Source: Clostridia bacterium
Lineage (GTDB): Bacteria; Bacillota; Clostridia; Christensenellales; CAG-917
DNA length: 64,000 nt
Reading direction: 5' to 3'
NCBI GenBank assembly: GCA_036654095.1
Contig: JAVVSR010000001.1
Coordinates: 159,987 to 223,986 of the forward strand
Within the stretch, counting starts at the first letter, position 1. Every line of letters starts with the position of its first letter. The notes beneath the pieces are model-generated. The model did not search any database and had not been told where the DNA came from. It worked only from the letters and a program-made list of their open reading frames with translations. Position numbers and translations under genes: made by a program. Below, piece after piece: positions 1 through 64,000 of this stretch.

Positions 1-35
1 TGTACAGACGACTTGACAATATTAAAAATGAAAAA

Positions 36-389
36 ATGTTCAAGCTGTGGGATATTTCTGTCGGCGTTATTGTGCTTGGGATAATTATTTCAGCAATGAT
101 TATGTACTTTATGCCTCGAGGTAGTTATGCCGAGGTTTATGTAAACGGCGTTCTTCGCGATAGATATCCGCTTAGCGTTGATACTACTATCGAAATTAAT
201 GATTTTGGACGAAATATAATTGTTATTAAAGATGGTCAAGTTTATATGAGCGAGGCATCTTGCGAAAGTCAAAACTGCGTTTTAGAAAAATCAATACATA
301 AAGTTGGTGACCAAATAGTTTGCCTTCCAAACAAAGTTATTGTAATTATTGTTGGGAAAAAGGAGGGCGAACTTGATGCAATTACCTAA
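36..389 (+). CDS. NusG domain II-like small membrane-anchored protein
   Basis: 117-aa ORF with one N-terminal TM helix (VGVIVLGIIISAMIMYF) and a beta-rich C-terminal part. Its end overlaps the next gene, the pairing usually seen with Gx transporters. Family call is from memory, not a search. Confidence 0.5.
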   Translation: MFKLWDISVGVIVLGIIISAMIMYFMPRGSYAEVYVNGVLRDRYPLSVDTTIEINDFGRNIIVIKDGQVYMSEASCESQNCVLEKSIHKVGDQIVCLPNKVIVIIVGKKEGELDAIT

Positions 390-924
390 AATTTCTACCC
401 AACGCGTTGCAATTACAGGCATAATGCTTTCGTTAGCGCTTATACTATCGCTTATTGAAACTGCTTTACCGCCGATAATGCCCGTCGTTCCATATGCGAA
501 AATTGGGTTTTCAAATATTGTTTTGTTGGTCGCATTAATGCTTTTAGGATATAAATCGTGTATTCTTATTTTAATTATTAAGTGCTTACTTGTTGGTATT
601 TTTTCAGGTAATATATTTTCCATTGTGTACTCATTACCTGCGGGGATAATATCATATAGCGTAACGGCATTGATAATAAATATTAAACAAATAAGTCTTG
701 TAGCGGTTAGTACTGTTGGTTCAATAGTGCATAATATTGTGCAAATTTTGGTTGCAAGCATTGTGATAGGGCATACCATATGGCTAACATTGCCATATTT
801 ACTGTTGTTAGGTGGCGCGGTAGGGGTTGGAATAGGCGTCGTAACATTTGTGGTGCTTAAATATTTGCCACATTCGTTAATATTACAGTATTCTGAAACT
901 CCTAAAAACAAAAATAAAATATAA
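376..924 (+). CDS. Gx transporter family integral membrane protein (heptaprenyl diphosphate synthase component I-like)
   Basis: GGAGGG at 361-366 followed by ATG at 376, so the ORF-track start at 349 is probably too early. About 182 aa and hydrophobic throughout with several TM helices. Confidence 0.55.
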   Translation: MQLPKISTQRVAITGIMLSLALILSLIETALPPIMPVVPYAKIGFSNIVLLVALMLLGYKSCILILIIKCLLVGIFSGNIFSIVYSLPAGIISYSVTALIINIKQISLVAVSTVGSIVHNIVQILVASIVIGHTIWLTLPYLLLLGGAVGVGIGVVTFVVLKYLPHSLILQYSETPKNKNKI

Positions 925-930
925 AATGAA

Positions 931-965
931 AAAATCCGTAAAAAAATGCGGATTTTTGTTTTTTT
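931..965 (+). terminator. Rho-independent terminator after the Gx transporter gene
   Basis: Stem AAAATCCG (931-938) pairs with CGGATTTT (949-956), followed by a T-run to 965. Confidence 0.6.
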
Positions 966-1034
966 AAAGCTAAAAATGTTATTTAGCTTAACTTTTAAAC
1001 TGTTGCGTAAACCTTGTAATAGGTAGAATAGGCT

Positions 1035-2264
1035 CTATTTTTTAAATGGTAAAAAACCATCATCTTCGTGCAAATCGGCATTTAATATATCATTATTTAA
1101 AAGTATTGCTCGTTGAACACTTTTATAACCATACTTTTGTCGAATTTTATCAATACTTTCCTCAAGTCGAGTTTCTTTATTGTCACAAACGTCAAACATT
1201 GTAAATTGAATATCGTCATAACCATTAGTTAGCTTTTGAGTGTATACGCTGATTGACCTCAAAGGAATGGCAAAGTTATAGTTATCTAGTAAAAGTTTTA
1301 GTGCGCTTTCTGCAAGTAAACTAGAGTTGCTAGTAGGTGAGGTTAGCGTTAATTGACGTGTTATGGAATGTAGGTTTGTGTCGCGTAATCCTAGAGAAAC
1401 ACCCCCTGCAAGTAGCCCGTACTTTCTAAGACGAGTGGCAACCATTTCAGACAATGCGTATATTACGACTTTTGCCGAATCAACATTTGTAATATCTTTT
1501 GAAGTCGTTGTGCCGTGGCCAACACTTTTGGGAATGTGGTTATCATAATATAACTTAACTTCTTCTCGCTCAATCCCCGAAGCGTTGTCAATCATCTTAT
1601 CTGCAACTATGCCAAAATGTCTGTTCAGCAAAGTTCTATCGGTTTTTGCTAAGTCGCCAATCGTATTAATGTTTAACTTTTTAAGCCGTTCCGCGCTACT
1701 TTTCCCAATCATTAACAGCTCCAAAATAGGAAGCGGCCAAACAAGTTGTTTGTAATTTTCACGGGTTATGACTGTTGTCGCGTCGGGCTTTTTATAGTCA
1801 CTTCCAAGCTTTGCAAATATTTTAGTAAATGATACGCCAACTGAAATTGTTAAACCGGTTTCTTTTTTAACTCTCTCGCGAAGCATATCGGCAATTTTTT
1901 CACCGCTGCCAAACATTTTGATACTTTCGGTTACATCTAGCCAACATTCGTCTATGCCAAAACTTTCAACGCGGTCGGTAATTGTAGTGTATATTTTAAA
2001 GACAATTTCGCTGTATCGAACATATTCCTCGTGATGTGGCGCTACAACAATTAAATTTGGACATTTCTTAATTGCTTGCCAAACCGCATCGCCTGTTTTA
2101 ACGCCAAACTTCTTTGCTGATTGACTTTTTGCCAATACAATACCGTGTCGTTTTTTAGGGTCGCCACAAACAGCTACGGGCTTTCCTTGAAGCTCGGGAT
2201 TTAACACACATTCTACCGATGCGTAAAAGTTATTCATATCGCAGTGAAGTATAACCCTATCCAT
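1035..2264 (-). CDS. dinB: DNA polymerase IV (Y-family translesion polymerase)
   Basis: 409 aa. N-terminus MDRVILHCDMNNFYASVECV...GKPVAVCG is typical of the Y-family palm, followed by little-finger region similarity. Confidence 0.9.
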   Translation of the reverse strand: MDRVILHCDMNNFYASVECVLNPELQGKPVAVCGDPKKRHGIVLAKSQSAKKFGVKTGDAVWQAIKKCPNLIVVAPHHEEYVRYSEIVFKIYTTITDRVESFGIDECWLDVTESIKMFGSGEKIADMLRERVKKETGLTISVGVSFTKIFAKLGSDYKKPDATTVITRENYKQLVWPLPILELLMIGKSSAERLKKLNINTIGDLAKTDRTLLNRHFGIVADKMIDNASGIEREEVKLYYDNHIPKSVGHGTTTSKDITNVDSAKVVIYALSEMVATRLRKYGLLAGGVSLGLRDTNLHSITRQLTLTSPTSNSSLLAESALKLLLDNYNFAIPLRSISVYTQKLTNGYDDIQFTMFDVCDNKETRLEESIDKIRQKYGYKSVQRAILLNNDILNADLHEDDGFLPFKK

Positions 2265-2677
2265 TTTATCCTTGTAAAATAATTTATTGCAAATACATAA
2301 TCCAAAAAAAACTATTAATTGTAAATTTATAAAGTAAAAAGGTTAAAGCAATTTAATACATTTTAAAATTAATATGTCACTTTTTAGTAAAATATTATAT
2401 TTTATTAAAAAGTATAAAGCAATATTGAGTTGGCCGTTTAAACTTAATAATTTAGCTATTAAGCCCAATTTATATAACTAATGTTTATCGATATGCGCAT
2501 TTACTTCAAAATAAAGTTGCAATATTAAGTATGGTTTTGCATACAGACAACTAATAAAAAATATAGCTTGTTATGCTGCTTGTTATTATTATTTTACCAC
2601 ATTGCATATGATTAAAACAACTACTGTGCGTATATTTAATAAAAATTTTATTTTTTAAAAATTTTATTTAAAAACTA

Positions 2678-2706
2678 TTGCAATTAAAAACAATATGGTT
2701 TATAAT
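2678..2706 (+). promoter_or_regulatory. Sigma-A type promoter of the ctsR operon
   Basis: TTGCAA (2678-2683), a 17-nt spacer, then TATAAT (2701-2706), read directly from the sequence. Confidence 0.6.
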
Positions 2707-2709
2707 TAA

Positions 2710-2726
2710 GGTCAAAGATAGTCAAA
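2710..2726 (+). promoter_or_regulatory. CtsR operator (heptad direct repeat)
   Basis: GGTCAAA-GAT-AGTCAAA matches the CtsR box consensus (A/G)GTCAAA-NAN-(A/G)GTCAAA. It lies immediately downstream of the -10 element and just upstream of ctsR. Confidence 0.8.
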
Positions 2727-2737
2727 AAGGATTTTTT

Positions 2738-3187
2738 ATGAAAATAAGCGATATTATCGAACAGTTTATCATTGATATAATAGGGGAAGGCGAGGTTGCG
2801 GATATAAGTCGCAACGAACTTGCTTCCTATTTTCGGTGCGCGCCCTCGCAAATAAACTACGTATTGCAAACTCGCTTTACCTTAGACCGCGGTTTTCAAG
2901 TTGAAAGCCAACGCGGAGGCGGTGGATATATTCGTATAGAAAGGTTGGCTATTGATAAAAATCCATATCTATACAGTTTGCTTGAAACGTTAAGTGAGCC
3001 AATATCGTATACTCGACTTTTGCAAATTGCCGAATGTTTAGTTGAAAATGGCATTATGTTGCCCGAAGAAGGCGCGCTTTTGACGAGAATGACATCTGAT
3101 AAAGCTTTAGCTACTCCATCAAACAACAGTGATAGTATTCGCAGTAATATACTTAAAGAAACAATAATTCATTTAATAAAGAGGTAA
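2738..3187 (+). CDS. ctsR: Class III stress gene repressor CtsR
   Basis: MKISDIIEQFI...APSQINYVLQTRFT...ESQRGGGGYIRI is the CtsR signature. The start is set at ATG 2738, the internal Met of the ORF-track 2678 ORF. Confidence 0.9.
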   Translation: MKISDIIEQFIIDIIGEGEVADISRNELASYFRCAPSQINYVLQTRFTLDRGFQVESQRGGGGYIRIERLAIDKNPYLYSLLETLSEPISYTRLLQIAECLVENGIMLPEEGALLTRMTSDKALATPSNNSDSIRSNILKETIIHLIKR

Positions 3188-3190
3188 AAT

Positions 3191-3649
3191 ATGCAAAGTA
3201 ATGCTAATGGTAAGATGTGTGATATATGTGGAAAACGTCCAGCGGTTTATTGTATCTTAAACGGTGTTATGGGCGAAATATATTGTTGCCAACAGTGTTT
3301 ATATGAAAAACAAAATGTTGGAGTAAAGGGTTTTGTTGATTTTTTAAGCGAAGATGTAGTTTGTCCAGTATGTGGGACTACGCTTAGTGAATTTGAAAAT
3401 AGCTCATATGTAGGTTGTTCGGACTGTTATCGTATTTTTAGGCAAGAAGTTTTATCGAAAATTCAAGACATGCACAATACCCGAAAACATATGGGTAAAA
3501 GATTGGTTAAGCGTTCTGACAATAAAAACATTAATTTAACCGACCGCGAAAAACTAAAAGAACAATATTTTTTAGCAAAAGAAGAAAATAGAACTAAAGA
3601 TGCCGAGGAATTTTATAAAAGTTTAAACAAGGAGCGCGATGATGAATAA
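3191..3649 (+). CDS. mcsA: McsA, activator of protein arginine kinase (zinc-finger/UVR motif protein)
   Basis: 152 aa with paired CxxC motifs (CDICG, CCQQC, CPVCG, CSDC). Its position between ctsR and mcsB is the canonical operon order. Confidence 0.8.
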   Translation: MQSNANGKMCDICGKRPAVYCILNGVMGEIYCCQQCLYEKQNVGVKGFVDFLSEDVVCPVCGTTLSEFENSSYVGCSDCYRIFRQEVLSKIQDMHNTRKHMGKRLVKRSDNKNINLTDREKLKEQYFLAKEENRTKDAEEFYKSLNKERDDE

Positions 3650-4640
3650 TTTTGATAAAGTTGTTGTTTCCTCACGAGTTCGGTTGGCGCGTAATTTTAA
3701 AGGCATACCATTTCCTCAGCGGCTTAATGACGTCAATGCTCGTAATTTAATTATAAAAGCAGCTGACAATGCTGCAACTTTTCAGCACGACTTGTTGCTG
3801 ATGAGCGAGGTTAATAATATTGAGCGACTTTCGCTTGTTGAACGACACTTGATTAGTATTGACCTAATAAATCACGTTGATATGGGAGCGCTAATTTTAA
3901 GTAAAGACGAAAGTATTTCGGTTATGATAAACGAGGAAGACCATATTCGCGCGCAGTGCATACTTAAGGGAATGAATTTGCGCGAATGTTATAAAACTAT
4001 CGATAAGTACGATAACGCGTTATCCAATGAAATGCCTATTGCGTACGATAGCGATTTTGGTTATCTTACGGCTTGTTTAACTAACGTTGGCACGGGTATG
4101 CGGGCTTCGGCGATGTTGTTTTTGCCTGCAATTACATTGTCAAATGTTATTGAAAATTACGTTAGTCACGCATCGCGTATGGGCATTACTGTTAGAGGTG
4201 TTTACGGTGAAAGGTCAAATCCGGAAGGCTGTATGTATCAAATTTCAAACTCAAAAACAATAGGGCTAAGCGAGCAAAATATTTTAGATACTGTTGAAGA
4301 AATGGTTAGTGAGCTGTGCGCGATTGAACTTGGCTTAAGAAATGAAATTTATAGCAAAGATAAAATAAAATTTGAAGATAAAGTGTATCGCGCATATGGT
4401 ATTCTTGCTAATGCTAGAAGCTTACCGAGTAGTGAATTTATGGAAATTATGTCGTGGCTTAAGTTTGGTATTGCAATGGAAATTATAGATTTTAAAGATT
4501 TGGAACTTTTGGATAAAATGGTCATTTATGCCCAACCTGCAAATCTTTGTATGCTTATGAATGGCGAAGAACTTAGTCCAAATGAACGCGATTTTGCGCG
4601 AGCAAAATATGTTCGGGATACACTAAAAAGATTGAAATAA
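3639..4640 (+). CDS. mcsB: Protein arginine kinase McsB (ATP:guanido phosphotransferase)
   Basis: 333 aa. Motifs SSRVRLARN, NEEDHIR and TNVGTGMRAS are typical of the phosphagen-kinase fold of McsB. The gene overlaps the mcsA stop. Confidence 0.9.
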   Translation: MMNNFDKVVVSSRVRLARNFKGIPFPQRLNDVNARNLIIKAADNAATFQHDLLLMSEVNNIERLSLVERHLISIDLINHVDMGALILSKDESISVMINEEDHIRAQCILKGMNLRECYKTIDKYDNALSNEMPIAYDSDFGYLTACLTNVGTGMRASAMLFLPAITLSNVIENYVSHASRMGITVRGVYGERSNPEGCMYQISNSKTIGLSEQNILDTVEEMVSELCAIELGLRNEIYSKDKIKFEDKVYRAYGILANARSLPSSEFMEIMSWLKFGIAMEIIDFKDLELLDKMVIYAQPANLCMLMNGEELSPNERDFARAKYVRDTLKRLK

Positions 4641-4652
4641 AGGAGGAGTTGT

Positions 4653-7211
4653 ATGTTACAAGATTCAAGAAACGTTGCTTTAGTTAAAAGAGAAGCATAT
4701 AATATCGCCAATCAAACTGGCGGCGAAATTGGAAGTGAACATTTATTAGCTGGCTTGGTTTTGGTTGATGGCTCGATTGCCAACGGTCTTTTGATGCTAC
4801 ACGGCGTTAATATTAAGAAAATTCAAAACAATTTTCATACAGTTACGCTTATGACTGAGCCTTATTATAGCAGCAGAACAAAAAATATTTTACAAAACGC
4901 AATGGTCATTGCCGCCGAGTGCAGGCAGGGCGTTATCGGAACGGAACATTTGCTTGGCGCAATTTTCAGTGAGAAAGATTGTAAGGCGTATGCAATATTA
5001 ACAAATGCAGCCGATGACTACAAATTGTTGGAAAAAGAACTTTTTGACATTCTGCACGAGCAAAGCGATGAGGCAGACGCATACAATGAAAATAATGATG
5101 ACGATGATAATATTATTGAAATAACTTATAACAGTGATATAAATACGCCGAAGGATTTTATTGAACGCATAAAGGAACATTTTGAAAATGTTGATAACAA
5201 TATCACCGACAATAAACGTGATGTTAAAAGAGGTTCAACGGACAAAAAAAGAAGCGAAGTCAGCGCGCCCGTCAAAGAACTTGAGGGGTTCGGCATTGAT
5301 TTAACAATGCGCGCTAAGGAAAATAAACTTGACCCTGTTATTGGGCGTGAAAAGGAAATTGAACGAATTATCCAAGCATTGTGTAGGCGTACTAAAAATA
5401 ATCCAGTTTTAATCGGCGAACCCGGCGTTGGCAAATCAGCTATTGTCGAAGGCTTAGCGCAGGCGATTGTTGCGGATAAAGTTCCAGACGCTTTAAAAAA
5501 TAAAATAGTTTTTACATTGGATATGGCAGGGATTGTTGCAGGCACAAAATATCGTGGCGAATTTGAGGAAAGGTTTAAAAACGCGCTTGATGCTGTTAAG
5601 TCGAAAGGGAATATTATATTGTTTATTGATGAAATCCATACAATAGTAAACGCTGGTGGCGCAGAGGGCGCGATAGATGCGGCAAATATTTTAAAGCCAA
5701 TGCTTGCTAGAGGCGAAATACAAACCGTCGGCGCAACAACCATTGACGAATATCGAAAATATATTGAAAAAGATGCGGCTTTAGAGCGTCGTTTTCAGCC
5801 GATAATGGTTGACCCGCCTTCTGTTGATGATACGATTTTAATTTTAAAGGGATTACGCGATAAATACGAGGCGCACCACAAAGTCACAATTACCGACGAA
5901 GCTATTGACGCTGCCGCAAATTTGTCAGACAGGTATATTGCCGATAGATTTTTGCCCGATAAAGCTATTGACCTTATTGACGAAGCGTCTAGCAGAAAAA
6001 GGATTTTTGCATTTTCAATGCCGTCTGACATTAAAGAGGCTGAAGCAAAATTAAAATCACTTCAATACGATATCAAGGAAGCTAGTACTAATGAAAATTT
6101 TGATAAGGCAAAGTCACTGACCATTGAACGTGATAAACTGCAAAAAATTGTAGAAGAAGGCAAGGATAGCTATGACAAAAAGAAGGCGAATACAAAACTT
6201 TCAATCAATCAAGATGATATTGCCGAAATAGTATCAAGTTGGACATCTGTGCCCGTTGCAAAACTTACTGAAAACGAAAGTTCAAGATTGTTAAAGCTTG
6301 AAGATATTCTTCACGAACGAGTTATTGGACAAAACGAAGCCGTTTCGGCGGTCGCGAGAGCGATTAAGCGCGCGCGAGCAGGTATTTCTGACCCGAAACG
6401 TCCAATAGGTTCATTTATTTTTCTTGGCCCAACAGGTGTTGGAAAAACCGAATTAAGTAAAGCGTTAGCTGCCGCTATGTTTGGCGACGAAAATCTTATG
6501 ATTAGAGTTGATATGAGCGAATATATGGATAAAGCAAATGTCAGCAAACTTATCGGTTCGGCGCCGGGTTACGTAGGATTTGAGGAAGGTGGACAGTTAA
6601 CTGAAAAAGTACGTCGCAAACCCTATTCCGTTATTTTGTTTGACGAAATTGAAAAAGCGCACCCCGATGTTTTTAATATATTGCTGCAAATACTTGAAGA
6701 TGGTCGCTTAACCGATTCACACGGACGAATGATTAGCTTTAAAAATACAATAATAATTATGACTTCAAACGTCGGCGCTAGTGAAATAAACAAAACTAAA
6801 CGCTTAGGATTTAACGATACAAGCGACTATGACGACTTGCGCGACAGACAAATTGAAGCATTAAAGCAAGTTATGAAGCCCGAGTTTATCAACCGTATTG
6901 ATGAAATTATCGTGTTTTGTCCGTTGGAAAAAGATGATATTGATAAAATTGCAACAATTATGATAAAAAATCTTGAAAATCGATTAGCTGAACGAGATAT
7001 CAAAATTGAGGTTTCAAAGGAAGCGAAAGCGTATCTAGTTGACAAAGGATATGACAAGGAATATGGCGCGCGTCCACTTAGAAGAACAATACAGCGTCAG
7101 GTTGAAGACAGACTTAGTGAAGAAATTTTAAAAAACACTGTTAATTTGGGAGATACCGTGGATATTTCGCTTGAAAATAATGAATTAACGTTTAAAAATC
7201 GTTCAAAGTAA
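4653..7211 (+). CDS. clpC: ATP-dependent Clp protease ATP-binding subunit ClpC
   Basis: 852 aa with two AAA+ modules (GEPGVGKS and GPTGVGKT Walker A), Clp_N repeats, a UVR-like middle domain, and AGGAGG 6 nt upstream. Confidence 0.95.
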
Positions 7212-7315
7212 AAGTCTGTATAATTTACTTTCAAATGTTTATATAAAACATTTTTATATAAACTAAACCTTAAATGCTAGTGAGTTATTGTTAAACTAAT
7301 TATATTTAATTAAAT

Positions 7316-7343
7316 AAAAGATGCGCATTTCTGCGCATCTTTT
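7316..7343. terminator. Bidirectional terminator between convergent clpC and hpf
   Basis: AAAAGATGCGCA-TTTC-TGCGCATCTTTT palindrome with A and T runs on both sides. Confidence 0.7.
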
Positions 7344-7371
7344 ACTATTTATTTTATAAAACTATACTTTT

Positions 7372-7953
7372 TTAATAATCACATTCAATTACGCCTACAT
7401 CACCTTTATGGCGTTTATAAACCACATTTACCTTGCCCGTTTCGGCATTTAAATAAATAAAGAAATCGTGGTCAAGCAAAATAAGTTCATCAATCGCGCC
7501 TTCAGTCGAAAGGGGAGTTAATTGGAATTTTTTAGATTTAACCGCTTTCATTTTAAATTCATCTAAATTATTTTCTTTATTTAAATACTCTAAGGTAAGG
7601 TCAACAGGCGATTTAATATCCTTTTCAAACTTAGTACGAAGTTTGGACACTTGGCGTTCAAGTCTATCAATTACAACGTCAATAGTATCAAATATGCTTG
7701 ATGCAGTTTCCTCAGCGCGGATAATCCTGTCACCAAAATGCACGGTTGCTTCTAATGTATAGCGTTCCTTATTTTTTTCCTGACTGCAAACAAATTTAGC
7801 AACAGCATTGTCTTTTTCAATAAAACTTGACAGTTTTGATTCAGGCTTACCATAGGTGTCAAAATAACGGTCCAATTTGTCAAACTTTTTTTCAACGACG
7901 CTCTTTAGTCTTTCGCTGGGAGTGTAGTTCCTACCAATAAATTCAATACGCAT
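7372..7953 (-). CDS. hpf: Ribosome hibernation promoting factor, long form
   Basis: 193 aa. The N-terminal sigma-54-modulation/RaiA domain (MRIEFIGRNYTPSERLK) is followed by the C-terminal dimerisation domain (LSTEGAIDELILLDHDFFIY). Confidence 0.9.
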   Translation of the reverse strand: MRIEFIGRNYTPSERLKSVVEKKFDKLDRYFDTYGKPESKLSSFIEKDNAVAKFVCSQEKNKERYTLEATVHFGDRIIRAEETASSIFDTIDVVIDRLERQVSKLRTKFEKDIKSPVDLTLEYLNKENNLDEFKMKAVKSKKFQLTPLSTEGAIDELILLDHDFFIYLNAETGKVNVVYKRHKGDVGVIECDY

Positions 7954-8255
7954 AAAACCAGCCTCCTTATTAGTTGAAATATTGTATATATTTCTTAACT
8001 CTATTATACGATAAATTTAATTAAATATCAATAGGCTTTGAAAATTAATTTACTTATTTTATTAAATTTTCAATAATACTAAAACTAAAGGCAACAAACT
8101 ATTAGTTGTTAAAAATAAAAAACATTGCAAACCAATGTTTTAATTATGAATTTTCTGGTTAAAGCTTAGATATAATTAATAAATGTCAAAATGTTTTATA
8201 TATTTGCTAATTGTTAATTAGATTTCTTGTAATATAATTTTATTTATTATATAAT

Positions 8256-9053
8256 ATGGTTATGAAATTAGGAATAAGCACAGCCACATTTTTTGGCAAG
8301 GAAGTTACTGAAAATACCTTTGAGCTGATTGAAGCGTTAAAGGTGTCTTGTTGCGAAGTTTTTTTGACAACATTTTCTGAGTATTTGCCAAGTTTCGGTA
8401 ATTTACTTAAAAGCAAAATTGGCGATACAGAGGTTTATTCAATTCATTCGCTTAATTTAAATTATGAACCTGAATTGTTAAACACTATTCCGCGTACGCG
8501 AAATGATGGCGAAGCTATATATCGTATGGTTTTGGAAAACGGACAAAAACTTAATGCGAAATCCTATACATTTCACGGGTCGGCAAGGCTTAAAAACCGT
8601 CCATACATTTTTAATTATCAAACGCTTGGTTCGCGAATTGATGAACTTTATTCAATAGCGTCGGAGTATGATATTGCGCTGTCTTATGAAAACGTGCATT
8701 GGGCTTACTTTTCCGTACCTGAATTTTTTAAGCAATTACGTGAATTTTCGCCTCGGATACAATGCACTCTTGATATAAAACAAGCTATGCAGGCAAAACT
8801 TTCATATGAAGATTTTTTGCCAGTTATGCAGGGTAGGCTTAACAATGTTCATCTGTGCGATTATGACCTAAACGGCGCTTTGTGTGCGCCGGGAAAGGGG
8901 AGCGTTGACTTCTATAAGTTGTTTTCGATGCTTAGAGATATCGGATATGACGGGCATCTTATGGTTGAACTTTATAGTCAAAATTACGAAAACTATTCTG
9001 AATTAGGCGATTGTATAGAGTACTTGCTTAATATTTTAGATAAAATCAAATAA
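8256..9053 (+). CDS. Sugar phosphate isomerase/epimerase (xylose isomerase-like TIM barrel family)
   Basis: 265 aa. Pattern of FHGS, YENVHW, HLCDYD and MVELY is consistent with the AP endonuclease 2/xylose isomerase-like fold. Substrate unknown. Confidence 0.55.
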   Translation: MVMKLGISTATFFGKEVTENTFELIEALKVSCCEVFLTTFSEYLPSFGNLLKSKIGDTEVYSIHSLNLNYEPELLNTIPRTRNDGEAIYRMVLENGQKLNAKSYTFHGSARLKNRPYIFNYQTLGSRIDELYSIASEYDIALSYENVHWAYFSVPEFFKQLREFSPRIQCTLDIKQAMQAKLSYEDFLPVMQGRLNNVHLCDYDLNGALCAPGKGSVDFYKLFSMLRDIGYDGHLMVELYSQNYENYSELGDCIEYLLNILDKIK

Positions 9054-9079
9054 AATTTAATCGGTGAGGTAAATTATCT

Positions 9080-10495
9080 ATGGCTTACAATAAGGCTGAA
9101 AACAAAATCAAATTTGATTATAACAATATGCTAAATACTTATATTGGCGATAAGGGTTTGTCTGAACGCGACTTTGCAAACGAAAACCTGCGATGCAATG
9201 ATGCGTTTAATTTTGTCGCCGAAAACCGCGGGAAAGGTTGGCTTGGTTGGACGGAGCTTCCATATAATCAATCATCAATCATTAGCGACATTTTGGAAAC
9301 GGCTAAAGATATTCGTAAAAAGTTTGATTATTTTGTTGTGCTAGGTATTGGCGGTTCGGCTTTAGGGCCTGTTGCTGTTTTTCAATCACTATGCCATCTT
9401 CATTACAACGATTTGCCCAAGTCGACTAGAAAAGCTCCAAAATTTTACGTTGAAGACAATATTGACCCCGAAAGAATGATGGCTTTATTAGATGTTATCG
9501 ACGTTTCAAAAACAATGTTTAACGTTGTTACCAAAAGCGGAGCTACTTCGGAAACAATGAGCCAATATTTGATTATTACGGATATTTTAAAAGAGGAGTT
9601 GGGCGAAAATTATAAAAATAATATTATTGCGACAACTTCGGAAAATAGCGGAAATTTAATTAAAATCGCCAAGGCGGAAGGCTTTAAAACATTTTTTATT
9701 CCTGATGGAGTAGGTGGAAGATTTTCTGAATTGTGTCCTGTTGGGCTTCTTCCTGCTGCTGTTTTAAAAATCGATATAAAAGGATTGCTTGATGGCGCGG
9801 CATATATGGATAAATTGTGCAATAAGCCAGCTGCGCATAAAAATCCTGCGTTGATGGCGGCGTTACTTCAATTTTTAGCTATGAAAAATGGATATAATAT
9901 TTCGGTTATGATGCCTTATGCTGACAGTTTAAAGTATATGGCTGATTGGTATTGTCAACTTTGGGGCGAAAGCCTTGGTAAAGCTGTTGATAATAACGGC
10001 AACAAGGTAAACGTAGGGCAAACTCCCGTTAAGGCTTTGGGTGTAACCGACCAACACAGCCAAGTACAGCTTTATACTGAAGGTCCTTATGATAAAGTTG
10101 TTACTTTTATTGCGGTGGAAGACTTTAGAAACGAAGTGTTAATTCCAGATGGCGCTGAAAATTATCCCAATGTTAATTTTCTTTGTGGCGCGACATTGGG
10201 TCAACTTCTAAATACCGAGCGCATTGCTACCGAATATGCATTGCTTAAGTCGGGAAGGCTTAATAACACCATCATTCTGCCCGAGGTTAACGCGTTTACT
10301 ATTGGTCAACTTTTGATGTTTTTCCAATTACAAACCGCATATGCCGGCGCAATGCTTAATATTGATACATTTAATCAACCCGGTGTGGAAGAAGGGAAAA
10401 ATGCAACATATGCTTTGTTTGACCGCGTTGGATATGAGGATAAGAAAAAAGAATTGTCATCAATGCCTTCTAAAAACGATAAATACATTATTTAA
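9080..10495 (+). CDS. pgi: Glucose-6-phosphate isomerase
   Basis: 471 aa. The SIS-domain motif VVLGIGGSALGP, DGVGGRFSE and QHSQVQLYTEGP are typical of Firmicute-type PGI. Confidence 0.9.
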   Translation: MAYNKAENKIKFDYNNMLNTYIGDKGLSERDFANENLRCNDAFNFVAENRGKGWLGWTELPYNQSSIISDILETAKDIRKKFDYFVVLGIGGSALGPVAVFQSLCHLHYNDLPKSTRKAPKFYVEDNIDPERMMALLDVIDVSKTMFNVVTKSGATSETMSQYLIITDILKEELGENYKNNIIATTSENSGNLIKIAKAEGFKTFFIPDGVGGRFSELCPVGLLPAAVLKIDIKGLLDGAAYMDKLCNKPAAHKNPALMAALLQFLAMKNGYNISVMMPYADSLKYMADWYCQLWGESLGKAVDNNGNKVNVGQTPVKALGVTDQHSQVQLYTEGPYDKVVTFIAVEDFRNEVLIPDGAENYPNVNFLCGATLGQLLNTERIATEYALLKSGRLNNTIILPEVNAFTIGQLLMFFQLQTAYAGAMLNIDTFNQPGVEEGKNATYALFDRVGYEDKKKELSSMPSKNDKYII

Positions 10496-10541
10496 GTAAA
10501 AAATTAGCAAAACAATGTTTTTTTGCTGTATAGGGAATAAT

Positions 10542-11114
10542 ATGAGCAACTTTTATGCACTTATAAACAGAATGAAATATATAAAACGTTGGAGTTTAAT
10601 GCGCAATAATCTTGATGAAAATCTGCTTGAACATTCAGCGCAGGTGGCCATTGTTGCGCACGCGCTAGCGCTTATTGGAAATGAAAAATTTAATAGAAAT
10701 ACTAACGCCGATTTAATTGCGACTATCGCGCTTTTTCACGACGCATCTGAAGTGATAACGGGTGATATGCCTACTCCAATTAAATATAACAATCCTAAAA
10801 TTAATGGAGCTTATAAAGAAATGGAAGCTCTCGCTGACGCTAAGTTACTTTCAATGCTTCCCGATTATTTAGAAAAATCATACAAAAAGCTGTTTGAAGT
10901 TGACAGTACTTCGTATGAATATAAAATTGTAAAGTCCGCAGATAAACTTTCGGCATACATCAAATGTCTTGAAGAATTGTCGTCAGGCAACAATGAGTTT
11001 TCGATAGCCAAAGTTACCATTGAAAAATCATTGCTTGAAAATCCGCTTCCTGAAGTTAAGTATTTTTTGGAAAACTTTTTAGATGGCTTTAACAAACCGT
11101 TGGATGTTTTATAA
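10542..11114 (+). CDS. yfbR: HD-domain 5'-deoxynucleotidase, YfbR-like
   Basis: MKYIKRWSLMRN...ENLLEHSAQVAIVAH...LFHDASEVITGDMPTPIKY matches the YfbR HD signature. The start is set at ATG 10542. Confidence 0.8.
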   Translation: MSNFYALINRMKYIKRWSLMRNNLDENLLEHSAQVAIVAHALALIGNEKFNRNTNADLIATIALFHDASEVITGDMPTPIKYNNPKINGAYKEMEALADAKLLSMLPDYLEKSYKKLFEVDSTSYEYKIVKSADKLSAYIKCLEELSSGNNEFSIAKVTIEKSLLENPLPEVKYFLENFLDGFNKPLDVL

Positions 11115-12034
11115 TGAGTGAATTTTGTGCAAAATCCGTTAATGTACGTTATCAAGGCGGCGCAAGTGCGATTAGACAGTTTGATTTAACTTTTTCAGGG
11201 CATATCTTATCCGTTTTTGGCAAGGAATGTGACGGAAAAACAACTTTAATCAACGCTTTAGCTGGATTAACCACTTATGAGGGTAGTTTTTTGTTGGATA
11301 ACGAAACTATATCGACATCGCCAAAAAATAACGATTGCTTTGCTATTTTAGAGGATTTTAGCCTTATCCCAAATAAATCTGTTTATGAAAATCTTTCTTT
11401 TCCATTAACACTTAGGGGATATTCTATTGAGGAAACGGCTGTTATTGTCAACAAAGCTGTGCTAGAATTTGGATTATACAAATACATTTATACCAAAGTC
11501 CGCGACCTATCACGGCAAGTAAAATCGTATGTCGCTATGGCTAAAATTAAACTTGTGCCTCGAAAACTTTATTTAATTGATGACGTTTTAAAATATCTTG
11601 ATTTTGACGAAAGGGCTATTTGCTTTAAAAAACTTTGCGAAGTTTTAAAAAGTGTTGATGGTTTTGTAATTTATGCCACGTCTAATTATGATGAAGCATT
11701 AAGCATTGGCGACAAAACGGTATTAATTTATGGTGGTGTTATTGAGCAATACGGCACGTCTGACGAGCTTAAAAAATTTCCGACATCGGTGCGAGCTGCC
11801 GAATTAGCTAGCGATGGAAATACTGTTTTTGAATTTGGATTGCTAAGCCGTAATAATGAAAATCTTTACATTAATTGTAATGGAAATATTATCTGCTTAG
11901 ATGGTTGTTTAAATCGATTAATTGACGAAAGTTATATTGGCGATGAAGTGCTTTTTGCAAAGTATGTTTATGATAATTGCTGGCAGTATCTTTTAATGGA
12001 TAGCGAAACCGAGCGCACTATTTTAGTTTATTAA
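11114..12034 (+). CDS. ABC-type ATPase homologue with degenerate catalytic motifs plus a C-terminal MalK/TOBE-like region
   Basis: 306 aa. Walker A GKECDGKT is intact. The Q-loop (ILEDF), signature (LSRQV), Walker B (LYLIDDV) and H-loop (ATSNYD) are all substituted. The start overlaps the yfbR stop (TAATG). Confidence 0.6.
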   Translation: MSEFCAKSVNVRYQGGASAIRQFDLTFSGHILSVFGKECDGKTTLINALAGLTTYEGSFLLDNETISTSPKNNDCFAILEDFSLIPNKSVYENLSFPLTLRGYSIEETAVIVNKAVLEFGLYKYIYTKVRDLSRQVKSYVAMAKIKLVPRKLYLIDDVLKYLDFDERAICFKKLCEVLKSVDGFVIYATSNYDEALSIGDKTVLIYGGVIEQYGTSDELKKFPTSVRAAELASDGNTVFEFGLLSRNNENLYINCNGNIICLDGCLNRLIDESYIGDEVLFAKYVYDNCWQYLLMDSETERTILVY

Positions 12035-12166
12035 CAAAACCTAGGTCGATTAATTGTATAAAACTAGATAAACGATTTAAAACTTGTTTACTAAAACTAG
12101 ATATGTGATACAACTAACGACTGGTTTTTTAAATTTAAATTAATATAATGTTTATAAAGGAACAAT

Positions 12167-13339
12167 ATGGATTACAAACAAAAATCGATTGAATTACATC
12201 GTCAACTTAAAGGTAAAATCGAAGTTATTAGCCGAGTAAAAATTGATAATTCTGAAGCGCTGTCAACAGCATACACTCCAGGAGTTGCCGAGCCGTGCTT
12301 ACAAATTAAAAATAATCCTGAATTATCATATGAATTTACCCGAAGAGGAAACCTCGTTGCCGTCGTATCTGACGGAAGCGCAGTTTTGGGTTTAGGAAAT
12401 ATTGGCGGATTAGCGGGTATGCCCGTTATGGAAGGCAAGGCCATTTTATTTAAAGAATTTGCCGATATTGACGCATTTCCTATTTGCCTGAACACTCAAA
12501 ACACAAATGAAATTATTTCGATAGTGAAAGCGCTTTCGATATCCTTTGGCGGCATTAACTTGGAGGATATTTCAAGCCCAAGATGCTTTGAGATTGAACG
12601 ACAACTTATTGATGTTTGCGATATTCCTGTTTTTCACGATGACCAACACGGAACGGCTATTGTAGTGTTAGCGGGGCTTATCAATGCATTAAAACTTGTT
12701 AAAAAAAATGCTGAAAATATTAAAGTTGTTATTTCGGGTCCCGGAGCTGCCGGCACTGCTATTTCAAAACTTATATACAATTTTGGTTGTAAAAATATTG
12801 TTATGTGTGATGAGTTTGGTATTTTGTATCCAAATCGCAAAAATATGGAGTGGCATAAAAAAGAAATGGCGGAATTGTATAATAGCATTGGAATAAAGGG
12901 AAATTTGTCGGACGCGCTTATTGGCGCAGATGTTTTTATTGGAGTCAGCGCGCCAAATATTTTAAATGAAGCTATGGTTAAAAGTATGAATAAAGATGCT
13001 ATAATTTTTGCTATGGCAAATCCTACTCCTGAAATTATGCCCGATGTCGCTAAAAGCTATGGCGCAAAAGTTATTGGTACGGGGCGAAGCGACTTTCCCA
13101 ATCAGGTCAATAATGTGTTGGCATTCCCGGGAGTTTTCCGTGGCGCGCTTGACGCAAAAGCGACTAAGATAAGTGAAGGTATGAAACTTGCCGCTGCTTT
13201 AGCCATTGCAAATTTAATAAAAGATGATGAACTGACTGAAAATTATATAATACCAAAACCATTTGATAAACGAGTTGTACAAGCCGTATCGACGGCTGTG
13301 CGCGCTCAAGCGGAACGCGAGGGTGTTGTTAGAATTTAA
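12167..13339 (+). CDS. NAD(P)-dependent malic enzyme (oxaloacetate-decarboxylating)
   Basis: 390 aa. [47 protein letters not shown] and the Rossmann motif GPGAAG are typical of short prokaryotic malic enzymes. Confidence 0.9.
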
Positions 13340-13345
13340 TAGTAC

Positions 13346-13374
13346 TTTACAAATAAAGCAAATTGTGTTATACT
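13346..13374 (+). promoter_or_regulatory. Candidate sigma-A promoter with extended -10, directly after the malic enzyme stop
   Basis: TTTACA (13346-13351), a 17-nt spacer ending in TGT, then TATACT (13369-13374). Confidence 0.4.
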
Positions 13375-13509
13375 TATTAAAACTGAATTGATGAATTTAT
13401 CGGAGAGTAAGTTTTGTTATTTAATATATTGCGATTGTTTTGGATTTTATGTAAATGGTTTTTGAATATAAAATGCCTGACATTTCGCGTTATTTTATTG
13501 CAAATAATC

Positions 13510-13538
13510 AAACTTCTCATATGAGAAGTTTTTTTTAT
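13510..13538 (+). terminator. Intrinsic terminator or attenuator hairpin just upstream of the TM1266-like gene
   Basis: AAACTTCTCATATGAGAAGTTT perfect palindrome followed by an 8-nt T-run. It lies about 135 nt downstream of the candidate promoter and about 28 nt upstream of the ATG at 13566. Confidence 0.6.
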
Positions 13539-13565
13539 TATAAAAAACAAAATAAGAGGTAAAAT

Positions 13566-13817
13566 ATGAAGCGACTAGGTGTAATCGGAATTATTGTTGA
13601 AAATCGAGAAATGGCGATGGACGTACAAAAATTGTTGGGCGACTTTAGTGAAATTATTATGGGCAGAATGGGCGTTCCCGATAAAGAAAGCGGTGTGTCG
13701 GCAATAAGTTTACTTGTAAAGGGTACTGTTGAACAGGTGTCGGCATTGACAGGTAAACTCGGAAAGCTAAATTCTGTTGCGGTAAAGTCAGCGATGACTA
13801 CCGTTGAGGTAAATTAA
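13566..13817 (+). CDS. Small ACT/NikR-C-like protein resembling the TM1266 family (putative iron-only hydrogenase system regulator)
   Basis: 83 aa. IGIIVENRE...GRMGVP......SAISLLV......VSALTGKLGKL..V.VKS resembles TM1266-type proteins as I remember them. RBS AAGAGG is upstream. Confidence 0.5.
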   Translation: MKRLGVIGIIVENREMAMDVQKLLGDFSEIIMGRMGVPDKESGVSAISLLVKGTVEQVSALTGKLGKLNSVAVKSAMTTVEVN

Positions 13818-13877
13818 ATTTTAGCATATGCGCAATGAAAATATGTTGTTAATTAATTTTTTAATGAGGATAGAAAA

Positions 13878-14879
13878 ATGAAAAGTAAAAAAAGTTTTAT
13901 AGCATTAATTTTAATTTTTGCAATACTCACTATCACGTTATCGGCTTGCAAAACAGACGAACAAGGTTATGAATTTTCGGATATTAAAATTGTTGTGCCC
14001 GATGGCGCGCCATCGCTTTCAATGGCAAAACTTATGAAAGATGGAAAATCTATTCAAGGCACGCAAATAGTGTTTGATATAGTTGCCGGTGTCGACGAGA
14101 TAATGGCAAAAGTCACAAAAGGCGAGGCCGACATTGCGATTGTTCCAACAAACATTGCGGCATTACTTTATAATAAAGGCGTTGACATTCAAATGGTGTC
14201 GGTAAACGTGTTTGGGTTGCTATATATGGTTGGACGCGGCGAGGCGACATCTTTGAGCGCGTTGAAAGGTGAAATAGTATATAATATTGGACGCGGCGGA
14301 ACTCCTGATTTAACTTTTAAATATATTTTAAAATCAAATGGAATTGAGTATATTGAAAGTGATGAAGCGGTAGCGGATAAAGTGTCGTTAAAATATGTAT
14401 CGGGTGGAAGTGAATTAATTTCTTTGTTGGCAAAAGGCGCAGCAAAGTATGGTATTTTAGGCGAGCCAGCAGCAAGCCAAGCTGTTAAAAAGACAGGAGC
14501 TAGCGTGTTGTTTGATATACAGAAGTTATGGAACAGCGCGACAAATACGACTGAAGGTATACCGCAAGCCTGCCTAATTGTAAAAAAGAAAATAATTGAA
14601 CAAATTCCTGAATTTGTTGACGAGTTATTGGCAGAACTTGTAATTGGCGCTAGTTGGATAAAAGACAATGCAGGTGAATTAAACGCTATTCTAACTGAAA
14701 ATAACAGCGCGTTAAAAATGAATTACGATAAGACGATAGTTGAAAATTGTAATATTGGCTTAATAAAAGCGCAAGATATAAAACCTGATGTAAACAACTA
14801 TTTAAGCATTTTATACGGATTTAATCCGCAGTCGATTGGAGGCAAAATTCCTGATGACAATTTTTATAGAAAAGCTTAA
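13878..14879 (+). CDS. ABC transporter substrate-binding lipoprotein, NMT1/THI5-like (NitT/TauT family)
   Basis: 333 aa with a lipoprotein signal peptide and lipobox (ILTITLSAC). It is followed by the cognate permease and ATPase genes. Confidence 0.7.
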   Translation: MKSKKSFIALILIFAILTITLSACKTDEQGYEFSDIKIVVPDGAPSLSMAKLMKDGKSIQGTQIVFDIVAGVDEIMAKVTKGEADIAIVPTNIAALLYNKGVDIQMVSVNVFGLLYMVGRGEATSLSALKGEIVYNIGRGGTPDLTFKYILKSNGIEYIESDEAVADKVSLKYVSGGSELISLLAKGAAKYGILGEPAASQAVKKTGASVLFDIQKLWNSATNTTEGIPQACLIVKKKIIEQIPEFVDELLAELVIGASWIKDNAGELNAILTENNSALKMNYDKTIVENCNIGLIKAQDIKPDVNNYLSILYGFNPQSIGGKIPDDNFYRKA

Positions 14880-15642
14880 ATTTGTATTTAAAAAATATGA
14901 AAATATTTTTTATCCGTTGATATCGTTTGGATTGTTTATTTCAATTTGGGCGATATATTCGGCAAGTGTAAAAATTGAACTTATTTTACCTTCGCCTGCT
15001 GCGACATTTAATAGTTTTTTTGCGCTTTTGGGTTTAAAAACTTTTTGGATTGCTGTTGGTAACACTTTGTTGCGCACGATAATTAGCTTTATAATTTCAT
15101 TTTTCCTTGCAACTTTTTTTGCCATAATTGGCGCGTTTTGTAGGCCTGTTCATAAATTACTTGAACCTATTATTACAATTCTTCGAGCAACTCCGACAAT
15201 GAGTATTATTTTGCTTGCAATTATCTGGCTGAAGTCAACAACTAGCCCAATGCTTATTGCTTTTTTGGTTGTTTTTCCTATGTGTTATACTGCAATTTAT
15301 GAGGCAATCATAAATGTTGACGGAAAACTTCTCGAGATGTCAAATGTCTATCGGGTGAAAAAAATTGATATTGTTAAAAAGTTTTATATTCCATCAATTA
15401 GCCCGACATTATTTTCAAGCGCAAAAAGTAATATCTCGCTTAATGTAAAAATAATTATAGCCGCTGAGGTTCTTGCGCAAACTCGCGATAGCATTGGAAA
15501 TTATATGCAATTAAGCAAAATTTACCTTGATACTTCTGAACTTTTGGCTTGGTCAATTACTGCCGTTCTTTTAAGCTATTTACTTGAAGGTGTGGTTAAG
15601 TTTATAAAATTTATGGCGGTGAGGTGGGAAAATGAGTATTAA
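14854..15642 (+). CDS. ABC transporter permease (NitT/TauT family)
   Basis: About 262 aa with about 6 TM helices. The start is set at ATG 14854 after GGAGG at 14838-14842; the ORF-track start at 14836 is a TTG. Overlaps the SBP stop and the ATPase start. Confidence 0.75.
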   Translation: MTIFIEKLKFVFKKYENIFYPLISFGLFISIWAIYSASVKIELILPSPAATFNSFFALLGLKTFWIAVGNTLLRTIISFIISFFLATFFAIIGAFCRPVHKLLEPIITILRATPTMSIILLAIIWLKSTTSPMLIAFLVVFPMCYTAIYEAIINVDGKLLEMSNVYRVKKIDIVKKFYIPSISPTLFSSAKSNISLNVKIIIAAEVLAQTRDSIGNYMQLSKIYLDTSELLAWSITAVLLSYLLEGVVKFIKFMAVRWENEY

Positions 15643-16336
15643 GCTTTTAAATATAAGCAAAAGTTTCAATAATGAAGTTTTATTTAAAGATTTTAACTTT
15701 GAAATTCCCGATGGAAAAATCACTTGCCTTTTAGGAAGCAGCGGCAGTGGTAAAACTACTTTGCTAAATATTATTTCAGGATTAACTCCATTTAGCGGAG
15801 CTGTCGAGGGCATTGAGGGCAATATTTCGTTTATTTTCCAAGAACCGCGACTTATTGAAAGTATGTCAGTTTTTGAAAACTTGAATTACGTTTTAAAACA
15901 GGTTTACAAAAATATCAATGAAAGATTTGCTGTTATTAATAAATATTTAAGTTTAGTTGAAATGCTAGAATCCAAAGATAAATATCCTCATCAACTTTCA
16001 GGCGGTATGGCGCAGAGAACCGCTATGGCGCGCGCATTTTGCTTTCCAAGCGAAGTTTTGCTTATGGACGAGGCGTTTAAAGGTTTAGATGTAGCTTTGA
16101 AAACTAGATTAATCAAAGTTTTTTTAACTCTTTTAAAAGAAAATAACAAAACAGTTGTTATGGTAACACACGATATTTACGAGGCATTGCTGCTATCGGA
16201 TTCGATACATCTTATTGACGGCAAGCCCGCGACTGTTATTTATAAAGAAAATGTTTTAGAAGATAAAACTACTCGAACTTTAACATCGGCAAATATTACA
16301 TCAATTCGAGACAGATTGCTTTCAAAAATTCTTTAA
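15632..16336 (+). CDS. ABC transporter ATP-binding protein
   Basis: 234 aa with complete motifs: GSSGSGKTT (Walker A), LSGGMAQR (signature), LLMDEAF (Walker B) and VTHD (H-loop). Confidence 0.9.
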   Translation: MSIKLLNISKSFNNEVLFKDFNFEIPDGKITCLLGSSGSGKTTLLNIISGLTPFSGAVEGIEGNISFIFQEPRLIESMSVFENLNYVLKQVYKNINERFAVINKYLSLVEMLESKDKYPHQLSGGMAQRTAMARAFCFPSEVLLMDEAFKGLDVALKTRLIKVFLTLLKENNKTVVMVTHDIYEALLLSDSIHLIDGKPATVIYKENVLEDKTTRTLTSANITSIRDRLLSKIL

Positions 16337-16350
16337 CCATATGATTTTAT

Positions 16351-16385
16351 AAGTCAACCACGCTTTATTGTGGTTGACTTTTTTT
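16351..16385 (+). terminator. Rho-independent terminator of the ABC operon
   Basis: An 11-bp stem, AAGTCAACCAC paired with GTGGTTGACTT, followed by a T-run. Confidence 0.75.
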
Positions 16386-16513
16386 GTGCAACAATATATT
16401 ATATATAAATAAGTATATGTAAATTGATGAAATTTTGTTTTGTTTCAAAAATTTTATTTTTAAATTAAATATTGTTTTTTTATATTTTTTTATTAAATTA
16501 TTTTGAGGTAACA

Positions 16514-17005
16514 GTGATTATATTAGGTATTGACCCCGGTTACGCGATTGTAGGATATGGAGTGGTCGAATCGACAAACGGCAATTTTAAAATGGTTGAT
16601 TACGGCGCGATTAATACTCCTAAAGACGAAGGGTTGCCCGTCCGTCTTGCTATGATTGAAAAGGGGATAATCAAACTTATTGAAACATTTAAACCCGACG
16701 CCATTGCCGTTGAAGAATTGTTTTTTAGTAAAAATATAACAACAGGCATAGCGGTTGCTGAGGCAAGAGGGGTTATTTTACTTACATCAATTAAGTATTG
16801 TGGCAAACTTTACGAATATACCCCAATGCAAATTAAGCAAGCGATTACAGGTTATGGCGGAGCGGATAAAAGGCAAGTTCAACAGATGGTTAAAACGCTT
16901 TTAAGATTGACGGCAATACCTCGACCCGATGATGCTGCCGACGCGTTGGCCGTTGCATTGACACACGCGCAGACTAATCGTTTAAGTGGTCAGTTTAAAA
17001 TATAA
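16514..17005 (+). CDS. ruvC: Crossover junction endodeoxyribonuclease RuvC
   Basis: (V)IILGIDPGYAIVGYGVV is the RuvC N-terminal catalytic Asp motif. A GTG start at 16514 after GAGGT is more plausible than the ORF-track start at 16472. Confidence 0.85.
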   Translation: MIILGIDPGYAIVGYGVVESTNGNFKMVDYGAINTPKDEGLPVRLAMIEKGIIKLIETFKPDAIAVEELFFSKNITTGIAVAEARGVILLTSIKYCGKLYEYTPMQIKQAITGYGGADKRQVQQMVKTLLRLTAIPRPDDAADALAVALTHAQTNRLSGQFKI

Positions 17006-17020
17006 TTTTTATGGAGTATT

Positions 17021-17620
17021 ATGTATTCATTTATTAGCGGACGGGTGGTTTCGGCTACCGAAGGCACTATTGTAATTGAAAATAACGGCATCGGATACGA
17101 GCTTACTGTTTCAAACAGCACGCTTTCTGTTGCTGGCATTGTTGGAAAATCGCTTCAGTTATACACATATTTGCAAGTTAAGGAAGACTTAATGGCTTTG
17201 TATGGATTTGCAACTAAAGAGGAAAAAAGTATGTTTTTAAAACTTATTTCCATAAGCGGAGTCGGGCCAAAGATGGCTATGCAAGTTTTGTCGGGGCTTG
17301 ACTTAAACGCGCTAGTCTTGGCTATTGTCACAGGCGATACGAAAACTTTGTCAAAGGCGAAAGGCTTGGGTAAAAAAACCGCCGAACGCATTATTTTAGA
17401 ACTTAGGGAGCAAGTCGGCACTACTGAGTTCGCAAGCGCGCCTATCGGTGGCAGTATCGTTTCGGATAACACCATTATCAATGATGCAGTGTTTGCTTTG
17501 GTTACGCTTGGTTTAAACAAGTCTGACGCATACACGGCTGTTGTTAAAGCATCGGAAAGGTCGGATAAACTTGAGGAAATTATTACTATTGCACTTAGAA
17601 GTTTGGACTTTAGAGGTTAA
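17021..17620 (+). CDS. ruvA: Holliday junction branch migration complex subunit RuvA
   Basis: 199 aa. MYSFISGRV..., the HhH motifs (ISISGVGPKMA, KGLGKKTAERI) and its position between ruvC and ruvB support the call. Confidence 0.9.
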   Translation: MYSFISGRVVSATEGTIVIENNGIGYELTVSNSTLSVAGIVGKSLQLYTYLQVKEDLMALYGFATKEEKSMFLKLISISGVGPKMAMQVLSGLDLNALVLAIVTGDTKTLSKAKGLGKKTAERIILELREQVGTTEFASAPIGGSIVSDNTIINDAVFALVTLGLNKSDAYTAVVKASERSDKLEEIITIALRSLDFRG

Positions 17621-17623
17621 AAT

Positions 17624-18697
17624 ATGAGCATTTTTGAAACAGATGACGACGCGCGGTTAATTTCAAGCTCGAAAGGTCAGCAAGATGATTTTGAAAACAC
17701 TTTACGTCCGAAATCAATGGTTGAGTATATCGGCCAAGAAAAAATTAAAGAAAATTTAAACGTCTATATTTCTGCCGCAAAAAATAGAGGCGAGGCGCTT
17801 GACCACGTTTTGTTATATGGCCCACCGGGGCTTGGCAAAACTACTTTAGCGCATATAATAGCAAACGAACTAGGCAGTCAAATTAGGGTTACAAGTGGCC
17901 CTGCTATCGAACGAGCCGGAGATTTAGCCGCTATTCTCACTAATCTTGGCGAACACGACATTTTGTTTATTGATGAAATTCATCGTTTAAACCACAACAT
18001 TGAGGAAATTTTATATCCTGCTTTAGAGGATTATTCGCTAGATTTAATTATTGGAAAAGGGCCTTCTGCGCGTAGTGTGCGTTTGCCACTACCACCGTTT
18101 ACTTTAATTGGCGCAACAACAAAAGCAGGTATGCTTTCAAGTCCGCTACGCGACCGTTTCGGGATAATGTGTAGGCTTGAAATTTATAGTCCAAATGAAC
18201 TTTCTATTATTGTTATGCGTTCGGCAAAATTGCTGAATATTGATATTGAAAAATCCGCAGCTTTTGAAATTGCAAGGCGAAGTCGCGGAACTCCACGTAT
18301 TGCAAACAGGCTTTTGAAAAGAGTTAGAGATTTTGCCGAGTATGAAGGGAACAGTCATATTGATACGGTTTTGGCGTCGAAGTCACTGGGTAAAATGGAA
18401 GTTGACGAGTTGGGCTTAGATAATGTTGACCGAAATTTACTTAAAACAATGATTGAAAAGTTTGGCGGTGGTCCAGTTGGGTTGGATACATTATCGGCTG
18501 CCGGCGGAGAGGAAGCAAATACAATAGAAGATGTGTACGAGCCATACTTAATGAAACTTGGATTTATTGCGCGTACTCCACGAGGACGCGTTGCGCTTAA
18601 GGGCGCGTATGAACATTTAGGGTACAAAGTCCCCGATGACCGTGCTGAATTGATTGAGCTGTATGAGAATGTTGATAATGACAAAAAAATAATTTAA
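17624..18697 (+). CDS. ruvB: Holliday junction DNA helicase RuvB
   Basis: 357 aa. [13 protein letters not shown], the Walker [10 protein letters not shown], Walker B FIDEIHRL and [11 protein letters not shown] support the call. Confidence 0.95.
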
Positions 18698-18766
18698 ATT
18701 ACTAATTTTTTGCTAAAAATATCGATTTATTTATAAAATATCGATAATTTTGTAATAGGATGTTAA

Positions 18767-19789
18767 ATGAAACGAACAGATTTTTATTATGATTTACCTG
18801 AAGAACTTATTGCGCAGACTCCGATTGAACCACGTGACAGCGCAAGGCTTTTAATTATGAACAAAGAAACAGGCGCGTTATCGCATACTATTTTTAACAA
18901 AATAGGGGACTATTTAAAAGCTGGCGACCTGCTTGTGATTAACAACACTAAAGTTATCCCTGCGCGGCTTTTCGGCTATCGCGAAGGGAGTGTTACGAAG
19001 TTTGAAGCGTTGTTGTTGCGTAGAACAAACTTTACCGATTGGGAATGTATTACGAGGCCAGCAAAAAAAGTTAAGATTGGCACTGTTTTAAAGTTTTCAG
19101 ATGAGTTATCGGGCGAAGTTGTTGGCATTGGCGACAGCGGAATACGAACAATTCGGTTTATATTTAATGGTGTTTTTGAAGATATTTTGTCACGAGTTGG
19201 CAATGTTCCATTACCGCCATATATACACGAAAAGCTAGAGGATGGCAGTCGCTATCAAACTGTTTATAGCAAGGTCGACGGTAGCGCTGCCGCGCCGACG
19301 GCAGGTTTGCATTTTACAAACGAATTAATTGAAAGCTTGAAAAATAAAGGTGTTGAATTTTGTGAAGTTCTTTTACATATTGGCCTTTCAACTTTTAGGC
19401 CTGTTAAGGCAGATGACATTTTAGACCACAAAATGCATAGCGAGTATTATGAAATTAGCCCTAATTCAGAGTACATTATTAATAAAGCAGTGAAAGAAGG
19501 CAGGCGAGTAATTGCCGTTGGCACAACATCGGGGAGAGTTTTAGAAACGGTTGCCGACGAAAATGGATTTGTTAAAGCAGGCGCCGGAAATACTGAAATT
19601 TTTATTTATCCCGGCTACAAATTTAAAATTCTTGATGGAATTATTACTAATTTTCATTTGCCAGAAAGTACGCTTATTATGTATGTTTCGGCTTTTGCAG
19701 GGTTGGAAAATACGTTAAATATGTATAAAGTAGCGGTTGAACAAAAATATAGATTTTTTAGTTTCGGCGACGCGACATTTCTTATTTAG
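18767..19789 (+). CDS. queA: tRNA preQ1(34) S-adenosylmethionine ribosyltransferase-isomerase
   Basis: 340 aa. FYYDLPEELIAQTPIEPRDSARLL, PLPPYI and AAPTAGLHFT support the call. Confidence 0.95.
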   Translation: MKRTDFYYDLPEELIAQTPIEPRDSARLLIMNKETGALSHTIFNKIGDYLKAGDLLVINNTKVIPARLFGYREGSVTKFEALLLRRTNFTDWECITRPAKKVKIGTVLKFSDELSGEVVGIGDSGIRTIRFIFNGVFEDILSRVGNVPLPPYIHEKLEDGSRYQTVYSKVDGSAAAPTAGLHFTNELIESLKNKGVEFCEVLLHIGLSTFRPVKADDILDHKMHSEYYEISPNSEYIINKAVKEGRRVIAVGTTSGRVLETVADENGFVKAGAGNTEIFIYPGYKFKILDGIITNFHLPESTLIMYVSAFAGLENTLNMYKVAVEQKYRFFSFGDATFLI

Positions 19790-19808
19790 TTTTGTTATTT
19801 TGTTTTAA

Positions 19809-21005
<1,197 letters not shown>

Positions 21006-21118
21006 CTTTTTGTTAAAATTTTAAATTTTGGATATATTTACTTTAAATGGTTGCTAAATAAACATTTTTAATGTATTATAATATAAATTAATAAATTAGA
21101 TTTTAAGGAGATTTTATA

Positions 21119-21517
21119 ATGTTACAACAAATATTAAGTGCAAATAGTTATTTACCAATTATTTTAATTGGCGGATTTTTTGTTATTATGATGGTTATGA
21201 CCATTGTACCTCAAAAAAAGAAGCAGAAGCAAATGCAAACTATGTTAGACAATCTTGCTGTCGGCGACAAAGTTATGACAATCGGAAGAATGATTGGCAA
21301 TGTGACTTTTATTGATACCGAAAAAAAACAAGTTGTTATTAACGTTGGCACAGAAGCTAGCGCAACATTAGTTACGATTGACCGCAATGCAATAGGTTAT
21401 ATTATTGACAGCGTAAATAAGCAATCATCAAATAATGATACGGCCAGCACTAAAGATGAAAGCACAAACAATATCAGCATTGAAGGCGATAAAAAAGACG
21501 ACGATTTGAAAATGTAA
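21119..21517 (+). CDS. yajC: Preprotein translocase subunit YajC with a hydrophilic C-terminal extension
   Basis: 132 aa. One TM helix is followed by PQKKKQKQMQTMLDNLAVGDKVMTIGRMIG, the YajC core. It lies downstream of tgt as in many bacteria. Confidence 0.85.
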   Translation: MLQQILSANSYLPIILIGGFFVIMMVMTIVPQKKKQKQMQTMLDNLAVGDKVMTIGRMIGNVTFIDTEKKQVVINVGTEASATLVTIDRNAIGYIIDSVNKQSSNNDTASTKDESTNNISIEGDKKDDDLKM

Positions 21518-21539
21518 TTTAATTATCAACATAACGTTT

Positions 21540-21566
21540 AAAGCTACCTATTTTGGTAGCTTTTTT
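21540..21566 (+). terminator. Rho-independent terminator after yajC
   Basis: AAAGCTACC-TATTTT-GGTAGCTTT followed by a T-run. Confidence 0.7.
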
Positions 21567-21659
21567 ATTGTAATTTTCACTTGCATTTTAAAACTTTAAT
21601 ATTAGGTTTTTATGTATTTGCCAATAACCTCATTCATACAATATAGTCGGAGGATTTAT

Positions 21660-22043
21660 ATGGCGAAAATTAATAAAAATTTGTATTTAGATGTTTTAAG
21701 GTCGGTATTAATTTCAATAATAGTATCTTTTATCCTAATTCTTGCGTTTGCAATTATTGTAAAGTATGCAAATCTTGGCGAAAAAGTAATTAGCTATGTC
21801 AATGTTGCTATTAAAATTATCAGTATATTAACGGGTATTTTTATTGGTCTGAAAGAATGTAGCAACGGCCTTTTTAAAGGCGCTTTATCGGGATTGCTGT
21901 TTACATTGATGTCATTTTTGATTTTTGCCTTGTTAGATAAAGGCTTTACTAACGCGCATTTTACAATAATTGACATTATTATCGGCGCAGTTGTCGGGCT
22001 TATATCTGGAATTATTACGGTAAATGTGAAAAAATGCAATTAA
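21660..22043 (+). CDS. Small four-TM membrane protein (TIGR04086-like, commonly next to SCIFF loci)
   Basis: GGAGG at 21649-21653 followed by ATG at 21660. About 127 aa with four hydrophobic helices. The family assignment is from recollection only. Confidence 0.45.
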   Translation: MAKINKNLYLDVLRSVLISIIVSFILILAFAIIVKYANLGEKVISYVNVAIKIISILTGIFIGLKECSNGLFKGALSGLLFTLMSFLIFALLDKGFTNAHFTIIDIIIGAVVGLISGIITVNVKKCN

Positions 22044-22047
22044 AAGG

Positions 22048-22076
22048 TTGTCATATACTTAATAATAATATATAAT
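22048..22076 (+). promoter_or_regulatory. Sigma-A type promoter upstream of the SCIFF peptide gene
   Basis: TTGTCA (22048-22053), a 17-nt spacer, then TATAAT (22071-22076). GGAGGT at 22094-22099 precedes ATG 22104. Confidence 0.55.
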
Positions 22077-22103
22077 ATAGACACTACAATTTTGGAGGTA
22101 GGT

Positions 22104-22277
22104 ATGAAACACATTAATACTGTTGTTAAATCGTGCTTAGTTAAAGAAGGCAAAATAGGCTGTGGCGAATGTCAATCAAGTTGTCAATCGGCTTGCAAAA
22201 CTAGCTGTACTGTTGGCAATCAAAGTTGCGCGCAACGTGAAGAACGCGTGAACACTGTTAAAAAGGTAAATAACTAA
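22104..22277 (+). CDS. scfA: Six-cysteine peptide SCIFF (ranthipeptide precursor)
   Basis: MKHINTVVKSCLVKEGKIGCGECQSSCQSACKTSCTVGNQSC matches the SCIFF signature GCGECQ-SCQSACKTSCTV-NQ-C. It is followed by a 15-aa tail. Confidence 0.9.
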   Translation: MKHINTVVKSCLVKEGKIGCGECQSSCQSACKTSCTVGNQSCAQREERVNTVKKVNN

Positions 22278-22364
22278 CTAAGTTAGCATAAAAAAATGTC
22301 ATTTAGTTAATTATTTTTTATCAAATTTTCTAAATAGCGCACCGTATTTATATACGGATAAATA

Positions 22365-23714
22365 ATGATACACGCATTTTCTTTTAATCACAATAATAGC
22401 GAAAGTTATTTTATTTGGGACATAGAAAGCGGCAGTCTGCATACAGTGGACAAAGCTGCTTTTTTAGTTTGCAAAAAAAAGCTTGAAACACTAACCGAAG
22501 TCGAGGCTTTTGAACTGGCGAAAATACCTGAAACCGATGTTTTGGAGATTGAAAACGAGTTTTTGGAGCTTGAGTCGTTAGGTACATTAAACTCGCCCGA
22601 AAAACGTTATACTTTGAAAAATACAGGCGAAATCAAAGCATTATGTTTGCATATTTGTCACGATTGCAATTTGAAATGTAGCTACTGTTTTGCTAAAGAA
22701 GGCACATATAACACCGAAAGAGATTATATGTCGTTTGATGTTGGCAAACACGCTTTAGATTTTTTGTTTTCACATTCGGGCGAACGTCACAATTTAGAGG
22801 TTGATTTTTTCGGCGGCGAACCTTTGATGAACTTTGAGGTTGTCAAGCAACTTGTTTCGTATGCGAAGCAGACTGCTGAAAAACTTGGAAAACATATCAG
22901 CTTTACTATGACCACCAACGGCGTTTTACTTAATGACGAAGCCATTGCTTATCTTAATGCCGAAATGGACAATGTGGTAATTAGTATCGACGGTCGAAAG
23001 GAAATTCACGATAAGCTTCGCTTAACTCGAAATGATAAAGGTAGCTATGATATCGCTATGAAAAACGCCTTAAAATTTAGGGCAGTTCGTGGTGACAAAC
23101 GATATTATATTAGAGGTACTTTTACCGCTAATAATGTTGATTTTTCAAACGACGCTTTACATTTAAATGACTGCGGATTTGACCAAATTTCCCTTGAACC
23201 TGTTGTTTTACCCGACTCCTCGCCACTTGCTTTGACGCGGGAGCATTTGCCTGAAATTTTGAAGCAATATGATATATTGGCTGAGGAATATATTGCGCGC
23301 AGAAAGGGCGATAAATGGTTTAACTTTTTCCATTTTATGATTGACCTTGAAAATGGTCCCTGCGCGATAAAACGTTTAAACGGCTGTGGCGCTGGCAAAG
23401 AATATTTAGCCGTTACTCCTGTTGGTGAAATTTATCCGTGTCATCAATTTGTTGGAAGTAAGTACGTTATGGGCAACGTTTTGAGTGGCGAATTTAATCG
23501 CGAAATTCAACACGTTTTTGAAAATATCAATGTTTATAAAAAAGAAGATTGCTCGAAATGTATTGCTAAATATTATTGCAGTGGCGGTTGTTTGGCAAAT
23601 TCATATAACTTTAATGGCGATTTATTGAAGCCGTATAAACTTAGTTGCGAGATGATGCGCAAACGTTTAGAAAACAGTCTTGCTATTTATGCGCTCGAAA
23701 AACTAGGGTTATAA
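22365..23714 (+). CDS. scfB: SCIFF radical SAM maturase (thioether-forming, SPASM domain)
   Basis: 449 aa. Cx3Cx2C (CNLKCSYC), the GGEP motif and a C-terminal Cys-rich SPASM region (CGAG...PCHQF...CSKC...CSGGC). Lies directly downstream of scfA. Confidence 0.9.
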   Translation: MIHAFSFNHNNSESYFIWDIESGSLHTVDKAAFLVCKKKLETLTEVEAFELAKIPETDVLEIENEFLELESLGTLNSPEKRYTLKNTGEIKALCLHICHDCNLKCSYCFAKEGTYNTERDYMSFDVGKHALDFLFSHSGERHNLEVDFFGGEPLMNFEVVKQLVSYAKQTAEKLGKHISFTMTTNGVLLNDEAIAYLNAEMDNVVISIDGRKEIHDKLRLTRNDKGSYDIAMKNALKFRAVRGDKRYYIRGTFTANNVDFSNDALHLNDCGFDQISLEPVVLPDSSPLALTREHLPEILKQYDILAEEYIARRKGDKWFNFFHFMIDLENGPCAIKRLNGCGAGKEYLAVTPVGEIYPCHQFVGSKYVMGNVLSGEFNREIQHVFENINVYKKEDCSKCIAKYYCSGGCLANSYNFNGDLLKPYKLSCEMMRKRLENSLAIYALEKLGL

Positions 23715-23831
23715 TCTTTTTTTTAATATTATATGCAATTCTTATGCGTATTTAACTGTATTTATTTGACTATATTTTAATTTAACTATATAATAATTTA
23801 GTAACTTTTATTAAACCTAGGAGGCACTCAG

Positions 23832-25196
23832 GTGAACAAGAAAAAATCTTTAACGATTTTTATAATATTAAGCATTATGATTGTTGTTACCGCAGTGTTG
23901 GGGTTTGTGCAATTTCCGATTGGTCTGTATGACTATAACGGCTATGCGAAATCCATTAAGTTGGGGCTTGACTTGTCGGGCGGTGTTTCTGCCGTATTCG
24001 ACGTTAAGACTACCGACGAAGATGGCACCCCAATAGACAATGCAACGCTAAAAGCAAGTTTGGACGGCGTTGTTAGTAGTATGCAATCTTTGCTAATCAG
24101 TAAGGGTTATACCGAGGCATTTGTGACCTACGATATGACCGGCTCACCCACTTTAACTGTTGAAGTTCCTAACGTTGATGACCCCGAACGTGTTTTTGAC
24201 TTAATTGGTCGTCCAGCATCATTAAAGATTACAAAGGGCGGAGATGAAAAAACTGTTTATATCATTGGTAAAAAGCATTTAAAAGCTGTTGGTTTAACTC
24301 AGGACCCTGATTATCCTTCAAGTTATGCCGTTTCGCTTCAGTTTAACAAGGAAGGCACTGAATTGTTTGCTAAAGCTACCACTGAAAATAAGGGTGGTAC
24401 TGTTGATTTTTACATCAATACCGAAAAGTATATGTCAGTCAATGTAAATACTGTTATTTCAGACGGAAGGGCAGTTATTCAAAGTTCTAAGGGTGGTTAC
24501 AGCTATGAACAAGCTTATGAACTTGCCACAAGGTTGCAGGCGGGTACATTTGGAGTTGACCTAACTTCGCGTGAGCCTAACATCGTAAGCCCGACGCTTG
24601 GTGATAGCGCAATTCGTAATGGATTAATCGCAGGGTTGATTGGCTTAGTGTTGATTATGGTGTTTATGTTTGTTGTTTATAAAAACTTAGGGCTTATGGC
24701 TAATATCGCGCTTTTAATTTATGTTGAATTGCTTTTAATTTTGTGCGCAGTACTTCCGTGGGTTCAACTTACGTTGCCAGGTATTGCAGGCCTTGTGCTT
24801 GGTATAGGTATGGCTGTTGACGCTAATATTATTATTTTTGAACGTATTAAAGATGAATATCGCGACAGTGTCGGCTCGGGAGAACCCGATTTGTTTTCAA
24901 AGGCAATTCGTGGCTCTGACGGCAAAATTACCAATCAAGGTGGTATTATAGCGCGTGGTTTTAGAAAAGCTGCGGTTGCTGTTATTGACGCTAACATTAC
25001 AACAATCATTGGCGCGATTGTATTATGGATTTTTGGTGGACAGGCTGTCATTGGTTTCGCCATTACATTGCTTATCAGTATCTTGGTTTCAATGTTTACT
25101 GCGCTCATCGTTACTCGCGGACTTATTTACGCTCTCGTTGGCTTCAAAGGCAGCGATAATCCCGCACACTATAACTTGAAGAGGGAGGACAGATAA
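23832..25196 (+). CDS. secD: Protein translocase subunit SecD
   Basis: 454 aa with a GTG start after AGGAGG. An N-terminal TM helix and periplasmic domain precede a C-terminal six-TM bundle (GIAGLVLGIGMAVDANIIIFERIKDE). Confidence 0.9.
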   Translation: MNKKKSLTIFIILSIMIVVTAVLGFVQFPIGLYDYNGYAKSIKLGLDLSGGVSAVFDVKTTDEDGTPIDNATLKASLDGVVSSMQSLLISKGYTEAFVTYDMTGSPTLTVEVPNVDDPERVFDLIGRPASLKITKGGDEKTVYIIGKKHLKAVGLTQDPDYPSSYAVSLQFNKEGTELFAKATTENKGGTVDFYINTEKYMSVNVNTVISDGRAVIQSSKGGYSYEQAYELATRLQAGTFGVDLTSREPNIVSPTLGDSAIRNGLIAGLIGLVLIMVFMFVVYKNLGLMANIALLIYVELLLILCAVLPWVQLTLPGIAGLVLGIGMAVDANIIIFERIKDEYRDSVGSGEPDLFSKAIRGSDGKITNQGGIIARGFRKAAVAVIDANITTIIGAIVLWIFGGQAVIGFAITLLISILVSMFTALIVTRGLIYALVGFKGSDNPAHYNLKREDR

Positions 25197-26210
25197 ATGA
25201 TAGAAAAATTAAGAAAGTTGAATATATCATCGAAATGGCAGTTGTGGTATATTATTCCTATCGTTATCTTGCTGATTGCAGTTGTCGTGTTCATTACGGT
25301 GGGGCTTAAGTCTGATAAAATGATTAATGGTATCAATATTGGTATTGACTTTGAGGGTGGTACTCAAATGACTGTTAAATTAGGCGATGGCGCTCTTGGC
25401 GATAATTATGCTAAAAACGTTAAAATTATTACGGATATTGTCGAAAAGGGACGTGATAATGCTCCTAAAATAACATATGTTCAACGTATTTCAGAGGGCG
25501 GCATAAACTCAATTCGTATTAAATATAAAAACACCATTGATGATAGCGATGCAATGTTTAAAGTAAATGAAAGCATTTATGCGGATTTATATAAACAGTA
25601 TGGCAAAAACGTGACGGTTGATAGTGATTTTGTTACATTTAGAAGTACTAGCGCAACCGCTACTAAGGGTTTAATGAAAGATGCTATTCTCGCTTCGCTT
25701 ATCGCTATTGCGTTGATTATGGTTTATATTATTATTAGGTTTGAGCTGTATAGTGGTGTGTCGGCGGTGCTTGCTTTGCTTCACGACGTAATCATTATGA
25801 TTGCTCTCACGATTATTTTCCAAATTCAAATTAATAGTTCTTATGTTGCCGCGATAGTTACTATCATATCGTACTCAATTAACAACACTATCGTTGTATT
25901 TGACCGCGTACGCGAACGGAAACGTCTTTATGATAAGCGTTCAATGAATTATATTGAAATTGCCGACGATGCTATTGTTATGACATTGACACGTACTATG
26001 TTTACAAGCGCGACCACTGTTGTTATGGTTGTTTTACTATCAATTTTAGGTGTTCCGTCAATGAGGGAGTTTACGCTGCCAATTCTATTTGGTTTGGTTG
26101 CAGGTACGTTCTCCTCAATGTTCCTAGCCGCTCCTACGTGGGCAGCGATGAACAACTGGCTTATCAGATATCGCGCAAAGAAATACGCACAGTATAAGGC
26201 TGTAAAATAA
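25197..26210 (+). CDS. secF: Protein translocase subunit SecF
   Basis: 337 aa. GIDFEGGT, LLHDVIIMIAL and YSINNTIVVFDRVRE support the call. Directly abuts secD. Confidence 0.9.
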   Translation: MIEKLRKLNISSKWQLWYIIPIVILLIAVVVFITVGLKSDKMINGINIGIDFEGGTQMTVKLGDGALGDNYAKNVKIITDIVEKGRDNAPKITYVQRISEGGINSIRIKYKNTIDDSDAMFKVNESIYADLYKQYGKNVTVDSDFVTFRSTSATATKGLMKDAILASLIAIALIMVYIIIRFELYSGVSAVLALLHDVIIMIALTIIFQIQINSSYVAAIVTIISYSINNTIVVFDRVRERKRLYDKRSMNYIEIADDAIVMTLTRTMFTSATTVVMVVLLSILGVPSMREFTLPILFGLVAGTFSSMFLAAPTWAAMNNWLIRYRAKKYAQYKAVK

Positions 26211-26218
26211 GTATGTAT

Positions 26219-26253
26219 CCCTCTGTTTTTTATTAAAACAGAGGGGTTTTTTT
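26219..26253 (+). terminator. Rho-independent terminator after secF
   Basis: CCCTCTGTTT paired with AAACAGAGGG (10 bp), followed by a 7-nt T-run. Confidence 0.8.
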
Positions 26254-26283
26254 ATACAAATATATTAAATTAAAGGTGATTTA

Positions 26284-28623
26284 GTGTCAGTAAACTTTGT
26301 AAATAGATGTGAATTTGACAATAAAATAGTGGCGGATATCGCTGATAAAATCAGCGTTCCATTGGACATTGCCAAATTACTTGTTATGCGCGGAGTTACA
26401 GATGTTAAATCGGCAAATGAATTTTTAAATCCGTCAAAGGATAATATGTCAAATCCATTTGATATTGCTGGCATGCGCGAAGCTAAGGAACGTATTGAAA
26501 AAGCCATTAAATATGACGAAAAAGTTGTCATTTATGGCGATTATGATTGTGATGGCATTTGCGCAATATCTATTTTGTATTCATATCTTAAAAAATATAT
26601 TTCTCGTTTAAATTATTTTGTTCCAAATAGAAAGGGCGAAGGTTACGGCCTACACAATATTGTTATTGATGACCTAGCAGATATTTACAGTCCCGACCTA
26701 TTAATTACAGTTGACTGTGGCATTACGTCGTTTTCGGAAGTTGAATATATTAAAAAATTAGGTATTGATGTTATTGTAACCGACCATCACGAACCTCAAT
26801 TAGATATTCCAAACTGCATTGTAGTAAATCCTAAAGTGCAAAAAATCGGGTTCTATGATTTTTGTGGAGCAGGTGTTGTATTTAAATTAGTTGAAGCGTT
26901 ATCGGGTCGCGAAAATGCTTTGCAATACATTGAAATTGTCGCGTTGGCTACCATTGCCGATATTGTGCCGCTTTTGGGTGAAAATCGTATTATTGCAAAA
27001 TTGGGGCTTGATAAAGTAAATACATCGCCGTCGGTGTCAATTAAGATATTAAGAAAGCGTATTAATGTTGAATGTTTTACCGCGTACGATATTATGTTTA
27101 AGGTAGCGCCACGTTTGAACGCAGCAGGGAGAATGGGCGATGCAACTCGCACAGTGGATTTGTTTATTAGCGACGATGAAAAACTAATTAATTCGATTTT
27201 AGATGATATTGAAATTGACAATCAAAATCGAAAAAAACTTTCAGAAGACACCTTAAATCATATATTAAAAAAACTTAAAAACTATGACCTAGCTCAAAAT
27301 AAAATTATTATTATGTACGATAAAAATTGGGATACGGGTATTTTAGGCATTGTTGCATCGCGAATTGCCGAAATGTTTTATCGTCCTGTTGTGTTATTTA
27401 ATGAAAATAATGGCGTACTAAGAGGTTCTGCTCGTAGTATTCGCGGAATAAATATTTTTGATTGTTTAAGCAATTCGTCTAAATTTTTTGATGGTTTTGG
27501 CGGTCACTCGTCGGCAGCTGGTATTACAATGAAAACCGAAAATTTTGATGCTTTTGTGCAAAGCGTAAACGAGTATGTTTTAGATAAGTTTTCAAATGAA
27601 TTGTTTTATCCAAATGTCTATTTCGATTTGATTTTAAACGAAAATAATTGTACTTTAGATTTTGTTAAGTTGTTGGATAAATTTGAACCGACTGGTTATT
27701 TAAATCCTCAGCCCACATTTTTATGCAAAAATAAAGGGTATGTTTTTGCTCAAATTGGCAAAACAAATCATATTAAATATAAATGTGGTGACCTTGAATT
27801 TTTAGGGTTTAATATGTTAGCTATAATTGATAGTGTTAATTCGTTATGTAGTTTTACCGTTACTATGAGCGCAAAAACTTATATGAACCGCGCGTTTATA
27901 CAAGGTATTATGCATTATGTTAGTATAAATGAAGTTAAAAATGTTGATGATGAATTAATTTGCACTAAATATATTGAACAAAGTTTAATTGAAAAATGTG
28001 AGCTTTCTAGGGAAGTTCTGCCTTATATTGAAAGTGAATTTGATAATAAAAATTGTTTATATGGCAATTTATTTATAGCGTTTAGTTTTGAAAGCTTTGA
28101 TAATTTTTATAAAAAAGCAAAAGAACAAGGTTGGAATATATTTCAAAGCGTCGCGCGAGGGACGACAGTTAATCCGTTAAATAGGCTCATATTAATGCCT
28201 GAATTAAATTACGATATGAGCTATTATAAAAATATTATTCTACTAGATAAACCTTTAAACAATAATTATATTGCTTTTTTACAAAAAAAATACATAGCAA
28301 ATATATATCTATTTAATGGAAAAAGTGTTAATATTAATAATATACGAAAGTATAGATGTGTGTCGGATGACGAGTATCGCGAAATTTATAAAGCTTTACA
28401 CGCGGAACTTAATTTAAATGTCCTTAACCTAAAAGATATTACAAATAAATTAAAAACTAACGGACATAATAATTTTAGTCTTTTTAAAATAGCTTCAACA
28501 ATATATATTATGATTGAACTGGGTATTGCTAATATTAATAATAACTTTGAACTTCACTTTCAAGATAGCGTTAAAAATCTATTAAAAAATTCGTCATTAT
28601 ACAATACGATAAAGGAGATATAA
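26284..28623 (+). CDS. recJ: Single-stranded-DNA-specific exonuclease RecJ
   Basis: 779 aa with a GTG start. DHH motifs (YGDYDCDGI, TVDCGITS, VIVTDHH), DHHA1 (GGHSSAAG) and a long AT-rich-encoded C-terminal region. Confidence 0.9.
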   Translation: MSVNFVNRCEFDNKIVADIADKISVPLDIAKLLVMRGVTDVKSANEFLNPSKDNMSNPFDIAGMREAKERIEKAIKYDEKVVIYGDYDCDGICAISILYSYLKKYISRLNYFVPNRKGEGYGLHNIVIDDLADIYSPDLLITVDCGITSFSEVEYIKKLGIDVIVTDHHEPQLDIPNCIVVNPKVQKIGFYDFCGAGVVFKLVEALSGRENALQYIEIVALATIADIVPLLGENRIIAKLGLDKVNTSPSVSIKILRKRINVECFTAYDIMFKVAPRLNAAGRMGDATRTVDLFISDDEKLINSILDDIEIDNQNRKKLSEDTLNHILKKLKNYDLAQNKIIIMYDKNWDTGILGIVASRIAEMFYRPVVLFNENNGVLRGSARSIRGINIFDCLSNSSKFFDGFGGHSSAAGITMKTENFDAFVQSVNEYVLDKFSNELFYPNVYFDLILNENNCTLDFVKLLDKFEPTGYLNPQPTFLCKNKGYVFAQIGKTNHIKYKCGDLEFLGFNMLAIIDSVNSLCSFTVTMSAKTYMNRAFIQGIMHYVSINEVKNVDDELICTKYIEQSLIEKCELSREVLPYIESEFDNKNCLYGNLFIAFSFESFDNFYKKAKEQGWNIFQSVARGTTVNPLNRLILMPELNYDMSYYKNIILLDKPLNNNYIAFLQKKYIANIYLFNGKSVNINNIRKYRCVSDDEYREIYKALHAELNLNVLNLKDITNKLKTNGHNNFSLFKIASTIYIMIELGIANINNNFELHFQDSVKNLLKNSSLYNTIKEI

Positions 28624-28629
28624 CAAGAT

Positions 28630-30768
28630 ATGGATGCTTTACTTCAAAAACTTAAACAACATTTTTCTGACGCTGAGTATCTTGTTTTAGAAAAGGCATA
28701 CTCATTTGCGGAAAAGGCTCACGATGGACAAAAACGCAAAACTGGGCAACCTTATTTTATACATCCGTGTGTTGTAGTTGATATTTTAGTCGATTTGGGC
28801 TGCGATGTTCCCACTTTAGTCGCAGGTTTTTTGCACGATGTTATTGAAGACACTACCGTGACTAGTGATGATATTAAACGTGAATTTGGCAATGAAGTTT
28901 TAGAACTAGTCGAGGGCGTAACTAAATTAGATAAACTTAAATTCGTTTCGCAAGAAGATGAACAAGCTGAAAATTTGCGTAAAATGTTTTTTGCTATGGC
29001 TAAAGATTATCGTGTCATCATAATTAAACTTGCCGACCGCTTGCACAATATGCGCACACTTGATGCGGTAAAGCCAAATAGGCAAAAAGAAATTTCGCAC
29101 GAAACATTGCATATATATGCTCCGCTTGCCGGACGGCTTGGCTTGTCGTATGTTAAATGTGAACTTGAAGATTTATGTATGCGTTATTTATTTCCCGAAG
29201 ACTATTTTGCTTTAGTTGAATTTGTGAAAGCTAAGTCAAACGAAAGACAGGTTTTTATTGACCAAATTTGCAAAGAAATTAAGGATAAGCTTGACGAATT
29301 GGGCATTAAAGGCGAAGTAAATGGCCGACAAAAGCACTTGTACAGCATCTATAAAAAGATGATAAAACAAGAAAAAACTATTGACCAAATTTATGATATT
29401 ACAGCAGTTCGTGTTATTGTCGAAAACGTTAAAGATTGCTACACCGTTTTAGGTACAATTCATACTATGTGGATGCCTATTCCCGGAAGGTTTAAGGATT
29501 ATATTGCAATGCCAAAGCCGAACAATTATCAATCCTTGCACACTTCCGTTATCACTAAATTTAAAGAAACTTTTGAAATACAAATTAGAACTTACGAAAT
29601 GCACCACGTGGCTGAGTATGGTATTGCGGCGCACTGGAAATATAAAGAGGGTAAGTCTAAAAATTCCGCGATTGATGATAAAATTAATTGGCTACGTGAA
29701 GTTATTGACACGCAGGGCGAACTTAAAGACAGCCACGAGTTTATGGAAAGTTTGACAGGCAATGTTTTTACCGAGGAAGTTTATGTTTTTACGCCAAAAG
29801 GCGATGTTATGAATTTGCCCGACGGTTCTACTCCTGTTGACTTTGCCTATTCTGTTCATAGCGCGGTTGGAAACAAGTGCATTGGCGCAAAGGTAAATAA
29901 AAAAATTGTTCCGCTTAATACTGTTCTTAAGACTGGCGATATTATTGAAATTTTGACTTCAAATTCCGCGCACGGGCCTAGTCGTGATTGGCTAAAATTT
30001 GTTAAAACCGCTTCTGCTCGCAGTAAAATTAGGCAGTATTTTAAGCGCGAGATGAAAGATGAGAATATTAAGCGCGGACACGAAATGCTTGAGCGCGAAG
30101 CTAAGCGTCGCGGATATAATTTAAGCGAGCTTTTAACCGCAAATTGTTTGGATTATGTTATGAGTCGTTATTCAATTACATCGCTTGATGATTTGTACGC
30201 CGCGGTTGGCTATGGAGGTTTTACTACAAACCAAATTTTAATTAAACTTATAGACTTCTTTAAACGTTCGTTGTTAGCAAGTAATCCTATCGCTGAAATA
30301 AAATCACAATCAACAACGTCGAAAAAATCTAATGGAAACGGCATTCTTATTCGCGGATATGACGATTTTTTAGTAAGGCTGTCACATTGTTGCAATCCAG
30401 TTCCAGGTGACAAAATTGTTGGCTATGTTTCGCGCGGACGCGGAGTTTCTGTACATTGCGTAGATTGTCCTAATGTTAGAAATATGGAAGAAGAACGCCT
30501 TATCGAAGCAAAATGGGATGATGTTATTAATCAAAGCTTTTTAGCAACTTTAAAAATCGCTTGTGAAAATAAGGGCGGTATACTTGCCGAAATAACAGCA
30601 GTTATATCAAATTTGCATATACCAATTACTGCGGCATTTGCCAAGGTTGACAATGCTTCCGGCACGGCAGATATTCAGGTTACCATTGAAATTAAAGGTA
30701 CAACAGCATTGGACGAAGTCATAAGAAAGCTTCAATCTATAAAATCAATTATAGATATTCATCGTTAA
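28630..30768 (+). CDS. relA: Bifunctional (p)ppGpp synthetase/hydrolase (RelA/SpoT homologue)
   Basis: 712 aa. An HD hydrolase domain (FLHDVIEDT), a synthetase domain (GRQKHLYSIYKKM...RVIV), then TGS and ACT-like C-terminal domains. Confidence 0.95.
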   Translation: MDALLQKLKQHFSDAEYLVLEKAYSFAEKAHDGQKRKTGQPYFIHPCVVVDILVDLGCDVPTLVAGFLHDVIEDTTVTSDDIKREFGNEVLELVEGVTKLDKLKFVSQEDEQAENLRKMFFAMAKDYRVIIIKLADRLHNMRTLDAVKPNRQKEISHETLHIYAPLAGRLGLSYVKCELEDLCMRYLFPEDYFALVEFVKAKSNERQVFIDQICKEIKDKLDELGIKGEVNGRQKHLYSIYKKMIKQEKTIDQIYDITAVRVIVENVKDCYTVLGTIHTMWMPIPGRFKDYIAMPKPNNYQSLHTSVITKFKETFEIQIRTYEMHHVAEYGIAAHWKYKEGKSKNSAIDDKINWLREVIDTQGELKDSHEFMESLTGNVFTEEVYVFTPKGDVMNLPDGSTPVDFAYSVHSAVGNKCIGAKVNKKIVPLNTVLKTGDIIEILTSNSAHGPSRDWLKFVKTASARSKIRQYFKREMKDENIKRGHEMLEREAKRRGYNLSELLTANCLDYVMSRYSITSLDDLYAAVGYGGFTTNQILIKLIDFFKRSLLASNPIAEIKSQSTTSKKSNGNGILIRGYDDFLVRLSHCCNPVPGDKIVGYVSRGRGVSVHCVDCPNVRNMEEERLIEAKWDDVINQSFLATLKIACENKGGILAEITAVISNLHIPITAAFAKVDNASGTADIQVTIEIKGTTALDEVIRKLQSIKSIIDIHR

Positions 30769-30769
30769 T

Positions 30770-31213
30770 ATGAAATGTATCGTTCAAAGAGTAACGCGCG
30801 GCTGCGTTTCAATAAATGGCGTTTTTTCGGGAGAAATTGAACTTGGATTAGTTGTTTTTGTTGCTTACACTAGTACCGATAATGAAAAATGCGTTGATTT
30901 TTGCGTTGACAAGATAGTTAATTTACGTATTTTTAGCGATAATGATGGAAAATTAAATAAAAGCGTTTTAGAAATTGGCGGAAGCGTTTTGTTGGTTTCT
31001 AATTTTACCGTTTATGGAAATACAGCAAAGGGAAGGCGTCCTGATTTTATCAAATCGGCGTCGTCAGAGATTTCAAAGCCAATGTATGATATTACGGTTA
31101 ATAAATTTAAAAGTATTTTGCCTTTGGTTACAGGGGAATTTGGACAAGATATGCAAGTTACATTTACAAACGACGGCCCTGTTACTGTAATTGTGGAGAA
31201 AGAAAATGTCTGA
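30770..31213 (+). CDS. dtd: D-aminoacyl-tRNA deacylase
   Basis: 147 aa. MKCIVQRV..., LLVSNFTVYG and NDGPVT support the call. It follows relA as in many Firmicutes. Confidence 0.9.
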   Translation: MKCIVQRVTRGCVSINGVFSGEIELGLVVFVAYTSTDNEKCVDFCVDKIVNLRIFSDNDGKLNKSVLEIGGSVLLVSNFTVYGNTAKGRRPDFIKSASSEISKPMYDITVNKFKSILPLVTGEFGQDMQVTFTNDGPVTVIVEKENV

Positions 31214-31844
31214 TATAAAAGTTGTGCGAATTATCGCTGGCGAACTTGAAACAAATACATACATTTGCGCGAAAGGTGATAGATGTTTTTTGGTTGACCC
31301 AACGGGAGATGTTGCAAAATTAAATAAAAAAATTGCCGATGAAGGCTTGCAAATTGACGGAGTTTTACTAACTCACGGTCATTTTGACCATTGCATGTTG
31401 GCCAAATATTTTCAAAATTTAGGTATTAAAATTTATATACATACGCTTGATGCCGATAAATTATATTCGGATAAAAACTTAGCGTCTATGTGTGGTGTTA
31501 GTTTCCAATCGCTTAATGCTGATGTTTTATTAAATGATGGAGATGTTTTAAACATTGCAAATATTGAAGTAAAAGTTATGCTAACTCAAGGTCATTCGGT
31601 CGGAAGCGTTTGCTATGTGGTTGATGAGGGAAATTGTATTTTTGTAGGCGACTTATTGTTTAAACTTAGTTATGGCCGCACTGATTTTTTTGATGGTAAT
31701 TTTAATGCGCTTGCAGAAAGTTGCAGGCGGATTTTTTCATTAAGTAAAAATTATATTTTATATACAGGTCACGGTGATATCACAAAACTTGAATATGAAC
31801 GCAAATGTAATATTATAAATGTTGACGCTCGAGGTGTTTTATGA
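31206..31844 (+). CDS. MBL-fold metallo-hydrolase
   Basis: About 212 aa. LTHGHFDH (the HxHxDH motif), later GH and HG ligands. The start is set at ATG 31206, overlapping the dtd stop. Confidence 0.8.
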   Translation: MSDIKVVRIIAGELETNTYICAKGDRCFLVDPTGDVAKLNKKIADEGLQIDGVLLTHGHFDHCMLAKYFQNLGIKIYIHTLDADKLYSDKNLASMCGVSFQSLNADVLLNDGDVLNIANIEVKVMLTQGHSVGSVCYVVDEGNCIFVGDLLFKLSYGRTDFFDGNFNALAESCRRIFSLSKNYILYTGHGDITKLEYERKCNIINVDARGVL

Positions 31845-33247
31845 TGAAAATTAAATTTATAATTTTGTCACCTTTTGAAAATGATTTATTTGAAATTATT
31901 CGCGCTTTTAATAATTATATTGAGCAGAGCGATGATGAAGCTGATACTTTGTTTGTATTTAAAGACGAAATTGATACATTTAATACTAAGGTTTCAGTTA
32001 CTATTAATGGAACGGAAGTGTTTTTTCAAAAATTCGATATTCCGCCAACGCCACTTGAACATAAAAAATTTGCTAAAAGATACAGCAAAATTACTTTATA
32101 TAGAGTATTATCAAGCCTCGTTAAAGTGGAACTACCATATGGCTCATTGACGGGTGTTAGGCCAACAAAACTCTATTATGAATTAATGGCCGACGGCAAT
32201 GCCGATGAGGTTTTTAAAAACACTTTTGACGTTAGCGATGAAAAACTTTTACTTGTTAAAAATATTGTAAAAAATCAAAAAGGTTTAATTAATATTAACG
32301 AAAATGAAGTGGATATTTTTATAAATATACCATTTTGTCCGTCGCGTTGCGCTTATTGTACGTTTGTATCGGTTTCAATGAAATTGCTTGAAAAGTACGT
32401 AAATCCATATGTAGAATGCCTCAAAAACGAGATAAGTATTCTAAAAAACATTGTTTTAGAGAATGGTTATAAAGTTAGGGCGGTTTATTTCGGTGGTGGA
32501 ACACCAACTTCTTTGCCTGTTGATACCTTAAGAGATATCATTAAACTTTGTGATTTTTCGGCAAGCGAATTTACCGTTGAAGCTGGGCGTCCCGACACGG
32601 TTAGCAAACAAATGCTTGATATGCTTGCAAATGAAGGCGTTAATAGAATTTCAATTAATCCGCAAACATTTCACGATAAAACTTTAAAAACAATCGGTCG
32701 CGGACATACTGTCATTGATACTTTAAACGCGTATGAACTTGCAAGACAATATGATTTTTCAATTAATATGGATTTAATTGCCGCGCTTCCCGAGGAAACT
32801 TTAGATGATTTTAAATATTCATTGGATACGGCCATTGCGCTACGTCCGGAGAATATAACAGTACATACGCTTGCCTTAAAACGCGGAAGCGAATTGACCG
32901 TAAATGAATTTGACAATAAACAGGGCGAAACTGCAGAACAAATGGTTAATTATTCCGTTTCGGCGCTTAAAGACGCGAAATATTTACCTTATTATATGTA
33001 CCGACAAAAATATGTGACTGGTAATTTGGAAAACAGCGGATATATGCTAGATGGTTTTCCGTGTATTTACAATATTGATATTATGGAAGAAAATACATCG
33101 ATTTTAGCAGCTGGCGCAGGCGCAATATCTAAACGTATTTTTAATGATAAAAACCGCATTGAAAGGCAAGCCAACATTAAAGATGTTAAAGAATATATTG
33201 AAAGATTTGATGAACTTTTAATTAAAAAACCTTTATTTTGGAAATAA
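31841..33247 (+). CDS. HemN/HemZ-like radical SAM protein (oxygen-independent coproporphyrinogen oxidase family, function uncertain)
   Basis: 468 aa. Cx3Cx2C (CPSRCAYC), YFGGGTPT and NRISINPQT support the family. The N-terminal extension resembles the HemZ subgroup. Confidence 0.7.
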   Translation: MMKIKFIILSPFENDLFEIIRAFNNYIEQSDDEADTLFVFKDEIDTFNTKVSVTINGTEVFFQKFDIPPTPLEHKKFAKRYSKITLYRVLSSLVKVELPYGSLTGVRPTKLYYELMADGNADEVFKNTFDVSDEKLLLVKNIVKNQKGLININENEVDIFINIPFCPSRCAYCTFVSVSMKLLEKYVNPYVECLKNEISILKNIVLENGYKVRAVYFGGGTPTSLPVDTLRDIIKLCDFSASEFTVEAGRPDTVSKQMLDMLANEGVNRISINPQTFHDKTLKTIGRGHTVIDTLNAYELARQYDFSINMDLIAALPEETLDDFKYSLDTAIALRPENITVHTLALKRGSELTVNEFDNKQGETAEQMVNYSVSALKDAKYLPYYMYRQKYVTGNLENSGYMLDGFPCIYNIDIMEENTSILAAGAGAISKRIFNDKNRIERQANIKDVKEYIERFDELLIKKPLFWK

Positions 33248-33396
33248 TTTGTTAAATAAATATTATTTTTTAAAATTAAATTATGTTTAAAGCAAAATAT
33301 TTTATCATTTTTTTACTTAAATTTTTTTAAATTGTGATAAAAATCATTTTAATGGAAATTATTTCTAAAAATACCATTTTATGTTGCTAATATTTG

Positions 33397-33425
33397 TTTA
33401 CAATGTTTTTTTTATATGTTAATAT
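33397..33425 (+). promoter_or_regulatory. Candidate sigma-A promoter for rpsO
   Basis: TTTACA (33397-33402), a 17-nt spacer, then TAATAT (33420-33425). This leaves a leader of about 90 nt before the GAGGAGG RBS. Confidence 0.45.
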
Positions 33426-33516
33426 TATAAAAGTACTTTAGGCAAGGTTTATCTAATTACTCCGAAGATTTACGTTGCTTATTGCGAATTAACTATCCAC
33501 CTGAGGAGGTAAAACA

Positions 33517-33780
33517 ATGGATAAGGAACTGAAATTAAAAATTATTACTGAAAATGCACGTACTGAGGGCGACACTGGTTCACCTGAAGTTCAAATCGCT
33601 TTACTTACTGAACGCATTACCGAGCTAACCACTCACTTGGACTCACACATTAAAGATTTTCATAGTCGTCGTGGGTTGCTAATGATGGTTGGTAAAAGGC
33701 GTAATCTTTTAGCTTATTTGAAAGATATCGATATTGAAAGATATCGCGCGCTTATCAAAAAACTTGAGTTAAGAAAGTAA
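33517..33780 (+). CDS. rpsO: 30S ribosomal protein S15
   Basis: 87 aa. [42 protein letters not shown]. Confidence 0.95.
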
Positions 33781-33786
33781 TTTTCT

Positions 33787-33816
33787 GGGGGTTGTTTTTA
33801 CACCCCCGTTTTTTTT
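33787..33816 (+). terminator. Terminator/attenuator hairpin between rpsO and pnp
   Basis: GGGGGT paired with ACCCCC, followed by an 8-nt T-run. Confidence 0.7.
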
Positions 33817-33890
33817 GAAAAATTATAACGATGTTATATTTAAATATGGTCGCCTGCGGGAATTGCGGTGACTTTGGAGGATGTTGAAGA

Positions 33891-35990
33891 ATGATTGATA
33901 GAAAAATTTTTAAAACTGAAATTGGTGGCAGAGAGGTGTCGGTAGAAGTAGGCGCATACTGTGGCCAATCAAATGGTTCGTGCTTGATAAGGTGCGGAGA
34001 AACTGTTGTTTTAACGAATGTCACGATGGCAAAAGAAGCGCGTGATGGAATTGACTTTTTCCCTTTAGGCGTTGATTTTGAAGAGAAAATGTATGCCGTA
34101 GGTAGGATTCCGGGCGGGTTTAAAAAACGCGAAGGTCGTCCTTCTGACAAGGCTATTTTGACGTCAAGGTTAATTGACCGTCCAATTAGGCCTCTATTTA
34201 CAAAAGGTTTCTTAAATGACGTTGCAGTAGTCGCTACCGCGTTGTCTGTTGATAAAGATATTCCACCTGAAGTTTTTGGTATGTTGGGCAGTTCGATTGC
34301 ATTGTCTATTTCGGATATTCCATTTGCTGGCCCTACTGGTTCAGTTGTAGTAGGTATGATTGATGGAAAATACGTGATTAACCCGACCACCGATGAGCGC
34401 GAAAAAAGTAAATTAAATTTAAGTTTATCGGGCACTAAAGATGCTATTATGATGGTTGAGGCTGGCGCAAATATTATCAGCGAAAAAGAAATGCTTGATG
34501 CGATTATGTTTGGTCACGAAGAAATTAAAAAAATTATTGGTTTTATTGAAGAAATTCAAACTGCGGTTGGCAAGGAAAAACTTGAAGTTACTTTGCATTT
34601 GCCATCAGAGGAAGTTAAATCTGCTGTTTTTGCTTGGGGCGACAAGAAAATGGATTACGTACTTGAAACATTTGACCGCACTGAACGCGAAAAACGCGAT
34701 GACGCTTTAAATGCTGAAGCAGCGGAATATTTTGCTTCAATTTATCCTAATGATTTAGTATCGGTTGGCGACGCTTTGTATGCTTTGAAAAAAGTTAAAG
34801 TTCGCGCAAAAATTATTAACGACGGTATTCGTCCCGATGGCCGTGTTTTAACGGAAATTCGTCCTATTTGGTGTGAACATGGTATTTTACCTCGGGTTCA
34901 CGGAAGCGCAATTTTTACACGTGGACAAACTCAGGCTTTAACTACTTGCACTTTAGGCACAATCTCTGAAGTACAAAAACTTGAAGGCTTAGACGATGAT
35001 ATCTTTAAACGTTATATGCATCATTACAATATGCCTCCTTATTCAACTGGCGAAGCTAAACCTAATCGTAGCCCCGGTCGTCGTGAAATCGGCCACGGTT
35101 CTCTTGCTGAAAGAGCTTTGGAACCCGTTTTACCAAGCGAAGCTAAATTTCCGTACGCTATTCGTACCGTTTCAGAAATTTTAAGTTCAAATGGTTCAAC
35201 TTCTATGGCAAGCGTTTGCGGAAGCACAATGTCGCTTATGGACGCTGGTGTTCCTATTGCGGCGCCTGTTGCAGGTATCGCTATGGGCTTGATTAAAGAT
35301 GAGGAAAAAAATAAGATTGCTATTTTGTCGGATATCCAAGGTTTGGAAGACTTTTTGGGCGATATGGACTTTAAAGTTGCAGGCACTTGTGAAGGTATTA
35401 CGGCAATTCAAATGGATATTAAGATCAAGGGCATTAATGAGGAAATTTTACGCACCGCGCTTGAACAGGCTCGTTTAGGCAGGTTGTTTATTTTAAGTAA
35501 AATGGCTGAGTGCATTGATAAGCCTAATACTGAACTTTCTAAGTACGCTCCTAAGATTATTACATTTACAATTAATCCTGATAAAATTCGCGATGTTATT
35601 GGCAGTGGCGGAAAAGTTATTAATAAAATTATTTCGGATACTGGAGCTAAAATTGATATTAATGACAATGGCGTTGTTTCTATTGCGGGCGAAAACAGCG
35701 AGTGCGCAGAACGCGCTAAAAAAATTGTATTGTCAATAGTTAAAGACCCTGAAGCCGGTGACATTTTTGAAGGGCCTGTTGAACGTATTTTACAATTTGG
35801 CGCATTTATTAACATTGCTCCTGGTAAAGATGGTTTAGTTCATATTTCAAAACTTTCAAATAAGCGCGTCGATAAGGTAGAAGATGTTGTAAATATTGGC
35901 GATAGATGTCAAGTTGAAGTTATTAAGATTGACGAAAAAAACCGTATTGATTTAAAACTTATTGCCGTTTTGGAAAAAGCTAAAGCCTAG
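33891..35990 (+). CDS. pnp: Polyribonucleotide nucleotidyltransferase (PNPase)
   Basis: 699 aa with two RNase PH domains, a KH domain (VIGSGGKVINKI) and an S1 domain (GAFINIAPGKDGLVHIS). Confidence 0.95.
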   Translation: MIDRKIFKTEIGGREVSVEVGAYCGQSNGSCLIRCGETVVLTNVTMAKEARDGIDFFPLGVDFEEKMYAVGRIPGGFKKREGRPSDKAILTSRLIDRPIRPLFTKGFLNDVAVVATALSVDKDIPPEVFGMLGSSIALSISDIPFAGPTGSVVVGMIDGKYVINPTTDEREKSKLNLSLSGTKDAIMMVEAGANIISEKEMLDAIMFGHEEIKKIIGFIEEIQTAVGKEKLEVTLHLPSEEVKSAVFAWGDKKMDYVLETFDRTEREKRDDALNAEAAEYFASIYPNDLVSVGDALYALKKVKVRAKIINDGIRPDGRVLTEIRPIWCEHGILPRVHGSAIFTRGQTQALTTCTLGTISEVQKLEGLDDDIFKRYMHHYNMPPYSTGEAKPNRSPGRREIGHGSLAERALEPVLPSEAKFPYAIRTVSEILSSNGSTSMASVCGSTMSLMDAGVPIAAPVAGIAMGLIKDEEKNKIAILSDIQGLEDFLGDMDFKVAGTCEGITAIQMDIKIKGINEEILRTALEQARLGRLFILSKMAECIDKPNTELSKYAPKIITFTINPDKIRDVIGSGGKVINKIISDTGAKIDINDNGVVSIAGENSECAERAKKIVLSIVKDPEAGDIFEGPVERILQFGAFINIAPGKDGLVHISKLSNKRVDKVEDVVNIGDRCQVEVIKIDEKNRIDLKLIAVLEKAKA

Positions 35991-36054
35991 ATAATTTTTT
36001 AGGTTGCAAGCTAAGTTTTAAATTTATTTTCAAATTAAATAAAATTTGTTTTAA

Positions 36055-36088
36055 ATAAGCTTGACTTAGGTCGAGCTTATTTTTTTTA
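36055..36088 (+). terminator. Rho-independent terminator after pnp
   Basis: ATAAGCTTGAC-TTAG-GTCGAGCTTAT (one G-U pair) followed by an 8-nt T-run. Confidence 0.7.
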
Positions 36089-36134
36089 TGTAATAGCTTT
36101 GATTAACTTTTCATAGTATTAATTGAGGTGCGCT

Positions 36135-36854
36135 ATGAAAGAAAAAAAATATGTAACCATAATTGCTAATTCTGTAATTATTTTTGTTTTAATTGTTCTG
36201 TTTGCCGCCACACTTTCGGGCAACTCGGCAATAGAAGTGTTAAATAAAGGCAAAAAAGAAGCCGTTTATCGTGGCGACGAAAAAAAAGCCGAAGTTAGCT
36301 TGATGATTAATGTTTATTGGGGTACGGAATATGTTTTGCCTATGGCAAAAATTTTTGAAGCTTACGGATATAATACTACTTTCTTTTTAGGCGGCAGTTG
36401 GCTAAGCGAAAATATAGATATGGTTGTCGAACTGGATAAATTAGGTTTCGAATTAGCTAATCACGGGTATAACCATAAAAATCATAAGTCGTTATCGGTA
36501 GAGGAAAATCGAAAGGAATTAATGGTTACAAACAATGTTTTATGTAAAATAATCGGACGTCAACCAGTAAAATTATTTGCGCCACCATCGGGGTATATTG
36601 GCGAAAATATGATGAATGTTTGCGAAAAAGAAGGATTTGAAGTAATTATGTGGTCAAGAGATACCATTGACTGGCGCGATAAAGATAGTAATATTATTTA
36701 CAGCAGAGCAATAAAAAATATGAAAAATGGCGATTTAATTTTGATGCACCCAACGGCGCACTCGTTAGAAGCGTTGCCCAATATTTTAAATTATTGTAAA
36801 CAAAATGGTTTTAAAGTTGTGACCGTTAGCCAAAATATAAATAGTTTGGTTTAA
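36135..36854 (+). CDS. Polysaccharide deacetylase family protein (YlxY-like, sporulation-associated)
   Basis: About 239 aa with an N-terminal TM anchor and NodB-domain motifs (NHGYNH, RDTIDW, LMHP). Same position downstream of pnp as B. subtilis ylxY. Confidence 0.8.
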   Translation: MKEKKYVTIIANSVIIFVLIVLFAATLSGNSAIEVLNKGKKEAVYRGDEKKAEVSLMINVYWGTEYVLPMAKIFEAYGYNTTFFLGGSWLSENIDMVVELDKLGFELANHGYNHKNHKSLSVEENRKELMVTNNVLCKIIGRQPVKLFAPPSGYIGENMMNVCEKEGFEVIMWSRDTIDWRDKDSNIIYSRAIKNMKNGDLILMHPTAHSLEALPNILNYCKQNGFKVVTVSQNINSLV

Positions 36855-36926
36855 TATTTGAATTTTAGTCTAAATTATTATTTGTATTTTATATAGATAT
36901 ATGTTAATATACTTATAGAGGTAATT

Positions 36927-38186
36927 ATGGAAAAAATTAAAAAATATAGCAATGGTTTGACTTTAGCTTATCAATATTCGCCCACGGTTCGGTCGGTTGC
37001 AATCGGCGTTTTCGTGAACGTTGGCAGTATTAATGAAGATAGTAAAACTAATGGTATTTCGCACTTTATTGAACATATGATGTTTAAAGGTACAAAACGT
37101 CGTACCGCATTTGATATCGTTGCCGAATCGGATAATATTGGCGCGCAAATTAATGCTTTCACAAGTAAAACAAATACCTGCTACTACATGGTATGTGTTG
37201 ATAACGACACTGAAAAATGTGTTGATATTTTGTCGGATTTATTTTTTAATAGTGTTTTCCCAAATGAGGAAATAGAAAAAGAAAAGGGCGTTGTTCTTGA
37301 AGAAATATCAATGACTATCGACACTCCCGACGACCTTTGTCTTGAAATGGCAACAAGCGCATTTTACAAAGGTCACCCACTATCTCGACAAATTTTAGGC
37401 ACTCGAAAAAACGTTCAGGGTTTTACTAGAGAAGATATTTTAAATTACATTGATCTTCATTATACCCCCGACAATATCTTAATATCGGTTGTCGGAAATA
37501 TTACGCTTAAAGAAGTTGAAATTTTAATAAATAAATACTTTATCGATAATTTTTCATTAAAGAAGTCGCCAAACAAGCAAATTAAGCATTTTGAGGGCAA
37601 TTCTACTTTTATAAAAAAATGTAAAAAAATTGAACAAAGTCATATCGCTTTTATTTTTCCATCGATGGCTTACTGTGATAAACTAACCACTGCGCTAAAA
37701 GTTTTTAACACTGCTTTCGGATATGGTATGAGTAGCCGACTTTTTCAAAATGTTCGTGAAAATTTGGGACTTGCTTATTCGGTTTATTCATATCCGTCTT
37801 TTTACACCACAAATGGTTGCTGTTCAATATATCTTGGGACTAATTCAAATAGTGTTGAAAAGGCTACTCTTGCAGTCAAAGACGAGATTGACAAGGTTTT
37901 AAAATTCGGCATAACCGAGGCGGAGTTTTTAAGAGGGAAGGCGCAAATGCGTAGCGCGTTTGTTTTCGGTCAAGAAAGCACGTCAAGTATGATGACGATG
38001 ATTGCTCGCCATACAATTATGACTGGCGAGGCCTGTGATATTGACAAAATGTTGTTAGATATTGAAAATGTTACGCTTGATGATGTAAATGAAGTTATAA
38101 AACAAGTTTTTGATTTTAACAAAGTAACCGCTTGCTATGTCGGCCCTAAATGCGACGTCGATTTACTAAAACTTATCAAAGGATAA
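36927..38186 (+). CDS. M16 family zinc peptidase (MlpA/YmxG-like)
   Basis: 419 aa with the inverted zincin motif HFIEH and a downstream E. Synteny with pnp-ylxY-mlpA of Bacillus. Confidence 0.85.
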   Translation: MEKIKKYSNGLTLAYQYSPTVRSVAIGVFVNVGSINEDSKTNGISHFIEHMMFKGTKRRTAFDIVAESDNIGAQINAFTSKTNTCYYMVCVDNDTEKCVDILSDLFFNSVFPNEEIEKEKGVVLEEISMTIDTPDDLCLEMATSAFYKGHPLSRQILGTRKNVQGFTREDILNYIDLHYTPDNILISVVGNITLKEVEILINKYFIDNFSLKKSPNKQIKHFEGNSTFIKKCKKIEQSHIAFIFPSMAYCDKLTTALKVFNTAFGYGMSSRLFQNVRENLGLAYSVYSYPSFYTTNGCCSIYLGTNSNSVEKATLAVKDEIDKVLKFGITEAEFLRGKAQMRSAFVFGQESTSSMMTMIARHTIMTGEACDIDKMLLDIENVTLDDVNEVIKQVFDFNKVTACYVGPKCDVDLLKLIKG

Positions 38187-38191
38187 CTATA

Positions 38192-38572
38192 ATGATACAA
38201 AAAACTTTTGAAGAAATGGAAATGTTAGAAAAGATTTTTTATATGCAAAATCTTTTTGATACCGATTTAGCAACTAATAGAAACCTTGAATTTACAAAAG
38301 AACAATGGATTCAAAAAGAAGTACTGGCAATGATTTCTGAACTTGCAGAACTTTTAGATGAGGTAAACTTTAAGTGGTGGAAAAATCCTAAACCCGAAAA
38401 TTCGGATAATATTAAAGACGAAATTGTTGATATCCTACACTTTTTTACCGCAATGTGCATTAAGTCGGGAATGTCTGCGACGGAACTTTATGAGCGCTAT
38501 ATGAAAAAAAATCAAGAAAATTTTGACCGACAATATGGTAAATCGGATAAAAAAGGGTACGAACTAAAATAG
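38192..38572 (+). CDS. All-alpha NTP pyrophosphohydrolase, dimeric dUTPase-like
   Basis: About 126 aa. The start is set at ATG 38192. The pattern ELAELLDE...WK......DEIVDILHF fits the MazG/dimeric dUTPase superfamily. Family-level call only. Confidence 0.5.
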   Translation: MIQKTFEEMEMLEKIFYMQNLFDTDLATNRNLEFTKEQWIQKEVLAMISELAELLDEVNFKWWKNPKPENSDNIKDEIVDILHFFTAMCIKSGMSATELYERYMKKNQENFDRQYGKSDKKGYELK

Positions 38573-38656
38573 CGTTTGGATTTTAAAATAAAAATACAAT
38601 TACATATTTAATGTGACAAAGTTTGTTGTTTGGCACAATATCTTGTATATTTTTAG

Positions 38657-38686
38657 TGCCGTAATTAAATTTACGGCATATTTTTA
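38657..38686 (+). terminator. Terminator-like hairpin after the dUTPase-like gene
   Basis: TGCCGTAA-TTAAAT-TTACGGCA followed by TATTTTT. Confidence 0.5.
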
Positions 38687-38947
38687 CCTAATTTTTATAA
38701 ATTTTTCTAGTATAAATGTTGTAAATATATATCAATTATGGTATACTTACAAATAAGTATTAAAGTAAATAAATTTAATGTGAAAATAAACTGTATCATT
38801 AAATTGTTTTTATATTTTTACCAAATAATGTGGTTACATATTTTAAGCAGATTAAGTTTATTTTTGCAACAATATGTCTATAACCTACACGCGCTATGAT
38901 ACTTTAGATTTGCCACAATAATATTGATAAATTATTTGGAGGAAACT

Positions 38948-41900
38948 TTGAGTTATAATAATCCTTACAACGACAGCCGCTATGAAAGCACAGCTAATCG
39001 CATTGCTGTTGGTGTTTTAATAATAATTGTTAGTTTACTTGCTACATTATCGCTATGCAATGCTTTAAGCAGTGTAGGGCATTTGGTTAAGGACTTTTTG
39101 CTTGGCGTTTTTGGTTTTGTTGCTTATGCATATTCAATTTGTGGTGTGATAATTGGTGTCGCTGTTACTCTTGGGCGCAAACCAACGCTCCCGCTTGACA
39201 AATCACTTAAGTATATTCTACTTTTCATTTTAGGCGTTATGATTTTTCACGTTTGGTTTACTCGTGGCCTTATTGCAGGCAGCAACTATGGACAATATTT
39301 AAAAACCGTCTATGTTGAAACTAGCCCTGCCGGGTGGATAGGCTCACTTATTTCGTATCCTATTATGAAAATTTTAAGCCCAACATTTTTTTTAGTTGTG
39401 TTAATCATTCTTTTTGCCGCGACCGCATTGGCGTCCTTTTATCCATTGCTTGTTGGTTCAAGCCCTTACAAGGCTAAAAACACAAAAATTAAGCCAAATA
39501 AGTCGAAAACACCAGTTTTAGCAGACATTTCTCGCGAAGCTGAAAATGAAACTGTAATTTCAAATGAAGTGGGCAACAGCTTATTTGTAGGCACTGTAAA
39601 TGAAGATGGTTCGGCTGCTGAATTTAAGCAAGCAAGCAAAAAACAAATTAAAAAGCAAACAGGGTTCAATGTTCTTTTCCCAAATCAGAACAGCGCGACG
39701 AACATTGAAGATAGCGCAGTTGAACCTATTTTTGATAACGAGTCTGAACGGAAAAAGCGAGCCAGAGAAAAGCTGTTTGGCAAAAAAACTGTTGAAACAA
39801 ATAATACTGAAAATGTTGACGATAAAGTCGTATTCGGTAAATCGCTTGAGAAACAACCTGTCGACGATGTCAAACCATCGCATAAGGAAGTTCCGCGCGC
39901 CTCATTACCATTTACATTTAATACTCAAATTAATCAAACCGAAAATCGTGACGGTAAACCCAAATCTTTAAAAGAAGCTTTTAATATCGACGATACCGAT
40001 GAAGGCCGTATTCGTGAACTTCAAGAACGAATGGGGTATATTTTAAATTCAGAAGTTAAACCTAGCGATGTTCGTGGCGCTGCTTCAAAACGACTTGTTG
40101 AACCTATTAAAAAGCCCGAACCGGAAGTTTTGCCCGAAGTTAAGCAAGATGTCGTTTCAAAATCTAATGATGACACTGCTCAAAAAAATGACGACTTGCC
40201 GTATTTTGTAAAACAAATACTCTATGGCGAACAAAAAAATGTTGACATTAAAAAAGTTTCTGACATTAACTCGGCTGAGTTGCCCGATAATGGAAAAACT
40301 TTAGAAAAACCGCTTTCACCACAAAATCTTGATGAAACAATTAAACCATCGTTTAAGCCAATTCCGCAACAGCCCGCACGACCTATTGTTGAGTCGGTAC
40401 TTTATTCAAGCGCGCAAAAAGATGCGGCGCTACTTAACGATAAACTTAATAAACAACAAAATGATTGCAATGTGGTTTCAAACAATGAAGTTGCACCGCT
40501 TGACAAAATCAATCCTAGTTTTGAGTATAAACCTTTAGATGAAATTAAACCTATTATAGAAAGTCCTTCTTTGGAAAAATCCGCTGACAGTGGCAGAGGT
40601 AGTATTCGTGATTTAAATATATTTAAAAATAACAGCGCAAGCGTTTCTGAAAAGCCATCAGTTATTCCGCAAAACCCAAGTAAATCTAATGAGGACGTTG
40701 TCGCTTTGGGTGATTTTTCTAATTTAAATAATGAACGAATTATTAGTGAAAATAAAAATAGCGCTATAATGCCATCTGAAAAAACTGTTCGTGAAGTTGA
40801 AAACAATCCGCTTGACCGTCAACCTCGAACGGAAGCAAAACGCATTATTGATGACAAAACAGTTGTGCGCGAGGATAGATTGAAAAGCAATGAACAACTG
40901 CAAAATACAGAGTTGCAAAAAGAAAAACCATCTTCTTATAACAATGATTTTCCTATTGGAAAGAGGGCGGAACCTGTTAAGTTGACCCCAGCTCCTGCTA
41001 AAATTAAGGCGGAGCAAATTTCCATTGAACAGTCCTTGGAGGAGCAGCGTTTGCGTACTCCGTATATGGCTCCGCCGATTGACTTGCTTATGTCGCGCGA
41101 TGAAAAGGTTAAGATTGAAGATTATACTGAACGTGTTGAGCTTTTAGAGCATACCCTTTCGCAGTTTAAAATTGATGCAAAAGTCATAGGCGTTACGCAG
41201 GGTCCTACTTTTAGCCGATTTGAACTTATGATGCCAGATGGTATTCCTGTTAATTCTGTTTTAAAAATTGAAAAAGATTTATCAATGAAACTTAGGGCAT
41301 CGCCGTTACGTTTTGAAGCTCCTATTCCTGGTAGAGATGCGTTTGGAATTGAAGTTCCTAACGCTGTCCGCTCGGCAGTTAGTTTAAAATCGATAATTAT
41401 GTCAGAAGAATTTAATACCGCAAAATCAATGCTCACCTTTGCGCTCGGTAAAGATATCGGTAATGATAATTTCGTGTGTGACCTTGAAAGTATGCCGCAT
41501 ATGCTTATCGCTGGCGCTACTGGAAGTGGAAAAAGTGTTTGCATAAACTCGCTTATTGTAAGTTTGCTTTATAAGTGTGGGCCAAATGATTTAAAACTTA
41601 TTTTGGTTGACCCTAAACAGGTTGAACTTAACTTATATAGCGGTTTACCACATCTTCTGTTGCCCGAGGTTATCGATGACCCTGTTGTCGCAATAAACGC
41701 GCTCGACTGGACTATTGAGGAAATGAAAGCTCGTTTTACAATATTTAAAAAATATCAAGTAAGAAATATAAGCGAGTATAACAGCATTGCGGCTAAAACT
41801 CCCGGGCTTAATAAAATTCCGCGTATAGTGTTTATTATTGATGAACTGGCTGACTTTATTTTAGTTAAGAAAAAAGAGATTGAAGATAGAATTGGAAAAG

Positions 41901-42544
41901 TTACAAGGCTTTCGCGCGCGGCGGGCATTCATTTGGTTGTGGCAACACAAAGGCCGTCTGTTGACATTGTTACAGGCACGATAAAATCAAATCTTCCTTC
42001 GCGTATTGCGTTTGCAGTGCAGTCAGCTGCCGACTCAATGACCATTTTGGCAGGCGGTGGAGCGGAAAATCTTTTAGGTAAGGGCGATATGCTGTTTGCT
42101 CCACAATCACGACCCGAGCCAATACGTTTGCAATGTACGCTTGTTGAACGTGATGAAGTTAAAGCTGTTGTCGACTATATTAAAGCGCACAACGAGTGCT
42201 ATTATGATTCGCAAGTTGCAAATAGTATTTATTCATTGCCAAAAGAAGATATTGCGCCCGATGACGTTCCTAGCACAAACAATAACAAAACAGGTGATGA
42301 TAAATTATTTGTTGACGCATTGCGTATGTTTGTAAATGAAAAACAAGCTTCTATTTCCAAATTACAACGTCGATTTAAAGTCGGATATGGAACAGCTGCT
42401 AATATAATGGAAAAAATGGAAGACAGAAAATACGTTTCAGCTAATCTTGGTGGAAATAAAACGCGCGAAGTTTTAATTTCACTTGAACAATTTTATCAAA
42501 TTTTTGGTCGCGATGATGACGAGGATATAACTAATGAACTGTAA
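38948..42544 (+). CDS. ftsK: DNA translocase FtsK/SpoIIIE family with a very long linker
   Basis: N-terminal multi-TM region, a roughly 500-aa low-complexity linker, then the motor (GATGSGKS, DELAD) and gamma winged-helix (ASISKLQRRFKVGYGTAANIME). A TTG at 38948 after GGAGG at 38938-38942 is the likely start; the ORF-track start is 38924. Confidence 0.9.
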   Translation: MSYNNPYNDSRYESTANRIAVGVLIIIVSLLATLSLCNALSSVGHLVKDFLLGVFGFVAYAYSICGVIIGVAVTLGRKPTLPLDKSLKYILLFILGVMIFHVWFTRGLIAGSNYGQYLKTVYVETSPAGWIGSLISYPIMKILSPTFFLVVLIILFAATALASFYPLLVGSSPYKAKNTKIKPNKSKTPVLADISREAENETVISNEVGNSLFVGTVNEDGSAAEFKQASKKQIKKQTGFNVLFPNQNSATNIEDSAVEPIFDNESERKKRAREKLFGKKTVETNNTENVDDKVVFGKSLEKQPVDDVKPSHKEVPRASLPFTFNTQINQTENRDGKPKSLKEAFNIDDTDEGRIRELQERMGYILNSEVKPSDVRGAASKRLVEPIKKPEPEVLPEVKQDVVSKSNDDTAQKNDDLPYFVKQILYGEQKNVDIKKVSDINSAELPDNGKTLEKPLSPQNLDETIKPSFKPIPQQPARPIVESVLYSSAQKDAALLNDKLNKQQNDCNVVSNNEVAPLDKINPSFEYKPLDEIKPIIESPSLEKSADSGRGSIRDLNIFKNNSASVSEKPSVIPQNPSKSNEDVVALGDFSNLNNERIISENKNSAIMPSEKTVREVENNPLDRQPRTEAKRIIDDKTVVREDRLKSNEQLQNTELQKEKPSSYNNDFPIGKRAEPVKLTPAPAKIKAEQISIEQSLEEQRLRTPYMAPPIDLLMSRDEKVKIEDYTERVELLEHTLSQFKIDAKVIGVTQGPTFSRFELMMPDGIPVNSVLKIEKDLSMKLRASPLRFEAPIPGRDAFGIEVPNAVRSAVSLKSIIMSEEFNTAKSMLTFALGKDIGNDNFVCDLESMPHMLIAGATGSGKSVCINSLIVSLLYKCGPNDLKLILVDPKQVELNLYSGLPHLLLPEVIDDPVVAINALDWTIEEMKARFTIFKKYQVRNISEYNSIAAKTPGLNKIPRIVFIIDELADFILVKKKEIEDRIGKVTRLSRAAGIHLVVATQRPSVDIVTGTIKSNLPSRIAFAVQSAADSMTILAGGGAENLLGKGDMLFAPQSRPEPIRLQCTLVERDEVKAVVDYIKAHNECYYDSQVANSIYSLPKEDIAPDDVPSTNNNKTGDDKLFVDALRMFVNEKQASISKLQRRFKVGYGTAANIMEKMEDRKYVSANLGGNKTREVLISLEQFYQIFGRDDDEDITNEL

Positions 42545-43856
42545 AACGAAAGTCGGCGTAGTTAGTTTGGGTTGTGATAAAAACCGCGTTGACACCGAAA
42601 ACATGCTTTACATACTTGCAAATAGCGGTTACGAAATTACAAATGATGTTTCGGACGCCGATGTTATTGTTATAAATACGTGCGCCTTTATTGAAAGTAG
42701 CAAAAAAGAGGCTATTTCTACAATATTGGAATTTACGTCAATTAAAAATGAACGCAATATTAAAATAATTGTTACGGGATGTTTATCCGTTCGCTATAAA
42801 GATGAACTATTTGTAGGCTTCCCCGAAGTTGACGCTTTTTTGGGTTTTCAAGACTATGCCAGATTGCCCGAAGTTTTAGATAGAGTGTTTAACGGCGAAC
42901 GTGTCATTTTAATTGAGGGCAAAGATATGCCCACTTCAAAACGCATTTTAAGCACTCCGTTTCATACTGCGTATCTTAAAATTGCCGATGGCTGCGACAA
43001 TCGTTGTACTTATTGCGCCATTCCATATATTAGAGGCAAATATCGTTCACGCGAAATTGATGGCTTGGTTGATGAAACTCGTGAACTTATTTCAGAATAC
43101 GGAATTAAAGAAGTCAATTTAGTCGCCCAAGACATCACTCGATATGGCATTGATATTTATAATGAATATTCATTATTAAAGTTATTGGATAAACTTTCTG
43201 CGCTTGACATTAATTGGATAAGGTTGTTATATTGCTATCCTGAACTTATTAATGATGATTTAATTAAATATGTTTCGCAAAATGAAAAAGTTTGCAAATA
43301 TCTTGACATACCTTTGCAACATATAAGTGATAGAATATTAAAAATGATGAACCGCAGGATTGATGGCGACAGCGTTAGAAAACTTATTGACAAAATTCGT
43401 AATATAGATGATAGGATTGCATTAAGAAGTTCATTTATTGTTGGTTTTCCTACCGAAACCGAAACTGACTTTTATGAATTATGTGACTTTATTTCAAACT
43501 ATAAGCTTGATTATGCCGGGTTTTTTGCTTATAGCAAAGAAGAAGGTACGCCTGCGGCTAAAATCAAGGGTCAACTTTCACAAAAAATTAAAACCGCGCG
43601 ACAAAAAGAAATTCGGTCAATACAATCTGATGTGATTTTTGAAAACAACAATAAATATATTGGAAAAACTTTAAAAGTACTGTACGAAGGTATAGATTAT
43701 AATAAAAAAATGTTCTATGGTCGTCCTGAATTTTGCGCTCCTGAAATTGACAGCAAGGTTTTATTTAAATCAAATAATCTTGTCGAAATCGGAAACTTCT
43801 ATGACGTTAAAATTACAAAACGCGATGCCTATGACATTATTGGAGAAACAAAATGA
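42534..43856 (+). CDS. rimO: Ribosomal protein S12 methylthiotransferase RimO
   Basis: 440 aa. UPF0004 N-domain (VSLGCDKN), radical SAM Cx3Cx2C (CDNRCTYC) and a C-terminal TRAM domain. The ftsK-rimO-pgsA order is common in Clostridia. Confidence 0.8.
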   Translation: MNCKTKVGVVSLGCDKNRVDTENMLYILANSGYEITNDVSDADVIVINTCAFIESSKKEAISTILEFTSIKNERNIKIIVTGCLSVRYKDELFVGFPEVDAFLGFQDYARLPEVLDRVFNGERVILIEGKDMPTSKRILSTPFHTAYLKIADGCDNRCTYCAIPYIRGKYRSREIDGLVDETRELISEYGIKEVNLVAQDITRYGIDIYNEYSLLKLLDKLSALDINWIRLLYCYPELINDDLIKYVSQNEKVCKYLDIPLQHISDRILKMMNRRIDGDSVRKLIDKIRNIDDRIALRSSFIVGFPTETETDFYELCDFISNYKLDYAGFFAYSKEEGTPAAKIKGQLSQKIKTARQKEIRSIQSDVIFENNNKYIGKTLKVLYEGIDYNKKMFYGRPEFCAPEIDSKVLFKSNNLVEIGNFYDVKITKRDAYDIIGETK

Positions 43857-44482
43857 ATTTACCTAACAAAATTACCTTAGCTCGAATTTTTTTAATTCCA
43901 CTTGTTGTGGTGGTATATTTATTGCCAGCAAAATTTGATTTTGTAGGCAGTGATATTGTTGCTTGCGCGCTGTTTGTACTTTGCTGTTGCACTGATTTTA
44001 TCGACGGAAGCATTGCAAGGAAGCGGAATATGGTTACTGACTTGGGCAAGTTTTTAGACCCAATAGCCGATAAAGTTATTGTTGTTGTTATGCTTTTTAT
44101 TTTTGTTGGCGACCAAACTTTGGCAAATCCCTGGGGCGCAATCGTTGCGGGCATAATTATGAGTAGGGAATTGATTATTGGCGCGTTTCGTACAATCGCT
44201 GTACAAAAAAAAGTTGTCATTGCTGCTGATGGTTGGGGCAAAATTAAAACAATTTTCTTAGATGTGGGTTTATCCGCATTGTTTTTAGATGGCATTTTGT
44301 TTGGTAATTGCGCATTCTTTATGTACTTAGGTAAAATCACATTTTACATAGGCGCAGCATTAGCGTTATATTCTGGCATTAATTATGTTTTAAAAAATAA
44401 AGCAGTTTTAATGACTGCGCCAGTTGCAAACGACGTTTCGCAAACGACGGAAACTCCTTCGTCAAGCCAAAATAAAGATTAG
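43853..44482 (+). CDS. pgsA: CDP-diacylglycerol--glycerol-3-phosphate 3-phosphatidyltransferase
   Basis: 209 aa. The CDP-alcohol phosphatidyltransferase motif DGSIARKRNMVTDLGKFLDPIAD (DGx2ARx8Gx3Dx3D) is read directly. Confidence 0.9.
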   Translation: MNLPNKITLARIFLIPLVVVVYLLPAKFDFVGSDIVACALFVLCCCTDFIDGSIARKRNMVTDLGKFLDPIADKVIVVVMLFIFVGDQTLANPWGAIVAGIIMSRELIIGAFRTIAVQKKVVIAADGWGKIKTIFLDVGLSALFLDGILFGNCAFFMYLGKITFYIGAALALYSGINYVLKNKAVLMTAPVANDVSQTTETPSSSQNKD

Positions 44483-44624
44483 CAATAAAAGTTTTTTATT
44501 TGCTAAATTTAAAGCAATTTTATAGCAACCAACGCGCTATCTTTCGTTAGCATATTTATTAATTTAATCTTGTTTAGTAAGTAATATTTTTCAAGTAAAT
44601 TATTTTGTGTATTTAAGGTATTTT

Positions 44625-45335
44625 ATGATAAAATATAATAGGCTTATAGCTCGAATGTTTGGCCTTAGTAAATCTGAAATTGAAGAAAAATTAGCTCGCG
44701 CTAATTTCGATGTTAAACGGTTTGAAATTGATGAAGAATGTTTAGATGCGTCACTTAGTATATTGCAAGATGGCCCAATAGAGAAAGGCATTATTGACAT
44801 TTGTCAAAAAGCATACAAGTTGTTTTCGGCGCAGGCCTATACTTTAAATCAAAATACGCCACTTGAAGAAGTTGTTGTCGACTTATTGAAAAAAAATAAT
44901 TATGTTTTGTCTGTCGCAGAGAGTATTACTGGAGGGTTGGTCGCAGCTACACTTATAAATGTTTCAGGAATTTCGGAAAACTTTTATGAGGGGATTGTCG
45001 CCTATGATAATACTGCTAAAATTAATCGCTTGCAAGTAAATATCGATACAATTTTAAATTACAACGTTGTTTCTGAGGAAATCGCAAGCGAAATGGCAAA
45101 CGGCTTGCTTAAAGAAGGAAATATTGATATTGCAATTTCAACAACAGGCATTGCAGGGCCTACTGGCGGACACGAACAGTTTCCTGTCGGGCTAGTTTGT
45201 TTTGGCCTTGCGGCTAAACAAAAAACTTTTACAACGAAACAAATTTTTAGCGGAACTCGCAACGAAATACGAAAAAAGGCTGCTAATTATGCTATTTTTT
45301 ACTTATTTTTGTATTTATCGGGCAAGCTAAAATGA
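44625..45335 (+). CDS. cinA: CinA-family protein with the C-terminal PncC (NMN amidohydrolase) domain only
   Basis: SVAESITGGLVAATL...STTGIAGPTGG is the CinA C-terminal signature. ATG 44625 after AAGG is the likely start. No MoCF-type N-terminal domain is present. Confidence 0.8.
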   Translation: MIKYNRLIARMFGLSKSEIEEKLARANFDVKRFEIDEECLDASLSILQDGPIEKGIIDICQKAYKLFSAQAYTLNQNTPLEEVVVDLLKKNNYVLSVAESITGGLVAATLINVSGISENFYEGIVAYDNTAKINRLQVNIDTILNYNVVSEEIASEMANGLLKEGNIDIAISTTGIAGPTGGHEQFPVGLVCFGLAAKQKTFTTKQIFSGTRNEIRKKAANYAIFYLFLYLSGKLK

Positions 45336-45359
45336 TGGATAAATATTGAGGAGATTATT

Positions 45360-46349
45360 ATGGCAGAAGCAAAAGATACGGTTAAAACCCTTGAACAAGC
45401 TTTACAAAAAATTGAAAAACAGTTTGGCAAGGGCGCAATTATGAAATTTGGAGACGGGGAAATATTGCAAGTTGAAGCAATTCCTACTGGGTGTTTGACA
45501 CTTGATATGGCTTTAGGGATAGGCGGTATTCCGCGCGGTCGTATTATTGAAATTTTCGGGCCAGAGTCATCGGGCAAAACAACCGTTGCGCTGCATATTA
45601 TTGCCGAAACACAGGCAACAGGTGGCACGGCTGCTTTTATTGACGCAGAACACGCTCTCGACCCTTATTACGCGCAAAACCTAGGTGTTGTAATTAACGA
45701 GTTGTATATATCACAGCCTGACAACGGCGAACAGGCTTTGGATATTGTTGAAACATTAGTTAGAAGCAATTCGATTGATTTGATTGTTGTCGACAGTGTC
45801 GCAGCGCTTACTCCACAGGCTGAAATTGATGGCGAAATGGGCGATAGCCACATGGGTCTACAAGCTAGACTTATGAGCCAAGCTCTAAGAAAACTTGCTG
45901 CAATTTGCAATAAAAGTAAGTGCAGTATTGTGTTTATTAATCAACTTCGTGAAAAGGTTGGCGTTGTTTATGGTAGTCCTGAGGTTACGCCCGGTGGCAA
46001 GGCTTTGAAATTTTACTCAAGTGTCCGTATCGACATTAGAAAAGCTGATACAATTAAAGATGGCGCAGATGTTGTTGGAAACAGAACAAAGGCTCGTATT
46101 GTCAAAAATAAAGTCGCTCCTCCTTTTAAAGTTGCCGAATTTGACATACTTTTTGGAAAAGGTATATCGAAAATTGGCTGTATTCTTGATGTCGCTATTG
46201 AAAACAATATTATTCAAAAAAGCGGAAGTTGGTTTGCATATAATGATGAAAAAATTGGTCAAGGTCGCGAAAAAGCTATTGATTTTCTTAATATCCATCC
46301 CGAAATCGCAACCAGTATTGTTGCTACAATTAAGGCAATTAAAAAATAG
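45360..46349 (+). CDS. recA: Recombinase RecA
   Basis: 329 aa. KQFGKGAIM, the Walker [20 protein letters not shown] and FINQLREK support the call. GAGGAG is upstream. Confidence 0.97.
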
Positions 46350-46599
46350 TAATTTTTTGTTTTAAATTTATAAAATATTTAATAATTATTGCATAGTTTT
46401 GAGCAGTTTAGCGCTTAAAACTAGCTTTAATAGCTATATCTAAATTTAAAATTATCTTAAGTTCTACATATTTTTTGACGGTTAGCATAATATTTTTGCG
46501 TATTTTGTAATTATTTTAAGCGTTTTCTCGCTTAAATGAAAATATATTTATTTAAAGTTGCTAAAGTATATTTTTTTTATACAAAATTTTTACATCGTC

Positions 46600-46628
46600 T
46601 TGACATTTGTGCAACTTTATTGTATAAT
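46600..46628 (+). promoter_or_regulatory. Consensus sigma-A promoter upstream of rny
   Basis: TTGACA (46600-46605), a 17-nt spacer, then TATAAT (46623-46628). Both hexamers are perfect. Confidence 0.65.
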
Positions 46629-46713
46629 TTTTATAATTAAAGTCGCTGTTTATCACTATGCGAACGTGATAAACTACTAGCGGTTTTATCAATATATAGG
46701 AGGTTTAAACCAC

Positions 46714-48306
46714 ATGACAAGCAATTTTGTGTATCTGCTTGCAGTGTCGGTCGGCGGAACTATCGGTATCGCGATTGGCGCGATTGCCGTTGGCGGAGTG
46801 ATTGGGTATTTAATTTACCGTCAATACTCCCTAAATAAAATTGGTTTGGCAAAAACTGAAGCTGCAAGGATTATCGAGGACGCTAATTTGGAGTCAAAAA
46901 CACTTCGTAAAGAAGCTCTTTTGGAAGCCAAAGAGGAACAACACAGGTTGCGAACCGAATTCGATAAGGAATCCAAAGAAAAGAAAGCTGAGTTTCAAAA
47001 ATCAGAGTTACGTCTTCAACAAAAGGAAAGTTATCTTGATAAAAAAGATGATACTCTTGAAAAAAAACAGGAGCAGTTAGAAACTCAGAAAAGTCAAATT
47101 GCTCAAAAAGAAATTGAATTACAAGGCATTGAAGATGAACTTAAAAATTCGCATTCCATTATGGAGCGCGAGCTAGAACGTGTATCGGGGTTGACAAAAG
47201 ACGAGGCGAAAGCGCAACTTGTTGAAAGCCTTTTAGATACGGCGAAAAAAGATGCCGCACAAGAAGCAAAAAATATTGAAGCTGAAGCGCGTGAAAATGC
47301 TGATAAAAAGGCGCAAAACATTGTTAGTTTAGCTATTCAACGTTGCGCTGCTGACCACGCTACTGAAACTACCGTATCGGTAGTAGCTCTGCCTAGTGAT
47401 GATATGAAGGGTAGAATTATTGGTAGGGTTGGCCGCAATATCCGCGCATTAGAAAGCGCAACTGGTGTTGATTTAATTATTGATGATACGCCTGATGTCG
47501 TTACTTTATCTGGTTTTGACCCAATTCGTCGCGAGGTTGCTCGTATTACACTTGAGAAACTTATCGCTGATGGACGTATTCATCCTGCGCGCATTGAGGA
47601 AATGGTCGATAAAGTTAGAAAAGAAGTTGACGCATCTATTAAAGAAGCTGGCGAAAATGCCGTCTTTGAATGTGGAATTTATGGTATTCATCCTGAGTTA
47701 ATTAAAATTTTAGGTAGGCTTAAATACCGTACAAGCTATGGCCAAAACTGCTTAAAACATTCGCTTGAGGTCGCTTTTTTAGCAGGTATGATGGCTAGTG
47801 AACTTGGCGCTGATTGTAAAATTGCTAAGCGGGCAGGTTTGTTGCACGATATCGGCAAAGCTGTTGACCATGAAATCGAAGGTACTCACGTGCAAATTGG
47901 TGTTGACCTTGCTAAAAAGTATAAAGAAAACAGCCAAATTATCCACGCAATCGCCGCGCACCACAATGATATTGAAGCCACTACCGTTGAGGCTGTATTA
48001 GTGCAAGCTGCTGACGCTATTTCAAGCGCAAGGCCGGGAGCGCGTCGCGAATCTCTTGAAAATTATGTTAAACGTATTGAAAAATTGGAAACCTTAGCAA
48101 ACTCGTTCGCAGGGGTTGAGCAATCATTTGCTATTCAGGCTGGGCGCGAAATCCGCGTTATGGTAAAACCTGAAGTCGTTGATGATAGCACTACCGTGTT
48201 TTTAGCAAAAGAAATCGCTAACAAATTAGAGGCCGAATTGGAATATCCAGGTCAAATTAAGGTCACTGTTGTTAGGGAAATTAGAAGCGTAGATTACGCT
48301 AAATAA
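46714..48306 (+). CDS. rny: Ribonuclease Y
   Basis: 530 aa. N-terminal TM helix, coiled-coil region, KH domain ([15 protein letters not shown]) and HD domain (LLHDIGKA). AGGAGG is upstream. Confidence 0.95.
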
Positions 48307-48330
48307 ATTTTATAAAACAAATTATTTTTT

Positions 48331-48357
48331 ATGCGCCAAATTATTGGCGCATTTTTT
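48331..48357 (+). terminator. Rho-independent terminator after rny
   Basis: ATGCGCCAA-ATTA-TTGGCGCAT followed by a T-run. Confidence 0.8.
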
Positions 48358-48698
48358 ATTGCCTTAAACATAAATAAAAAATATAATTTTAAGTATTTAT
48401 AATAGTTGTTATTGCGTTGTTAAAATCACTTAAAACACTTTGCACAGTTTTTTTAAATTAAAAATATAAATGGTTTACAATAAAATTTTTATTGTTTTAA
48501 ATTAAAAAATAAATTACAAAATTCGATTTTATACAATTTAATCACTTTTAATATAAGTATAGATTTAAAATAAATTGTAATTATATATCTGTCGCAATTT
48601 TTTAATAACTAGAATAGAATATATTAGTAAGTTGAATTAAAAAAATATTTGCTATAAAATTTATTCAAACTATTAAATTTATATTGAGGAGAAATACT

Positions 48699-49067
48699 AT
48701 GGCTGAAAATAATAAAGATAACGTTGTCGGTGAAGACCAAACCTGTCCAACTGTTGGATATCAATCAGCTTCAATCTGCGTACCTGTAACCGTAACACCG
48801 TTTGCAAAAACAGGGGCTACTAGCACTAAATGCTGCGGAATGCCTATTGTTATTTCAGGGCGAAATACTTGTGGCGGTGTTAAAAATGGTACTTGCTTTT
48901 TTACAATTAGCCAAGATATTTGCGTTGCTGTTCCTGTTGTATTCGGAGCGGTTGCCTCTGTCGGCGATACTTTTGTAAGTTGCAACGGCGCATCGTCTGA
49001 TGATATTTGTTCAAACTGTGAAAAAATAATTGAACCATTACCAAGTGTTCCAACTAATAATGTATAA
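48699..49067 (+). CDS. Uncharacterised cysteine-rich small protein A (10 Cys in 122 aa)
   Basis: GAGGAG at 48686-48691 followed by ATG at 48699. No signal peptide or TM helix. It shares the core FAKxGxxSTKCCGxPxV...NGxC...IxQxxC..xP with the next ORF. I do not recognise the family. Confidence 0.65.
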   Translation: MAENNKDNVVGEDQTCPTVGYQSASICVPVTVTPFAKTGATSTKCCGMPIVISGRNTCGGVKNGTCFFTISQDICVAVPVVFGAVASVGDTFVSCNGASSDDICSNCEKIIEPLPSVPTNNV

Positions 49068-49072
49068 ATATT

Positions 49073-49375
49073 ATGGAAAATCATTTGTCAAATTGTAATG
49101 ATGAAAATTCGACTTGCACAAGTATTTTTTCGCAATTTGAAGATGTAAGTGTTGCAATAAAACTAAATACTTTTGCAAAACTAGGCGATTTATCCACGAA
49201 ATGCTGCGGAGAACCAACAGTTTGTGTTAATTGTTGTAAAAGAACAAATGGTTTATGTGGCTATGAGATTGTTATTACGCAAACAGTTTGCACTAGAATA
49301 CCTATCGAGTATTGTACCTGCGCTGATATTTCGTCAACAACAGTAAACTGCGATGATTGCAATAACTGTAAATAA
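49073..49375 (+). CDS. Uncharacterised cysteine-rich small protein B (14 Cys in 100 aa), paralogue of protein A
   Basis: ATG lies 5 nt after the stop of protein A with no obvious SD, so coupling is possible. It aligns with A over about 65 residues (TFAKLGDLSTKCCGEPTV against PFAKTGATSTKCCGMPIV). Confidence 0.6.
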   Translation: MENHLSNCNDENSTCTSIFSQFEDVSVAIKLNTFAKLGDLSTKCCGEPTVCVNCCKRTNGLCGYEIVITQTVCTRIPIEYCTCADISSTTVNCDDCNNCK

Positions 49376-49564
49376 ATTCATTATTGAAGCTATGAACTTT
49401 TTAACTTTAGTATTGTAAATTATTTTAGTCGTAGTCATAAAATTAAAAATATTAATAAATAGTATTAAAAATTATTTATTTTTTATCATAATGAAAAAAT
49501 TACAATAGAAATATATCATTTGAAATAATAATGCTAATATTATATTAAACCGATAAATTGAATT

Positions 49565-49597
49565 AAAAAACCCTACTTAATCAAGTAGGGTTTTTTT
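49565..49597. terminator. Bidirectional terminator shared by the Cys-rich gene pair (+) and the tRNA operon (-)
   Basis: AAAAAA-CCCTACTT-AATC-AAGTAGGG-TTTTTTTT, abutting the 3' end of tRNA-Tyr. Confidence 0.8.
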
Positions 49598-49683
49598 TGG
49601 TGGGAAGAGGTGGATTCGAACCACCGAAAGCGAAGCTGGCAGATTTACAGTCTGCTCCCTTTAGCCACTCGGGAATCTTCCCC
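49598..49683 (-). tRNA. tRNA-Tyr (GUA), class II with a long variable arm, CCA encoded
   Basis: The reverse complement is GGGAAGATTCCCGAGTGGCTAAAGGGAGCAGACTGTAAATCTGC...GGTGGTTCGAATCCACCTCTTCCCACCA. The anticodon loop is CTGTAAA. Confidence 0.9.
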
Positions 49684-49687
49684 CAGA

Positions 49688-49762
49688 TGGAGCTGGTGGT
49701 CGGAGTCGAACCAACAACCTGCTGATTACAAATCAGCTGCTCTGCCATTGAGCCACACCAGC
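49688..49762 (-). tRNA. tRNA-Thr (UGU), CCA encoded
   Basis: The reverse complement is GCTGGTGTGGCTCAATGGCAGAGCAGCTGATTTGTAATCAGCAGGTTGTTGGTTCGACTCCGACCACCAGCTCCA. The anticodon loop is TTTGTAA. Confidence 0.9.
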
Positions 49763-49915
49763 ATATTAATAGACCAATGTAAAAGGGCGCACATATGGTC
49801 AAACTTTTAAAAAGTCACCGTTAAGTGACTGGAAACTCACCGAGGAGCTTTACGTAATAAACAATTAGGGCAAAATAAAACCCTCGCGTCTGTTCATCAC
49901 CTTTTAGCACCTTAA

Positions 49916-49991
49916 TGGTGCCTTGGGGCGGACTTGAACCACCGACACGGGGATTTTCAGTCCCCTGCTCTACCACCTGAGCTACCAAGGC
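49916..49991 (-). tRNA. tRNA-Phe (GAA), CCA encoded
   Basis: The reverse complement is GCCTTGGTAGCTCAGGTGGTAGAGCAGGGGACTGAAAATCCCCGTGTCGGTGGTTCAAGTCCGCCCCAAGGCACCA. Confidence 0.92.
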
Positions 49992-49996
49992 AAAAA

Positions 49997-50073
49997 TGGC
50001 GATCCGGAGGGGACTCGAACCCCTGACCTCTAGCGTGACAGGCTAGCGTTCTAACCAACTGAACTACCGGACC
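49997..50073 (-). tRNA. tRNA-Asp (GUC), CCA encoded
   Basis: The reverse complement is GGTCCGGTAGTTCAGTTGGTTAGAACGCTAGCCTGTCACGCTAGAGGTCAGGGGTTCGAGTCCCCTCCGGATCGCCA. Confidence 0.92.
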
Positions 50074-50092
50074 ACATTTTTTAATATTTTAT

Positions 50093-50169
50093 TGGTGGGC
50101 CTTCACGGACTTGAACCGCGGACCAATCGGTTATGAGCCGACCGCTCTGACCAACTGAGCTAAAGGCCC
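50093..50169 (-). tRNA. tRNA with CAU anticodon (Met, or Ile2 read via lysidine)
   Basis: The reverse complement is GGGCCTTTAGCTCAGTTGGTCAGAGCGGTCGGCTCATAACCGATTGGTCCGCGGTTCAAGTCCGTGAAGGCCCACCA. G1-C72 is paired, so it is not an initiator. It resembles Bacillus tRNA-Ile2 as I recall it. Confidence 0.85.
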
Positions 50170-50180
50170 TTGTTGCTTTT

Positions 50181-50257
50181 TGGTCGGGGTGAAGAGACTC
50201 GAACTCCCGACCTCATGGTCCCAAACCACGCGCGCTACCAATCTGCGCTACACCCCG
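50181..50257 (-). tRNA. tRNA-Pro (UGG), CCA encoded
   Basis: The reverse complement is CGGGGTGTAGCGCAGATTGGTAGCGCGCGTGGTTTGGGACCATGAGGTCGGGAGTTCGAGTCTCTTCACCCCGACCA. Confidence 0.92.
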
Positions 50258-50288
50258 ATGAACTAAGCACATCTTTAGCGACTTTTAA

Positions 50289-50317
50289 AGGATACAATAT
50301 TATTAAATAATTGTCAA
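50289..50317 (-). promoter_or_regulatory. Candidate promoter of the tRNA operon
   Basis: On the minus strand: TTGACA (50317-50312), a 17-nt spacer, then TATCCT (50294-50289), about 30 nt upstream of tRNA-Pro. Confidence 0.45.
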
Positions 50318-50459
50318 CTTTTTTTAACGATTTCTGAAAAAATTTTAATAAATGTTTAGTCATTATTCATTTAAAATAGACACTTTCGGCTATTATAGGA
50401 TATTTTTTTTGATTTTCAATGAGGTACGATGATATTAGCGCTAAATAGAGGATGAATAA

Positions 50460-50768
50460 ATGGAAATTAAACATAAATTAAATAATTTAACTTTACAAAT
50501 TACAATGGTTGGCGAACTTGATGAAGCTAGCGCAACAAAGGCGCGCTTTGATATTGATTCGCTTATTGAGAACAATCGAATTGCTGAAGTAATTTTTGAT
50601 TTTTCAGAAGTTGAGTTTATGGACAGTACTGGCATTGGCATATTGCTTGGACGATACAAAAAACTTTTACGAAAAAATGTTGAGATGTTTATTGTAAATA
50701 CGCGGCCTCAAGTTGATAAAGTTTTCAAAATGAGTGGTATTTACGAAATTATAAAAAAACTTGCGTGA
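50460..50768 (+). CDS. spoIIAA: Anti-sigma F factor antagonist SpoIIAA (STAS domain)
   Basis: 102 aa. The STAS fold with the phosphorylatable Ser motif (FMDSTGIG). It is the first gene of the spoIIA operon. Confidence 0.9.
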
Positions 50769-50775
50769 GGTATTT

Positions 50776-51204
50776 ATGAATAATTATATGGAGTTAAAAG
50801 TTTTAGCAAAATCGGAAAATGAATCATTTGCGCGCAGTACTGTTGGCGCATTTTGTGTTTCATTGTCGCCGAGTATTGAGGAACTTAATGATATCAAAAC
50901 GGCTGTATCGGAAGCCGTTACAAACAGTATTGTACACGGATATCAAAGTAAAGGCGAGGGCATAATCAAGCTGACTGCCGAAACAAATGAACACGAATTA
51001 ATAATTGTAGTTAGCGATAATGGCGTAGGTATTAAAAATATTAATGAAGCTATACAGCCGTTTTTCACTTCTCGACCCGAACAAGAACGCAGCGGAATGG
51101 GCTTTACAATTATGCAAACATTTATGGATGCATTGGAAGTTATTTCCGATAACGGTACGACCGTAATAATGAAAAAATTGATTAAAGGTGGTAAGGATGC
51201 TTGA
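50776..51204 (+). CDS. spoIIAB: Anti-sigma F factor SpoIIAB (serine kinase)
   Basis: About 142 aa. N-box ([11 protein letters not shown]) and G-boxes (DNGVGI, GMGFT) of a GHKL kinase. The start is set at ATG 50776 after GAGGT. Confidence 0.9.
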
Positions 51205-51913
51205 GCCAGAACTAACAAAAGAATTAATTTTAAAAGCTCAAGACGGCGATGAAAGCGCAAAAGCGACAATCATTTTGGAAAACATGCCACTCATTAAATC
51301 AATAGTTAAGCGTTATCGCGGTAAAACTGTTGAATATGACGATTTAATTCAGCTTGGTTCAATGGGGCTTTTAAAGGCAATGCTTAACTTTGATATGTCT
51401 TTTGGTGTAAGATTTTCAACATATGCAGTTCCGATGATTGCGGGCGAAATTAAGCGATATATTCGCGACGACGGCGCAATTAAAGTTTCGCGCGCAATAA
51501 AAGTTATGTCATATAATATTATTCGTTTTATTGAAACTTTTCGACAGGAGTTTAATAGAGAACCAAACATTGATGAAATCGCAGAAAAACTTAATATTGA
51601 AAAAGAAGAAGTTGTTTTTGCTATGGATAGCACTCGCTTTCCACTTTCGCTGTATGAAAAATCTGACGACGATAGCAATATTAATTTATTAGACAAAATT
51701 GTAGTAGAAAATAAGGATGAGGAAAATATTGATAAAATTTTACTAGTTGACGCTCTTAAAGAACTTTCTGACCGCGATAAAAAAATCGTTCTGCTTAGAT
51801 ACTTTCGCGACAAAACTCAAAGTGAAGTTGCAAAAGAAATGGGAGTGTCACAAGTTCAAATTTCAAGACTCGAAAGTAAAATTCTAGAAAAACTCAAAGA
51901 CAATCTTAAATAG
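51197..51913 (+). CDS. sigF: RNA polymerase sporulation sigma factor SigF
   Basis: About 238 aa. Region 2 ([15 protein letters not shown]...[19 protein letters not shown]) and the region 4 HTH ([20 protein letters not shown]). It follows spoIIAB. Confidence 0.9.
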
Positions 51914-52024
51914 GTATATTTATCTAATTTTTGGAAAAAAATTATACTATGGATAAAACTTATAGCAATAACCGCGAGGATAATGAAATCCGCGTGGATT
52001 TAAATGCGGTCAATGAGGAAAAAA

Positions 52025-52474
52025 ATGAAAATACAAAACGAAAATGAAAACTTTGCTTATTTAGATTATGTTGCCGAACACGCTCCAAAAACAAATATGA
52101 TAAAAACTCTTATTCCCGCTTTTATCGTTGGAGGGATAATTTGTATGATAGGTCAATTAATATTTGACCTTTTACACCTGTGGACAAGTTTAGATAAAGA
52201 AGGTTTAAGCTCAGCAACTTCTATTATAATGATTTTTTTAGGCTCATTTTTTACGGGGATTGGAGTATACGACAGAATAGGTCATTATGCTGGTGGCGGT
52301 TCAATTATTCCAATTACAGGATTTGCCAATTCGGTAGCCTCGCCCGCTATGGAGTTTAATCGCGAAGGCTTAATTTTTGGAGTTTGTTGTAAAATGTTTG
52401 TAATATCAGGCCCAATAATTGTTTTAGGTATTGTAGCGTCGGTATTTGTTGGAATTGTGGGGATGTTTTTATGA
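52025..52474 (+). CDS. spoVAC: Stage V sporulation protein AC
   Basis: About 149 aa. YLDYVAEHAPKTNMIKTLIPAFIVGGIICMIGQ and PITGFANSV are typical of SpoVAC. The start is set at ATG 52025 after GAGGAAAAAA. Confidence 0.9.
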   Translation: MKIQNENENFAYLDYVAEHAPKTNMIKTLIPAFIVGGIICMIGQLIFDLLHLWTSLDKEGLSSATSIIMIFLGSFFTGIGVYDRIGHYAGGGSIIPITGFANSVASPAMEFNREGLIFGVCCKMFVISGPIIVLGIVASVFVGIVGMFL

Positions 52475-53475
52475 GAAAGGGCAAACAGACTTTTATTTTT
52501 GACAATCCACCTTCAATAATTTCCACTGGTACGATTGTTGGCAATCGCGAAAGCGAAGGTCCGCTTGGCGAATACTTTGACGAGGCTTTAGAAGATGATA
52601 TTTATGGCGAAAAATCCTTTGAATTAGCTGAATGTAAAATGCAAAAACAAGCAATACAAATTGCTTTAAAGAAAGCCGATTTGACTTTTGACCATATCGA
52701 CGCGATTGTAAGCGGAGATTTGTTAAATCAAATATTTGCGTCGAGTTTTTCAGCGCGAGATTTTGATGCCGCTTTTTTTGGATTATATGGCGCGTGTTCC
52801 ACATATGGCGAAGGGCTAATAATCGCATCAATGCTATTAAATACTGGAATGTTTGAACATATTTTAGTTTCATCAAGCAGTCACTTCTCAAGCGCAGAAA
52901 GACAATATCGTTTTCCGCTTGAACTTGGAAACCAACGCGTGCCAACTTCACAATGGACGGTGACAGGCGCGGGTTCAACAATACTATCTAATGAAAGTAT
53001 TGATGGATTTCCAAAAATAACTGCCGTAACGGCGGGTAAAGTAATTGATTATGGAATTACTGACGTAAATAATATGGGCGCAGCTATGGCGCCTGCCGCT
53101 TATGATACAATAACTAAACATTTTTCTGAAACCGAACGCAATCCAAATTATTATGACCTAATTGCAACTGGCGACCTTGGACGTTTTGGCTCGGAACTTT
53201 TAATTCATCTTTGTCAAGAAGATGGCTGTACTTTGCCGAAATCATATACCGATTGCGGTAAAATGATTTTTTCGCCCGAACAAAAAACTTTTCAAGGTGG
53301 AAGTGGAGCAGGTTGCAGTAACGTTGTATTCAATGGATTTATTTATAAACAAATGATGCAAAATAAGTTTAAAAAAGTGCTTTTAGTACCAACTGGCGCG
53401 CTTTTAAGTAAAGATAGCCCTTTACAAAAGCAAAGTATACCATCAATAGCGCACGCCATTGCGATTGAAATGTGA
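52471..53475 (+). CDS. spoVAD: Stage V sporulation protein AD
   Basis: 334 aa, a thiolase-like fold (GDLLNQ, ACST, GGSGAGCS). The start overlaps the spoVAC stop. Confidence 0.9.
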   Translation: MRKGKQTFIFDNPPSIISTGTIVGNRESEGPLGEYFDEALEDDIYGEKSFELAECKMQKQAIQIALKKADLTFDHIDAIVSGDLLNQIFASSFSARDFDAAFFGLYGACSTYGEGLIIASMLLNTGMFEHILVSSSSHFSSAERQYRFPLELGNQRVPTSQWTVTGAGSTILSNESIDGFPKITAVTAGKVIDYGITDVNNMGAAMAPAAYDTITKHFSETERNPNYYDLIATGDLGRFGSELLIHLCQEDGCTLPKSYTDCGKMIFSPEQKTFQGGSGAGCSNVVFNGFIYKQMMQNKFKKVLLVPTGALLSKDSPLQKQSIPSIAHAIAIEM

Positions 53476-53482
53476 GGAAATT

Positions 53483-53854
53483 ATGGAAATATTTTTAACA
53501 TATTTAAAAGTTTTTGTAACAGGCGGTACAATTTGTTTATTAGGCCAACTTTTAATAAATAAAACCAATATGACAAGCGCGCGTATACTTGTTACTTTTT
53601 TACTGTTAGGTGTAGTTCTTGAAGTTTTTGGACTTTTTAAATATCTTGAAGAATTTGGCAAAGCAGGCGCGACAGTTCCTATTATGGGTTTTGGCAGTTC
53701 GCTAGCAAAGGGCGCGTTTAAAGGTGTTGCCGAAAAAGGTATTTTGGGCGCAATTAGCGGAGGAATGTCAGCTGTTTCGGGCGGATTGTCTGCTGCAATA
53801 TTTTTTGGTTTCATATTTGCAGTGATATTTAAGTCAAAAACAAAGAAAAACTAA
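53483..53854 (+). CDS. spoVAE: Stage V sporulation protein AE (SpoVAEB type)
   Basis: About 123 aa. MEIFLTYLKVFVTGGTICLLGQLL and PIMGFGSSLAKG are paralogous to SpoVAC. The start is set at ATG 53483 after GAGGAAA. Confidence 0.85.
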   Translation: MEIFLTYLKVFVTGGTICLLGQLLINKTNMTSARILVTFLLLGVVLEVFGLFKYLEEFGKAGATVPIMGFGSSLAKGAFKGVAEKGILGAISGGMSAVSGGLSAAIFFGFIFAVIFKSKTKKN

Positions 53855-53925
53855 CAAATTTGATAATATTTTTTAGCATTTTGATAATTTGTCAATAGTT
53901 GTCGATTTTTTGAATAATATAGTGT

Positions 53926-54591
53926 GTGGCGCAACTATCAAAAAAAAATAAAAGATTTGTCAAATTGACTGCATATTTAATTATTGGTGTTCTTATCACC
54001 ATTATTACTTCGCGCTATTTTAGGGGCAATATGGTCCCCGTTGTTTTGGATACTTGCGAAGCGCAAGTCCACGCGCTAGGAATAAACGCGATAAATAACG
54101 CGGCTAGTATTATAATTACCGAGGACTTAACATATGATGAATTATTTGAAATTCAAAAAAACAACAACGGCGACGTTGTTTTAATTCAGGCGCGTTCACC
54201 TAAGATTAATAGAATTGCTCGCGAATTAGCTAGGCTTACTCAACTAAACCTTGAAAGTATTGACGACGAAATGGTTTCGATAGCCATTGGTACGTTTTCG
54301 GGAGTTACGCTTTTAATTGGTATTGGGCCTATGATAAACATTACTATTGAGCCTATTGGCGTTGCGAATTGTGACTTTGTTTCGGAATTTATAACCGCGG
54401 GGATAAATCAAACAATACATAAAATTTATATTGATATTATTGTCGATATCGAGGTTGCGTTACCGCTTGACGACCTATCAATTAGCGTTAAATCCGAAAT
54501 ACTCATTTGCGAAAATTTAATTGTAGGTAAAGTTCCGGATACCTACTTAAATATAGGAAAAACCATTGAAGGTCTTAATCTCGTTCCGTAA
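53926..54591 (+). CDS. yunB: Sporulation protein YunB
   Basis: 221 aa with a GTG start. An N-terminal TM helix, then a YunB-like pattern (NAINNA...YDELFEIQKNNNGDVVLIQ...IGTFSG...ANCDFVSEFITAGINQT). Confidence 0.75.
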   Translation: MAQLSKKNKRFVKLTAYLIIGVLITIITSRYFRGNMVPVVLDTCEAQVHALGINAINNAASIIITEDLTYDELFEIQKNNNGDVVLIQARSPKINRIARELARLTQLNLESIDDEMVSIAIGTFSGVTLLIGIGPMINITIEPIGVANCDFVSEFITAGINQTIHKIYIDIIVDIEVALPLDDLSISVKSEILICENLIVGKVPDTYLNIGKTIEGLNLVP

Positions 54592-54737
54592 CAGTTTTAT
54601 ATTAAAATATTACATAATTTTATAAAAAAACTAATATTTGTTTTTAAAACATAAATATATTTGTTATTTATTTCTAATAATCGTTTCAAATTTGTTTACA
54701 TTTTTTAAGTCATATGTTAAAATAAAATCGTATTAAA

Positions 54738-54966
54738 AGCAATGAAAAAGAGAGTAGCTTGTTTTCTTAATTACAGAAAGTCGTTTCTTGGCTGTGAAAA
54801 CGATATTAAGTTTCTTGTGAAGTTCACTTTTGAGCTGTTCCATTGAACGGAGTAGGTGGAATCGGGTTTGCCCGTTATAGCATTTTGAGTGGCAAGTTTT
54901 TTACTTGCAAAATAGGTGGTACCGCGTTTTTATTCGCCCTATTGTTTTCAATAGGGCTTTTTTTAT
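54738..54966 (+). promoter_or_regulatory. T-box riboswitch leader (Phe-specific) controlling pheST
   Basis: AGAGAGTAG stem I start, the conserved T-box AATAGGTGGTACCGCG (54911-54926), and the terminator GCCCTATTG-TTTT-CAATAGGGC plus T-run (54936-54965). The candidate specifier is TTC at 54823-54825, followed by A. Confidence 0.85.
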
Positions 54967-54995
54967 AAAGAAAAATATTCAAGGAGTTATTTATA

Positions 54996-56015
54996 ATGAT
55001 TGAAACTATTTATAAACTAAAATCTGATTGCTTGCAACAAATTGAACGTCAAAAAACAAGCGCAGGTTTAAATGATGTTAGAGTTAAGTTCTTTGGTAAA
55101 AACGGTGAATTTACCAATGCTATGAAACTTTTAAAGGATGTTCCCAAGGACGAAAAACCTGCTATGGGCAAACTTTTAAATGACGCTCGCGTCGAAATGG
55201 AAACTTATTTGTCCAAACAAGAAAACTTGCTTAATGAGCGCGAAAAACTTGAACGTACTAAAAAGGAATACATTGATATTACTTTGCCCGGGAAAGCCCC
55301 TTCAATAGGCGCGCTACATCCGCTTACGCTTGTTAAAAATGAAATTTTGGATACATTTATTGGTTTAGGATTTGAAGTTAAGGAAGGTCCTGAAATTGAA
55401 AGTGATTATTTTAACTTTCAACTTTTAAACATTCCCAAAGACCATCCCGCTCGCGATATGCAAGATACTTTTTATATTTCTGATAAATTTTTACTTCGTA
55501 CTCACACTTCTCCAATGCAGGCGAGGACTATGCTTGAAAGCAAACCTCCAATACGCATAGTTGTCCCCGGGAAGGTGTATCGCAGTGATGATGACGCTAC
55601 TCACAGCCCAATGTTTCAGCAGGTTGAAGGATTGGTTGTCGATAGACATATTACCTTGTGCGACTTAAAAGGCGCGCTTGAGGCTTTTGCTCAAAGAATG
55701 TTTGATAAAAAAACAAAAGTACGTTTTCGTCCTTCATATTTTCCATTTACCGAGCCTAGCGTGGAAGTTGACGTATCGTGTTCGATTTGTCACGGAAAAG
55801 GCTGTCGCATTTGCCACGGCACTGGTTGGATTGAAATTTTAGGCGCTGGTATTGTTAATCCTGCCGTTCTAGACGCTTGCGGTATCGACTCAAAAGAGTT
55901 TAGCGGTTTCGCATTCGGTTTTGGAATTGAACGTATCGCTATGATAAAATATGGCATTCCTGATATGCGTTTCTTCTTTGAAAACGACATTCGCTTCATT
56001 CAGCAGTATAAGTAA
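54996..56015 (+). CDS. pheS: Phenylalanine--tRNA ligase alpha subunit
   Basis: 339 aa with class II aaRS motifs (HPARDMQDTFY, FRPSYFPFTEPS, GFAFGFGIERIAM). Confidence 0.95.
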   Translation: MIETIYKLKSDCLQQIERQKTSAGLNDVRVKFFGKNGEFTNAMKLLKDVPKDEKPAMGKLLNDARVEMETYLSKQENLLNEREKLERTKKEYIDITLPGKAPSIGALHPLTLVKNEILDTFIGLGFEVKEGPEIESDYFNFQLLNIPKDHPARDMQDTFYISDKFLLRTHTSPMQARTMLESKPPIRIVVPGKVYRSDDDATHSPMFQQVEGLVVDRHITLCDLKGALEAFAQRMFDKKTKVRFRPSYFPFTEPSVEVDVSCSICHGKGCRICHGTGWIEILGAGIVNPAVLDACGIDSKEFSGFAFGFGIERIAMIKYGIPDMRFFFENDIRFIQQYK

Positions 56016-56027
56016 GGAGGACTTTTT

Positions 56028-58427
56028 ATGAAAACACCTATTAGTTGGTTAAAAGATTATGTTAAAATTGATATTTCACCCGAGGCTTTAGCCGATAAAC
56101 TTGTATCAGCAGGCTTTGAGGTCGAGGAAATTATATATCAGGCTGACCAAATTAAAAATGTTGTCGCAGGGCGTATTATGCAAATCGAAAAACATCCCAA
56201 TAGCGACCATTTATTGACCTGTATGGTTAATATCAAAACGAGAACTTTGCAGATTGTTACTGGCGCAAATAACATTAAAGTTGGGGATATTGTTCCTGTC
56301 GCTATCGACGGCGCGCAACTTCCTAATGGCAAGCGCATTTACAACGGCGAACTTCGAGGAGTTAAATCGTTTGGTATGTTTTGCAGCGGAAGCGAACTTG
56401 CTTTAACTGAAGACGACTACGAGGGCGCATCGGTTGATGGTATTTTAATTTTAAAACCAAATACTTCAGTTGGCGCAAATATAAACGATATCTTAGGCAC
56501 TAACGATGTCATTTTAGATGTAGCGGTCACAGCTAATCGTCCCGATTGCAACAGCATTTTAGGTATCGCTAGAGAAATCGCGGCAGTTACCGATAAACCT
56601 TGCAAACAACCCGTTTCAAGCTATACCGCAACCCCCGAAAGGATTATGAATTTACTAGATGTCCACGTTGACGATACAGAGTTATGCCCAAGATACATCG
56701 CTAAAGCCGTAAAAAATATTAAAATTTGCAAATCACCTAAAATAGTTCGCGATAGATTAACATCTGTGGGCATTAAACCTATAAATAATATCGTCGATAT
56801 TACAAATTACGTTCTTGTTGAAATTGGTCAACCTATGCACGCTTTCGATTATGAAAACATTCGCGGCGGTAAAATTATAGTTCGTCACGCAAAGCAAAAT
56901 GAAAGCATTGTTACGCTTAACGGCGCAGAAAATAAACTCGATACATCTATGCTTGTTATCGCTGACACTGAAAGACCGTTGGCGGTCGCTGGTGTTATGG
57001 GTGGGCTTGACAGCGGAATTAGTGATGCCACAAAAACAATTATTTTTGAATCGGCTAACTTTGCCCGCGACAGCATACGACATACCGCGCGAGCCTTGAA
57101 TTTACATTCAGACAGTTCTGCGCGCTTTGAGAAGGGCATTGATTACCTTTCACAACAAGTTGCCATTGACCGAGCCTTGACCATTATTCAGGCAAATGGT
57201 TGGGGTACAATTATTTCGGGTACTCTTGACACGAATTTCAACGCAATTAAACCTAAAAGTATTGTTGTTCCTTATAAAAAAATAAACGAAATTCTCGGTA
57301 TTAAAGTTCCTGTTGAAAAAATGGTTGAACTTTTAAACAGCTTACAAATTAAAACTACTATTAAAAATAGAACTATTGAATGTAATATTCCGGCATTTCG
57401 TGACGATATTTCAACCGCAAATGACCTAGCGGAGGAGATTATTAGGCTTTATGGCTACAATAAAATTAAGTCTACTATGTTTGCAGATGCAACTCAAACG
57501 CAGGGTGGACGCGAACCTAACCGCATTAAAACCGATAATTTTAAAACTTTATTGGCTTCGCTTGGTGGCAATGAAATTGTGACATATAGCTTTATTTCGC
57601 CCAAAACCTTTGATAATCTTGCTTTGGCGCAAAATGATAGTTTACGCAATGCAATTAAAGTTTTAAATCCTCTTGGTGAAGATTTAAGCGTTATGCGCAC
57701 AACTCTTGTAGGCAGTATGTTGCAAACTATTTCATCTAATATTGCAAAAAATAATAAAAGTGGTATTCTTTTTGAAGTTGCAAAACGCTTTATTCCTAAA
57801 TCACTTCCTCTAAATGATTTTCCAACTGAAATTGAAACATTGTCTATTGGTATGTTTGGCGACGGAAAAGACTTTTATTCATTAAAGGGCTTAATCGAAA
57901 ATTCATTTGAAACTTTTGGCATTGACACAGTAAAGTTTGAACGCGTTTGTTTAAAATATCTACACGAAGGTCGTTCGGCTAATATAATTGTCGACAACGA
58001 GGTTGTTGGTTATTTAGGCGAGGTATATTCCGATGTCGCCGATAATTTTAACATTGACGGACGCGTATATGTTGCTGAAATTAATTTGGATTTACTTTAT
58101 AAAAATGCCATATTATTCCGTCAATATAAAGCAATTCCTAAATATCCTGCAATTTCGCGTGACCTTGCGCTAATTGTTAAAGATGGCATTTCCGCCGATA
58201 TGGTAATTGCCGTTATTAAAAAAGTCACTGACCGCAGTATTCTTGAAAACGTGCAAGTGTTTGACGTTTATCGTGGCGCAGGCGTTCCAAGGGGCAACAG
58301 TAGCATTGCCTTAACGCTTACATTTAGAGCGGTTGACCGTACATTAAAAGAAGATGAAGTAAATGCTGAAATTGAACACGCGCTCCGTTCGCTTAACCGC
58401 AAACATCGCGTAAAGTTGCGTAAATAA
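56028..58427 (+). CDS. pheT: Phenylalanine--tRNA ligase beta subunit
   Basis: 799 aa. MKTPISWLKDYV, a tRNA-binding OB domain, B3/4 and B5 domains, and the C-terminal FDX-ACB domain. Confidence 0.95.
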   Translation: MKTPISWLKDYVKIDISPEALADKLVSAGFEVEEIIYQADQIKNVVAGRIMQIEKHPNSDHLLTCMVNIKTRTLQIVTGANNIKVGDIVPVAIDGAQLPNGKRIYNGELRGVKSFGMFCSGSELALTEDDYEGASVDGILILKPNTSVGANINDILGTNDVILDVAVTANRPDCNSILGIAREIAAVTDKPCKQPVSSYTATPERIMNLLDVHVDDTELCPRYIAKAVKNIKICKSPKIVRDRLTSVGIKPINNIVDITNYVLVEIGQPMHAFDYENIRGGKIIVRHAKQNESIVTLNGAENKLDTSMLVIADTERPLAVAGVMGGLDSGISDATKTIIFESANFARDSIRHTARALNLHSDSSARFEKGIDYLSQQVAIDRALTIIQANGWGTIISGTLDTNFNAIKPKSIVVPYKKINEILGIKVPVEKMVELLNSLQIKTTIKNRTIECNIPAFRDDISTANDLAEEIIRLYGYNKIKSTMFADATQTQGGREPNRIKTDNFKTLLASLGGNEIVTYSFISPKTFDNLALAQNDSLRNAIKVLNPLGEDLSVMRTTLVGSMLQTISSNIAKNNKSGILFEVAKRFIPKSLPLNDFPTEIETLSIGMFGDGKDFYSLKGLIENSFETFGIDTVKFERVCLKYLHEGRSANIIVDNEVVGYLGEVYSDVADNFNIDGRVYVAEINLDLLYKNAILFRQYKAIPKYPAISRDLALIVKDGISADMVIAVIKKVTDRSILENVQVFDVYRGAGVPRGNSSIALTLTFRAVDRTLKEDEVNAEIEHALRSLNRKHRVKLRK

Positions 58428-60733
58428 TGGAAAAACCCGAGCTTTTAGCCCCTTGCGGTGATATAAACGCGCTTAATTGCGCTGTATTTAATGGCGCTGA
58501 CGCCGTATATTTTGGCCTTCAATCGTTTAACGCGCGTATGAAGGCGGAAAATTTTAACGAAAGTAACATTGCCGAAACTGTTAAATTTTGTCACTTGTTT
58601 GGTGTGCGAGCTTATATTACTGTAAATACTTCTATTAAAAATAACGAAATTGAAACACTAAAAGCTTTAATTTTATCGTGTAAAAATGCCAACGTTGATG
58701 CATTTATAATTTCTGACCTAGCCGTATTGGAAACAATTAAGGATATTGCTCCTCAAATACCCGTTCACGCAAGCACTCAATTAGGTATTTGCAATCTTGA
58801 AGGCGCAAAATTTATTGAAAATCTTGGCATAACTCGAGTTGTTTTAGCGAGAGAAGTTAAAATTGAAGATATAATTGAAATTAAAAACAATACAAATTTA
58901 GAAATTGAGTATTTTATTCAAGGCGCGCTTTGTGTGGCTTTTTCAGGAAAGTGTTTGTTTTCGAGCATTGTTAATGGAAATAGTGGCAATCGTGGGCGTT
59001 GTTTACAACCGTGCCGACTTTTATACACCGAAAAGCAATCGGGAAATGATGGATATTTACTTTCAACTGCAGATTTATGTTTAGCGCGTCAGTTGTCTAA
59101 ATTGAACGAAGCGGGAGTAACAAGCTTTAAAATTGAAGGTCGTCTACGCAAAGAAAGTTATGTTGCAACTACTACAAAAATATATCGAAAAATTATTGAT
59201 AATGATTTTCTGGTAGAAAATAGCGATATTGAAACATTAAAATCGGCATATAATAGAGGCGATTTTTCATCGGGGTACGCGTTTGAAAAAGATACAAATA
59301 AAATTATGTCAACTAAAATACAGGGCAATATAGGTATCAAAGTTGGTGTAATAGAAGGGATATCTCAAGTTCGTGGCGAAAAACTTTGTAAAGTTTCAAC
59401 TACATATGAACTTAATATAAATGATGGATACAAAATTATTGGTCGTGATGGCTTTGAAGTTTCTGGTGGCAAAATACAAAATATCCAAAAATCTTCAAAT
59501 GGATATTTAATAAAACTTGATGAAGCAAACGTAGGCGATACTTTGCATATAACAGCTTCGCAAAACTTTATTGTTCCCAAAAATCGACTTCCACTAGACA
59601 TCTTTTTTAGCGTAGACGAAAGCGGTTATGCTTCAATACTACTAACAAGCAAAGGTCAGCAGTCTTTTGTTAAGTCAAACAAAAGCTTTGAGCCAGCAAA
59701 GACAACCAGTTTAACTGAAATTGACGCTAAGCGCGCTTTATCAAAAATTGGAAATACATATTTTGAAGTTAAAAATTGGGATTGTGAAATCTTATCTAGC
59801 GTTTTTGCGCCTGTATCATTGCTTAACGAACTTCGTCGACAATCGATTGAACTTTTGGAAAACAATATACTTGAAAGCTATAATTTGACAAAAAAGTGTG
59901 CAAAATCAATAATTTTGCCTGAAAGTACTATGAAAAATGCCTTAAATCATAGTAGTGGCATAGCGGTTGAATTACAGGATATTGAACAGCTGTCTGATTA
60001 CATTGTAAACAAGTCAGACTATATTATTTTTTATCCGTTTAATTTTACTGTTGATTATGTTAAAAAATTTATTGAGAAAGCGAAACAGTTTAACAAATTA
60101 GTTAAAATATTTTTAAAACTCACACCGAATGCTAGCGTTGATGATATGAAAATTTTTAGAGAAATCATATCGGAAAATCAAGATAATCTATTTGGATTAT
60201 ACGCTGAAAACGTTTATACAATACAGCTAGCTAAGGAATATAACCTACAAACATTTTTAGGAATTGGTTTAAATATTTTTAACAATATTTTACTTAAAAA
60301 TTTGTGTGCAACACCTTTCTATGTTGTTTCTGCCGAACTTAATTCAAAAGAAATTGCTAGTTTTGAAAATCCGTTTGTTTTTTCATATGGCTATTTGCCA
60401 CTTATGAACTTATCGCATTGCGTTGAAAAACTTAATCACAATTTTTCTTCTTGTGGCAAGTGTTCATATACGGGCAAAATTACTTACGTTGACCGAAAAA
60501 ATTATGAGTTTTGTTTATTTAGAAATAAAGTATCAAATTGCTATTTTACTTTATATAACTCAGTTAAGACGGATATTTCATCAAAATTTATCAATAACGC
60601 TTATAATTTTTATCTTAATATGATACAATGTAACGTGACCGAAGCAGAAACAGCGCTTAATGCGTTTATTAATAAAATACCGCTTAATAGCAATTCATTT
60701 ACTTATGGTCACCTAATAAGAGGGGTTGAATAA
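58427..60733 (+). CDS. Peptidase U32 family protein, long form (probable Fe-S dependent RNA or quinone hydroxylase family)
   Basis: 768 aa. PELLAPCGD...GADAVYFG is the U32 N-terminus. A Cx6Cx15Cx3C motif sits at residues 169-196. The start overlaps the pheT stop (TAATG). Confidence 0.8.
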   Translation: MEKPELLAPCGDINALNCAVFNGADAVYFGLQSFNARMKAENFNESNIAETVKFCHLFGVRAYITVNTSIKNNEIETLKALILSCKNANVDAFIISDLAVLETIKDIAPQIPVHASTQLGICNLEGAKFIENLGITRVVLAREVKIEDIIEIKNNTNLEIEYFIQGALCVAFSGKCLFSSIVNGNSGNRGRCLQPCRLLYTEKQSGNDGYLLSTADLCLARQLSKLNEAGVTSFKIEGRLRKESYVATTTKIYRKIIDNDFLVENSDIETLKSAYNRGDFSSGYAFEKDTNKIMSTKIQGNIGIKVGVIEGISQVRGEKLCKVSTTYELNINDGYKIIGRDGFEVSGGKIQNIQKSSNGYLIKLDEANVGDTLHITASQNFIVPKNRLPLDIFFSVDESGYASILLTSKGQQSFVKSNKSFEPAKTTSLTEIDAKRALSKIGNTYFEVKNWDCEILSSVFAPVSLLNELRRQSIELLENNILESYNLTKKCAKSIILPESTMKNALNHSSGIAVELQDIEQLSDYIVNKSDYIIFYPFNFTVDYVKKFIEKAKQFNKLVKIFLKLTPNASVDDMKIFREIISENQDNLFGLYAENVYTIQLAKEYNLQTFLGIGLNIFNNILLKNLCATPFYVVSAELNSKEIASFENPFVFSYGYLPLMNLSHCVEKLNHNFSSCGKCSYTGKITYVDRKNYEFCLFRNKVSNCYFTLYNSVKTDISSKFINNAYNFYLNMIQCNVTEAETALNAFINKIPLNSNSFTYGHLIRGVE

Positions 60734-63087
60734 TGGACTTAAAAGCTCTAAAAACACTTGAATTTTATAAGGTACTCGATATTTTAAAACAATTTGCGTC
60801 ATCATCTAAAGCTCGTGAGAAAATTGAAAATATTGTACCTTCTGAAGATATTGTCACCGCGGAACGCTTGCTTGCCGAAACAGCGGAGGCTGACCGCGTT
60901 CTTTTTGAATTTGCTACCGACCCTAACTTTGCTGTTGACGATATTACACTTTCACTTGACCGAGCTAAAAAAATGTCCGTTCTCACTATGGGTGAATTGC
61001 TAAAAGTTTCGTGCGTTTTGCGTGTTGGTAGAGTTCTTAAACAAACTATTGCGCGAGTTCCTGAACTTTCAGTTATTACTGATTTTTCTAATGAGTTATT
61101 TACAAATCACGCTTTGGAAGAACGAATTGATAAATCTATTATCAGCGACAGCGAAATGAGCGACGACGCCTCGCCGGAACTTCGAGCATTGCGTGTGAAA
61201 ATTCGTAGATGCAATGATAATGTTAAAACTAAATTAAATAGTTATATTTCCGCTTCGCAATACCAAAAATATTTACAAGATAATTTGATTACAATGCGTA
61301 GCGATAGATACGTTATTCCGGTTAAATCCGAATACAAAGGTCAAATTTCGGGGCTAGTTCACGACCAATCTTCGTCGGGCGCTACTTTGTATATTGAACC
61401 TATGGCTATTGTTGAATTAAATAATGAACTGAAACAGCTAATATTAAGTGAACAACTTGAAATTGAGCGTATCCTACGTGAACTCACCGCTGGAGTCGCT
61501 GCTGATGTAGTTGAAATATCGTCTAACTTTGAAATTATTACTAACCTTGACGTCATTTTTGCGCGCGCTAAACTTGCTCGAAAATTGCACGCATCTTGTC
61601 CAAAAATCAACTCTAAGGGTTACGTAAACATCATAAATGGTCGCCATCCGCTTATCGATAAGGATAAAGTTAAGCCAATTTCAATATATTTTGGACGAGA
61701 TTTTGACATTATGTTAATAACAGGCCCGAATGCAGGCGGAAAAACGGTCACGCTAAAACTTGTTGGACTTTGTCAGCTTATGGGCTTATCGGGTATGTTT
61801 ATTCCATCTTCAAGCGGAAGTGAAATTTCAATATTTGATAATATCTTTTGCGATATCGGCGACGAACAGTCTATTGAACAATCTTTGTCAACATTTTCGG
61901 GTCATATGACTAATATCATTTCGTTTATTGACCGAATTACCAACAATTCATTGCTCCTTTTGGACGAATTGGGCGCTGGTACCGACCCGTCAGAAGGCTC
62001 GGCGCTTGCTGTTGCGATTACAAAATATATCAAAAAAATTGGAAGCAAGGCTGTTATTACTTCACACTTTAACGATTTAAAAGAATTTGCTATTTCAACC
62101 AAACGTGTCGGAAGCGCATCTATGGATTTTAATATCAAAACTTTTGAACCAACTTATAGGCTTCTAATTGGCATTTCAGGCGCATCAAATGCTTTGCAAA
62201 TTGCAAAACGTCTTGGCTTAAAAAGTGAAATTATCGAAGTCGCTGAAAGTTTTCTATCCGACGAAACTAAAAACTTTGAACGAGTTTTAATGTCTGCTGA
62301 AGTTGCGAGAAAGCAGGCGGAAGAATTAATTGAACAGTCTAAAACAAATAAATTACTCGCTGAAACTGAACTAAAAAATATTCAAATCGAATTGGCTAGA
62401 CTTCGCGAAAACAACGATAAGCTTAACGAACAAATTAGAAAAGAAACTAAAAAACTTATTGAACAAAGCGTCGATGAGGCAAATGATATTCTTGACGAGA
62501 TGAAAGATTTATTGAAGCAGTCAGATATGGAGTCATTATTTGAAGCGCGTCGTTTGAAAAAAAAGCTTGAAAATATGTCGGCAAATTATTCTGAACCTGA
62601 TGACATCGGCAAAATGGACAATAGCCTTATTTATGATGATACTGCGATTGTTCCGGGCGATGAAATCTATATTAAAAGTTTAGATAAAGTTGGTAAAGTA
62701 CTTTTTGTAGGGAAAAAAGATGAATATGAAGTGGCTTTAGGTAGTGTCAAAACCCAAATTAAAGCTATTGACTGCAAAAAAATTGTGACAATAAATAAAA
62801 AACCTCCACAGTTCAACGTTTCCAAAACTTTTTCAAATGCGTCGGCAAAAAGCGAACTAAATTTAATCGGCAAAAACGTTGACGAGGCTTTGTATGAACT
62901 CGACGAATATCTTTACAATTCCGTATCTGGAAATTTAAGCGAAGTTCGTATTGTTCACGGTAAAGGTACGGGTATTTTGCGTCAGGCTGTGCAGAAGTTT
63001 CTAGCAAAACACTCTACTGTTTTAGAATTTCGCGATGGATTGTACGGCGAGGGCGATAGAGGCGTTACCATCGTTAAACTTAAATAA
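60733..63087 (+). CDS. mutS2: Endonuclease MutS2 (MutS domain plus C-terminal Smr)
   Basis: 784 aa. Walker A GPNAGGKT, LLDELGAGTDP, a coiled-coil region and the Smr domain (VRIVHGKGTGILR). Confidence 0.95.
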   Translation: MDLKALKTLEFYKVLDILKQFASSSKAREKIENIVPSEDIVTAERLLAETAEADRVLFEFATDPNFAVDDITLSLDRAKKMSVLTMGELLKVSCVLRVGRVLKQTIARVPELSVITDFSNELFTNHALEERIDKSIISDSEMSDDASPELRALRVKIRRCNDNVKTKLNSYISASQYQKYLQDNLITMRSDRYVIPVKSEYKGQISGLVHDQSSSGATLYIEPMAIVELNNELKQLILSEQLEIERILRELTAGVAADVVEISSNFEIITNLDVIFARAKLARKLHASCPKINSKGYVNIINGRHPLIDKDKVKPISIYFGRDFDIMLITGPNAGGKTVTLKLVGLCQLMGLSGMFIPSSSGSEISIFDNIFCDIGDEQSIEQSLSTFSGHMTNIISFIDRITNNSLLLLDELGAGTDPSEGSALAVAITKYIKKIGSKAVITSHFNDLKEFAISTKRVGSASMDFNIKTFEPTYRLLIGISGASNALQIAKRLGLKSEIIEVAESFLSDETKNFERVLMSAEVARKQAEELIEQSKTNKLLAETELKNIQIELARLRENNDKLNEQIRKETKKLIEQSVDEANDILDEMKDLLKQSDMESLFEARRLKKKLENMSANYSEPDDIGKMDNSLIYDDTAIVPGDEIYIKSLDKVGKVLFVGKKDEYEVALGSVKTQIKAIDCKKIVTINKKPPQFNVSKTFSNASAKSELNLIGKNVDEALYELDEYLYNSVSGNLSEVRIVHGKGTGILRQAVQKFLAKHSTVLEFRDGLYGEGDRGVTIVKLK

Positions 63088-63088
63088 T

Positions 63089-63586
63089 ATGCTACCAAAC
63101 TATTTTGTGCAAACTGAATTTAATGACAGCGAAAATGAACGCAAAATTGTAAAAAAACTTTTACTTTCGTCGTATATTATAAAAGTTTTATCGCTAACTT
63201 TTTTATTTTTGCTTTTTAAAAGTTCCTGGTTTTTAATTGGATTTGTTTTAACATATTCAATAGGTATTGCATTTCGTCAAAGCGTATTACAACGTATTGC
63301 GCGTTTTGAATATTTTTACGTAAATGGACATTTAAAAATATCTAACGTTACTAATTTTGATAAGGTTAGTTTACTTGCTGATATCAACGTTTCAGACATA
63401 ATTAACTTTGATAAAACTTCTACAAAAAACTGCGCCGAAGAAATTGTCGCCGCAACCGACAGCGAAACATACTGCAAGATTACCTATAAAGATGGCGAAA
63501 AAACAAAAAACTTATTGTTTTTACCTAGCAAATATTTGCTATCTTTAATAAAATATAAATGGAAAAATGAAAATGATTTATCTTGA
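63089..63586 (+). CDS. Hypothetical membrane protein
   Basis: About 165 aa from ATG 63089, 1 nt after the mutS2 stop. A two-TM hairpin (IIKVLSLTFLFLLF, WFLIGFVLTYSIGIAF). No family recognised. Confidence 0.5.
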   Translation: MLPNYFVQTEFNDSENERKIVKKLLLSSYIIKVLSLTFLFLLFKSSWFLIGFVLTYSIGIAFRQSVLQRIARFEYFYVNGHLKISNVTNFDKVSLLADINVSDIINFDKTSTKNCAEEIVAATDSETYCKITYKDGEKTKNLLFLPSKYLLSLIKYKWKNENDLS

Positions 63587-64000
63587 TAATGCTGCAACAA
63601 CAAAAATGGACGAAATGTGTATTAATTCCTTTATTAAATATGGAATTGAAAACTTTTATAATCCTTCATCGCTTTATCAGCCATCGGTAGAAGTATCGCG
63701 GGCAATCAAAGAAGCAAGGGAAGGCCTGTTATCTTTATTAAGAGGCGTTGGCGGCGAGCTTATTTTTACCGCGAGTGGCACTGAAGCCGACAATATGGCT
63801 GTTTTTGGTACAAGAAAAACAAAAAATTCACGTATAATAATATCAGCAGGCGAACATCAAGCTGTAAATAATCCTGCGCTTGAGCTTAAACAACGCGGAT
63901 TTCAAGTGGATTTTGCGCCACTAAATAATGACGGAAGTTTAAATATTTTGGAATTCACTAAATTACTTTCAGATGATGTTTCATTTATTTCAATTATGCA
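63567..64000 (+). CDS. Cysteine desulfurase (class V aminotransferase, NifS/IscS-like), 3'-truncated by the window end
   Basis: Manual translation gives (MK)MIYLDNAATTKMD...FYNPSSLY......AREGLLSLL......LIFTASGTEADNMAV......ISAGEHQAV. This ORF is not in the ORF track because it runs off the window. Confidence 0.8.
   Translation, partial: MKMIYLDNAATTKMDEMCINSFIKYGIENFYNPSSLYQPSVEVSRAIKEAREGLLSLLRGVGGELIFTASGTEADNMAVFGTRKTKNSRIIISAGEHQAVNNPALELKQRGFQVDFAPLNNDGSLNILEFTKLLSDDVSFISIM

Follow-up and report, generated by a model that had tools for sequence, protein, structure and literature searches.

The question raised by this locus is what two adjacent genes, both encoding small proteins rich in cysteine, contribute to a spore-forming member of the Clostridia. 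They lie on the plus strand of the window, the whole 64,000-nucleotide stretch of DNA that was analysed. Gene A (48699–49067) encodes 122 residues, 10 of them cysteine (8%), and gene B (49073–49375) encodes 100 residues with 14 cysteines (14%). The gene order is recA, rny, A, B, six tRNA genes on the minus strand, spoIIAA, spoIIAB, sigF, spoVAC/AD/AE, yunB and pheS. The host genome thus encodes spoIIA, sigF, spoVA and yunB, in agreement with the preliminary description, which had regarded the host as a spore former.

BLASTP aligned A with B at 33% identity over 108 columns (E 6e-16), a paralogy far above chance, so that by their sequences the two are genuine paralogues. The pair is as it was first reported, in position, in cysteine counts and in the gap of 5 nt between the genes. 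As B starts 5 nt past the stop of A, its translation is probably coupled to that of A, and a co-transcribed pair is the best explanation of the arrangement. A ribosome-binding site, GAGGAG (48686–48691, plus strand), can be read directly from the sequence 7 nt upstream of the ATG of A. The cysteines of A include a CC pair and a C-terminal CxxC, and B has extra cysteines at both its N- and C-terminus, ending in the CDDCNNCK tail noted earlier. Neither protein has a signal-peptide-like N-terminus or a ferredoxin-type CxxCxxCxxxCP motif. The sole hydrophobic stretch of A, ICVAVPVVFGAVASVG (Kyte–Doolittle 1.88), is the repeat counterpart of a non-hydrophobic strand, and so is not a transmembrane helix; all three absences had been noted.

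The GC content of A is 40% and that of B 33%, compared to a mean of 35.6% in the 64-kb window. The ORF-free flanks measure 392 bp (48307–48698) and 222 bp (49376–49597) with 16% GC, close to the ~390 and ~220 bp originally given. On the left, the A/B transcription unit is delimited by an intrinsic terminator of the upstream gene rny (48331–48352, plus strand). On the right, a 14-bp hairpin with A-runs and T-runs (49565–49596, assigned to neither strand) is a bidirectional terminator for the A–B unit on the plus strand and the convergent tRNA operon on the minus strand. The flanks had been described as an AT-rich pocket; their AT-richness holds, but they are ordinary intergenic DNA between terminators and not a special pocket. 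A non-coding RNA in these flanks was considered and rejected, as Rfam gave no match.

Both A and B are tandem duplicates of a module of ~40 residues with conserved cysteine and glutamine. In A, module 1 comprises residues 14–47 (QTCPTVGYQSASICVPVTVTPFAKTGATSTKCCG; 48738–48839, plus strand), as delineated by hhalign and by a second HSP in the A–B BLASTP comparison, and module 2 comprises residues 64–97 (GTCFFTISQDICVAVPVVFGAVASVGDTFVSCNG; 48888–48989, plus strand), as delineated by hhalign. When the profiles of the N- and C-terminal halves were aligned with each other, hhalign returned a probability of 82.6% and an E value of 9.6e-6 over 34 columns. An invariant glutamine lies six residues past the first cysteine of each repeat, giving a C-x5-Q...C module. 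Both proteins are predicted to be all-beta or beta-rich, with a beta-strand-like pattern, and the two-fold internal repeat would be compatible with a two-sheet, SPOCS-like barrel. AlphaFold2 monomer models were poor with an alignment of 39 A-type sequences (pLDDT 45.6, pTM 0.22); with 132 diverse family members the pLDDT was 68.7, the pTM was low at 0.33 and DSSP assigned zero secondary-structure elements. Covariation of cysteine presence and absence across the family was uninformative about disulfide pairs.

The two genes belong to a family of 879 cluster representatives, with carriers in at least 171 species of Clostridia; among the named genomes, the hosts are exclusively Clostridia. A has 62–83% identity to its counterparts in more than 300 homologue clusters, from genomes that span 32–66% GC. 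Nine of its ten cysteines (C16, C27, C45, C46, C66, C75, C95, C104 and C107) are invariant and C58 nearly so, and conservation is spread over the full length of the domain, with no leader/core pattern. Purifying selection acts on both genes (pN 0.17–0.43 versus pS 0.65–0.84). With homologues this abundant and pN far below pS, the genes are real, which settles the concern that the ORFs might be spurious. Conservation of ~70% across families is on a par with housekeeping proteins; surface and coat proteins normally evolve fast, and for such proteins this level is unusually high. The GC content of the family genes tracks that of their flanks (r = 0.94), suggesting that they are long-term residents of their genomes. 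A mobile or phage origin was rejected: there are no relatives in viral contigs or plasmids and gene GC follows host GC.

The B family was also surveyed by profile search. A B-type gene lies directly 3′ of A in ~12 of 80 loci, and the majority of genomes have A without B; in relatives with both, the ORFs often overlap as ATGA. Among cultivable carriers, Hespellia stercorisuis DSM 15480 has both A and B and Negativibacillus massiliensis has A alone; Pseudoflavonifractor phocaeensis and Agathobaculum are further carriers. By sequence, B is the fast-diverging partner of A. Other tandem pairs recur as well, namely a fusion protein with a B-like gene, and a small member with a two-domain member. Besides B, no conserved neighbour gene was found in the ~80 loci, and the neighbourhood comparison returned no conserved coat, collagen-like, glycosyltransferase or sporulation genes near family members.

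In line with the preliminary description, which recognised no family, A and B have no match in Pfam (E ≤ 10), NCBIfam or PHROGs, their relatives gave nothing consistent in these libraries, and profile searches of PDB sequences (A1 and A4) gave no matches. For three family peptides, a search of full-text literature turned up no papers.

The strongest functional clue is a promoter motif that recurs throughout the family and appears to be of the sigma-K type, i.e. a late mother-cell promoter. Of 72 non-redundant upstream regions, 54 contain the pattern AC-N15-17-[CA]ATAnnnT[AG]; in shuffled sets the number averages 3.5 and never exceeds 9. Counted by gene, the motif precedes 52 of 72 family genes (72%); among 657 other long ORFs of these loci, 17 have it (2.6%; Fisher p = 8e-48). 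Its usual position is ~32 nt upstream of the ATG, and two distant family members have it too. The −35 element is AC and not ATA, the feature by which sigma-K and sigma-E promoters are told apart in C. difficile (PMC3789822).

The copy in the window fits this pattern less well. The best match to the position weight matrix upstream of A (48590–48621, plus strand; score 7.0 versus a shuffle 95th percentile of 6.0) consists of TGTCGC, a 17-nt spacer and AATAGAATA, with mismatches in both boxes and with the −10 box starting 86 nt before the ATG. Related A+B loci have (G)TGTCA(C/T)-N14-15-CATAnnnT(A/G) at −86 to −103, in the same register, and we regard the site as a weak candidate for the sigma-K promoter of A and B. 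It fits the relatives better than the SigE-like −10 and the sigma-A-like promoter proposed earlier, neither of which is above chance and which the preliminary description itself had not found compelling. The sigma-A-like promoter, TTGAAT-17-TAAAAT (48632–48660, plus strand), is present and matches at 9 of 12 positions, but sites of this kind are not enriched: the region contains 12 sigma-70-like sites, compared to 9.0 ± 2.8 in shuffles.

A further clue comes from the longer relatives. None of 145 family representatives has a signal-peptide-like N-terminus, and in the longer ones the A/B domain forms the C-terminal part, behind adhesin- or pilin-like passengers that include DUF11/CLIPPER repeats, FctA/Spy0128 isopeptide pilin domains, Chlam_PMP beta-helix repeats, a Cthe_2159 carbohydrate-binding domain and a ubiquitin-like domain. 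The representative P0245, for example, comprises four DUF11 repeats followed by the family domain. These C-terminal fusions suggest that the domain probably also plugs passengers into a spore layer. Another representative, P0134, is joined to a fragment of a P-type ATPase and looks like a chimeric contig.

Comparison with known spore proteins shows likeness in kind but not in sequence. CsxA/CsxC, CdeC and CsA/CsB are cysteine-rich proteins of the exosporium and parasporal layer in Clostridium sporogenes/botulinum and its relatives. They have the SPOCS/DUF3794 fold, in which two sheets of three strands each make up a beta-barrel within an intertwined trimer (PMC7333573; bioRxiv 10.64898/2026.09.03.749163). 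CsxA requires harsh reduction, 2 M DTT at 95 °C, for its extraction. A and B are likewise cysteine-rich, clostridial, without signal peptide and predicted to be beta-rich, and self-assembly with disulfides in the mother cell is presumed for them too. They share the general profile of CsxA and CdeC (cysteine-rich, no signal peptide, sigma-K), with sigma-K present as a motif only, and weakly so in the window copy. However, CsxA and CsxC are 273–299 residues long compared to 100–122 for A and B, which are built from the duplicated ~40-residue C..Q..C module. Using the sequences of CsxA, CsxB and CsxC from the supplement of PMC4942563, hhalign against the family profile gave probabilities of at most 0.2%. 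None of 132 family members matched PF12673 (SipL/SPOCS) or DUF7852, while CsxC as positive control matched DUF7852 at 7.8e-17 and SipL at 8.7e-4. Two-domain relatives of ~290 residues (P0177 and others) were considered as CsxA, and the hhalign comparison rejected this.

Ena1A and Ena1B, the DUF3992 subunits of S-Ena in the Bacillus cereus group, are also tandem small paralogues of ~100–125 residues that bear cysteines; produced by the mother cell, they use terminal cysteines for inter-subunit disulfides, and we liken A and B to them. Both Ena (a jellyroll) and F-ENA (a DUF4183 head) have an N-terminal connector or hook, and B-type proteins carry extra N-terminal cysteines. The cysteine pattern differs, though, A mostly occurs without B, and the hosts are Clostridia and not Bacilli. 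ExsY, CotY and CotZ of the Bacillus exosporium and crust are described as sigma-K-dependent and disulfide cross-linked (PMC7333573). Like A and B they are paralogous and cysteine-rich, and their self-assembly in outer spore layers resembles what we propose here, but A and B are unrelated to them in sequence, size and taxonomic range. A, B and the 132 relatives gave no match to PF13157 (DUF3992), DUF4183 or PF10612 (CotZ). No known coat or exosporium protein, CsxA/B/C, CotZ and Ena included, could be linked to the family by sequence. The closest parallel to the fusions is F-Anchor-3 of Clostridium aceticum, which combines DUF4183, four DUF11 repeats and a CsxA-like lattice-insertion domain (PMC12357932). 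P0245 resembles it in having a DUF11 stalk with no classical secretion or sortase signal and a cysteine-rich domain presumably for lattice insertion, except that the A/B-type domain is of another family and DUF4183 is absent.

As members of an unnamed Clostridia family with a promoter type of late spore-coat genes, A and B most likely build or anchor the outer surface of the spore, a role so far unrecognised. We put at roughly 60% the probability that they are made late in the mother cell and serve the outer spore envelope as a structural or anchor module cross-linked by disulfides. The earlier suggestion of disulfide-cross-linked spore-envelope blocks gains support from the sigma-K motif of the family, the lack of signal peptides and the C-terminal fusions. 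The timing, location, self-assembly and cross-linking are inferred. A sigma-K-type promoter would drive the synthesis of A and B late in sporulation; without signal peptide, the proteins would be made in the cytoplasm of the mother cell and deposited onto the outer spore envelope, be it coat, exosporium or appendage. There the duplicated module would self-associate and inter-subunit disulfides would lock the assembly. A would be the conserved scaffold subunit and B, with its extra terminal cysteines, a fast-evolving cap, adaptor or cross-linker, while the same domain in fusions would probably plug passenger proteins into the layer. Counted against this reading were the weak promoter in the window, the lack of a sequence link to coat or exosporium proteins and of conserved coat-type neighbours, the unusually high conservation, and several host genera that are described as non-sporulating.

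A bolder version, which we offer tentatively and consider possible but on balance doubtful, is that the duplicated C-x5-Q...C module represents a new fold family that gut Oscillospiraceae, Lachnospiraceae and their relatives use as the main system of scaffolding and docking in the outermost layer of the spore. A would build the layer, B would modulate it and passengers would be displayed via the C-terminal domain, and the invariant glutamine may add a thioester or isopeptide cross-link to the disulfides. A supramolecular variant of the main reading has A and B as subunits of endospore appendages, fibres or pili like those of Ena1A/Ena1B, and not of a coat or exosporium sheet. Tandem small cysteine-rich paralogues recall ena1A and ena1B, the extra cysteines at both termini of B could serve as connectors, pilin-type FctA/SpaA domains are among the fusion partners, and F-ENA fibres are known from Clostridia spores (PMC12357932). 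With no match to DUF3992 or DUF4183 even at E ≤ 10, and with A lacking B in most genomes, we consider this variant rather unlikely.

The remaining explanations place A and B outside the spore envelope. The preliminary description had allowed for metal-binding or RiPP roles, and both came out as less likely, the former retaining a small share of the probability. If they served the sporulating cell as soluble proteins that bind metal or act in redox chemistry (Zn, Fe–S, metallothionein-like or thiol buffer), A and B would be non-structural. This would suit the (nearly) invariant cysteines of A with their CC pair and CxxC, the marginal zinc-ribbon or ZZ matches (E 0.002–0.7) of a few of the 132 members, and the ATPase fragment in P0134. 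However, the zinc-ribbon matches are sub-threshold and confined to one or two members, P0134 is probably a chimera, and no family of ferredoxins, rubredoxins, metallothioneins or zinc fingers matches A or B. A soluble carrier is also hard to square with the beta-strand-like pattern, with the internal repeat and with the use of the domain behind adhesin and pilin stalks, and we consider such a role improbable. A role away from sporulation, for example as a vegetative surface or stress protein, would make the promoter likeness a coincidence or the mark of another ECF-like sigma factor. The window copy has no clean sigma-K box, sporulation genes are not conserved neighbours, and among the carriers are several genera described as non-spore-forming. 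On the other hand, both boxes and their spacing fit sigma-K in 72% of family genes versus 2.6% of controls, surface display without signal peptide is a hallmark of mother-cell assembly, and the named carriers are all Clostridia, which leaves this explanation little weight. Least probable are precursors of a large RiPP or bacteriocin: small size, cysteine richness and tandem paralogy would fit, but the ~80 loci have no conserved modifying-enzyme, transporter or immunity gene, conservation runs along the whole protein, and the domain is fused behind large passengers.

To our knowledge, spores play an important part in passing commensal Clostridia from one human host to another, yet the surface proteins of these spores are poorly known; the clostridial spore-envelope work cited here deals mainly with C. 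difficile and the C. sporogenes/botulinum group. The A/B family is a candidate for the outer-layer scaffold of these commensal spores, and its domain a candidate ‘address tag’, modular and C-terminal, by which adhesin-like domains are displayed on them. If true, the family would be a further independent case of cysteine-rich self-assembly in spore envelopes, and it would provide a marker of sporulation capacity in metagenomes and a handle for spore-surface display.

Genes A (48699–49067, 122 aa, 10 cysteines) and B (49073–49375, 100 aa, 14 cysteines) lie on the plus strand with a gap of 5 nt, exactly as the preliminary description had them, and the paralogy it proposed was borne out by BLASTP (33% identity over 108 columns, E 6e-16), with a second HSP pairing the C-terminal half of A with the N-terminal half of B. 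A good ribosome-binding site precedes A (GAGGAG, 48686–48691) and none is present for B; thus, B is probably translationally coupled. The flanks, described as very AT-rich over about 390 and 220 bp, measure 392 and 222 bp with 16% GC, compared to a window mean of 35.6%. They are bordered by the rny terminator (48331–48352) and a bidirectional hairpin (49565–49596) common to the A/B side and the convergent tRNA operon, and an Rfam search within them returned no matching family. The genes around the pair are recA, rny, six tRNA genes on the minus strand, spoIIAA, spoIIAB, sigF, spoVAC/AD/AE, yunB, and pheS; those from spoIIAA to yunB indicate that the host is an endospore former, as had been concluded from sigF, spoVA, and yunB. 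A 153-nt gap (49763–49915) separates tRNA-Thr from tRNA-Phe in the otherwise tightly spaced tRNA cluster, and neither ARAGORN nor Rfam detected anything in it.

No family had been recognized for the pair, and searches of A and B against Pfam, NCBIfam, and PHROGs (even at E ≤ 10 or E ≤ 1), as well as PDB sequence profile searches, were all blank. Homologues of A form more than 300 clusters at 62–83% identity, from Clostridia MAGs and isolates, every one annotated as 'hypothetical protein'; nine of its ten cysteines are invariant and C58 nearly so. When one genome per GTDB species was scanned by pattern, relatives were confirmed in 171 stretches, with carriers including Oscillospiraceae, Lachnospiraceae, Anaerovoracaceae, Christensenella, Agathobaculum, Negativibacillus, Pseudoflavonifractor, Anaerotruncus, and Hespellia. 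Viral contigs and plasmids yielded none. The combined A+B alignment, used as a profile in an exhaustive search, gave 879 representatives of 50%-identity clusters at E ≤ 1e-3, of which 460 reach E ≤ 1e-10, with no consistent Pfam match in any member. The family is therefore large, strongly conserved, and missing from Pfam and NCBIfam, and it appears to be restricted to Clostridia. GC (37 to 68%) and GC3 (17 to 90%) of the family genes both correlate with the flanking DNA (r = 0.94), which indicates that the high protein identity comes from constraint and not from recent transfer. A word-indexed search with B retrieved B alone; B-type genes lie directly 3′ of A in about 12 of 80 loci (ATGA overlap or a gap within 25 nt), and their products are only 28–51% identical to one another. 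For both genes pN (0.17–0.43) is far below pS (0.65–0.84), indicating purifying selection on both, so the preliminary description's alternative of spurious ORFs lacking homologues and selection does not hold. At one Lachnospiraceae locus, a gene for a CspB-type germination protease (CspB_prodomain + Peptidase_S8) was observed about 4.5 kb downstream of the A+B pair (L001 10974–12387 and L002 8583–10005, minus strand); none was seen at other loci.

Profile–profile comparison of the N- and C-terminal halves of the domain (probability 82.6%, E 9.6e-6, 34 columns) indicates a tandem duplication of one module, of the form C-x5-Q-x3-(I/V)-x-(V)P(V)-...-A-x2-G-x5-C. Near-invariant across the superfamily are C16, P29, P34, C45, C66, Q72, P79, and C95. 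Each repeat of A has a conserved Gln exactly six residues past its first conserved Cys, i.e. C16/Q22 (48744–48764; Q22 nearly invariant) and C66/Q72 (48894–48914; Q72 invariant in A3). It is speculation whether this Gln has a structural role or forms a covalent Cys–Gln or Gln–Lys link.

Among 72 non-redundant upstream regions of A-type genes, 54 contain AC-N15-17-[CA]ATAnnnT[AG] (shuffles: mean 3.5, maximum 9), and a strict version (CATA, 16–17 nt spacer) occurs in 34 compared to 0.9 in shuffles. The motif lies about 32 nt upstream of the ATG almost without exception, with the consensus aGGAACC...gGCATAgaATG. It precedes 52 of 72 family genes but only 17 of 657 other long ORFs at the same loci (2.6%; Fisher p = 8e-48), and also occurs in two distant relatives. 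Its −35 element is AC and not ATA, the feature by which sigma-K and sigma-E promoters differ in C. difficile (PMC3789822). The family promoter thus falls into the sigma-K class, which is active late in the mother cell and directs expression of coat and exosporium genes. Loci that include a B partner mostly carry a distal variant, (G)TGTCA(C/T)-N14-15-CATAnnnT(A/G), at −86 to −103 from the ATG (relatives' loci L005, L015, L072, L031, L029, and L009), which gives a 5′ UTR of about 70–90 nt, unlike most A-only loci, which have the proximal form GGAAC-N16-17-GCATAnnATG. The best candidate in the window, TGTCGC-N17-AATAGAATA (48590–48621), shares the distal register at −86, with one mismatch in each box and a score of 7.0 compared to a shuffle 95th percentile of 6.0; for this copy the sigma-K assignment is weak. 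At several loci (L008, L010, L011, L013, L018, L020, L028, L050, L056, and others) the stretch between the sigma-K-type −10 box and the RBS, about 10–30 nt ahead of the start codon of A, contains a conserved hairpin, AATGGCnnnnGCCAGAAAGGAG. This hairpin would fall at the extreme 5′ end of the mRNA and may be a stem–loop stabilizing a late, highly expressed transcript; the copy in the window is without it.

Among 145 representatives, none begins with a signal-peptide-like sequence, and only one, apparently chimeric, has a transmembrane segment. About one-quarter of the listed representatives are longer proteins, in most of which the domain is C-terminal. The N-terminal passengers include four DUF11/CLIPPER repeats (cluster representative P0245) or a single DUF11 domain (P0155, P0190), FctA/Spy0128-type isopeptide pilin domains (P0198, P0179, P0207), Chlam_PMP beta-helix repeats (P0226, P0204, P0187, P0216, P0229, P0241), a Cthe_2159 carbohydrate-binding beta-helix (P0257), ubiquitin-like domains (P0167, P0192), and, in P0177 and similar proteins, a Cys-bearing domain of about 160 residues (LPF.I.LD...S.L.P..G..QRFCY...GC.GLKF.F.L...VC..GG) with no Pfam match. 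This last subgroup (P0177, P0161, P0178, P0237, P0219, P0264, P0205, P0244; about 260–317 aa; loci L089 10001–10864 and L091 10001–10906) resembles CsxA in size and Cys count but not in sequence, as compared for the shared family domain alone. Tandem paralogues recur, either a fusion protein gene followed by a B-like gene or a 106-aa member followed by a 287-aa two-domain member. In P0134 (227 aa), the first ~82 residues are an A-type protein that continues in frame into the C-terminal portion of a P-type (heavy-metal-type) ATPase; this probably reflects a chimeric contig or a frameshift and not a real fusion.

No sequence kinship emerged with Ena/DUF3992, CotY/Z, and ExsY, whose folds the preliminary description had named for structural comparison: the family matches neither DUF3992 (Ena), DUF4183 (F-ENA), nor the CotZ/ExsY family, and hhalign of its profile with CsxA, CsxB, and CsxC (sequences as given in the PMC4942563 supplement) gave a probability of at most 0.2%, i.e. 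no relationship. As a positive control, CsxC matched DUF7852 and, weakly, the SipL/SPOCS model, and no family member matches either. By sequence, A and B thus belong to none of these known Cys-rich spore-envelope families, to which they would be akin in working mode. The general strategy proposed here, of mother-cell synthesis, envelope incorporation, and disulfides, matches that described for CsxA/CsxC and ExsY/CotY (PMC7333573; bioRxiv 10.64898/2026.09.03.749163). The fusions likewise recall F-Anchor-3 of C. aceticum, whose DUF11 stalk is predicted to enter the CsxA exosporium lattice via a CsxA-like domain (PMC12357932), in joining surface-type passengers without secretion or sortase signals to a Cys-rich terminal domain.

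The best-supported reading, to which we give a probability of about 0.6, is that A and B are a late mother-cell, disulfide-fixed scaffold or anchor and its partner in the outer spore envelope. Both would be synthesized late in sporulation in the cytoplasm of the mother cell and taken up by the envelope, A as the conserved, self-associating scaffold or anchor and B as a co-translated partner that evolves fast and carries extra terminal cysteines, with disulfides fixing the assembly. The data show the genes, the family, its repeat, the promoter motif, the lack of signal peptides, and the fusion architectures; when and where the proteins are made and placed, their oligomerization, and their cross-linking are inferred. 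An Ena-like variant of the same envelope role, forming a fibre rather than a sheet, is possible but considerably less probable. We consider a soluble metal or redox role unlikely, and a role outside sporulation slightly more so. Least probable by far is a RiPP role, because modification or export genes are not conserved near the family loci.

Computation suggests that A and B belong to an already known class of Cys-rich spore surface proteins, here built from a new family, with a clear in silico signature of late mother-cell expression and modular anchor-like use. Coat and surface proteins usually evolve fast, and the ~70% identity seen here across bacterial families is surprising for such a protein. 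The finding is real and unannotated, and cultivable carriers such as Hespellia stercorisuis and Negativibacillus massiliensis make direct testing feasible.
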